This document shows, one piece after another, positions 1-51,572 of a stretch of 51,572 bases of DNA. The stretch spans positions 19,276,684 to 19,328,255 of the forward strand of contig NC_057719.1 of NCBI RefSeq assembly GCF_004010195.1. Direction: 5' to 3'. Both the position numbers and the translations under genes were made by a program. Under the pieces are notes generated by a model, which was not told where the DNA came from, made no database searches, and saw only the letters and a list, made by a program, of their open reading frames with translations. Source of the DNA: Chiloscyllium plagiosum (lineage: Eukaryota). Positions within the stretch are counted from its first letter, which is position 1. The number at the start of each line of letters is the position of its first letter.

Positions 1-1111
1 CTTCAAGAAGGCATTTAACAATCCTCGTGGTAGACTGGTTAGCAAGATTAGATGACATGGAATTCAGGGAGAACTAGTTATTTGATCACAGAACTGGCTT
101 GAAGGTAGAACACAGAAGGTAGTGGTGGAGGGTTGCTTTTCAGACTGGAGGCCTGTGACCAGCAGTGTGCTACAAGGATCAGTGCTGGGTCCACTGCTTT
201 TCGTCATTTGGATAAATGATTTGGATGCAAACATAGGAGGTATGGTGAATAGGTTTGCAGAGGACAACAAAATTGGAAGTGTAATGGATCAGATGGGCCA
301 ATGGGCTGAAGAGTGAAGATGGAGTTTATAAATATGAAGTGCTGCATTTTGGGAAAGCAAATCTTAGCAGGACTTATACACTAAATGATAAGGTCTTAGG
401 GAGTGTTGCTGAACAAAGACCTTGGAGTGCAGGTTCTTAGCTCCTTGAAAGTGGAGTCGCAAGTAGATAGGATAGTGAAGACGGCGTTTGATATGATTTT
501 CTTTATTGGTCAGAGCACTGAGTATCGGAGTTGGGAAGTCATGTTGTGACTGTACAGGACGTTGGTTAGACTGTTTTTGGAATATTGCGTGCAATTCTGT
601 CTCCTTCTTATCGGATTAATGTTGCGAAACTTGAAAGGGCTCAGAAAATATTTACAAGTATGTTGCCAGGGTTGGAGGATTTGAGCTATACGGAGAGGCT
701 GAATAGGCTGGGGCTGTTTTCCCTGGGGTGTTGAAAGCTGAGGGGTGACCTCAGAGGTTTATAAAATGTGAGGGGCATGGATAGGATAAATATATAAAGT
801 CACTTCCTTGAGGTAGAGGAGTCCAGAACTAGAGGGAATAGCTTTAGGGTGAGAGGGGAAAGTTTTAAAAGAGACCTAAGGTGCAACTCAGAGGGTGGTA
901 CTTGTATGGAATGAGCTGCCAGAGAAAGTGGTGGAGGCTGGTACAATTGCAACATTTAAAAGACATCTGGATGAGTATATGAATCGGAACAGTTTGGAGG
1001 GATATGGACCAAGTGCTGACAAACGGGACTAGATTAGATGGGATATCTGGTTGGCATGGAAGAGTTGGACCGAATGGTCTGTTTCCGTGCTGTACATCTC
1101 TATGACTCTAT
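1..1111 (+). mobile_element. CR1-clade LINE, decayed 3' part (RT C-terminus and 3' UTR)
   Basis: QGSVLGPLLF and FAED(D) RT motifs; (ctctatga)n tail at about 1098-1111. Confidence 0.93.
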
Positions 1112-1112
1112 T

Positions 1113-1918
1113 ACAGTGAAGAAGGTTACAAGTCAGAGTAGAATGGGATCTTGATCAAATGGGCCAATTGGCTGAGGAACGCCAGATGGAGTTTAAGTTA
1201 GAAAAATGAGGTGTGATGTTTTGGAAAGGCAAATCAGGCAGGACATATACATTTGATGCTAGGATCCTGGGGAGTGTTGCCAGACAAAGACCTTGGAGTG
1301 CAGGTTCATAGTTCCTTTAAAATGGAGTGTTAGGTAGACAGGATTGCAAAAGTAGCTTTTGATATGCTCGTTAGTGAATTGAGTATAGGTGTTGAGAGGT
1401 CATGTTGCGGCAGTATAGGACATTGGTTTGGATACTTTTGTGATGTGTTTAGTTCTAGTGTCCCTACTAAAGGATGTTGTGAAACTCAAAGGGTTCAAAG
1501 AAGATTTACAAGGATGATTCCTGGGTTGGAGGGTTTCAGCCAACGGGAGAAGCTGAATAGGCTGGTTGATTTATCCTGGAGTGTCAGAGGATGAGGAGTG
1601 ACACTACAGAAGTTTATACAATCATAAGGAGCATGGATAGGGTAAATAGACAAGATCTTTTCCCTGGAGCAGGCAAGTCCAAAACTAGAGTACATTGATT
1701 TAAGGAGAGTGGGGTAAGATATAAAAATGGACCCAAAAAGCAACTTGTTCACACAGAGTGTGATGCATGTATGCAATGAGCTGCCAGAAATAGTAGAGGT
1801 GGCTGGTACAATCACAACTTATAAAAAGCAGCAGGATTGGCATATGAATTGGAAGAGTTTAGAGGAAAATGGGCCAAAACCTGGTGAGTAGGACAAGATT
1901 AATTTATGATATCTAGTC
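1113..1918 (+). mobile_element. CR1 LINE fragment, more diverged
   Basis: Colinear with the preceding copy (RVQRRFTRMIPGLEG). Confidence 0.88.
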
Positions 1919-1924
1919 AGAGCA

Positions 1925-2100
1925 GGATGGGGGGAGGGGGTGCATGGACAGGTGGGGTGTGGGGTTGTGGGGGCGGGAATGTCTGTGGGGTGGGTGGGGA
2001 AATGTGTGTGGCTCAGGGGGAGGGAGTGAGGTCCAATGGGATGGGGTTAATGTGGGGGGGAGGGATGGGTTAATACGGATGCCGCTCGAGCAGGGATGGG
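1925..2100 (+). repeat. G-rich low-complexity tract with G-quadruplex potential
   Basis: Many G3-G7 runs with short spacers, e.g. ggtggggtgtggggttgtgggggcggg. Confidence 0.7.
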
Positions 2101-2460
2101 AAGATGAACGCGGAGCGAGCACCGTGAGCTGGCGGCCAGTTTACTGTAAGCCTTCCCTTTGCCCTCTCCCCTGTGCCGGTTCTGAACTCTCCATCAGCCT
2201 CACCCATGTCACACTCACCGCCGCTGCTGCTGATGAAGATCTTTCCTCAATAGCCTGCACTGTCTGTCTCTTTCTCCGAAATTGGCGCACAAACTGTAAA
2301 CTTCCCGGCCCCCCGCGCCAGTTCACACCAACGACCCTTCTCATTGGTCAGCGCCTGCTCTGAGTAAAGAGACATCCCATTGGACAGAAAGGGTCCGCGC
2401 CTTCTGCCCAATTCGCGGTGAGAAGGTGTGGGGGCGGGAGGCGGGGCCATGACCTGTCAA
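2080..2460. promoter_or_regulatory. CpG-rich promoter, probably bidirectional
   Basis: The only non-repeat CpG-dense segment. CCAAT boxes (ATTGG 2281, 2343, 2379; CCAAT 2408), GC boxes (2431-2446), E2F-like TTGGCGC 2282-2288, and ETS-like GGAAGT on the minus strand 2300-2305. Confidence 0.7.
2219..2310 (-). other. Putative non-coding first exon of an unidentified divergent gene (5' end approximate)
   Basis: Consensus donor GCG|GTGAGT on the minus strand (actcac at 2213-2218), just downstream of minus-oriented CCAAT boxes. No ATG in the segment. Confidence 0.5.
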
Positions 2461-2986
2461 TAAACTCTACAACAACAACTTAATACTCGCCAACTCCTTC
2501 TGAAGAGTCCCACTTCATCCCCAAAGCGGACCTGACTTTCAGAAATATTTTACTTTAATGCCAAATTTAGAATGAGATATCTTATAATATACCAAAGAAA
2601 GATTTTAAAATCATTTTTAATATTACATTATATCCATGTTCTCTTATTCTGTGTTCATTGTTTAAGATAGCTCACTTGCAATGTAGGGCAGTTCCAACTT
2701 TGACAATTAGGCCCTTAAAGTTTAGTTAACTTATAATGTCATATTTTCTAGTTTAACAAGTTTCATTTTTGTAACCTCAATCTTGGATAATGCCATTTGT
2801 ACATTTTTGGATGAATATATTTGAACAAACTACAATTGACAAGAAGGTGTTATTAGCATTTTTAACACTGAGACCACAAAACCAGATGAGAAGGATCCCA
2901 GGTTGCTGTGGAAGATGATGGAGAAGATTGCAAGGATCCTCAAATTAAATCATCTCTAGATGCAGAAACTGTGCCAAAGGACTGTT

Positions 2987-3079
2987 GTCGAAAGTGTGGT
3001 GCTGCAAAAGCACAGCAGGTCAGACAGCGTCCAAGGAGCAGGAGAATCGACGTTTTGGACATAAGCCCTTCCTCAGGAA
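2987..3079 (-). mobile_element. Penelope-like element terminal fragment with decayed hammerhead motif
   Basis: Reverse complement of the 34960-35055 terminus. Confidence 0.85.
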
Positions 3080-3318
3080 AAGACTGATGGATGGATAATG
3101 TGAACCCATAACGTGGTAGGGATAAACCAGGGAAATATAGGCCAGTGGTCTAACGTCTGTGGTGCAGGAACTGTTGGAGAAGATTCAGAGGGACAGATTA
3201 ATCCCCACTTGAAGAGACAAGGATTAAACAAGGATGGGATGGGTTTGTCAAGAGATGATCATGCTGAACAGGTTTGATTTGAGTTTTTTGAAAAGGTGAC
3301 TAGATGTGTGGATGAGGG

Positions 3319-5092
3319 TTTTTTAATTCATTCACAGGATGTGAACATCTCTGGCTGGGCCAGCATTCATTGCCCATTCCTAATTGCCCAGAGGGGAGTG
3401 AAAAGTCAACCACATTGCAGTGACTCTGGAGTCATGTGTAGTCCAGACCAGGTAAGGATGGCAGATTTCCTTCCCTAAAGGACATTAGTGTATGTGATGG
3501 GTTCTTCCTGACGATCAATAATGATTTCATTGTCATCATCAGACTATTATTTCCAAATTATTATTGAATTCAAATCCTAACGTCTGCCATGATGTGATTT
3601 GAATCAGGTTCCAGAATGTTACCTGGTTCTCTAGATTAGTAGTCTAACAATAATAGTGGTGCCACTGTTTAACAAGGTGGTAAGGACAAGCCAGGGAACT
3701 ATAGAACAGTGACCTGACGTCAGTTGTTGGAGGGAATCCTGAGGGACCGGATGTACATGTATTTGGAAAGGCAAGGACTGATTAGGGATAGTCAACATGG
3801 CTTTGTGTGTGGGAAACCATGTCTCACAAACTTGATTGAGTTTTTTGAAGAAGTAACAAAAACGATTGATGAGGACAGAGTGGTGGACATGATCTATATG
3901 GACTTCAGGATGGAGTTAGCAAGGTTTAACATGGGAGACTGGTTAGCAAGGTTAGATCTCCACAGAATACAGGGAAAACTAGCCATTTGGATACAGAACT
4001 GGCTCAAAGGTAGAAGATAGAGGGTGGTGATGGAGGGTTGATTTTCAGACTGGAGGCCTGTGACCAGTGGAGTGCCACAAGGATCGGTGCTGGGTCCACT
4101 ATTTTTCGTCATTTATATAAATGATTTGGATGCGAGCATAAGAGGTATAGTTAGTAAGTTTGGTGATGACACCAAAATTGGAGGTGTATTGGATAGCAAA
4201 GAAGATTACCTCAGATTACAATGGAATCTTGATCAGATGGGCCAATGGGCTGAGAAGTGGCAAATGAAGTTTAATTTAGGTAAATGCAAAGTGCTGCATT
4301 TTGGGAAATCAAATCTTAGCAGGACTGATACACTTAATGGTAAGGTCCTTGGGAGTGTTGCTGAACAAAGAGACCTTAGAATGCAGATTCATAGCTCCTT
4401 GAAAGTGGAGTCACAGATAAATAGGATAGTGAAGAGGGAGTTTAGTATGCTTTCCTTTATTGGTCAGAGTATTGAGTACAGGAGTTGGGAGGTCATGTTG
4501 CGGATGTTTAGGATGTTGGTTAGGCCTCTTTTGGAATATTGTGAGCAATTTTGGTCTCCTTACCAGAAGGATGTTGTGAAACCTGAAAGAGTTTAGAAAT
4601 GATTTATCAGGATATTGCCAGGGTTGGAGGATTTGAGCTAAAGGGAGAGGCTGAACAGGCTGGGGCTATTTTGCCTGGATTGTCAGAGGCTGAGGGGTGA
4701 TCGTATAGAGGTGTATAAAGTCATGAGGGGCAGGGATAGGATAAGTGGAAAAGTCTCTTCCCTGGGAAGCGGGAGTCCAGAACTAGAGGGCATAGGTTTA
4801 GGGTGAGAGGGAAAAGATATAAAAGAGACCGAAGGGAGAACTTTTTCATTCAGAGTACGTGTATAGAATGAGCTGCCAGAGGAAGTGGTGGAGGCTGGTA
4901 CAATTGCAACATTTAAAAGGCATCTGGATGGGTTTATGAATAGGGAGGGTTTAGAGGGATATGGGCCAGGTGCTGGCAGGTGGGACTAGATTGGGTTGGG
5001 ATATCTGGTCGGCATGGACGAGTTGGACCAAAGGGTCTGTTTCCATGCTGTACATCTCTATGACTCTTATACCACTAGGCCATCAGCTACTC
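3319..5092 (-). mobile_element. Shark tRNA-derived SINE split by a CR1 (3319-3654 and 5069-5092)
   Basis: Tail ggccagcattcattgccc... is shared with copies at 19385 and 49900; head ...aataata|ccactaggccatc rejoins across the CR1. Confidence 0.7.
3655..5068 (+). mobile_element. Younger 5'-truncated CR1 LINE (RT domain)
   Basis: ORFs 3724-4020 (QHGF...CLTNL...YMDF) and 4060-4596 (GVPQGSVLGP, FGDD); ctctatgactct tail. Confidence 0.95.
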
Positions 5093-5969
5093 TAATGAAG
5101 TACAGTGGATACAGTCTACATGGACTTCCGTAAGGCTTTTGGCAAGGTCTGACAAGAAGATGGGATCCAGTGACATTCAGCAAATTGGATTCAAAATTGG
5201 CTTAATGGCAGGTGGTGTAGTGTGATAGCCTTTGTGACTGGAAGTTTGTATTGAATGGGGTACAATAGGGGTTTACTCCAGGTTCCTTGCAGTTTATAGT
5301 GTACATTAAGGATCTGGACATGAATATAGTAGGTTTAATCAGTAAGTGCACCGATGACATGGGAATTGATGGTCTGCTCAACAGAAAGGAGGAAAGCTTT
5401 AGACTACAGAATGGTATATGTGGGCTGACAGAACAAAGGCAAATGGAATTTCATCCTGAACAGTATGAGGTGATGCATTTGGGAGGACTAACAAGACAAG
5501 GGAGTACATGATGAATGGTATGGCCCTAGGAAGTACATGTGATCAGAAAAACTTTCGTGAGCACATCCAAAGATCCTTGAAGGCCACAGGACAGTTCGAT
5601 TAGGTAGTTAAGAAAGCATATGGGATACTGCAATTATTAGTTGAGGTATTGAACATAAGAGCAAGCTTATACAGGATGTTACTTAGGCCACACATGGAGT
5701 AAGGTGTGCAGTTCAGTTCACAGTATAGGAGAGACATGTGATTGCATTAGAGCGGATGTAGAGGAGATTCACCAAGATGTTGCCCAGGGTTGGAATTTTT
5801 CAGCCATGGAGACAGAATAGTTAGCTGTTTTGTTTTTCTAAGAGCAGAGAAGGCAGAAGGGTGAACCTGACAGAGGTATACAAAAATTATGGAGTGAGAT
5901 TGAGAAGGTATTCAGGAAAAGAAAATTCTCTTTAGTAGAGTGATCAATGACAAGGGGACATAGATTTAA

Positions 5970-6100
5970 AGAACAAAAACAGAAATTGCTGGAAAAAGCT
6001 TAGAAGATCTGGCAGCATCTGTAAAGAGAAATCAGAGTTAACATTTTGGGTCAAGTTTCTTTTTCCTTTTCTGATTTACAACATCCGCAGTTCTTTAGGC
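5970..6100. mobile_element. Penelope-like terminal fragments (family 3), inverted plus direct pieces
   Basis: aaaacagaaattgctggaaaaagct...tctggcagcatctg...agagttaac is shared with 22150-22625, 32060-32190 and 44270-44390. Confidence 0.6.
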
Positions 6101-7189
6101 TTTGACATTGTTTTGAAGTGTGTGTTTTGAGGAGATTAAGGAAATGTTTTAATCCTAAGCATCGTGTGAATCTGGAATTCACTGCATGAAAAGATAGTAA
6201 AGGTGGCAGCCATCACAACATTCAGTAAGTGTGTAGGAGTTTGATCTCTGGCATAGAAACAGTGAACTGAATGGCCTATTTTCACATTGTAAAACACAGA
6301 CTTGTGCCTTAGTAAAGGTGTGTTCATACCAACAATTTGAGATATGGGTAAATGAATGAGACCATGGATTAAATGTAAAATCTGCATTTATCCCCAGTGT
6401 CCCATGGCAGACTCTTGCAGAGCCCATGAAGGCAAAAAGATCAAATTACCCTACTCTACATTATCATTTCCTCTTGGCATTTTAATTCAAAGACCATGTT
6501 TCCTCTCAATGATTTTCCCTAGCGTTTGAAGTAAAAGTTTTAGAAAATATGAAATTATCGATGAAACATTTTTAACTGAAGTGTATAATGGAATACCCAT
6601 AGGTGTCATCATCTAGTTAACTGCTAGTTCTGAGACCAGCCCTGTCTTTTCAGTCTAGCTGTTTGGTCATGTAACCAATTACTGCAGACCATGGACAGAT
6701 TAGAGAAGTAGATCAGGTATTGCTGATATTCATCTGGGGGGAGGAAAATAAGGAAGGAAATTTTCTAATCTTGGATCATACAGAGTGGTAAGTAGCTTTG
6801 ATCTATTTTCGATCAAATATTGTATCTTTAATATATTCCTTACATTATATTTATTGGCAAAGAGATGTATTTGGTATAATTTCATGCAACTTATGCACAT
6901 TTGGATAACTCTGGATATGTCAGCAATATTTTTATAATCTCAAACATTCAGGAAAGCAAACATGATTATGAGGTATGAAGCATATAAAACTGTAATTAAA
7001 TATTTACTTCATGGAAGAAAAATAATTTGCGCCAGCAATTTATGAGAAAGCCAAAGTGAATATGAAAATCTCTAGCTCTGTAGACAGGTTCATGTAGTTT
7101 CTTATTAAATTATTAAACTACAGTAAAAGATATCACATGAACAGTTCTGTGAAACTAGAGAACCTGTGACTGTGTTTTCACATCAGGTT

Positions 7190-7406
7190 ATGAGCAATGA
7201 GATGAGTGCAACAGAAAATGCCTACAAGGGAGAGCTGCAAACACCTGCACTCACTAACAATGCGGATGCCAAAGATATCTCTACTGTTCAACAGGACAAG
7301 AGTTTAAATAACGGATTGAAAGCTAAACAAACAAAACATGTCTGTTTCCCATCAGGAGGAAAGATTGTGTCTGGATCAGCAGAACCCTGGAATCCATGGG
7401 AAGCTG
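7190..7406 (+). CDS. PPP1R37-like: PPP1R37 (LRRC68)-like PP1 regulatory subunit, first visible coding exon (exon 7187-7406)
   Basis: Acceptor ttttcacatcag|G at 7186/7187, ATG at 7190, donor G|gtgagt at 7406/7407 (phase 1). Encodes MSNEMSATEN...KHVCFPSGGKIVSGSAEPWNPWEA, matching recalled PPP1R37 KRVTFPSDEDIVSGAVEPKDPWRH. An upstream coding exon is not excluded because the frame is open from the acceptor. Confidence 0.85.
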
Positions 7407-8006
7407 GTGAGTACGGGACATTATTGCTTGAACATGTCCAACTAAAGTTAAACCTCCATATTATAACCCATCAAGAAATGCTAAGAGAATTCTAATCAGA
7501 CATTTTTTGTGAAAATGAAGATTTACATTTAGGTAGCATCTGTCATGACCACTCAGTATCTCAAAGTGCTTTAAAGCCACCAAAACACTTTTGAAGTATA
7601 GTCACTTGTGTAATATAGGAAACTACAACAAATTGCATTTATATACTGTCTTTAACACAGAGAAAGGTACTATAAAAGTGATGTATTTTCAAAAAGTGTT
7701 GGGAATACAGATCCTCCGCTTGGATGAAGATCGAGTTAACTATTGATACTAACTTGAATAATAATTGGCATGTAAAATTTATGCCATGGAAGCATCAGCC
7801 AGTGAATATCTCCAAAAGTGAAAATTTAGCCATCAGCCCTTGACATTCAATTGCACTCCCACCATAAAAGGTATTTGTATTATGATTGATCATAAACTGA
7901 ACTGGATCAGCATTATCAATATGGTGACGACAGGAACAGGTCAGAAGCTAGAAATGCAGAGGCATGTGCTCACCCCCTCTGCCCAAGCACTGTCCAAAAT
8001 CTTCAA

Positions 8007-8141
8007 GGGGAAAGTGAGGACTGCAGATGCTGGAGATCAGAGCTGAAAATGAGCCTGAAGAAGGGCTCATGCCCGGAACGTCGATTCTCCTGCTCCTTGG
8101 ATGCTGCCTGTCCTGCTGCGCTATTCTAGCAACACATTTTC
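8007..8141 (+). mobile_element. Penelope-like short insertion (inverted terminus plus direct hammerhead-containing segment) with 17-bp TSD
   Basis: agcactgtccaaaatct at 7986-8002 and 8142-8158; internal ctgaagaagggctcatgcccggaacgtc. Confidence 0.85.
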
Positions 8142-8554
8142 AGCACTGTCCAAAATCTACAAAGCACAAGTCAGGACCACATTGAAATACTCCTCACTTA
8201 CCTGGATGAGTGGTAACACCAACAACACTCAAGGAGCTTGATACTATCCATGACAAAGCATCCCACTTATCAACACCCTCTACATGAATTTAAACATTAC
8301 TCTTGGCACTATTGATACACAATGGAATTACATAATTGTAAGGTTTGGCTGAAAAAAGCTTTGTTAAAACATCCCTGTTCAATAAAGTTAGCTAAGAATT
8401 TTCTCTGTTATTAAGACTGAATTCAATAACCAGAGTTATAAAGTTATTGAAAATTGATCAAGATCACATCTATATAGAGAAGTGATTGCTTGGCCTCTGG
8501 CTGAGATATTTGTGTAATCGATAGTCACAGGTGAGGTGCCGGAAGACTGTCACA

Positions 8555-8935
8555 TTAAGGATGTGGATGTGACTGGCTAGGCCAGCATTGATTGCCCGTC
8601 CCGAGCTGTCCTGGACCGCCTTGAACAGCTGCAGGTACTCCAATGGTTCTGAAAGGATTTCCAGGATTTTAACCCAGCAATGAAGGAGCGGCTATAAAGT
8701 TTCAATCAGGATAGTGTAGGACTTGCAGGGAACTTGAAGATGGTGGTGTTCCCATGCATCCACTACCCTTGTGCTTCAAGATAGTAGAGGTCATGAGTTT
8801 GGAAGGCTTTGTCAGAGAAGCCAATACACATTGCTTCCACTGTGTGTCAGTGAAGAGGAGACCAAATGCTGAAGGTGGGATGGGCTGCCAATCAAACAGG
8901 CTGCTTTGGTCAAGAGAATGTTGACCTTCTTGAGT
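8555..8935 (-). mobile_element. LINE 3' fragment of the same family as 7790-10332, opposite strand
   Basis: Tail ggctaggccagcattgattgccc; gggaacttgaagatggtggtgttcccatgcatc matches the reverse complement of the 10140-10180 region. Confidence 0.65.
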
Positions 8936-9091
8936 ATCATTCGATCTGAATGAGTGCAACCTTTCTAATAAAGTAAATTAATTGGCAGCAGATATAAATA
9001 AATAGTTTGACCAAGTAAGCACCACAGAGACAAGACAGCAAGGTGACCAGGGCTGGGATCTGAACATTGAAAAGCATTTGATTTTTCGAAA

Positions 9092-9730
9092 GTTTGGTAT
9101 GCTTTCCTTTATTGGTCAGAGTATTGAGTACAGGAGTTGGGAGGTCATGTTGCGGCTGTACAGGACATTGCTTAGGCCAATGTTGGAATATTACATGCAA
9201 TTCTGGACTCCTTCCTATTGGAAAGATGTTGTGAAACTTGAAAGGGTTCAGAAAAGATTTACAAGGATGTTGCCAGGGTTGGAGGATTTGAGCTATAGGG
9301 AGAGGGCTTCACAGGCTGGGGCTGTTTTCCCTGGAGCGTTGGAGGCTGAGGGTTGACCTTATAGAGGTTTACAAAATTATGAGGGGCATGGATAGGATAA
9401 ATAGACAAAGTCTTTTCCCTGGGATCGGGGAGTCCAGAACTAGAGGGCATAGGTTTAGTGTGAGAGGGGAAAGATATAAAAGAGACCTAAGGGGCAACTT
9501 TTTCACGCAGAGGGTGGTATGTGTATGGAATGAGCTGCCAGAGATGTGGTTGAGGCTGGTACAATTGCAACATTTAAGAGGCATTTGGATGGGTATATGA
9601 ATAGGAACGGTTTAGTGAGATATGGGCCAAGTGCTCACAAACGGGACTAGATTAGATGGGATATCTGGTCGGCATGGACGAGTTAGACTGAAGAGTCTGT
9701 TTCCATGCTGTACACCTCTATGACTCTATA
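9092..9730 (+). mobile_element. CR1 LINE 3' fragment
   Basis: LEYYMQFW...ERVQKRFTRMLPGL; ctctatgactctat tail. Confidence 0.95.
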
Positions 9731-9836
9731 TGTGTGTACTACATATAATATGCATTGTAGATTTTCACAAAGGTGTTTCAACAGTACCTTCCAAACATGG
9801 ATGGCCTCTACCACCCAAAATGGTGAGTAGCAAATT

Positions 9837-10137
9837 TTAGATTACTTACAGTGTGGAAATAGGCCCTTCGGCCCAACAAGTCCACACTAATCCTCCAAAA
9901 AACAACTCACCCAGACCCATTCCCCTACATTTACTCCTTCACCTAACACTATGGGCAATTTAGCATGGCCAATTCACCTAACCTGCACATTTTTGGACTG
10001 TGGGAGGAAACTGGAGCAAATTCACGCAGACACAGGGAGAATGTGCAAACTACACACAGACCGTTGCCTGAGGTGGGAATTGAACCCGGGTCTCAGGTGC
10101 TGTGAGGCAGCAGTGCCACTGTGCCACCGTGCCACCC
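9837..10137 (-). mobile_element. HE1 SINE
   Basis: tRNA-like head (rc of gggtggcacggtggcacagtgg), V-domain core and HER1-type tail. Confidence 0.92.
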
Positions 10138-10830
10138 TTAGGTGGGGCGATCACCAATTGCAAGTTCACCTCAAAGCCCCATAACATCATGATGTTGAAC
10201 CATTTCACCATTCCTTCCCTCTCGCAGGATGAAAATCCTGGAATTCTCTTTCTGACAGCGTGGTAGGTGTGCCTACACCAGATGCGCTGCAACAGTTCAC
10301 AAAGGCAGCTCTCCACCTCTTGAAGGACAATTTCCGGAAGATATTTGATGAGATTCAGTATAAAAAGTTGCTGTGGAAAGTAGGAGCTCATAGGAGTAAC
10401 GTATGAGGACAAATAGAAGTTTGGCTGGCTGGCAGAAAACAGAGAACATGCATAAATGGGTCTCTTTTTTCTGTTTAGTATGTGAGCAGTACAGTTTCTC
10501 AGGAGTCTATGCTAGGCCTTCACTTTTTTACCGTTTATACCAATGATTTGGATGAAGAGACCTAAAACATGACAGTTTAATTTTCAGATGACAAAAAAGG
10601 AAGGAAAGTATATTGTGAAAAGGACACAAATAGGATGTACCCAGATGTAGACTGGTTGAGGGTGAAGGCAAAAGATGAAGTTTATGTGGGAAAATCTGAA
10701 GTTATTCACTTGGTAGAAAGAATAAAAAGGCACAGTATTATTTAAGCAGAGAATGACTGCAGAATCCTGAAGTGCAGAGGGATCTAGGAGTTGTACTACA
10801 TAAGCCACAAAATGTTAGTATATAAGTAAA

Positions 10831-10956
10831 CAGACACTTCATCTGACAAATGAGCATTGTGCCGAAAGCTTGTGATTTGAAATAAACCTGTTGGTCTATA
10901 ACCTGGTGTCATGTGATCTCTGACTTTGTCCATCCCAGTCCAACACAAGCACCTCA
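10831..10956 (+). mobile_element. Penelope-like terminal fragment (family 2) with 14-bp TSD
   Basis: agtatataagtaaa at 10817-10830 and 10957-10970; decayed ctgacaaa...ccgaaagctt motif followed by aataaacctgttgg. Confidence 0.75.
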
Positions 10957-11593
10957 AGTATATAAGTAAAATAAATAACTGAGTAACTTAATGGAATGCT
11001 ATCCTTCATCAAGAGAAAAATTGTATATAAAAGTAAGGATGTTATGTTTCAGTTAAAAGGCGTTGGCAGGATTACATATCAAATATTGTGTACAGTTTTG
11101 GTCTCCTTATTTAAGGAAAAATGTAAATGTGTTCGAGACAGTTCAGAGGAAGGTCTTCTAGGTTGATACCTGGAATGAATGGGTTGCCTTATGAATAAGG
11201 GTTGGACAGACTGGTTTTGTTTCATCGGAGTTTCGAAGAGTGAGGAGTGACTTGATTAAAGTAACTAAGATCCGGAATGGTTGATGTGAAAGAGTAGGTT
11301 AATGTGACATAAGGTTTTCTCTTGTGGATGAGTCCAGAACTAGAGGTCATCCTTTTTGGTCAGAGATGACGACTTTTTTTTCTCTTTGAGGGTTATGCAA
11401 CTTCACAAGTCTTTGCCTCAGAAGGTGTTGGAGGTAAATCAAATGATATTTTTAAGACAACTAAATAGATTCTTGTTAAGCCAAGGAATAAAGTTGTGAG
11501 GATTGGAGAATTGGGTTTTTTATTTAAAGTTAGAACAATAGAAGCAGCATGAAAGGCTGGAGTCAGGCTCCCACAAAGCCAGTAGCTTTAAAA

Positions 11594-12146
11594 GAATAAA
11601 GAACAAAGAAGATTTACAGCCCAGGAACAGGCCCTTCGGCCCTTCAAGCCTGAGCTGATCCAAATGTACTGTCTAAACCTGTCAGTCAATTCCTAAGCAT
11701 TTGTATCCCTCTGCTCCCCATCTACTCATGCATCTGTCCAGACGCATCTTAAATGAATCTACAGTGCCTGCCTCTACCACCTCTGCTGGCAACATGTTCC
11801 AAACGCCCACCACCCTCTGTGTGACGTACTTGCCGCGTGTATCCCCCCTTAAACTTTGCACCTCTCATCTTGAAAGCATGACCTCTGGTTATTGAATCCT
11901 TCACCCTGGGAAAAAGTTTGCCTCTATCCACCCTGTCTGTACCCTTCATGATTTTGTAAACCTCACTCAGGTTCCTCCCCAATCTCCTTTTTTCTAGTGA
12001 AAATAAACCGAACCTGCTCAACCTCTCTTCATAGCTAGCACCTTCCATACCAGGCAACATCCTCGTAAACCTTCTCTGCATCCTCTCCAAAGCATCCACA
12101 TCCTTTTGGTAATGTGGCGACCAGAACTGTACACAGTATTCTAATT
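11594..12146 (-). mobile_element. CR1 LINE 3' fragment
   Basis: ORF 11749-12150 LEYCVQFWSPHYQKDV...; (aagaacaa)-type tail. Confidence 0.93.
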
Positions 12147-12430
12147 GCAAAACTTTCAGTAGTTTTAGTTCAACTTTCAGGAGTTATTGGGGTTTTGAAG
12201 TTGTCTGTGGAAGCTGTTATACATTTTTCTCAGCCACAGCAAAAATCTGGAGTCCTCCCTCTCTCTGTCAGAATTTTCTTCTGGCATTCTTTTCTCCTGC
12301 ACTGGAGAAACGTCACATGTCAATCTATTGTTCTGGTATTGCCTTTGCCAAGACTGTGTTTGTGTGATGTTACTACATTCAAACAGTTGCTGTTTAGTCG
12401 TTAAATAATCTATTATTCTAAGTTTTCTAA

Positions 12431-12721
12431 TAGATTAGATTTCCTTCAGTGTGGAAACAGGCCCTTCGACCCAACCAGTCCACACCAATCCTCCAAAGAG
12501 TAACCCACCCAGACCGATTACCCTCTGACTAATGCGCCTAGTACTATGGGCAATTTAGCATGGCCAAATAACCTACACATCTTTGGATTGTGGAAGGAAA
12601 CCCACGCAGGCACAGGGTGAATGTGCAAACTCCACACAGATAGTCGCCCATGGCTGGAATCTAACCTGGGATCCTAGTGCTGTGAAGCAGCAGTGCTAAC
12701 CACTGAGCCACCATGCTGCCC
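12431..12721 (-). mobile_element. HE1 SINE
   Basis: (agatt)n tail and tRNA head rc ggcagcatggtggctcagtggttagc. Confidence 0.92.
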
Positions 12722-15484
12722 TGTAATACAGTTGAAGTTTTATCAATTCTTCTTTTTTTTTCTTCCTTTAACTTGGTGTAAGAATAAAGTGTGTTTTGCT
12801 TAAAGTCAAGTAGCACGAACAATTAAATTATATCTGGAACACAACACTTTACACTTGTCTTTAAATAAGATAAAAATTAGGGTCGAGACTATCTCCTTGA
12901 CATATTTAAAGGGGGCTTGGTATGGATCATAACAAATTTGGAACGCAAACAGATCAGTCATGATCTTATTAAATAGTCGAGCAGGCTCAAGGAGCCAAAT
13001 GTCCTACTTCTGCTCTTAGTTCATTTGTTTAGATATAATTAAGGATTGGTAAATAATATTTCCCTTGATCACAATGTTGATATCCTCTGAAAGAAATTTT
13101 AACAAGTCAGCTGTTAGGGATTCAAGTCACACTTCTGCATAGAATAAAGGCTGAGAATTTAGATCAAAGGAAGTGCTTTACTGCACAAAGTGCTGAATTA
13201 TAAGTGGTATGATGAACCAAGACTCTGCCGGCCCTTTCAATTGTGTGAAAAAAAATTCAAGAGCATGTTTCAAGGAAGACTAGATAAGTTTTCATATCCC
13301 GACTAACATTTGGAATCATAGAATCATTGAATACCTAAAGTTATTCCTCAATCAATACATACAAAACAGGTCATCTGGCTATTTGTCATGCAATTTATGT
13401 GATTTTGCTGTGAGTAAATTGAGGCCTAGGTTTCTCTCCATTACACCAGGTGACTATAGGTCAAAATACTTAATCGTCTGTAATTTCTTTTGTCCTGATC
13501 ATAAAGGAATTATGCCATTGTAAGATTTTGCTTAGAAAAACTTTGTTAAAACATTGCATTTCAGTAAAGTTAACCAAGCATTTTCCATTTTATTGAGGTT
13601 CAAATCAACAGCCTTAATTATGAAGCTATTGAAAATTGATCAAGATCACATCTACTGTATTTTGAGTCTAAGGTGACAAAACTGTTGAAAATAGAAATGA
13701 ATGAATTATTCATTGCTAATACTGCTGTGGTTTTATATTACTGTACTGACTGGTTTATTTGCTTTGAGACAGTATGGCCATTGTGAATAATTATTAGCTT
13801 TTGATATATCTATATGTTCGTAGTACATCAAGAATAAGTTTAGGGAATTAGGGTTAGAGATTTCTATTGTGTTCATCTTAAATAAAATCGTGTCACTGTC
13901 ATCCTGCTAACTTTATTTTTTGTGTTTCTTTACAAAACTCAAATTATGAGTTACTTAAGAAGCAAATAACAACATTTTGTGATAGATGCTTCTTCTGTGC
14001 CTGTAGCATGTCAGTCCACGATTTGAAGCACAGTTAGTTTGGGGTATATTTCAATTAATATGCTATTATTAAAGTAAATTAATCAGGGACCACAGATATG
14101 TGCCATAAATTTCCAGTGGAGAGGGTCTCAAAATTATCGACAAAGTGCATGACTTGCCGAATTGTCTTAGGGTGGATGAGTGTGTGGAAAAATTAAATTT
14201 TACTTGCACTGTCTATTATGTTAACAGAAAACCATATGAGGAACTTTGGACCCCCTATTGCATTAGGCCATAATCTCACATTCTTGAGTGGTTATGTGTT
14301 GATTTCTTTAATTTATTTGTGCTACAAACAACATTTTGTTGCGGGACAGCAAGTTAAATAAGCAGCAACCATGTGTAACTAGAGTCACAAGCAGCACCAT
14401 TAATGTTTTTAATTTATTTCTATATTATTATGATGAGTGTTTGAATACCCTGGAGAATTAGGGTTTTGAATGTCCAGCACACAATTAGTCACATTGGTTG
14501 TTGTAGCTTGTTTGCTCACTGTAATGTTCCATTATATTCTGTGCTTGTACCAAACATCCTCAGGAAAAACCAACAGATTTTTGTAATGCTAATAGAGCAG
14601 TGTTCTCAAACTGGCATCCGTGGAGAGTTTCCAAAACTCTGTGAAATAGCATGCTGCAATGGGATAAATTGGACACATGCTTTGTCCCAGTTACCAGCGG
14701 TGTCCCGTTGGTAGGAATGTTATGCACCAGGCAGCATCCTTGTGGTATTCCAGTTCAGGCACTCTACAAACATCAGAGAGGAAGGAAAAACCCTGTTACA
14801 TATAGCAGTTGTGCAGTGAGAAAGTGGTCAATGGAGGGGACGCAGAGTTTAATCACACTTCAGGAAGGCAGGGAGGTTCAACGCAATGAATTATTCAATC
14901 AACATGTTGCTGAATGTGGAGACTAAGGGAAGGTGGAATTTTTCACATCAACAAAATATCAGTGTTCACAATATTGGACAATATTATTCAGATTCTGTTA
15001 AATTCCTTTAACCAGGCACTGATAAACTTCATGTAAATGTGCAAAGTATTTATAGTATAATAATTTAGATTGAGGGAGAGGGTATGATCAGTAATTAAAT
15101 ACCTATTTGAAAAGAATGCCTTCAATAAAGTTTGGAGGCCTCACGTCAGAAAAGATTAACCGTGATCACAGTCGACAAGGAAGCCACTGGAGGATTTAGC
15201 AATGGGTACGGGAGTCCTGGGCTAAAGCTATTTGAAACAGAGAAGTACAAGGATTTTACTGAAGGTTGGATATAGGGTAACAATTAGAGAGAACAAAGGA
15301 ATTGTAGGAGGTTTATTTGATGAAAGAACTTAACCACAGTTAGAAAGGTGTGAGAACAGTGATTTGATAGGAAGCAATTGTTGATGTTAGCAATCATAAG
15401 AATGGTAATTGTGAAACTAGGATTTGGTACTGTGTAAGTTGAGGACCCAGGAAGTGAGTTTCATACAAGGATGAGGCACAATGA

Positions 15485-15694
15485 AGTGGAGTGCAGTGGA
15501 AGCCGGGACGCTAAATGTCTTTAAGGCCGAGATTGATAGATTCTTGTTGTCTAGAGGAATTAAGGGCTACGGGGAGAACGCTGGTAATTGGAGCTGAAGT
15601 GCGCATCAGCCATGATTGAATGGCGGAGTGGACTCGATGGGCCGAATGGCCTTACTTCCACTCCTATGTCTTATGGTCTTATGGTCTTATGGTC
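15485..15694 (+). mobile_element. CR1 3' end with (cttatggt)n tail
   Basis: gggccgaatggccttacttccactcctatgtcttatggtcttatggtcttatggtct. Confidence 0.85.
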
Positions 15695-17324
15695 TAAACT
15701 AAACATTCTAACTGGAGTAAGGAGAGAATTTGAGGAAGAGAGCATCGGCATCATTACAAAGGCTGAGATAGCTGGGTAGATGCTTTCAACCATCAAGCCA
15801 AAAATGTGCATCAATATCAGAGACAGATGGAAAGGAAGAAGATCGGAAAGGTTTCCTAAAGAAAGCCAGGTAGAAGCTGTACCTGTGCAAGGGAAAGCAA
15901 CAGTGTGTGTTTCTACTTTTGGAGATCTAATGGCAGTAATGCTGTAGATAATTCACTACACAGTCAACTGGAGGACTCAGGTATGTAGGTTAACTTTGTG
16001 TTTATTCAAACAATCTTAGTCTTAGACTGGCTAAACAGTATTCTGTCTGACATGGTGTCTTGGCTCTGTCCCATGTCTGTCTGATATCTGTCCCATGTCT
16101 CTCTGATATATAGAGAAAATCATCAACCTTTGCACCCCTGCAATCAGATATGTAAACATTGTGAACAATTTATTCTTATACAATAAGGAGAAATATTCTA
16201 CCCTAAATCCTTCTTTTATCCTGTCTACAAGATTATTTTTGTACTCCCCAATTAGCTCTGAAGGCTGAAACAGGCCTGAGTGTATAGAGGTTCCTCTTCA
16301 GTCATTTCTGTTGATGTGCACTCATGGGGTAATGTCTTATAAGTGGGATAGCAGCAGTAAAGAAACAGCAGCAATGTGTGAATTGAAGGACCTGAGAGGA
16401 GAAAGGAACCATCACCATACTCTGGAACTAACTGATTGACTTTGGTCTATTGTCCAGCATTCAAATGTCCCACTCAGTTTCAGTGTAAAAAAAAAACTGT
16501 CCTCTTTAATGATTAAAAAAAACTCAGCCCATACAAAGCTCCTTGGACTGGAGTTAGACAAGCTCTTGACTGACTGTGACCATAACCCCTGTCTGACCAT
16601 AGTCCTCCTTGACCCCATTAAGACTGCTCCCCTTTGAATTTCAAACATCGTAATTTGCTTGAATAACATGCCATGTGTTTCCCATGTAAACTACTGGCAC
16701 ATGCTGCAGCTCCACCTGCTTGACAGCTCAGTGCTCCCCATCATGCCTCTCAGTCTCTCTGTAGAAAAACAATTGCAAGCCAGAGTCTGGCAGCCTATAA
16801 CTAAGCACAGAAGAATCTGTGTCCTAAAAAGCAATGCAAGTCACAGAGATTGGCAGCCTCCAATTAAGTGTGAACTGAGAGCACTAACACAGTAACAAAG
16901 CAAGCCAAGATCCATAAAATTCATCCTGTGCAGTTGCATGAGTTTAATGTGTGTTCCTGTGGGCAAAGTGTCCTGGCAGAAGTGTGTAAGTCATAGGTGC
17001 CTCTGAACTCCAAATTAAAGTGCGAAGGAGTTGGAATGATGTGAAAGTTAGTTCAAGAGTGGTCATTGTGATGTGGTGAAGCATTGCCAACATATATGGA
17101 TGTATGATTGAGGGGGAATCGTGGCATTGGAGCTTGTGGGGCAGTGTACGACATAAACTGCTGGAAGATGGCCGGTGCAAGAAATCAGTGAATCACACCT
17201 ACCTAACCCTAACCCATTTTGACTTTGTATCAGGAATATGTGGCATCTAGTTTTTCAGGAAAGGAAAAGAGATTTAGAAATGGTGAAGAAATAAATGGAA
17301 GTCGGGCTGGTAATGAGATGTAAA

Positions 17325-17688
17325 TGAGGGATTATCTGAGAGAAATTTACAAAATTATGAGAAGCATGGATAGAATTGCTAGAGTCTTTGTTCCCAAATT
17401 AGAGATGTCATTTTACTAGGAGATATAGGTTTAAGGTAAAAACAGTTAAGTTTAAAGTAGATGTGAGAAGCATATTTTTTCACACAGAGGGTGTTAAATG
17501 CCTACAATGCATCACCAGAAGAGGTAGTGGAGGCAGATGCAATAGTAACATTTAAGAGGCATCTTGACAGTTATATGAATGGAGGGATATGGACAGTGTA
17601 GAGGCAAAAGGTTTTTAGTTTAAAAAGGCATCATGTGTCAGCACAGTCTTGTTAGGCCAAAGGGCCTGTTCTTTGCATTTTGTTCAAA
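17325..17688 (+). mobile_element. CR1 3' fragment
   Basis: Homologous to the other CR1 3' ends (ttcacacagagggtg...tttaagaggcatct). Confidence 0.85.
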
Positions 17689-18369
17689 TACAATGGAAAC
17701 AAGTTAGAGACTGTTTACTGGTGAGATTCTGAAGTCATCATTTAAAACCTAAGGATAAAATTGCAAAACTTCTTCCCAATGCCAAGATGCTAACGTTTTT
17801 CATTTTCATATATTTTCTCAACTTTCTTTCCATTTCCCACACCACACCAGGGAAAGGAAAATTTCACCCATAATATTTTTCTAATGAAATAAAAACAATA
17901 TCAACAGACAAGGAATCAACACTGAATTGCTCTGAAAAATATAAATAAGCATTTAAACATATGGTAAAACAGTATGCAATCTCAAAGCTACACTACAGTG
18001 CTGTAAAACACTGAAAAATTATAATACATACAATCATCATAAAATTAAAATCCATCTTGTGCATTAAGATCTTCTGTGTACCACCACATCAACTAAACCT
18101 CCATTTAGAATGTGATAAATAAATATTATAATGAGACTTGTATAATCAAAGTAATAACTGTTAACTCTGCATCAAATATTTTTTCATAATAACAACATTG
18201 CAAAACTGCGGGAATTATGTGGAATCCTGACAAAGGGTATTGGTGGTACAGCGATTCAATTAAGTACTCTTAACCTTTGTGTCCTTTGTTTCAGCTCTAT
18301 CAGAATGTTCGGACAGTTTCTTTCTGTGCGGTAACAGGAATGTGCTGTTTTTGGGCATTTTCTTTTCAG

Positions 18370-18740
18370 GCTAATGGGTCATTTTCTCCAGGAATTCTTT
18401 CTCCTGTCCTTCCCTTTGTACTTTTGAAGTACCTTCACTCCTCAAACTCTGGTCTCTTGTGCATTTCCAAGTATAACAACTCCGTCATTTGTGTCTGTGC
18501 CTTCAGTTACTTGGGCCGTAGACTCTGGACCTCTTTCCCCACACATTTTCTCTTTCTGGCTCATTTTTCTCTTTGAAATATTTTCTTAAATCATAACACT
18601 TTATCCAAGCTTTTGATTCTCTGACCTAAGACCTCCTGACATGGCTCTGTGGCATACTTTGCTTTGTATATTCCCCTGTGAAGCCATTCGGACTCTTTTG
18701 TTACATTAAAGGCACTGTATAAATATAAATTGTTGTTGTA
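18370..18740 (+). mobile_element. L2-type LINE 3' end
   Basis: tgtgccttcagt...ctctgg...; tail cctgtgaagc...ttacattaaaggcactgtataaatataaattgttgttgt. Confidence 0.6.
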
Positions 18741-19036
18741 ACCAATTTTCTCCTCCCTAACTGAGGGGTGTTATGGACAGTAATTGTGTACTTGCTGCTT
18801 ACCTTTTCACGGATTGCACCTTGATACAGCTTGCATGTTCCATTCATCCCAAGCGTGATGCTACTAGGAGTCCTAGCAGGGCCACCTATAATGGTAATGT
18901 CAGAGGACAGGAACCAGACAAAGTGCAAGTCCTCAGTGGTGATCCAGGTGGAAGATACTCATCTAATAGCAACAGCTATAACCCGGCAGATGAAGTTTGC
19001 AGTAGTAGCGAGATCCCCATTTACCGAAGCGATCGA

Positions 19037-19367
19037 CACTACTGTCTCACAGCACCAGTGGCCTGGGATCGATTCCACCCATGAGCCGCTGTCTGTGTAG
19101 ATTTTGCACATTCCCCCCATGTCTGCATGGATTTTCTCTGGGTGCTCCAGTTTCCTCCCATACCCCCAAAAATGTGCATGTTAGGTGGATTGGCCCTACT
19201 AAATTGCCCATAGTGAACAGGATGTGCAGGCTAGGTGCATTAGTGATGGGAATTGCAGGGTTATAGGGATAAGATAGGGGGGGAGGTCTGTGTGGATTTC
19301 TCTTTGGAGGGTTTGTATTGACTTGATGGGCTGAATAGTCTGCTTGTACACTGTAGGGATTCTATTC
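19037..19367 (+). mobile_element. HE1-family SINE, diverged
   Basis: gtctgtgtagattttgcacattcccccc...ctaaattgcccatagtg...ctgtagggattctattc. Confidence 0.85.
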
Positions 19368-19384
19368 AAAGAAGTTCCCTGGAT

Positions 19385-19556
19385 TTATTTTTGTTTGTTC
19401 AAGGGAGGAGAACATTGCTGGCTAGGCCAGCATTTATTGCCCATCCCTAGTTGCCCAGAGGGCAGTTAAGAGCCAACCACATTGCTGTGGGTCTGGAGTC
19501 ACAGGTAGCCCAGACCAAGTAAGGATGGTAGTTTCCTTCCATGAAGAACATTATTG
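19385..19556 (-). mobile_element. SINE fragment (same family as 3319)
   Basis: gctggctaggccagcatttattgcccatccctagttgcccagagggcagttaagag. Confidence 0.75.
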
Positions 19557-20097
19557 GATCTGCCTTCTGTCAAAGACCATGTATTTGCTGACGTTCAAAT
19601 AGCATTCCCATGTAAAAACATGTCCTGCACAAGGCATCTACTTAGAGGAACACCCCTTGGCAGGAGGAGTAACTGAAAAGGAACTAGAAAAAGGAATGCC
19701 AGTGACATCAAGGCTATGGCCTAAGTCAATCTCCTGGAAATCATCTTCCAAATATGTGATGCAGCTCTAGCATTGATCTCGTCAGCCACACAAGGACCCA
19801 TAAAACCAATGACACGGAATTTCCTAGGTGGACGATAATACTCATCAATGATTGATTATCATCACTGCTGACTTCTGGCCTAGCTCTTCTCTTCTTTTCT
19901 GGCCATTGTCTTATACCTCTTGGATCATATGAGCTAATTCTTCATAAACTCTAGATCAAATCTGGAATTTCCCTTCCTTTAGGATTTTGGTTATGGACTG
20001 GATAACCTCTCAGAGGACCCTGAGTTTGTCTGATCTTAAATTCATATGGAAGATAGCACAAAGTTGCCCTGAAAACAGGCACTAAGTTAGCAATGTC

Positions 20098-20452
20098 AGA
20101 ATAATGGGGGCAATAAGTAAGGTGTATAGCAAGGGTCTTTTCCGTAGGGCCGGGGAATTCAAAACTAGGGACCATTTTTTAATGTGAAAGGAGAATTTTT
20201 TTTTTAAAATGTGGGGCAACTTCCTATACACAGAGTGGTTTATATGTGGAATGGACTGTTGGAGGAAGTGGTGATGCGAATACAATTAAGACATTTACAA
20301 GACATTTGGATAAGTTCATGAAAAGGAAGGGTTTGGTGGGATACAGGACAAACACAGACAAGTGGGACTAGTTTAGTTTTGGAATATGGTTTGCATAGAT
20401 TAGTTGGACCAAAGAGTCTGGTTCCATGCTGTACAACTCTATGAGTCTACGA
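20098..20452 (+). mobile_element. CR1 3' fragment
   Basis: Similar to 9380-9730; ctctatga tail. Confidence 0.85.
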
Positions 20453-22147
20453 CATAACTTCCATAAGGCTAACCAATTTGACATGGTAAGTGACATTCTT
20501 CTGAAGAATTACAGCAGCTTTACACAACTTGTATAGCAATTTTCATTCTGAATCAATGCCATGCTGTACCTGACCACGGAATGTTGATGTGGAAACTCTG
20601 TGGAATTAAAAAGAAACATCCTCCAGCATGAGCATTCCTCCTAGTCCATGATCAGCAGTGATGGTGTTCCATTCTGTGCAATTTGTAGCAATGTGCACTC
20701 AGGGATTTGAGATCTAGAAACCCATAATATAAGGCTGAACAACTTTGATTTCAAAAGTCTTATGGTTTCATGGTGTATAAAACAATTTCATAGCCAGCAT
20801 TAAATAGTTTAGAGATTAAATAATTTAGAAAATTAATCAGAAACCAATTTGCTTAATTTATTCACCTATAAATCTGGGCATTTATTAATTTATTAATTCA
20901 GTACAATTAAATCAAAACTCAGTGTACTAATTGATAAATATGCATATTTGTAAATTAATTTCTAAATTAAAGTATTCCCAATTACTCTCATCCTCATTAT
21001 ATAATTTTAGTTATAAGTCTATCTTTGTTATAAGACCATTGGAGCTTAGCGCACAATTATTTTACAAGATGATTTTATGCTATGTAATGGAACGTTTACT
21101 ATGGCATCATAAGGGAAAAATGCTTGACTCCCAAATTGCACAAAATTACACTATTACTGAATGTTGGCTGAACATTGAACCAAGTTCCATTTTTCTAACT
21201 TTCTTTAAATACTGACTCAGAAGTTCCTTAAGAAAGATGAGAAGATAACATTCCTGTTTTGCAGCTGTTCCCATACAGCAACACTCATGAATTATTAAAG
21301 AAAAGAAAGAGACTCATGTTTATGGACTAAAGGGAACTTCCAACCAAATCATTCCATTTGCATGGTGTATCTCAGTTTTCTCATAAAATGTATTTCTAAA
21401 TTAAATGTATAATTAAGGTTGTGGTCCCCTTGTGAGTGTGTAATGTACTGTAATGAAAGGAATTACTCCAATGCTGGGGTTTACTTTAGCTCCCCTTGAT
21501 AGGATTGTTAACGTAACAATATAATCAGGGTATGTTATGAAAGTAATGGACTAATTAGTTTGTTGAGGTAATCTGCTACAGCAGAGATTCACAATACCTT
21601 TTCTTTCCTACTGAAATCAATAGAAATTGTTAATATGTACAATGTAATGTATCATGCAACTTTGCTGCTCTTTTATTGCTTGCTTTGAGCAGAATATATA
21701 TTTTATCCTCAACATGCATTAAATTGTCATTAAGTTAGAAAAACTTAGAATTGTCTTTCTTTTTAAGTTTTACTTTTCATATGCATTCACCATCATGGTG
21801 AAATGAACAGACTTAGGGAATGTGACCTTCAAAACAATGTTAGACTTTACAGAAACTAATGAGAAATGGAATTTGATTATCTCAGCTACTCTAATATAAC
21901 ACTGTTGCATGTGATGCTTTGGAAATGTTCATAACATAGAGGTACTTCGGCCACCTGATAATTGTGCTAATTTTGTATTCCTTTCTTGATCACCTAATTT
22001 GAAGTCTTCACTTGTAGTTTTACTGGTAGGCATTATCAGCCCTGCAAATTACTGATCCTACTACCAAAAGAATGTCAACTATAAGTTATTCTAGCTCATT
22101 TCTTGGGGGTGAGCCAGGCTGCAAACCAATGTATTGAATTAAAAAAA

Positions 22148-22626
22148 AAGAACTGCAGATGCTGGAAATCAGAAACAAAACAGAAATTACTGGGAAAATA
22201 ATTGCTGGGAAGCTTTATCTAACACCTCATTTTCTGTTTGGGAACTCAACAGCCTTCTGGACTTAAAATTGAATTCATAAATTGTGGGGCTTGAGACGCC
22301 TTCTCCCCTTTATTTAGCATAACCTCCTCATTCTATGCCTTGTCATCACTTGGGCTGCTACCACACACAACCCATTGACAGCTACTAACAGACCCCATTA
22401 ACAGCTACTCATTCCCCCAGACTGACTTTTACCCACTCCTTTGTCCCACTGTGTTTCTCTCTGTTCGGGCTTTGTTTCCACCTATCGTTTACTCTCCCCA
22501 CCCCATGTTCTGCATAAATACAAGCATTTTCTGAAGAAGGGTTACTGCACCCAAAATGATAACTCTAATTTATTTCCACAGATGCTGCCAGACCTGCACA
22601 GTTTCTGAGCAACTTATGTTTTTGAT
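22148..22626 (+). mobile_element. Penelope-like element (family 3): inverted terminus plus direct 3' region with decayed hammerhead at 22531-22560
   Basis: 22150-22210 is the reverse complement of the family terminus; a fragment resembling the GIY-YIG C-terminus (cacctcattttctgtttgggaactcaacagcc) precedes ctgaagaagggttactgcacccaaaa. Confidence 0.65.
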
Positions 22627-22672
22627 ATATTGAGGCTTTCCAGCTGTTTACACAAACTGTTAATGTTGCATT

Positions 22673-25600
22673 TAGAACATAGAAAAATACAGCGCAGACC
22701 AGGCCCTTCAGCCCTCGAAATTGCGCCGACCTGTGAACTAATACAAGCTCATCCCCGTACACTATCCCATCATTATCCATATGCTTCTACAAGGACTGTT
22801 TAAATGCCCCTAATGTGGCTGTGTTAAGATTAGATCACTTACAGTGTGGAAACAGGCCCTTCGGCCCAACAAGGAAATTGCGCCGACCTGTGAACTAATA
22901 CAAGCTCATCCCCGTACACTATCCCATCATTATCCATGTGCTTCTACAAGGACTGTTTAAATGCCCTGAATGTGGCTGTGTTAACTACATTGGCAGGCAG
23001 AACATTCCACACCTTTATCACTCTCTGAGTAAAGAGCCTGCCTCTGACATCTGTCTTAAATCTGTCACCCTCAATTTGCAGCAATGCCCCCTCATCATCC
23101 TTAGAAAGAGACTCTCACTGTCCACCCCATCTAATCCTCTGATCATCTTGTATGTCTCTATTAAATCCCCCTTCTTCTATCCAATGAGAACAGACCCATG
23201 TCACTCAGCCTTTCCTCATAAGACCTTCCCTCCAGAGGAGAAAATGAGATCTGCAGATGCTGGAGATCAGAGCTGAAAATGTGTTGCTGGAAAAGCGCAG
23301 CAGGTCAGGCAGCATCCAGGGAACAGGAGAATCGACGTTTTGGGCATAAGCCCTTCTTCAGGACCCAGTAACATCCTGGTAAATCTCCTCTGCACCTTTT
23401 CCAATGCTTCCACATCCTTCCTGTAATGGGGTAACCAGAATTGTACACAATATTCCAAGTGAGGCCGCATTTTGTACAGTTGCAGCATGACATCATGGCT
23501 CTGGAACTCAATCCCTCTACCGATAAAACCTAACACACCGTATGCCTTCTTTAACAGCACTGTCAACCTGGGTGGCAACTTTCAGGAATCTGTGTACATG
23601 GACACCAAGGTCCGTCTGCTCATTCACACTATCAAGAGTCTTTCCATTGACCCAGTACTCTGCCTTCCTGTTATTCTTCCCAAAGTGAATCACCTCACAT
23701 TTATCTGCATTGAACTCCATTTGACACCTCACAGCCCAATTCTGCAGTTTATCCAAGTCCCCCTGCAATCTGCAACATTCTTCCACACTGTCCACTAATC
23801 CACCAACTTTAGTGTCATCTGCAAACTTACTAACCCATCCACCCTTTCCTGCGTCCAAGTCATTTATAAAAATGACAAACAGCAGTGGACCCAAAACCGA
23901 TCCTTGTGGCACACCACTAGTAACTAGACTCCAGGCTGAATATTTTCCATCAACCACCACTCGCTGCCTTCTTACAGAAAGCCAGTTTCTAATCCAAACT
24001 GTTAAATCACCCTTAATCCCATGCCTCTGCATTTTCTCCAAATGCCTACCATGTGGAACCTTATCAAAGTCCATGTACACCATGTTAACTGCCCTACCCT
24101 CATCCACATGCTTGGTCACCTTATCAAAAAACTCAATGAGGTTTGTGAGACACGACCTGCCCTTGATGAAACCATGTTAACTCTCTCCAATCAAATTGTT
24201 GCTTGCTAGATGATTATAAATCCAATCTCTTATTATCCTTTCCAAAACTTTTCCTACAACAGATGTAAGGCTCACTGGTCTATAATTACCTGCGTCATCT
24301 CTACTACCCTTCTTGAACAAGGGCACAACATTTGCAATCCTCCAGTCCTCTGGTACAAAACCTGAAAATAATGATGACTCAAAAATCAAGGCCAAAGGCT
24401 CCACCATCTCCTCCCTAGCTTCCCAGAGAATCCTTGGATAAATCCTATCCAACCAAGGAACTTATCTACTTCCACATCTTCTAGAATTGCTAACACCTGT
24501 TCCTTACTAACATCAATCCTTTCAAGTCAAATTGCCTGTATCTCATTCTTCTCCTCTGCAATATTCTCCTTTTCCTGAGTGAAAACAGATGAGAAATATT
24601 TGTTTAGCCCCTCTCTGATCTCCACAGGGTCCACACACAACTTCCCACTACTGTCTTTGACTGGCCCTATTCCTACTCTCGTCATCCTTTTATTTCTCAC
24701 ATATCTATTGAAAGCTTTAGGGTTCTCCTTTATTCTATCTGCTAAAGACTGCTCATGTCCCCTTCTTGCTCTTCTTAACTGTCTCTTTAAATTCTTCCTA
24801 GCTAATCTGTAATTCTCCTTCACCTCATCTGAACCATCTCGTCTCAACTTCACATAAGCCCCCCTCTTCTGCTTAACAAGAGATACAATTTCTTTAGTAA
24901 ACCAATGTTCCCTTACCTTATCACTTACTCCCTGCCTGACAGGGACATGCCTATCAAGGACACGCAATATCTGTTCCTTAAATCAGTTCCACATTTCAAT
25001 TGTCCCCATGCCCTGCATTTTGCTACCTCATTCTATGCCTCTGAAGTCTTGCCTAATCGCATTATAATTGCCCTTCCCCCATCTGTAACTCTAGACTTGT
25101 GGCATGTACCTATCTCTTTCATCGCTAAAGTAAATGTAACCGAATTGTGGTCACTCTCTCCAAAGTGCTCACCTACCAATAAATCAAACACCTGGCTTGG
25201 TTCATTACCATGTACCAGATCCAGTGTGGCCTCCCCTCTTGTCGGCCCTTCAACATACTGTGTCAGGAAACCCTCCTGCACACATTGGACAAAAGGTGCT
25301 AGAGTTATATAATTTCTAATCAATTTTGGGGAAGTTAAAGACTCGCATAATGATGACCCTGTTCCTTTCACTCCTGCCCAGAATCGTTTTGCCAATCCTC
25401 TCCTCCACATGCCTGGAACTTTGTGGAGGCCTATTAAAAAAACTCCTAGCGGTGTGACCTCTCCTCCTGTTTCTAACTTCAGCCCATACCACCTCAGTAG
25501 ACAAGCCCTCATCAAACGTTCTTTCAGCCACCATTATGCAGTCCTTGACTAACAAAGCCACACCTTCCCCCTTTTACCACCTTCCCTGATCTTAATGAAA

Positions 25601-26487
25601 GGTCTAAACCCTGAAACCTGCACATCCATTCCTGACCCTGCTCCATCCATGTCTCCGAAATGGCCACAATATCGAAGTCCCAGGTATTTATCCATGCTGC
25701 AAGCTCACTTACCTTATCCCGCATACTCCTGGCATTGAAGTAGATACACTTCAAACCAGCTTGCTGTCTGCCAGCAAACTCCTGTCACAGTGCAATCCTG
25801 TCCCTGTCCTCCCTACTCACATCCTTCTGTGCACTGGGACTACACCACAGGTTCCAATCCCCCTGCTGAGCTATTTTAAATCTGTCTGAATAGCACTAGC
25901 AAATTTCCCATCCAGTATCCCTCTTGTTCAAGTGAAGACTGGCCTGTTTGTAGAGGTCACACCTTCCCCAGAATGAGCCCCAATTGTCCATATACCTGAA
26001 ACCCTCCCTCCTGCACCATCCCTGCAGCCACGTGTTCAGCTGACATCGCTCCCTGTTCCTCGCCTCACTATCACATGGCACGGGTAACAAACCGGAGATA
26101 ACAACTCTGTTTGTTCTAGCTCTTAGCTTCCACCCTAGCTCCCTGAAATCCTGCCTTACATCCCTATCCCTCTTTCTACCAATGTCGTTGGTACCTATGT
26201 GGACCACGACTTGGGGCTGGTCACCGTCTCACTTCAGGATCCCAAAAACACGATCCGAGACATCACAGACCATGGCACCTGGAAGGCAACACGCCAACCA
26301 TGAATTTCTTTCATTCTATCTGACCCTCTAACTATTGAGTCCCCAGTGACTAATACTCTCCTCTTTCCCTTCTGTGCAACAGAGACAGATTCTGTGCCAG
26401 AAACCTGCACCCCAATGCATGCCCATGGAAACTCGTCCCCCCAACAGTATCCAAAACTGTATACTTGTTTGTCAGGGGAATGACAAA
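22673..26487 (-). mobile_element. Near full-length CR1 LINE: SGNH-esterase ORF1, APE endonuclease and RT, all disrupted
   Basis: ORF1 VHIGTNDIG...GLLPVP...LHLN (25896-26207); EN CIYFNARS...ISETW and SDHN; RT GVPQGSVLGP and FADD; candidate TSD atgttgca at 22663-22670 and 26490-26497. Confidence 0.95.
23237..23362 (-). mobile_element. Penelope-like terminal fragment inserted in CR1
   Basis: Reverse complement of the 34966-35055 terminus, plus the extreme end ctgcagatgctggagatcagagc. Confidence 0.88.
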
Positions 26488-27054
26488 TTATGTTGCAATT
26501 TTACTGTTGCTGTAAAGATTCCAATTCTCAATGCTAAAACTGTCTTGCAAGTTCAAAGAAGCAAAATTAAATTTCATAGAGGTAGTATTCACATGGAGCA
26601 GTACATCTCCAGTGTAGCATGAAACTAAAATTTCCAAATGTGCTTTGAGGAAGGTATGGTCAATAGAACTGCTTTTAAAACTTACCTAGAATCGATTTAA
26701 ATCCCCTGTGTTGACTCATTTGGAGTTGATTCTGCACTGATCAACATGATTAGAGAGGAACTTGGTGCATGATGGTACATAGAGTTTTGTCCGGAGCAGT
26801 AGAACAACAGTTCAACTCAAGCAGTGTAAATAGGTGCTTCCAGGTTGGAAGTAATTTTAATTAAGATGAGCTGGACAATTACATTGATGTTGGCTGCTAC
26901 AATACAAAACTAGGAAGAGTACAGTGCAAGTACTTTAGTTGACATCAAACCAAAGATTTTACAGTACTGATGTCAACTTGTTACATTATTTGTCTAGCAT
27001 GAGTTTTAACTAAAGAATGACCAAATTGTTAATCCAATTTATTCTGTGTTGCAG

Positions 27055-27152
27055 CTGGCAGTTTTACAGTGGATGAGATCATTGCATCCTACAAATTAAG
27101 CTGTGAGAAACTTGGTGTACAGCCTATTCACAAATTGCTGACACAACTGCAG
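27055..27152 (+). CDS. PPP1R37-like: PPP1R37-like, second visible coding exon (98 nt)
   Basis: Acceptor attctgtgttgcag|CT, donor CAG|gtaaac. G+CT joins in phase with the previous exon to give AGSFTVDEIIASYKLSCEKLGVQPIHKLLTQLQ, an ungapped match to recalled PPP1R37 AQNVTVDEVIGAYKQACQKLNCRQIPKLLRQLQ. Not in the ORF track. Confidence 0.88.
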
Positions 27153-27183
27153 GTAAACTTTGTTCAGATATACTAATCTATGT

Positions 27184-27442
27184 CTAGATTAAAGTGGTGC
27201 TGGAAAAGCACAGCAGGCCAGGCAGCATGTGAGGAGCAGGAAACTCGACTTTTCGGGCAAAAGCCCTTCATCAGGAATAGAGACAGGGAACATCCAGGTT
27301 GGAGAGATAAATGAGAGAGGGTGGGGGTGGGGAGAAAGTACCATAGAAGTAGCATACGAAGAAGTTTTCCTCCTATCTCTATAAGAATCTTAGTGAGTCT
27401 CTCTCTCACAGAAACCCCCAGGTCGTCTCCTCTGTTTTTACC
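27184..27442 (-). mobile_element. Penelope-like insertion with 14-bp TSD
   Basis: atactaatctatgt at 27170-27183 and 27443-27456; hammerhead motif on the minus strand at 27247-27274. Confidence 0.85.
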
Positions 27443-28631
27443 ATACTAATCTATGTGACATACGGAATCTTCCAGTCCCTGAGATGTTGGGTCTTGTTGT
27501 GGAAAGCTCACTTGATTAGGTGGAACACTAGTCTCCCCCTCCACTGGAATTATGTTCTGGGTGGGCACATTTCCTTGCCACTCACAATTGAGGCCCTTAA
27601 ATGGTTAATTCATGACACTTAAGAGTTATTTAAGGGCCTAATTCTGCCTGGGTTGTAATTATTTTGGCTCCAGGTGGGAGAACGGTGACATATGTGACCG
27701 GCAACCCAGTACAATTTGCCTGCCAGGGTGACAGAGGGCTCTCTCACTCTGCACTAACTTTGTATAACTGTGGGACTGGACAGAGGGGAGAGGGGTGGCT
27801 GTTGAAGACCATATCCTTGTCCTTAATCCCAATGGCTCCTGTCCCCCAGATTCCAAAACATCAGAAATCACACATACCTCCTACAAGTGAACTTGGTCTT
27901 CACAATCTTGGCTATTCTTCTGCTATGGCCTCCCCTGTCATGCTGTAGACTGAGAGAAATGCCACCGTCATATTGGTTGGCAGTTCCTGCTGAATGGAAC
28001 TTCTAACCATGGGAATTTGTCCTTGGAGGAGGACACACTGCTGCCCTCTAAAGTGATTGGAAGAAGATATCCTGGAACATTCTCTGAAGTGTCAGCTTGT
28101 TTGTCTCACCACCTTTTGAGCAAGTGAATGAGACAACTGATAAAGCCAAGATTCTGCTCAACTTCTGCAATTTGCCTGCCTCCTCATTAAAATGGTGTAA
28201 TGTGATTGGGCTTCCTGTGATTTTAAAAAGTATGCCATTGCCCATGCATATTTTAATTTTATTTCCTGAAATTCATGAAACCAGTTATGAAGTTATATTT
28301 CTTTGCTATCACTGTAAAACAGATTTTTTAAAAACTGGATATTGTGAAATAAATTGGAGCTATTTTTAACTATTTTTACCACCAATTTTCTTGCTCCTGG
28401 TACCTTTGGACACTGCACTTGCAGCATGAGAGTTCAGAAAGTGACTTGCTCAGTTTATGTTTCTTGTAAAGTTGGCTTATGTTAAATCGGTGTATAATCC
28501 ACTGACAATTATGTCGTCAATAATAGCTCAAGTAGCCCTACATTGATTGGCAAATATTTTAAAGCTTAGAGAGCAGAAGGCTATACAGAGAATGGAACTG
28601 GCACCAATCTTTATAGCAGCCTTAAAGAAAA

Positions 28632-29398
28632 AAAACAAACATTTATATGTCACCTTTCACAACTCAAGTATTGGACATTTTGGGGATATCCCAAAATGTT
28701 TTATAGCACATAAAATACTTTTGAAGTGTGTATATTCAAAATGCAGCAGTCAGTTTGCTCACAGCAAGCTTCCATAAACAGTATTGCGAGAATCTGTTTC
28801 GTGATTTTGGTTGAAGAACAAACATTGTCTAAGACGCAAATATCTTGCTTCTTCAAAATAATGCATTGGGATATTTTATGTCTAACTGATGAAAAAGATG
28901 GACCATAGTTCAATATCTTACCTGAAAGACAGAATCTCTGATAGATTCTGTCAGTATTCCACGATAACATCAGCTTTGATTTTTGTGCTCAAGTCCTGGT
29001 GTTACACTTGAAATCCTGGTGTTACACTTGGGGCAGCATGTTGGCTCAGTGGTTAGCACTGCTGCCTCACAGTGCCAGAGACCCAGTTCAATTCCCGCCT
29101 TGGGCGACTGTCTGTGTGGAGTTTGCACATTCTCCCCATGTCAGCGCGGGTTTCCTCCGGGTGCCCCGATTTCCTTCCACAGTCCAAAGATGTGCAGGCC
29201 AGATGAATTGGCCGTTCTAAATTGCTCATAGTGTTAGGTGCATTAGTCAGAGGGAAATGGGTCTGGGTGGGTTACTCTTCGGAGGGTTAGTTGGACTTGT
29301 TGGACCGAAGGGCCTCTTTCCACACTGTAGGGAATCTAATATAATCTAAATCAGAATCTTCAGCGCCAAAGTTGAGATTATTATGAACTGAGACATGG
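28632..29398 (-). mobile_element. Ancient DeuSINE (SacSINE1/AmnSINE1-like), split by HE1
   Basis: tacttttgaagtgtg...cacagcaagcttccataaacag...gggatattttatgtc...tgtgctcaagtc resembles the recalled Deu-domain SINE consensus; another fragment at about 7520-7640. Confidence 0.6.
29031..29350 (+). mobile_element. HE1 SINE, full length
   Basis: A box tggctcagtgg, B box gttcaattcc, and tail gggaatctaat. Confidence 0.93.
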
Positions 29399-31563
29399 TT
29401 GACTCAATACTCAATACGTGAAATGGTCTCAAAGAGAAGGTAGTTGATAATTAAGTTGATGATTCCTGTAAAAGTGGGTTAATACTTATTGAGAAAAAAA
29501 TAATCAGGAGCACTATGATACTAACATCACTGTTTTGACTTTATTTTTTGTAGTGATGGGTATAGGAAGGGACTGGTGAGCTCAGTTGGCTAGGTGGCTA
29601 GCATGCAGTTCAGAATAATATCAACCACATGTGTTTGGTCTCAGCTAGTGGGGTAAGCTAGTGGCCTCTCTCTTTGCTCACTTGACCCTGAGACTGAAAG
29701 GCAGTGGATGGATTACTGCAAGAGAAGATAGTTTTAGGATAAGGCATCAGCAGAAAATGAGCTGAGATTCTGCCTTTAGCAAAAACACACACAAATAAAG
29801 GGATGGAACTTAGGTGTCGTTTATACATTGACGGCAATCTCCCTCCACCCCAGCATAATTTTAGGGTTTGAGTCAACCTCCAATTTGCTTACTGACTTCT
29901 CTGAGGTTTTGAGTTATGACCCGTTAATTAGTATGGATTCATGATATTACAATGAAGTTCCTGCCATGAATACAAATGTGGCCTTTGGACAGAGTTCATG
30001 GATCAAAAAGTTCCCCCAGTTTTCTTAATTTCAGTCCACAAATGCTACCTGATTTGCTGACAGTTTTGAACATTTTCTGCAAATGGAATAATGGCTAGTT
30101 TTCATTCTGTTGCAAACTCATCCCACAGAGTGACTGTCTTCAGTCTGCAGTTAACATGTAGCCTAAATTTGCCACTGATAAAGCGCATGCTGACATGAAA
30201 AGAGGCATCTGTCAATTCTCAAATATGGGCTAATTTATCCTTGCCATGGTGGTTCTATTCTTCAGTACAATAACACATCAGGAATCATGAACTGAGGGGA
30301 GTAGGAAATCTGAAAAAAAAACCTTTTGTGCTCTTTACAGTTGGATTAGAATGAATGCTTTTGAACCTACCACAGATTGTAATGATCCTTTCTGGCCTTC
30401 ATACAATTCTGATACAATACAGCTCCAATCAGAAAGTCAACACTTAATCCCCAATTACACCTTCTCCCTAGTCACACATGTAATCTTATCAAATCATGTA
30501 TAATGTCAATGTAATGTTTGACTCTGAGCTGAACTTCAAAGCTGCATGCCATTCCTTACCAAGACTCCCTGCTTTTGCATTCTGTAACATTTCTGACCTT
30601 AGCCCACACTTCCCCATAAAAAGAACCACTCACTCTTTTTTGCTGAGCATCCTGATCTCTTTAATATTCATCTGTAAAAGCAGGCAGAGACTTTGGTGAG
30701 GACCTGCAAGGACATCGGAGTTAACACCCTGACAAGAACATTCATCAAGGGTATCAAATGAATCCTCCCCACTCCCTTCTTCCAAACCATCCCAGTCCAT
30801 TTGAAATTCTCATCAAGGGTCCATCTAGGTTTACCATTCAGTTTATACCTAGGAGTTAATGGTGTCTAAATTTGGTTCATTCAACTGCTTTACATCAACT
30901 ATATCTGATAAATTTTACAACCCATACTGTCAACATCCTGTCATGAGCTATACAGAATGAATTAACTCTTTCCACCCATCATAATGAATTAGACAGAAAA
31001 TCATCAACCAGCAATTATTTATTAGATTTGGATTAGATTATTAGTTAACAGCAATTATAATCAAGCATTCAGCATTCAAATAATTAAATAAGGATCATTG
31101 ACAAAATAAATAATGCAGGTTACAAAGGGTGTTCAATTGTGTCACAATAATTCAATATTAAGTGCTTGCTGATAACTTTACAATTGACAGCCGTCTCTGA
31201 GATTGATATAAATTGGTTAAATTGATTTCAGTTCAGATTCCTTAGATTAGTGACAAGTTAGGAACATTAGATTGTTTGTATTTTTAATGGTTTAAGGTCT
31301 ATAACCTAGTAACTACTAATTTTTTCCCTTAAATTTATACATCCCTGTCCTCATGAGCTGGAATGAAAGAGTTAATTGCATTACCTTTTTATGATTTTAG
31401 CATTTTACACTTCAAAATAAAGTATTTTTGTAAATTTGCTATCCATCCTTTCTGGGTCCTCCACTACTGGTAAACATATTCATTCTCCTGTCTGTAATTG
31501 TATTAGTTGATTTAAATCTTCCCTCCCTTGATTTCTAGAAAATCAGTGCACCTCAGTAACATA

Positions 31564-31883
31564 TTAGATTAGATTAGATTCCCTACAGCGTGGGAACAGG
31601 CCCTTCAGCCCAACCAGTCCACACTGACCCTCTGAAGAGTAACCCACCCAGACCTATTTCCCTCTGACTAATGCACCTAACACTATGGGCAATTTTAGCC
31701 TGGCCAATTCACCTGACCCGCACATCTTTGGACTGTGGGAGGAAACCGGAGCACCCGGAGGAAACCCATGCAGACACGGGGAGAATGTGCCAACTCCACA
31801 CAGATGGTCACCTGAGGTTGGAATTGAACCTGGGACTCTGGTGCTGTGAGGCAGCAGTGCTAAACACTAAGTCACTGTGCACC
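31564..31883 (-). mobile_element. HE1 SINE
   Basis: (ttaga)n tail and full body. Confidence 0.93.
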
Positions 31884-34194
31884 ATTTCTTTCCAATTTGA
31901 TATAAACACCTTCCTGTAATATGAAGTGCTTTTCCTCCAAAGGCATAAATAAATAAAACTATCAATAAGCTAAGATCTAAAGAATAAAAACTAAATGCGA
32001 AGAAATAAGGACTGAATTTTTATGTTAAAACATGATCTTACTTAATCCAAGATAATAAAACAATAGAACTGTGGATTTTGGAGGTCTGAAACAAAATCAA
32101 AAATGGACATTACTGGAGAAATTCAGCCTGTCTGGCAGCATCTGTGGAAAGAAAGCAGAGCTGACATTTCAAGTCTGGTGACTGTTCATCTTTATGCCTG
32201 TCACTTCCAAAATATTCTTTGTTCTATTGACCGCATGAATGACATGTGTTGGAAGAGCTCAGCACTTTTGATCTTAACCACCTTCCACAGATTTACCTCC
32301 GAACCAATGGAGTATTGGTGCCGAGACATGTTGGATCATTTACTCCTTGACTTCTCAGGCTTGAATCCACAAAATGGTCACACACAGCTTCAGAAAATAT
32401 AAGATTTAATCCCCCATAATGTGCAATAGGTGGGTCTTTGTTCATGATGTTTTCTATGCCAAGCAGGGAATAATGGTTTCTATAAGTTTTAAGTTTTCAA
32501 GATTTCACCAGTGTGTACCCCTTTCCTTTTCTTAGCATTCAGCTTAAGTACTGACCCATTTTTGAGGACACATTCAAGGTGAATGTAAGGCATCCTCCTA
32601 TAATTAAAAGAAAGTAATTCCGGCAACAATCACTTGAAATTTAGATAGACTTTTAGTGCTCCAACCCGTTGACTTCTGACCCAGGTGTAGGCCAAACTGA
32701 TGCTTACTGCAAGAAAAATCAAATAAAAGAATTAAGATTAATTTGGCAGCATGAAAATGCATAGTATTCTAACCAATTAAAACATATTTTCATGCCATGA
32801 TGCACAGAACTGTGTTTTGCTTATCAATGCCAGCAGAAAAATAACATTTTGCTCTGAAATATTAATTTCGGGACATATCTTTTGAAGCTCCTGGCAGGAA
32901 AAAAGGTCACTTCTCAAACTATCTGATTGGATGGCCAGGCTATCATGCACCTATTACCAACAAAAACTGGTCCAGGCAGTTTTATTTATTCGCTTTACAA
33001 AACCTGATAAACTGTGGGTAGATTTCAAAGAACATTCAAGCCAATAGCAGTTTTCTTGCTCCACTGTCTGTCAATTCATTGCTCAGTGTAACAAAAAATG
33101 TTCACACTGTATTAATATTAACTTAGAAGTGCTAATGAGGGAACTAGGCAATAACAGGCTAAGCACAAGTAGTTAAAGAGTGGGATCTTTGGGGAGATAA
33201 AAAATAGTAGATAATGTAATAAGTGAAATGAGAAACAGTAAAGCTGCTGGGAGAGACTGTATTTCAAATGAAATTATACAGATTGCAGATTGAAGAGAAG
33301 TATTAACACCTTGTTTAATGAGATAATCAGGGTTGAAGTAGTCACTGTGGAATTCAATATAAGTTGCTTCCTTGTTTGGTTTATTCCACCATGGTTTTCT
33401 TCATCCTTGCAGCTTGACTGTTAAGTTGTCTTTTCCTTGATTTTTTTTTTGAGTTGACAGTTAATAATGATGCTGAGTAAATGTTGATTTCATCATGAGT
33501 TACCTGGAATAACTAAATAACATTAAAATCAGAAACATAAGACTTTGTTATCCACATTTCCTGTGGAAGAAAAATAAATCCATATCATTATGCTTAACAC
33601 AAATCTGATACACATGGTATTCACCTTGAGCTCATAAAGACTTCACTTGGCTAAGACAAAACAGAATCTTGCAGAACACAAAAAAGATTTTACCTTTTGA
33701 GTGCTGTAGCATAGTTATCCAGAGAAGTCTTGCTAATTTAGATGTGATTTATGACATGTTTCCCATTGCTTCATCAGAATGGTAAATTAGAGTCATAGAG
33801 TCATAGAGATGTGCAGTACGGAAACAGACCCTTTGGTCTTCGTAGGATATGTGGAACAATCCATCTTCCGCAACTACACTGGCCCCACCCCCCACCTTTT
33901 CCTCTGCTACATCGATGACTGTATCGGCGCCGCCTCGTGCTCCCATGAGGAGGTTGAACAGATCATCCACTTCACCAACACCTTCCACCCCGACCTCAAA
34001 TTCACCTGGACAGTCTCAGATTCCTCCCTCCCCTTCCTCGACCTATCTATTTCTACCTCAGGCGACCGAATCAACACGGACACCTACTACAAACCGACCG
34101 ACTCCCACAGCTACCTGGACTACACCTCCTCCCACCCTGACCCCTGTAAAAACGCCATCCCATTCTCCCAACTCCTTCGACTCCGCCGCATCTG

Positions 34195-34907
34195 NNNNNN
34201 NNNNNNNNNNNNNNNNNNNNNNNNNNNNNNNNNNNNNNNNNNNNNNNNNNNNNNNNNNNNNNNNNNNNNNNNNNNNNNNNNNNNNNNNNNNNNNNNNNNN
34301 NNNNNNNNNNNNNNNNNNNNNNNNNNNNNNNNNNNNNNNNNNNNNNNNNNNNNNNNNNNNNNNNNNNNNNNNNNNNNNNNNNNNNNNNNNNNNNNNNNNN
34401 NNNNNNNNNNNNNNNNNNNNNNNNNNNNNNNNNNNNNNNNNNNNNNNNNNNNNNNNNNNNNNNNNNNNNNNNNNNNNNNNNNNNNNNNNNNNNNNNNNNN
34501 NNNNNNNNNNNNNNNNNNNNNNNNNNNNNNNNNNNNNNNNNNNNNNNNNNNNNNNNNNNNNNNNNNNNNNNNNNNNNNNNNNNNNNNNNNNNNNNNNNNN
34601 NNNNNNNNNNNNNNNNNNNNNNNNNNNNNNNNNNNNNNNNNNNNNNNNNNNNNNNNNNNNNNNNNNNNNNNNNNNNNNNNNNNNNNNNNNNNNNNNNNNN
34701 NNNNNNNNNNNNNNNNNNNNNNNNNNNNNNNNNNNNNNNNNNNNNNNNNNNNNNNNNNNNNNNNNNNNNNNNNNNNNNNNNNNNNNNNNNNNNNNNNNNN
34801 NNNNNNNNNNNNNNNNNNNNNNNNNNNNNNNNNNNNNNNNNNNNNNNNNNNNNNNNNNNNNNNNNNNNNNNNNNNNNNNNNNNNNNNNNNNNNNNNNNNN
34901 NNNNNNN
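34195..34907. other. Assembly gap (713 N)
   Basis: Run of n. Confidence 1.
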
Positions 34908-34966
34908 CCCCCAAGTCCCTCCTCCCTATCTTTTATCTTAGCCTGCTGGACCAACTTTCCTCATTC

Positions 34967-34994
34967 CTGAAGAAGGGCTAATGCCCGAAACGTC
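34967..34994 (+). ncRNA. Minimal hammerhead ribozyme motif (Penelope-associated), core intact
   Basis: CTGAAGA-A-GGGC(TAAT)GCCC-GAAA-CGTC: catalytic core, 4-bp stem II, and palindromic ACGT in place of helix III; predicted cleavage after GUC at 34994. Stem I is weak. Confidence 0.7.
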
Positions 34995-36439
34995 GATTCT
35001 CCTGTTCCCTAGATGCTGCCTGACCTGCTGCGCTTTTCCAGCAACACATTTCCATCTTCAACTAGTCCATGCCGACCATGCAATCTAGTCTCACCTGCTA
35101 GCACCTGACCCATATTCCTCCAAACTCTTCCTATTCATATACCCATCCAGATACCTTTTAAATGTTGCAATTGTACCAGCCTCCACCACTTCCTCTGCAG
35201 CTCATTCCATAGACATACCACCTTCTGCATGAAAAAGTTGCCCCTTAGGTGTCTTTTATGTCTTTCCCCTCTCACCCTAAACCTATGCCCTCTAGTTCTG
35301 GACTCCCCCACCCCAGGGAAAATTCTTTATCTATTTATCCTTTCCATGCCCCTCATGATTTTATAAACCTCTATAAGGTCACCCCTCAGCCACCGATGCT
35401 CCAGGGAAAACAGCTTTAGCCTATTCATCCTCTCCCTATAGCCCAAATTTTGCACAATCTGATGAAAGAAAAGGCTACTCAATTGGGAATAAGTAAAGCA
35501 ATAGCTGCTTCAATGTCACATCAGATTGCACATATTCTCAACCTGTCTTCCACTCTTCTCCACACCATGATCCTTGCATAACACAAGCAACTTCAGCCAT
35601 TCACACCTGATACGGACGTAGGGCTGAAGATCCAGCGTGGAAACACTTGACCTGAGTATACATCATCACTGTATCAAGATAAAAGGTTTAAGGAATGAGT
35701 TCATCACAGCCCCACATTGTTCCAGATTGGCAGAGTTAGTTTGGCTTTTTAGGAGTCTAGGGCGGGCAATCATTTGTATACTTAATTCAACACAAATCTA
35801 TTAGCCAAAATCTGACAAATTATTTTGTAGTATTAATATCGAGACAGTGAATGTCCAAATATGATCTATCACTGTCTTCTCTTCCTGTTCCCTGCATGTT
35901 CACCACTGGAGTTCTTTAAGAATCTATGATTATTTTCCCCCTTTCTATCTGTTCATCTGTAGTAATATTGTAAGCCTCTTCATATTTGTGATGATAACAA
36001 GCTCTACTTCTGTAGCCTTTTCTCATCCTTTGTCTCCCACTTTCCCTCATGGCCTAAAGCTTATTTCAATTTCAGACTTGGTTGAATCATGACTTCCTTC
36101 AGTAGAGTATTTAAAAGACAAAAAGTGTCCTCTGCCCCATACACTCATCACCCTTGCTATCAGTTCCATTCCTCTCTCCGGTCAATGTTTCTGTTTAAAT
36201 GAGATTGCAAATTTGGCATAGTGTTTATACATCAGTTTGATTTCAGATCTTACCTCTACATTACACTGTTTGCATTCAGTCAGCAATGTTTGTGCTGTCC
36301 TTGTTGGCTTCCCATTTTCCCCTTTCATTCACTCCACTTAATTCAGAGCTCTGCTGCATTTATTCTGCACTGTACTGAGTCTTGTTATCTTTCATTTTTT
36401 TTATCTTCTCTTTCACTCATACAGAGAGCATTAAGATAG

Positions 36440-36800
36440 CTTAGAGCAAGTTTATTAGATTTATACTTGGAATGAGTAGGTTATCTTATGAGGATAGATT
36501 TCACAAACTGAGCTTGTTTTCACAGGAGTTTAGAAGAGTGAGGGATGTCTTGATTACAGTGTATAATATCTTGATTGGCCTGGACATAGTTAAAATGGAA
36601 AGGATGGTTCTTGTTGTCAGTGAATCCAAAAATTAAAAATTAGGGGTTGGCTTCTTTAGAACGAAGATGAAGTAAGATTTTTTTTCTTGCAGAGAGTTGT
36701 GCTACTTTTGAAAACTTTGCTTCAGAGGTTGGTGGGGGCCACTGAACATTTTTAAGGCAGTGATAGATACATCAGGCAAAGTGTTTAGGACTGTGTGGGA
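36440..36800 (+). mobile_element. Old CR1 3' fragment
   Basis: tcttatgaggatagatt...ggagtttagaagagtgaggg, similar to 11170-11480. Confidence 0.7.
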
Positions 36801-37189
36801 ATGGTGGTATAGGATCTATCTGGCTTTGAGGGAGGTAATGTCTTGTCACAGTGAAGGCATTGGGGAAATGCTGGGCAGGTTGGCACTCTGGACAGGTTGG
36901 GACAGCAGGAAGTGCAAAAGATGATAGAGAGGAGTGTGAGAGATACTTAAGAGACCTTTGCTGACTGATGAATGCACTGTCCACTGGCCTACTGCATCAA
37001 ATAGATCAAGGTTCAGGAGGTGAAGAAGGTTGATCTCAGCAGTCATCACTATCATGGAAGTACAATTGGTCTTAGTGCTCCTGAATTGGAAGGGGTTTGA
37101 TTGGCCACGGTCCTCAATTGCCTGCATTCACTACTCCCCTTGAATAGGATGGAGCTCCTTTTTCACCAAGTCTTTAAAATTATGCTAGA

Positions 37190-38172
37190 GTTTTATTTGA
37201 TTTATTGTTGTCCCATATACCAAGACACAGTGAAAAGTGTTGATTTGCATTCCATATATAGCAGATCGGGGTAGCAGAACAGAGTGTATAATACAGTGCT
37301 ACAGCCACAGTGAAAGTGCAGAGAGGGAGAGATCAAAAATATTTGACAGGTCTATTCAAAAATCTGATAAGTCTGATAACAACGAGGAAGAAGCTGTTCT
37401 TGAATCTGTTCATACATGTATTCAAACTTATATATCTTATGCTTGATGGAAGAGAGTGGAATAGACTATAACTGGGATGGGAGGGGTCATTTATTATGTT
37501 GGTTGCTTTCCCGATGCAGTGGGAAGTATAAATGGAGTCAATGGATAGAGGGTTGGTTTGTGTGATGGACTAGGCTGTGTTCACAACTCTCTGTAGTTTC
37601 TTGCAGTCTTGGGAAGAGCATTTGCCATACCACACTGTAATGCAATCAGATAGAATGATTTCTATGGTGCATCTATAAAAATTATTCAGAATCTTTGTGG
37701 ACTTGCTGAATTTCCTTAGCCTCCTGAGGATTAGAGGCATTGCTGTGCTTTCTTGAACTGTCACATTGACGTGGGTAGAACAGGACAGATGTTTGGTAAT
37801 TAACACTCCTAGGAACTTGACATTCTCGACCATCTCCATCTTGGCTCCATTGATGCAGACAGGGGCATGCTCTCCACTGCATTTCCTGGAGCCTATGATC
37901 AGCTCCTTTGTTTTGCTGACATTGATGGAGAGATTGTTGACTTTACACCATGCCGCTAAGCACTCAATCTGTTTCCTGTACTCTGTCTCATCATTGTCTG
38001 AGGTTTGACCTACAATAGCGGTGTCATCAACAAACCTGTAAATGGAGTTGGGGCAGAATTCGGCCACACAGGCCAAATCTATAAGGAGTACAGTAGGGAG
38101 TTGAGTACGCAGCCTTGTGGGGCGCCTGTGTTGAGGATTATCGTGGAGGAGGTGTTGCCACCTGTTCTTCCT
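37190..38172 (-). mobile_element. Rex1/Babar-clade LINE fragment (RT C-terminus and 3' UTR)
   Basis: ORF 37570-38208: FVDDTAIVG...NNLSINVSKTKELII...KFLGV...LRRLRKF...FYRCTIE..LSDCITVWYG. Confidence 0.88.
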
Positions 38173-38829
38173 AATGTTTACTGTAAGTTTGATGGAAGTT
38201 GTTTTCATCTAGGGGAAACCAAACATTAGAGGCTGTGAATATAATATATTCATTAATAATCATTTAGAGGAAGGATTTTCACTCAGAGTGGCAAGAATGT
38301 AGAACTCACTACCACAAAGAATAGCTGAGAAGACTAGTGTAGATCCACTTAAGAGGAAACTAGTAAGAAAAAAGACAGCAGAAGTCATAGAACATTATAT
38401 TGATAGGGTGAGATAAAGATGTATATGGAAAGAAGCTTGCCAACATCATACAGACGAAATTGCCCGTTTTTCGCTATAAAAGTTATGCAAAAAGGAGGAT
38501 GCAAAGTGCTAATTGTGCAGCAATAACTCTTTGCAACTGTTAAGATGATGTGACAGATTAGGAGAATATATTGCTAATTTAAAGGGGCAGTGTGCTCATA
38601 ACAAATGCTGAGCAGTTTCTGTATTCACTTCCTCACCTCTCATGAAGACATTGAATTCTTTCTGTGATTTGGCTCCAAGGACTTTTGATGCTGTCTAATC
38701 CTTTACTGATGTAACCATTATTTATTTTGAATTCCTGAACAATGGATATTGATAAGTATCTTGAGCACAGAGCAATGTAAATGTACTTGAGTCACACCCA
38801 CTGTCCCCACAGTAGCTTGGATTGGATGT

Positions 38830-39167
38830 AGATTAGATTAGATTTTCTAGGTTAGATTAGATTCCCTACAGTGTGGAAACAGGTCATTTGGCCCAACTAG
38901 TCCACATTGACCCTCCGAAGAGTAACCCACCCAGACCCATTTCCCTCTGACTAATATACCTAACACTACGGGCAATTTAGCATGTCTAATTCACCTGACT
39001 TGCACATCTTTGGACAGTGGGAGGAAACCGGAGCATCCAGAGGAAACCTACGCAGACATGGGGAGAATGTGCAAACTCCACACAGACAGTCTCCTGAGGC
39101 TGGAATTGAACCTGGGACCTTGGTGATGTGAGGCAGCAGTGCTAGCCACTGAGCCACCATGCAGCCC
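38830..39167 (-). mobile_element. HE1 SINE
   Basis: (agatt)n tail and full body; flanked by atgta. Confidence 0.93.
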
Positions 39168-39361
39168 CAATGTAATTGGATTGCGATCAGTAAAATCCCA
39201 GCCAATCCTCTTCTCCTTAATTCAGATATTTAAAGTAATTTTTAGTTCTCCTACTGTGCTATGACTGAGATTAGCTAACTGGCTATCATGTAGGTTTATT
39301 GTTGTAACACTGTCCCTGGACTGAAACATGAACTTCTGAGGATAGGCTGAGAATGAAAGTA

Positions 39362-39490
39362 AGGAGAAAGTGAGGACTGCAGATGCTGGAGATCAGAGTC
39401 AAGCGTGGGGTGCTGGAAAAGCACAGCAGGTCAGGCAGCATCCAAGGAGCAGGAGAATCAACCTTTCGGGAAAGAACCCTTCATCAGGAA
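39362..39490 (-). mobile_element. Penelope-like terminal fragment
   Basis: gagaaagtgaggactgcagatgctgg...cccttcatcaggaa; flanking direct repeat aggctgagaa at 39344-39353 and 39493-39502. Confidence 0.85.
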
Positions 39491-39683
39491 CGAGGCTGAG
39501 AACACTTTCTGTTGAGTCACTGGGGGGAATAAGAAGTTTTTTTCATTTTGTTTCTGGATAAGCAGCGCAGAGGCTTAAATTACAACAAATCATTTCATTT
39601 CAGTGCTTCTGTTTTCATTAACTATGAAGCAAATAATACAAAGTGCTTCTTTTTTCCCTTCTCTGTACCCCAATCCTGATCCC

Positions 39684-39998
39684 AGTGGTTAGCACTGCTG
39701 CCTCACAGCGCCAGGGACCCTGATTTGATTCCAACCTCGGGTGACTGTCTGTGTGGAGTTAGCACATTCTCCCGATGGCTGCATGGGTTTCCTCCAGATG
39801 CTCCGGTTTTCTCCCACATTCCAAAGATGTGCAGGTTAGGTGAATTGACCATGCTAAATTGCCCATAGTGTTCAGGGATAAGTAGGTTAGATGGATTAGT
39901 CAGGGACAAATATAGGATAGAGGGAATGAGTCTGAGTGGGTTACTCTTCGGAGGGGTGGACTTGTTGGGCTGAAGACCCTGTAGGAATTCTATTCTAT
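39684..39998 (+). mobile_element. HE1 SINE
   Basis: cagtggttagcactgctgcctcacagcgccagggacc...gtaggaattctattctat. Confidence 0.92.
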
Positions 39999-42214
39999 GA
40001 GCTTCAAGCTATTGTACCATTGAATAGTTACAGCACTGAGGAAAACATTTGGCTGTCACATCTTAATTTTCTAGAAGAAAAATTGAGCAGGTATCGCTCA
40101 CCCACTCTTTAACAGCACTTATTTTCTGCTTTATCTTACTCTCTACCTCTCTATGCTCTGGCATGGTGACAAATCTGCCATTTGTGGAAAATTGTCTCAA
40201 TTGTACCCAACTAGCTCCACCACGTACCATAGAGCAAGACGTTCCACTGCTGCCACCACCAACAGCTCACTACCGATAACCAGCATATCTGTAAGCAACC
40301 AATACTTCCAGAACAGTTTTGTCTGTAAAATTGTTTCCATGGTCCATTATGTGCCCACCCTATTGAATTAGCTCTTCTCCAATTAAGTATTTTTACTTTA
40401 AGATGCTTGCTTTGCTAAACCATGTTCCTTGAATGTTTCCTCATTGACACTTTGTCAACTTGATCCAACAAATTTTCCAGAACAGACCCAATTTTCTTTC
40501 CTTGTTGAGCCGAGAAAGAGTGTGATTAAAAAAATTCCCCTGAATAATAGTTTAGAAATTCTTCCTTACTCACTTTTCTCTTGGTCTTTTTAAGAGAACC
40601 ATTTGAATTTGTTCTCAAAAAAGAAATTATTCAATTCAGACTGAAATGGTGCTTTGTACTTCTGCAACAATAGCTGTCGTTAAACAGGTGAAGGAGTTAC
40701 TTTCTTCTGTAATGGTCAGGATGACTATAGCTTCAGTGTGTGTGAGTGGGTAGTTAGTATTTATATAAAATTGTATGAAAGGAGTCATGAATCCTCATGT
40801 ATAATGGAAGCATGAAGAAGAGACTTGGTGCAGGGTAGAATGGCAATGAACATTGAAAGGCTGCTGCAGGAGCACAATGCTCAAAGAGTGAGGCACTGAG
40901 TTCATGGACTGGACCAGGCTGCATCTCAAGAATGTTTTTCTTGCTCTCTTAATGCTATCTCACTTAGCGTCACCTACATTCTCGCATCACCCATGCCTCA
41001 CCTTTCCTTCCCTTGCCTTGGCGTACCTTCCCATTGCCATGCTTGTTAGTCAGGTGCACTTCACTCAGAGCTCGAGGCCTTTATTACTGCTGTAGTGACT
41101 TGCTGTTTTGTGCACATACAGATATCAGTTGCGAGCTGGCGGGGTGGGGTGGTGGTGGAACACCTTGCTGCATGGTACACAGGGACGTCAACCTAATGAG
41201 CCAGCTGCCTGTGTGGCAAACACACAACATATTTATTAAACCAAATGGCTATGTTGGAAGGTGGGAGGGTGAGGGGAGTGGAGTTTGATGATCCTCAGCC
41301 CAATCAAGGGGTGGACCATTGTCAGCATGGTACCATCAGTCACAGACACAGTCCACAGACAGTCCAGGGGCTTGAATGTGATCAGGCATCTGTTTGGAAT
41401 ATTCAGGGTGAGGTAATGCACCCAAAAATGTCTGGGGAATGGGCAGTGGTCAGTCCTGGAGGGCCTTTGCCCACAGTCAGGGAATCGTGTGTTGTCAGCT
41501 GCACAGACAGTAATCAGGGGTCTGGTCAGTTATGACAAGAGGCTGCTCATCAAAGTCAGTCAGAGGTCTGGAGCAAATACAGTCTTGGGGGTCTGTTTGT
41601 TCATTGTTAAGGTGGGTTCAAGATGATCTGTAGGAGCAGTGAGGGCATCATGGTGAAAAGGGGTGAGGGATTCAAAGCTTTGGAGTAGAAGGCTGAGGTG
41701 TTTGTCGAGGTGTGAATAAGAACGCTGATTGGGAAAACGTCAAACTATGTGGGGGTGTATGTAGAACAATGTCAGAGGTTACTGGCAATGACCCACCACA
41801 ATGGACTGTGCAGGGGGAGCATAGAGGCATAAGGTGTAATCGCCGAGCTGAGGTGGGGGGGGGAGGACTGTTTGAGGTGAAGATCAACATGGTGGATCTC
41901 CGCATGGGCAGGCATGGTTTGAAATGGCTTATTGGGGTAGCGTGAGGTACATGGAAGCTTGGCAGAGGGTGAAGTTTTGTTACCTGGTGACCAGGTGGAG
42001 CCCAGTGCCGATAGTTTCCACCATGTGCTGCATTGCTTGTCATCACTTGGCATTGCCCAGATGTGAAATGCAACTGGAAAACGTTCAGGACAATGCTCGT
42101 GGCAGATAGTGTCAGTATCAATTTGATGGGCAAAAGCATGGAATTCATGTCTGCTGGACATTAAAGCGACAAATATATGAAGCCTACTTTTGCATGGCAG
42201 AGCTCAGCTGCATC

Positions 42215-42531
42215 AGATTAGATTCCCTACAGTCAGGAAGCAGGCCCTTTGGCCCAACAGGACCACACCAACCCTCTGAAGAGTAACCCACCCAGACCCA
42301 TTCCTCTACCCTATATTTAGCCCTGACTAACGCATTTAACATTATGAGCAATTTAGCACGGCCAATTCACCTGACCTGCACATCTTTGGATTGTTGGAGG
42401 AAACTGGGGCACGTCCACGCAGACATGGGGAGAATGTGCAAACATCACATAGACAGTCATCTGAGGTGTGAATCGAATCCGGGTCCCTGGTGCTGTGAGG
42501 CTACAGTGCTAACCACAGCTATCGTGCTGCA
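42215..42531 (-). mobile_element. HE1 SINE
   Basis: Homologous to the other copies. Confidence 0.9.
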
Positions 42532-42577
42532 CTATGTTGCTAGGGTTGGAGGATTTGAGCTAGAGGGTGAGGATGGC

Positions 42578-42910
42578 GATTAGAGATTAGAGTCCCTACA
42601 ATATGGAAACAGGCCCTTCGGCCCAAGAAGTCCACACCGACCCTCCAAAGAGTAACCCATCCAGACCCATTCCCCTACCTATATTTACCCCGACTCAGGC
42701 ACCTAACACTACGGGCAATTTAGCATGGCCAATTCACCTCACTTGCATATCTTTAGACTGTGGGAGGAAACCAGAGCATCCAGAGGAAACCCTCGCAGAC
42801 ACAGGGAGAATGTGCAAACTCCACACAAACAGTCACCTGAGGCAGGATTCAAACCCAGGTCCCTGGAGCTGTGAGGCAGCGGTGCTAACCACTGAGCCAC
42901 TGTGCCACCC
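42578..42910 (-). mobile_element. HE1 SINE
   Basis: Homologous to the other copies; in tandem with the previous one, separated by a ~45-bp CR1 piece. Confidence 0.93.
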
Positions 42911-43057
42911 CAGAGTCTTCATAAAATTGAAGGTTTTACCAAGGATGCAAAATTCCCCAATTTTCCTCACTTTCAGACCCAGTTGCTAGAAAGCAAGGGC
43001 CAGGTTTCTATATTCAAGAAAACTCATTTTTTCACAATAATTAGACTCTAGCTACAT

Positions 43058-43495
43058 CTGATTTGATTTGATTTGATTTACTGTAGTCAAATGTACACAA
43101 GTACAGTGAAAAGTTTTGTTTTGTGATCAGTACAGGCAGATAATAGCAAACAAAGACATAGAGATCAAAGGCTTGGACAGAGTGAGACATACAGGTGACA
43201 CTGCACAGGAGGTGTGCAAAGCAAGATCAGCAATAACAAGATCAACAGTATTTGAAGTTAGACAGTCCATTCATCAGTCTAACAATGGCAGGGAAGAAAC
43301 TGTTCTTGAACCTGTTGGTGTTTGTGGAGTTCTGTAGCTTCTGCCTCATGGAAGAGGTTGTAGGGGAGCATTACTGGGGACGTCTGTAAAAGTTGGTGAG
43401 GGTCCTTATGGACATGCCAAATTTCCTAAGCAGTCTGAGGAAGAAGAGGCATTGTTGTGCCTTTTTAACTGAGGCATCTAAGTGGTCCAGACATG
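43058..43495 (-). mobile_element. Rex1/Babar LINE 3' fragment
   Basis: (gattt)n tail; ctgaggaagaagaggcattgttgtgc is homologous to 37720-37750. Confidence 0.75.
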
Positions 43496-44665
43496 TTGTC
43501 AGTTACAGGTAAAATTTTGGCATATAACATCATCAGTTAACGCTCTAATCCCCTTGTTACCACCCTCCCCCCCCTCCCCAACACATGCACTCACACACAT
43601 GCACACACACAAGCACACACACACACACTTAGGCTGACAGACAAGTAGGGTAAAATAAGCAGAGGGTAATACAGGGATAAGAAATCCCATGAGACCTCCT
43701 GATGAGAATTTCTCCAAAAATCTCACCACAACTCACACTTAGTCACAAAATGTAGGATTTAGCCCTTTGTATCTCAGATGGGACTTCCGCTGTTTGAAAG
43801 TTGATTGTCAACTTCTTGGAAAGATTACCCTATTGAACACCTCTCCCTCAGCTATACATCCCTACTGCCAGTGTCACTCCAACATCAGGGCAGCGAATGC
43901 AGTTTTACCTTGAATCCTGTGCCAAGGATTAGGGCAGGGCAGTCACCAATAACAGCAGCATAAGCAATAACAGCTGACTTCTCCTCAGCCATATACTGCC
44001 TGACAGAGAAGTGGAAGATGGTTTACCTGAATAGAGGAATCACCACCCCTCAAAACAGTATCTACAGGCAGAGGAATCGCTGTCTCAATCTTAGATCTTT
44101 ACATCAGGTTCCTGCTGACACCTGAAGCTTTCTCGAACAATGCCTCCTTCTGAGTGTAGCTGTTGAATGGACATTGATAATGGTCTACAAGGTAGCTGCC
44201 CAAATTCCAATTGGTCATATTTTCAGCAATTTGAATGACGCAAATATAATTATTCAGATATTATGCTTTCTGAAGTAACCGGACCCAAAACATTAACTTT
44301 GTTTTCTCTCCACAGGTACCGCTGAGCTTTTCCAGCAATTTCTGTTTTAGTTTCTGATGTCCAGCATCCGTAGTGCCTTCGGTTTTTGTTAAGTATTTAA
44401 ATATTCTTATGTTATGTGGTCCAATAATGTTTCAAACTATTTGTAAGTTGATTAAGATAAAGGGGCAAATAGCGATGGGTCATTGATGGTGATGAGCTGG
44501 TTCAGGACTAATGGACTCTATTGAAGCTATATCTTTCTTATTTTTCCTTATTAAATTATTCAAAATGGCACAGTTTTGTGGTGACAAATGAAAGCTTTTC
44601 ACTGTATTTTACTGTATTCTTACTGAAAGTACGTATGACAATAAAATCAAAAGCAAATCAATCAA

Positions 44666-45258
44666 GCTTGCCTTTATTGGTCAGAGTATTGAGTGTAGGA
44701 ATTTGAAGGTCATGTTGTCACTGTACAACACATTGGTTAGGCCACATAGGGAATATTGTGTGCAATTCTGATCTTCTCCTAGAAGAAGGATGTTGTGAAA
44801 CTTAAAAGGGTTTAGAAAAGATTTACAGGCTTGTTGCCAAAGTTGGAGGGTTTAAACTGTTGTGAGAGGCTGAATAGGCTGGGGCTGTTTTCCCTCGAGT
44901 GTCGGAAGCTGAGGAGTGACCTTATAGAGGTTTATAAAATCATGAGGGACATGGATAGGATAAATAGGCAAGTCCAGAACTAGAGGGCATAGGTTTAGGA
45001 TGAGAGGAGAAAGATTTAAAAGGGACCTAAGGGCAACTTTTTCACACAGACTGTGATGAGTGTATGGAATGAGCTGCCAGAGGAAGTGGTGGAGGCTGGT
45101 ACAATTGCAACATTTAAAAGGCATCATGAATAGGAAGGGTTTAGAGGCTTGTGGGCCAAGTGCTGGCAAATGGGACTAGATTAGGTTAGGATATCTGGTC
45201 GGCATGGACGAGTTGGACCGCAGCGTCTGTTTCTATGCTGAACAAACCTATGACTCTA
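44666..45258 (+). mobile_element. CR1 3' fragment
   Basis: Nearly colinear with 9100-9730. Confidence 0.93.
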
Positions 45259-48200
45259 AGGTAACGAAAAACACCTTCATTTTCCACTTTTGCCAGTTGA
45301 GTTCCTAGTACCTTATTCATTTGTGTGCCTTCTGTGTCTTGCATTTCATTTATTAACCCACCCACATAATCAGTCCCAAACTTTTGAGCACTATTAGTAT
45401 CGAATGGACCCAATAAATTTTACATAACTACTCGAAAATAAAATAGTATTTGTTAATCATTTATCTTATGGGTGTCTGTAGTAATTTGCAGCCTGCATGC
45501 TAACAGTAATCGCAGCATGTGGTTGGTGTTGTATTTAGTGAATGCTGTCATACGGTGTTGTGTAGAATACAAGTTTTACTTAATATTGCCATGTCCATTT
45601 TCACTACATTGACTGACATTTGTATAGCACCCACAATGCAGAAAAAAACTTCCACTGTCAGTTCAGATTTCATTTATTATGCAACTCTTGATCCTCTTTT
45701 GAAGCTCTGCTCTTTAAACTTTATCATGTGCTTTCTGATGATTAATGCCTATTGGACAACGCTTAATTTTTAACTTAGACACCTCCTCAAATAATTTTAA
45801 GGATATGCAGCTGGCGGCTTCCTGCTTTCAAAATTATAATACTTTTTGACTTATATATTCATGATGTTAACATTTTTAATATCTGTAAATTAATTTGGTG
45901 TTAATTCTCTTTTAACAGAATGCACCAATATTTGGTACTGAGATAGAAACTTCTACAATTGTGCGATTTCTAAAAACCTTATGGTCAGATTTTATTCAAA
46001 GTTTGTATGAATCTGAAGTATACTTCGGAACTTAGTTATATTTAAAGTGAATTTTGAAAAAAAAATGCCTGCTTTGAGGGAATGTAATTTTAAATACATA
46101 TGCATTTCCTTTTCTTGTCGTTTCAATATTGCGCTAAGACCAGCTGTCTGTAGGTGTCACTGTTGGGAACTGCAACACCTGCAGGCTGTTAGGCTTGACA
46201 CAGTTTGAAATAAACTTCTGAAAATAGCAAAATAAACCATATTTTAGAGAGCAGTTGAAGTTTATCCAGGAGGCTTATCAGTTGCGAATTTAATTTAAAT
46301 TTTATATTCAACATTAATAATTGTGAAAAGACGACAGTTATATTTTAAAATACAGTTTTAAAGTCATAAACCCAGAAGCCATATTTCATTTGAGTTAGGC
46401 TCAAGTTTGTAGATGGAGATTGTATGAAATTTTCCATTCTCACAGTTTCACATAGTCATTTATGAAGTAGTCACTTGCAAGTGGTTACATGTTTCGAAAT
46501 TAACTTGAATACAAATTACTTCACTATACTAGAAATGACCGGTATTTTTAGTCACAGATCATTGAACTCCAAATGCAGGGGGCTTGCACTTAATTGTTAT
46601 CTTGACTGATCCGCAACTGAAGCTAGATTTTGTCACTCTGTAGTCAAATTTGCAGAAGAGTTGTTTGCGCACCATTGCATGTAAGAGTGAACTTATTCTT
46701 ACCCAGTAGATGAATGTTTATGGGCAAACAGCTGTAGGATAATAATAATGGCTGGAGAGTAGTGGGAAATCCAAATGGAAGAAGAAACAGTTAAAACTGC
46801 AGTAGGAAGTAAATGTCCTTAGAAATGTTGTGTGGCGCACATTCACTTTTTAACTGAACAGTATATTAATTACATTTGTGACAAGTGACTACAGATTCAT
46901 ATTAAACAAGACTTAACAGAAATGTTGTGTACTAAGGTGGTTCCAGTTTAGTGTGAGGTTTTGCATACAACACAGAAAAGTAGTAGAAATATTATGATGG
47001 CCATTTAAAAATTTTGTGTACGTTTTAATTTTGTAATGATAAATTAAGTTGCTAATTTTGGCTCTGCTCTTTGTAGACACTGCAGGTTTAATTGCTAATT
47101 GTTAACAATGAATATATTTGCATAATAATAAGCTTCAAATTTACATCTTCAATGTGTTTCTTTCAAAGGATACATGATAAAAAGGTCATGTTGTTTAAAT
47201 AATTCATGCATTATTGCAATAAAGGAGCTATTACTGTATGTGCCTGCATATATATTGACTTTTGAAGCAGAAATATTCAGCCCTGTGGAGAAATTAATTT
47301 TTACAGCTTATAGCATGCTGGCGTGCATTTTACTGACTAAATCATCATTTTCTGTATGAGATTTCTTTGAAGCTCACTCTACTAAACAAGTTTAGGGATT
47401 CATTGTCATTCTGATCTGGCAATGGAGTCAATGCAGACCACATTAGGAAAGCCGTAACATTAAGCCAATCTAAACTGAGCCTCAATTCAGTTCCCGATGG
47501 ACATGAGTCCACAACACAAAATTGTCCTGGTTGCGGCACTTAATTCATCAATCTCAGTCTGCGCTGCCAGCGAATAGAGACTGAAAAGAAAAGAAGTGTC
47601 ACAAAGCTGCTGAACAGGGACATTAATGAGGTCATAATTAATATCATTCAGCCCTACTATACCTAATCTCAGAATATATTATATGAATGGTAGCTATCCA
47701 TTATTTGGATGTATAATTTCCTTAAGTTAACAAGATCTCAGAATTGCAAGCAATTTCTCGACATGTGACTCCTTGTAAGAAGTTGGTAAACCAGTAATTA
47801 TGCTCTGGTTCACTCAATTAATGCACAACTTGTCCATTAATACATGAACTTCCAACCCAGGAAACAGAAAGGTTTGTCATATTAGGCTCCAGGGAATTAC
47901 TCAGGGAATTCATGGATCCTTGGAAAATGTGTCAGAAATGAAATATGTGGAACTTCAAAGTATTCTTCAAGAGCTTGTTGTGTGCTTGCCACAGGTAGTT
48001 GTCTGTAGGTTATTGGAGATACATATATGTCAATTAAACAGACAGCAAAGTGAGGATTATTGCTTTACAAATCAGATAATGAGGCTACTTATCTGACAGA
48101 TTTATACGTTGAGACCTTTCCTGTCAAAATACATATTGCTTTGTATGTCGAACAAACAGTGGCGTGAGATCATTCTGTAGGTGGAAGAGGCTAAGTCACT

Positions 48201-49054
48201 AATACTTAAGCATACTTTACAGTACTTTATGGTTCTGTACTAATATTTCAATATGCACTTCAGCAGAAGGAAAATGTCAGTTGGGTTTACACAGTGTCAA
48301 CTAATGTTGGAATTATCCTGAAGGGAATGCTGGTTCAGTTTAATTGATAGCACCAGTGAATTCTACTATATACTTTGACATCATTAGCACCATTGTAAAG
48401 TTGTTAACATTGACATAGTTGCCATCCTTCATATAAACACCTTTATTTCTGAGGATATACAAAGAGTCCCAGAAAGTTGACATTTGTCAACATGTTTTGA
48501 TTAAAATCTTCAACACTTATAAACAGGAGGATGGCATGAATGATCGTGAATTATTGAGTTGTTGAATACATTGGCACGTAATGATGCCTTGCTGTCTGAC
48601 ATTAACTCTGTGGAGTGCCAATCTGCTCTGGTGTTGTCCCACAGCCGTACTTCTGAATTATTGCTTGTACTGCTTTATTTTAGTCATATGGAAGTGATAA
48701 AGTTGAAATGTCCTGAAGCCAGGAAAGGTAAATCAAGGGTTAGTTAAAACAAACAGAAAACATAGGTTATTAAAGATTGTGTGGACACCACAGAAACACT
48801 GCATATTTTATACCAAATGGAATTGGGGCGCTCTGGCAATGTACCTTGCTCGCTCAGCGATGTGCAGATTGACAAGATGAGCTCAGGTTTTGCTGAAAAC
48901 ATTCGGTGCAAACTGAAAAGTAAGAATCCAAGTGATCTGAGGCTAAGTGAAAAGTTGGAATCAAAATGTCCAGTAAGCCTTTTTCCATTGGGGTTGTGGC
49001 AAAGCTCAATATAGGTCTCTTTGCTGTTTATGATATGTATCAATTATTTTTACT

Positions 49055-49795
49055 TAAATGTGGGGGACATAATTAAATAAAGTTTGTAAATGATAGAGAA
49101 AGTGGTTATACGGTTGATAGGCACAAAGCTGTAGAATGAAGCATGGTTTTGGTGGATTGGTCAGCTTCTCAGGAACGTGACAAATGGAATTCAGTCCATA
49201 GAAGTGTGAAGTCATTTGGGGAGGGCAAAGAAACCAGGGGATAAATATTAAATGGTAGGATACTGAGAAGTGTAGAGTAACAGAGGGACCTTGGAGCGCT
49301 GATCACAGATTCCTGTAGGTCACAGGACCTGGAGATAAACTCCTAAAGATAAACTGATATACCTTCATTTATTGGTTGAAGCAGGGTGGATAAAAGCAGA
49401 GTAGGTATGTAGTATAAAACACTGGATAGACAACAACTGGAGTACTGTGTACGTTTCTGATTTGTGCATTGCACTACGGATGCAAGAGATTAAAAAGGGT
49501 GCAGAGGAGATTTGTCAAGTTGGTTCCATGTCTGGAGAATTTTGGTTATGAGGAAAGATGGGATAGACTGGGTATTTTCTGGACAACAGTAGAGGCAGGT
49601 GAAGGGAATTGTCATTGAGGTGCATAATATTATGAGGGTCGTAGAGTGTGTGGATACAAAGGATCCATTTCTCTGAGCATTAAGGGTCAATAGCTATGGG
49701 GCATAAATTTAAAGTTAATCACAGAATGACAGAAGGGAGGAGAGGAGAAATTTTGCCTTCAAAGAGTAGTAAGTGATGAAAATAAAGTACCTGAA
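49055..49795 (+). mobile_element. Old CR1 fragment
   Basis: caactggagtactgtgtacgtttctg...gggtgcagaggagattt. Confidence 0.8.
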
Positions 49796-50039
49796 AATTC
49801 CACAACTACGAGCATTCACATCAATACCTACATAAATGTAGCATTATTTAGTTATATAGCTCCACAATATATTGCTTTTTATTCATGCAAGACAGAACCT
49901 TTTTTTGTTATTGTTTCATGGGATGTGGGCACCACTGGCAAGATCAGTATTTATTGTCCATTCCTAATTGCCCATGAACTGAATTACAATATCATTTCAG
50001 AGTGAGTGAAGAGTCAACCATTTTAAAATGGCTGTACCG

Positions 50040-50400
50040 AAATGTGTGGTGCTGGAAAAGCACAGCCAGTCAGGCAGCATACGAGGAGCAGGAGAGTCGA
50101 CATTTCGAGCATGAGCTCTTTACCAGGAATGGGTATGATGGCCCAAGAGGGCTGAGAGATAATTGGGGTGGAGGTTGAGGGAGGGTAGCTGGGAATGCGA
50201 TAGGTAGTTGAAGGTGGGGGTGATGGTGATGGAACCAAGGCAGAAGATGAGTCCAACCATATGGGATCAATGTCGATTTCACCAGTTTTCTCATCTTATC
50301 CCAGATCCACCCTCTTGAATTGTCGTACCTGTCCTGTCTTACTCCCCACCTATCTGCTCCACCCTCCTTTCCGACATAACACCATCACTCCCCACCCTCA
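50040..50400 (-). mobile_element. Penelope-like fragments (minus terminus 50040-50235, then a probable opposite-strand piece)
   Basis: gtgtggtgctggaaaagcacagc...gtcgacatttcgagcatgagctctttaccaggaat. Confidence 0.8.
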
Positions 50401-51358
50401 TGTACAATAGTTTCCACGTTCAGGTTACAAAAAGCCTCAAATAGATATGTAGAGGGCTATATTTGAAAGGGCATGGTGAAGTGAAGAGCTTAATTTTGTA
50501 TTGTACAGTGACAAAAATTAAGGTACTTGAAATGTACAACATATAAGGAAGTGGCTGCCCAAGTATTAGACAGCAAATAGGTGCTCTTTGTTTGAAAGGA
50601 ATGATCAGGTGATATTTTATTATGGTTGTAGGAAATAAATGGAAGCTGGGATAGCTTAAGGAATCGGAAATAGCAATCATAGGTTTGGAATTAATATTCG
50701 AATAATCCACAAACTATTTATCACAGTACCGCTACATAATATAAAAGATCAGACAGACAAGTCTTGATTTTGTTGGGAGCCGGTTCTAATTTAGTCAGTC
50801 TAAGATTTGTGAGTGAACATATTGGTTAAATTTTATAGACGACTTCATTTACACAATTATTAACTCCTGATGCAAACTCACAACAGTCTGGGAATGACAT
50901 CTGTGAAATTTAAAGTTGGGGGGCAATTAAAAGAATAACAAGGATGTGCACAAGAATGTTTTGCAAGACCTTTAAATGCTTCTCAAGCCATCAGCAGACT
51001 TTGCAGAAGCTGAAAGAATTGGAGATTATGAAGTGATAGGCTAGGATGAAAAGAAAGCTCTGGGTGCAGGCAGGACAAGAGACATGACAAATTAACAAGA
51101 CGTTTCTTCTGAGCCGCTCTACAGAATAATCCCATAAGTTAGTATTACAGCACGCATGCAACAGATGCGATGAAAAATTTTTCGCTCCTCTGAATTTATA
51201 TTTTCTTACTATCTTAACTATTTCTGCAGTTATTTCACTGTCCTGACTTCAATTATATTACTGCGGACCTTTTCTATTAAGCAATATATCTTGACACTTA
51301 CATAAATTTGATTCTCACAAGACCAACCCTTTGACCCTGGCTTTTCTATAGATGATGT

Positions 51359-51572
51359 AGCTGAAAATGTGTTGCTCGAACAGCGCAGCAGGTCAGGCAG
51401 CATCCAGGGAACAGGAGAATCGACGTTTCGAGCATAAGCCCTTCTTCAGGAATGAGGAAAGTGTGTCCAGCAGGCTAAGATAAAAGGTAGGGAGGAGGGA
51501 CTTGGGGGAGGGGCATTGGAAATGCGATAGGTGGAAAGAGGTCAAGGTGAGGGTGATAGGTCAGACTGGGGT
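51359..51572 (-). mobile_element. Penelope-like element 3' end, runs off the window
   Basis: Near-perfect reverse complement of 34908-35050. Confidence 0.92.
51422..51449 (-). ncRNA. Minimal hammerhead ribozyme motif, core intact
   Basis: The minus strand reads CTGAAGA-A-GGGC(TTAT)GCTC-GAAA-CGTC; stem II is kept through a G-U pair. Confidence 0.65.

Follow-up and report, generated by a model that had tools for sequence, protein, structure and literature searches.

Lunse et al. reportedly observed dimer cleavage of the minimal hammerhead ribozymes of Penelope-like elements (PLEs). Minimal hammerheads (min-HHRs) were described in the pseudo-LTRs (pLTRs) of metazoan PLEs by Cervera and De la Pena in 2014 (PMC4209133). 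Their consensus includes an extra base, a G10.1-C11.1 pair and a palindrome. Monomers do not cleave, and dimers cleave weakly (PMC4209133); the dimer model is summarised in a review (PMC6765202). In the Anolis Poseidon element PAc (Frangieh et al. 2024, PMC11167929), the motif cleaved only when protein was present, and RNA-seq reads did not end at the site. A recent preprint reports hammerhead tandem repeats in one chondrichthyan, as well as Xenopus dimers of which 8 of 9 did not cleave (bioRxiv 10.64898/2026.07.22.740005). Table S1 and Fig. S3 of PMC4209133 contain no cartilaginous fish. Our literature search found no shark PLE hammerhead and no start site in helix I, both of which may be contained in subscription papers, Repbase/Dfam or supplements.

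Here we describe a hammerhead motif in 51,572 nucleotides of Chiloscyllium plagiosum DNA (the window). We are confident that it is an intact minimal hammerhead in the 3' pLTR of a 5'-truncated PLE, likely of the Neptune clade, and likely an inert intronic passenger. The hammerhead type has been known since 2014; the copy adds another shark locus to a known retroelement ribozyme, and little more.

A complete minimal hammerhead motif

The initial annotation placed an intact minimal hammerhead at 34960..35005. Sequence, a covariance model and a chance control all identify a complete minimal type I motif at 34963-34998 (+), running from the 5' arm of helix I to its 3' arm. The 5' arm (AUUC, 34963-34966, +) leads into the core C3-A9 (CUGAAGA, 34967-34973, +, with C3 at 34967), an extra A between positions 9 and 10.1 (34974, +) and helix II (34975-34986, +). 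The latter consists of GGGC (34975-34978), the loop TAAT and GCCC (34983-34986), with G34975-C34986 as the G10.1-C11.1 pair. The next stretch (34987-34994, +) comprises GAAA (34987-34990), a palindromic CG that replaces helix III (34991-34992), U16.1 (34993) and C17 (34994); the palindrome A-CG-U at 34990-34993 thus stands in for helix III. Cleavage is predicted 3' of C17 (34994), the position that had been proposed. The 3' arm of helix I (GAUU, 34995-34998, +) forms the pairs C34966-G34995, U34965-A34996 and A34963-U34998 around a U.U mismatch at 34997, which leaves 2 contiguous pairs. These are the pairs of the weak stem I described in the initial annotation.

The core pattern matches the window twice, at the focal motif and at 51422-51449, where 100 shuffles gave an expectation of 0.00. 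The covariance-model search that had been suggested was carried out with a model trained only on 13 non-shark relatives. At 45.9 bits (E about 9e-11 by a rough calibration), the focal motif outscored everything else in the window, and seven sister copies scored 43.7 to 17.2 bits in the same search. Rfam returned 0 hits for the motif at gathering score over the whole window, and no hammerhead family at E<=10 over 34908-35200. A canonical type I hammerhead, as in the Rfam families or the domesticated intronic HH9/HH10, with its full helix III, 6-bp helix I with loop contacts and conservation of the individual locus, was considered and rejected: the motif has no Rfam match and no helix III, and belongs to a high-copy repeat.

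Helix II has pair probabilities of 0.93-1.0 in all 6 contexts folded. The pair probability of helix I is at most 0.09, as computed by folding programs that do not model hammerhead cores. The ACGU self-duplex of the palindrome contributes only -1.7 kcal/mol, and the motif region folds no more stably than shuffled sequence (z -0.45). A T>A change at 34997, which restores the helix I pair, occurs in other copies, at about 7% of the depth in X1, 18% in X20 and 0.1% in X12.

The motif resembles the published min-HHRs in its CUGANGA core with one additional base, in its GAAA, its dinucleotide palindrome and its UH, and in its location 3' of the ORF (PMC4209133); helix I is short as well, but is predicted to pair weakly. 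The core, extra base, G10.1-C11.1 pair and palindrome are all present in the pLTR of a PLE insertion, which bears out its identification as a PLE minimal hammerhead. For the Acropora digitifera Neptune motif, Fig. S3 of PMC4209133 prints the core CUGACGAA, helix II GGGC/GCUC and CG-U-C; its core is identical to that of the focal motif and its helix II nearly so. The focal helix I, with two pairs, a mismatch and one further pair, is close to the lower limit of the lengths published (PMC4209133).

The motif belongs to a 5'-truncated Penelope-like insertion

The repeat joint, the reverse transcriptase (RT) fragment and the motif together delimit a 5'-truncated, dead PLE at 33839-35058 (+) that splits an older host repeat. 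The left arm of this repeat (33792-33838) and its right arm (35059-35448) were recognised from other copies in the window; we take it to be of the LINE 3'-end type, with a CR1/L2-like label. It is interrupted exactly at 33838|35059, and the arms join without duplication or loss. Four of the five other copies in the window run unbroken through this point as GGTC|CAACT, and the fifth is a GTCT AACT variant. The segment 33839-35058 is therefore a single insertion without target duplication. As had been proposed, the motif lies downstream of the PLE RT across the assembly gap and in sense to it: both are on the + strand of one insertion.

The RT fragment (33839-34194, +), identified by protein match, contains the end of the palm with YIDD and the thumb, and the N-terminal RT motifs are missing. 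It is 84% identical to Chiloscyllium punctatum proteins and 83% identical to P0001 over 119 aa, and was not recognised by Pfam. Because the fragment starts inside the palm, the focal copy cannot be autonomous. The gap that follows (34195-34907, 713 N) is where the linker and GIY-YIG endonuclease are expected. Compared with Neptune (PMC8557442), the focal copy lacks the 5' two thirds, and its endonuclease region would fall within the gap.

According to copy alignments, a pyrimidine-rich 3' UTR or pLTR segment precedes the motif (34908-34962, +), and the 3' part of the pLTR extends from the motif to the 3' end of the element (34999-35058, +). The segment 34908-35060 is 92.8% identical to 51508-51356. 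An optional tail of about 35 nt is absent from the focal 3' end; the copies at 23237-23363 and 39361-39492 have it, and an inverted tail lies at 8005-8053. Viral contigs and metagenome contigs each gave 0 matches to an exact 32-nt pattern taken from the flank.

From the RT-thumb motif to C3, the focal copy measures 775 nt. The same distance spans 699-955 nt among 16 invertebrate relatives; in P0006 it is about 1134 nt, with 762 nt for the coding part alone. Either the gap is thus longer than its 713 N, or the focal copy carries an internal deletion. A second motif could sit in the gap, whose end is 59 nt upstream of C3. Short-read assembly gaps often fall on repeats, and a partial tandem with a second pLTR would give a retrozyme-like dimer able to cut in cis. 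Head-to-tail joints of the type 35051->34963 do occur at other places in three species, where 9, 4 and 8 contigs have them. Such joints are few against tens of thousands of matching pieces, however, and both gap edges carry ordinary element sequence. The gap is moreover already too short for the linker, endonuclease and UTR, and we consider a hidden tandem very unlikely.

The animal non-LTR retrozymes (PMC7229834; also reported in one chondrichthyan, bioRxiv 10.64898/2026.07.22.740005) are short units related to PLEs and likewise carry a hammerhead of type I, and the rare head-to-tail 89-nt joints of the shark family are a further parallel. Assignment of the focal locus to this class was rejected, as its sequenced part contains a single motif joined to RT coding sequence and no tandem noncoding units. 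In all three species, a few contigs show a second type of joint, 34997/34998->34963/34964, in which a 35-nt motif jumps directly to its own first base. These near-minimal tandem hammerheads are candidates for natural dimers.

The motif is conserved among related elements

We collected 80 related loci from metagenomes and dropped 42 in which the endonuclease end was not reached or less than 500 nt lay downstream. Among the 38 loci kept, which include near-duplicates, the covariance model finds the motif in sense within 500 nt downstream of the endonuclease in 29, at a median distance of 109 nt. The proposal that the family carries such a motif is supported. The motif follows the endonuclease in 19 of the 27 loci outside the training set, none of the 38 loci has an antisense motif downstream of the endonuclease, and a strict descriptor finds a perfect motif in 14 of 38. 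Several loci bear the very A. digitifera Neptune motif printed in PMC4209133.

In 16 aligned motifs, C3-A9 is invariant except for N7, and the whole core is invariant but for N7, H17 and one lesion at 15.2. The extra base and the G10.1-C11.1 pair are present in 16 of 16. Helix I, examined with a descriptor that does not require it, covaries: changes on both sides occur in 4 of 4 pairs, with 85.9% paired. Helix II also covaries, but the descriptor demands helix II and the palindrome, which makes the covariation of these two circular in part. Relatedness among the motifs is ignored by the shuffle control for covariation.

The closest proteins have an RT followed by a Cys linker and, at the C-terminal end, a GIY-YIG domain. 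The linker matches Cx2-5CxxC in 7 of the 9 closest proteins checked, and in 9 of 12 the RT is followed by a Pfam GIY-YIG match, in most cases under the curated cutoff. The zebra-shark protein P0006 reads past the endonuclease into LMKGLRPKR, which is similar to the translated motif. A Cx2-5CxxC linker with a C-terminal GIY-YIG is characteristic of the Neptune EN+ PLEs (Craig et al. 2021, PMC8557442); the linker is common to Neptune and Nematis (PMC8557442). The sister copies also show Neptune-like traits, namely 5' truncation, an optional 30-40-bp tail and an inverted copy (PMC8557442). Judged from domain order, linker and motif identity, the element is likely a member of the Neptune clade.

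Repeated pLTRs in four relatives end 81-101 nt after C3 (L004 3536-3663, L006 3971-4561, L009 3976-4176, L051 1898-2218). The shark copies without tail end 84-91 nt after C3, close to these invertebrate ends.

Inserted copies decay in the core as in the flanks

The window contains seven sister copies. The copy at 51355-51572 (-), found by core pattern and covariance model, has the only other intact core, with one G.U in helix II. The remaining six, delimited by copy alignment, all carry core lesions, so that 2 of the 8 same-family copies are intact with the focal one included. Two short copies have G12>A: one with a tail at 23237-23363 (-), which starts 1-2 nt before C3, and one at 2985-3081 (-), which starts 2-4 nt before C3. 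A13>G is found in the short copy at 8005-8146 (+), which has an inverted tail ahead of it and flanks with a direct duplication of about 16 bp. The palindrome is broken in a short tailed copy at 39361-39492 (-), with a flanking duplication of about 10 bp and a start 4-5 nt before C3, and in a copy of another subfamily at 27185-27345 (-), whose upstream limit is approximate. An older copy at 50030-50224 (-) has three core changes. The 8005-8146 copy compresses the inverted-pLTR layout of PLEs into about 140 bp.

Against the column majority, the core shows 8 differences in 104 alignment cells (7.7%) and the flank 33 in 392 (8.4%); the Fisher test gives P=1.0, with little power on 8 window copies. 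A core that decays like its flanks fits neutral decay, on few copies. The initial annotation had proposed to compare core and flanking conservation across copies. By sequence comparison, the expected conservation exists between element families, while the inserted copies in the window show no excess, the outcome that the annotation had named as telling against its reading. That the focal motif is intact is most likely because mutation has not reached it yet.

Among the 40 of 182 read-level variants listed, variation spares the functional positions. The four variable motif positions in this listing are N7, two in loop II and the helix I mismatch, all of them free (hypergeometric P about 6e-4, with classes set post hoc). 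This placement points to selection in the parent families.

One reading of these data is that the shark motif has lost catalysis altogether and is kept as a pLTR promoter or protein-binding signal. Helix I has 3-5 contiguous pairs in 20 of 22 strict motifs and only 2 in the focal copy, and the block at 35012-35030, downstream of the motif, varies no more than the core does (8/152 differences). In addition, no copy in the window begins at the cut site, and insertion in vitro did not need cleavage in Anolis (PMC11167929). On the other hand, shark and invertebrate motifs alike retain the palindrome and every catalytic base, the variants avoid paired and core positions, and a 2-bp helix I is found among published PLE motifs, in Drosophila and Culex (PMC4209133). 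We regard a complete loss of catalysis as unlikely; it agrees with our preferred explanation, an intact hammerhead carried as a passenger, in holding the focal copy inert.

The 8-copy counts leave out relics of a second family near 6020, 22530, 32110 and 44270. These decayed remains of a diverged hammerhead module (22524-22613, +; 5986-6050, -; 32110-32190, -; 44270-44340, +) have helix II GGGT/ACCC and a helix I that opens with T-A pairs, changes that are compensatory relative to the focal family.

Copy start points and a candidate transcription start

Half of the window copies (4 of 8) begin 1-5 nt before C3, at the equivalents of 34962-34966, and three of these four are flanked by candidate duplications 5 to 16 bp long. 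No copy among the eight begins at the cut site, 34995. Because the whole motif is retained and starts at the cut site are absent, uncleaved RNA appears to be the template, in line with Anolis. PAc shares with the shark family a minimal pLTR motif, 3' ends at a fixed distance and the insertion of uncleaved RNA; it belongs to another clade, its ORF begins in helix II, and protein-assisted activity has been measured for it (PMC11167929).

The initiator consensus in promoters is YYANWYY. TCATTCC at 34961-34967 fits it, and its A (34963) is the base with which helix I opens. PLE promoters with initiators have been located in pLTRs (PMC2377424 and PMC3846280). It is possible, if somewhat unlikely, that the hammerhead forms the very 5' end of the shark element transcript. 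The pLTR promoter would then start at A34963, and the modules of 85-130 nt would be accounted for as run-off cDNAs. Such modules would be primed at the tail of the 5' pLTR, and copying would run on to the capped end of RNA that had not been cleaved. The role of cleavage would be to take off a capped leader of 32 nt and so switch off translation or copying, and not to make the template. If this were true, the ribozyme would be tied to cap removal and the solo modules would be explained.

Besides the start points of the window copies, this reading draws on head-to-tail joints and RNA loose ends that land on 34963 in three species. Loose RNA ends before 34963 are found in 163 reads and are heterogeneous. 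A start at A34963 is weakened by three observations: divergence among subfamilies upstream of 34963 exaggerates the step seen in the reads, the copies start at least 46 nt before C3 in the four invertebrate relatives that have two of them, and YYANWYY is frequent, matching 1.3% of positions. The copy boundary at 34963 could alternatively arise from an endonuclease cut at ATT, the Anolis endonuclease motif (PMC11167929).

The focal copy is probably inert in an intron of a PPP1R37-like gene

Two coding exons of a PPP1R37-like gene were located by splice-site scan and protein match against Stegostoma PPP1R37. The exon at 7130-7406 (+) covers residues 37-128 of P0121 at 82% identity and has a GT donor at 7407; its acceptor is approximate. 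The last coding exon 5' of the motif, at 27055-27152 (+), has AG...GT boundaries and covers residues 128-161 at 94%. A third match lies at 5529-5600. A Pfam search of 146 of 356 open frames, combined with a motif scan, found none of the host exons; these came from the splice-site scan. Among the best matches listed, none that is significant places residues from 162 on in the window. The next coding exon is thus outside the window; provided that the gene extends past it, the motif sits 7.8 kb inside an intron. The host gene named in the initial annotation and the sense orientation of the motif both hold, as the exons and the motif are on the + strand. The focal copy is likely transcribed in sense within the PPP1R37-like pre-mRNA.

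Among contig pieces of three species, 98,312, 71,790 and 67,050 match 34908-35200 at 85% likeness, with the host-repeat part included; for the other two species, none of the pieces listed spans the whole stretch. A total of 3020 RNA reads match in both orientations, 81 of them at 99% or more alike. They show no pile-up of RNA ends at the cut site or elsewhere, a weak test because they represent a small polyA single-cell sample (about 2% of one run). In the same fraction of that run, RNA depth across the locus-specific junction is 0 to 2.3 per bin.

Cleavage of the PPP1R37-like pre-mRNA at the focal copy, with the help of copies in trans or of the PLE protein, could alter splicing or output. 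In its favour, the core is intact and in sense to the host gene, family RNA is found in both orientations, and protein-assisted cleavage is known for the Anolis PLE (PMC11167929). Same-family copies in sense to the gene are also just 2 of 8 in the window, but this bias is not significant (P=0.29). Against meaningful cutting, the dimer helix would be the 4-bp duplex of the palindrome, helix I is marginal, the RNA ends do not accumulate and the core decays at the rate of its flanks. The nearest same-family copy in sense is 26.9 kb from the focal motif. We therefore find meaningful cleavage of the pre-mRNA very improbable. It would imply latent cut sites in thousands of shark introns, and the evidence points otherwise.

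The significance that a sense ribozyme in a host intron seemed to imply does not hold up: no partner is visible, helix I is not predicted to form, and the core decays like the flank. The focal copy is probably inert on these grounds, together with the broken cores of the sister copies. Its top score in the window, and its place as one of just 2 intact cores among 8 copies, tell against this. In the parent element, by analogy with known PLEs, the RNA would be cut 3' of C17 only if a second copy completes helix III through the ACGU palindrome or the element protein assists folding of the motif. Reverse transcription probably stopped inside the RT gene, so that a truncated copy was written into the older repeat and would since have been carried passively, in sense, in the PPP1R37-like pre-mRNA. 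Alone and with a two-pair helix I, this copy is predicted to cut only seldom, if ever. The shark family may nevertheless be useful for studying the in vivo role of PLE hammerheads, because its copies are very many and their boundaries sharp.

A pyrimidine tract ending in TTAG (34925-34941, +) lies just 5' of the motif; it resembles a splice acceptor and is in sense to the host gene; other subfamilies have comparable AGs upstream of the motif. In RNA run X21, CT replaces AG at 34940-41 in about 1/4 of the reads, against less than 1% of DNA depth, probably due to one expressed variant copy. The antisense module at 27185-27345 (-) comes to within about 33 nt of the splice donor of the 27055-27152 exon.

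Other repeats in the window

A long LINE remnant at 23500-26300 (-) contains an RT match (24180-24461) and a match of SGNH/GDSL esterase type (25899-26228, E 2.4e-10), presumably as in a CR1-type ORF1. Another RT fragment is located at 37570-38208 (-; RVT_1, E 3.3e-6). A SINE-like repeat of about 300 bp occurs in about nine copies that are 72-87% alike, at 9837, 12431, 19037, 29022, 31565, 38848, 39683, 42215 and 42584.
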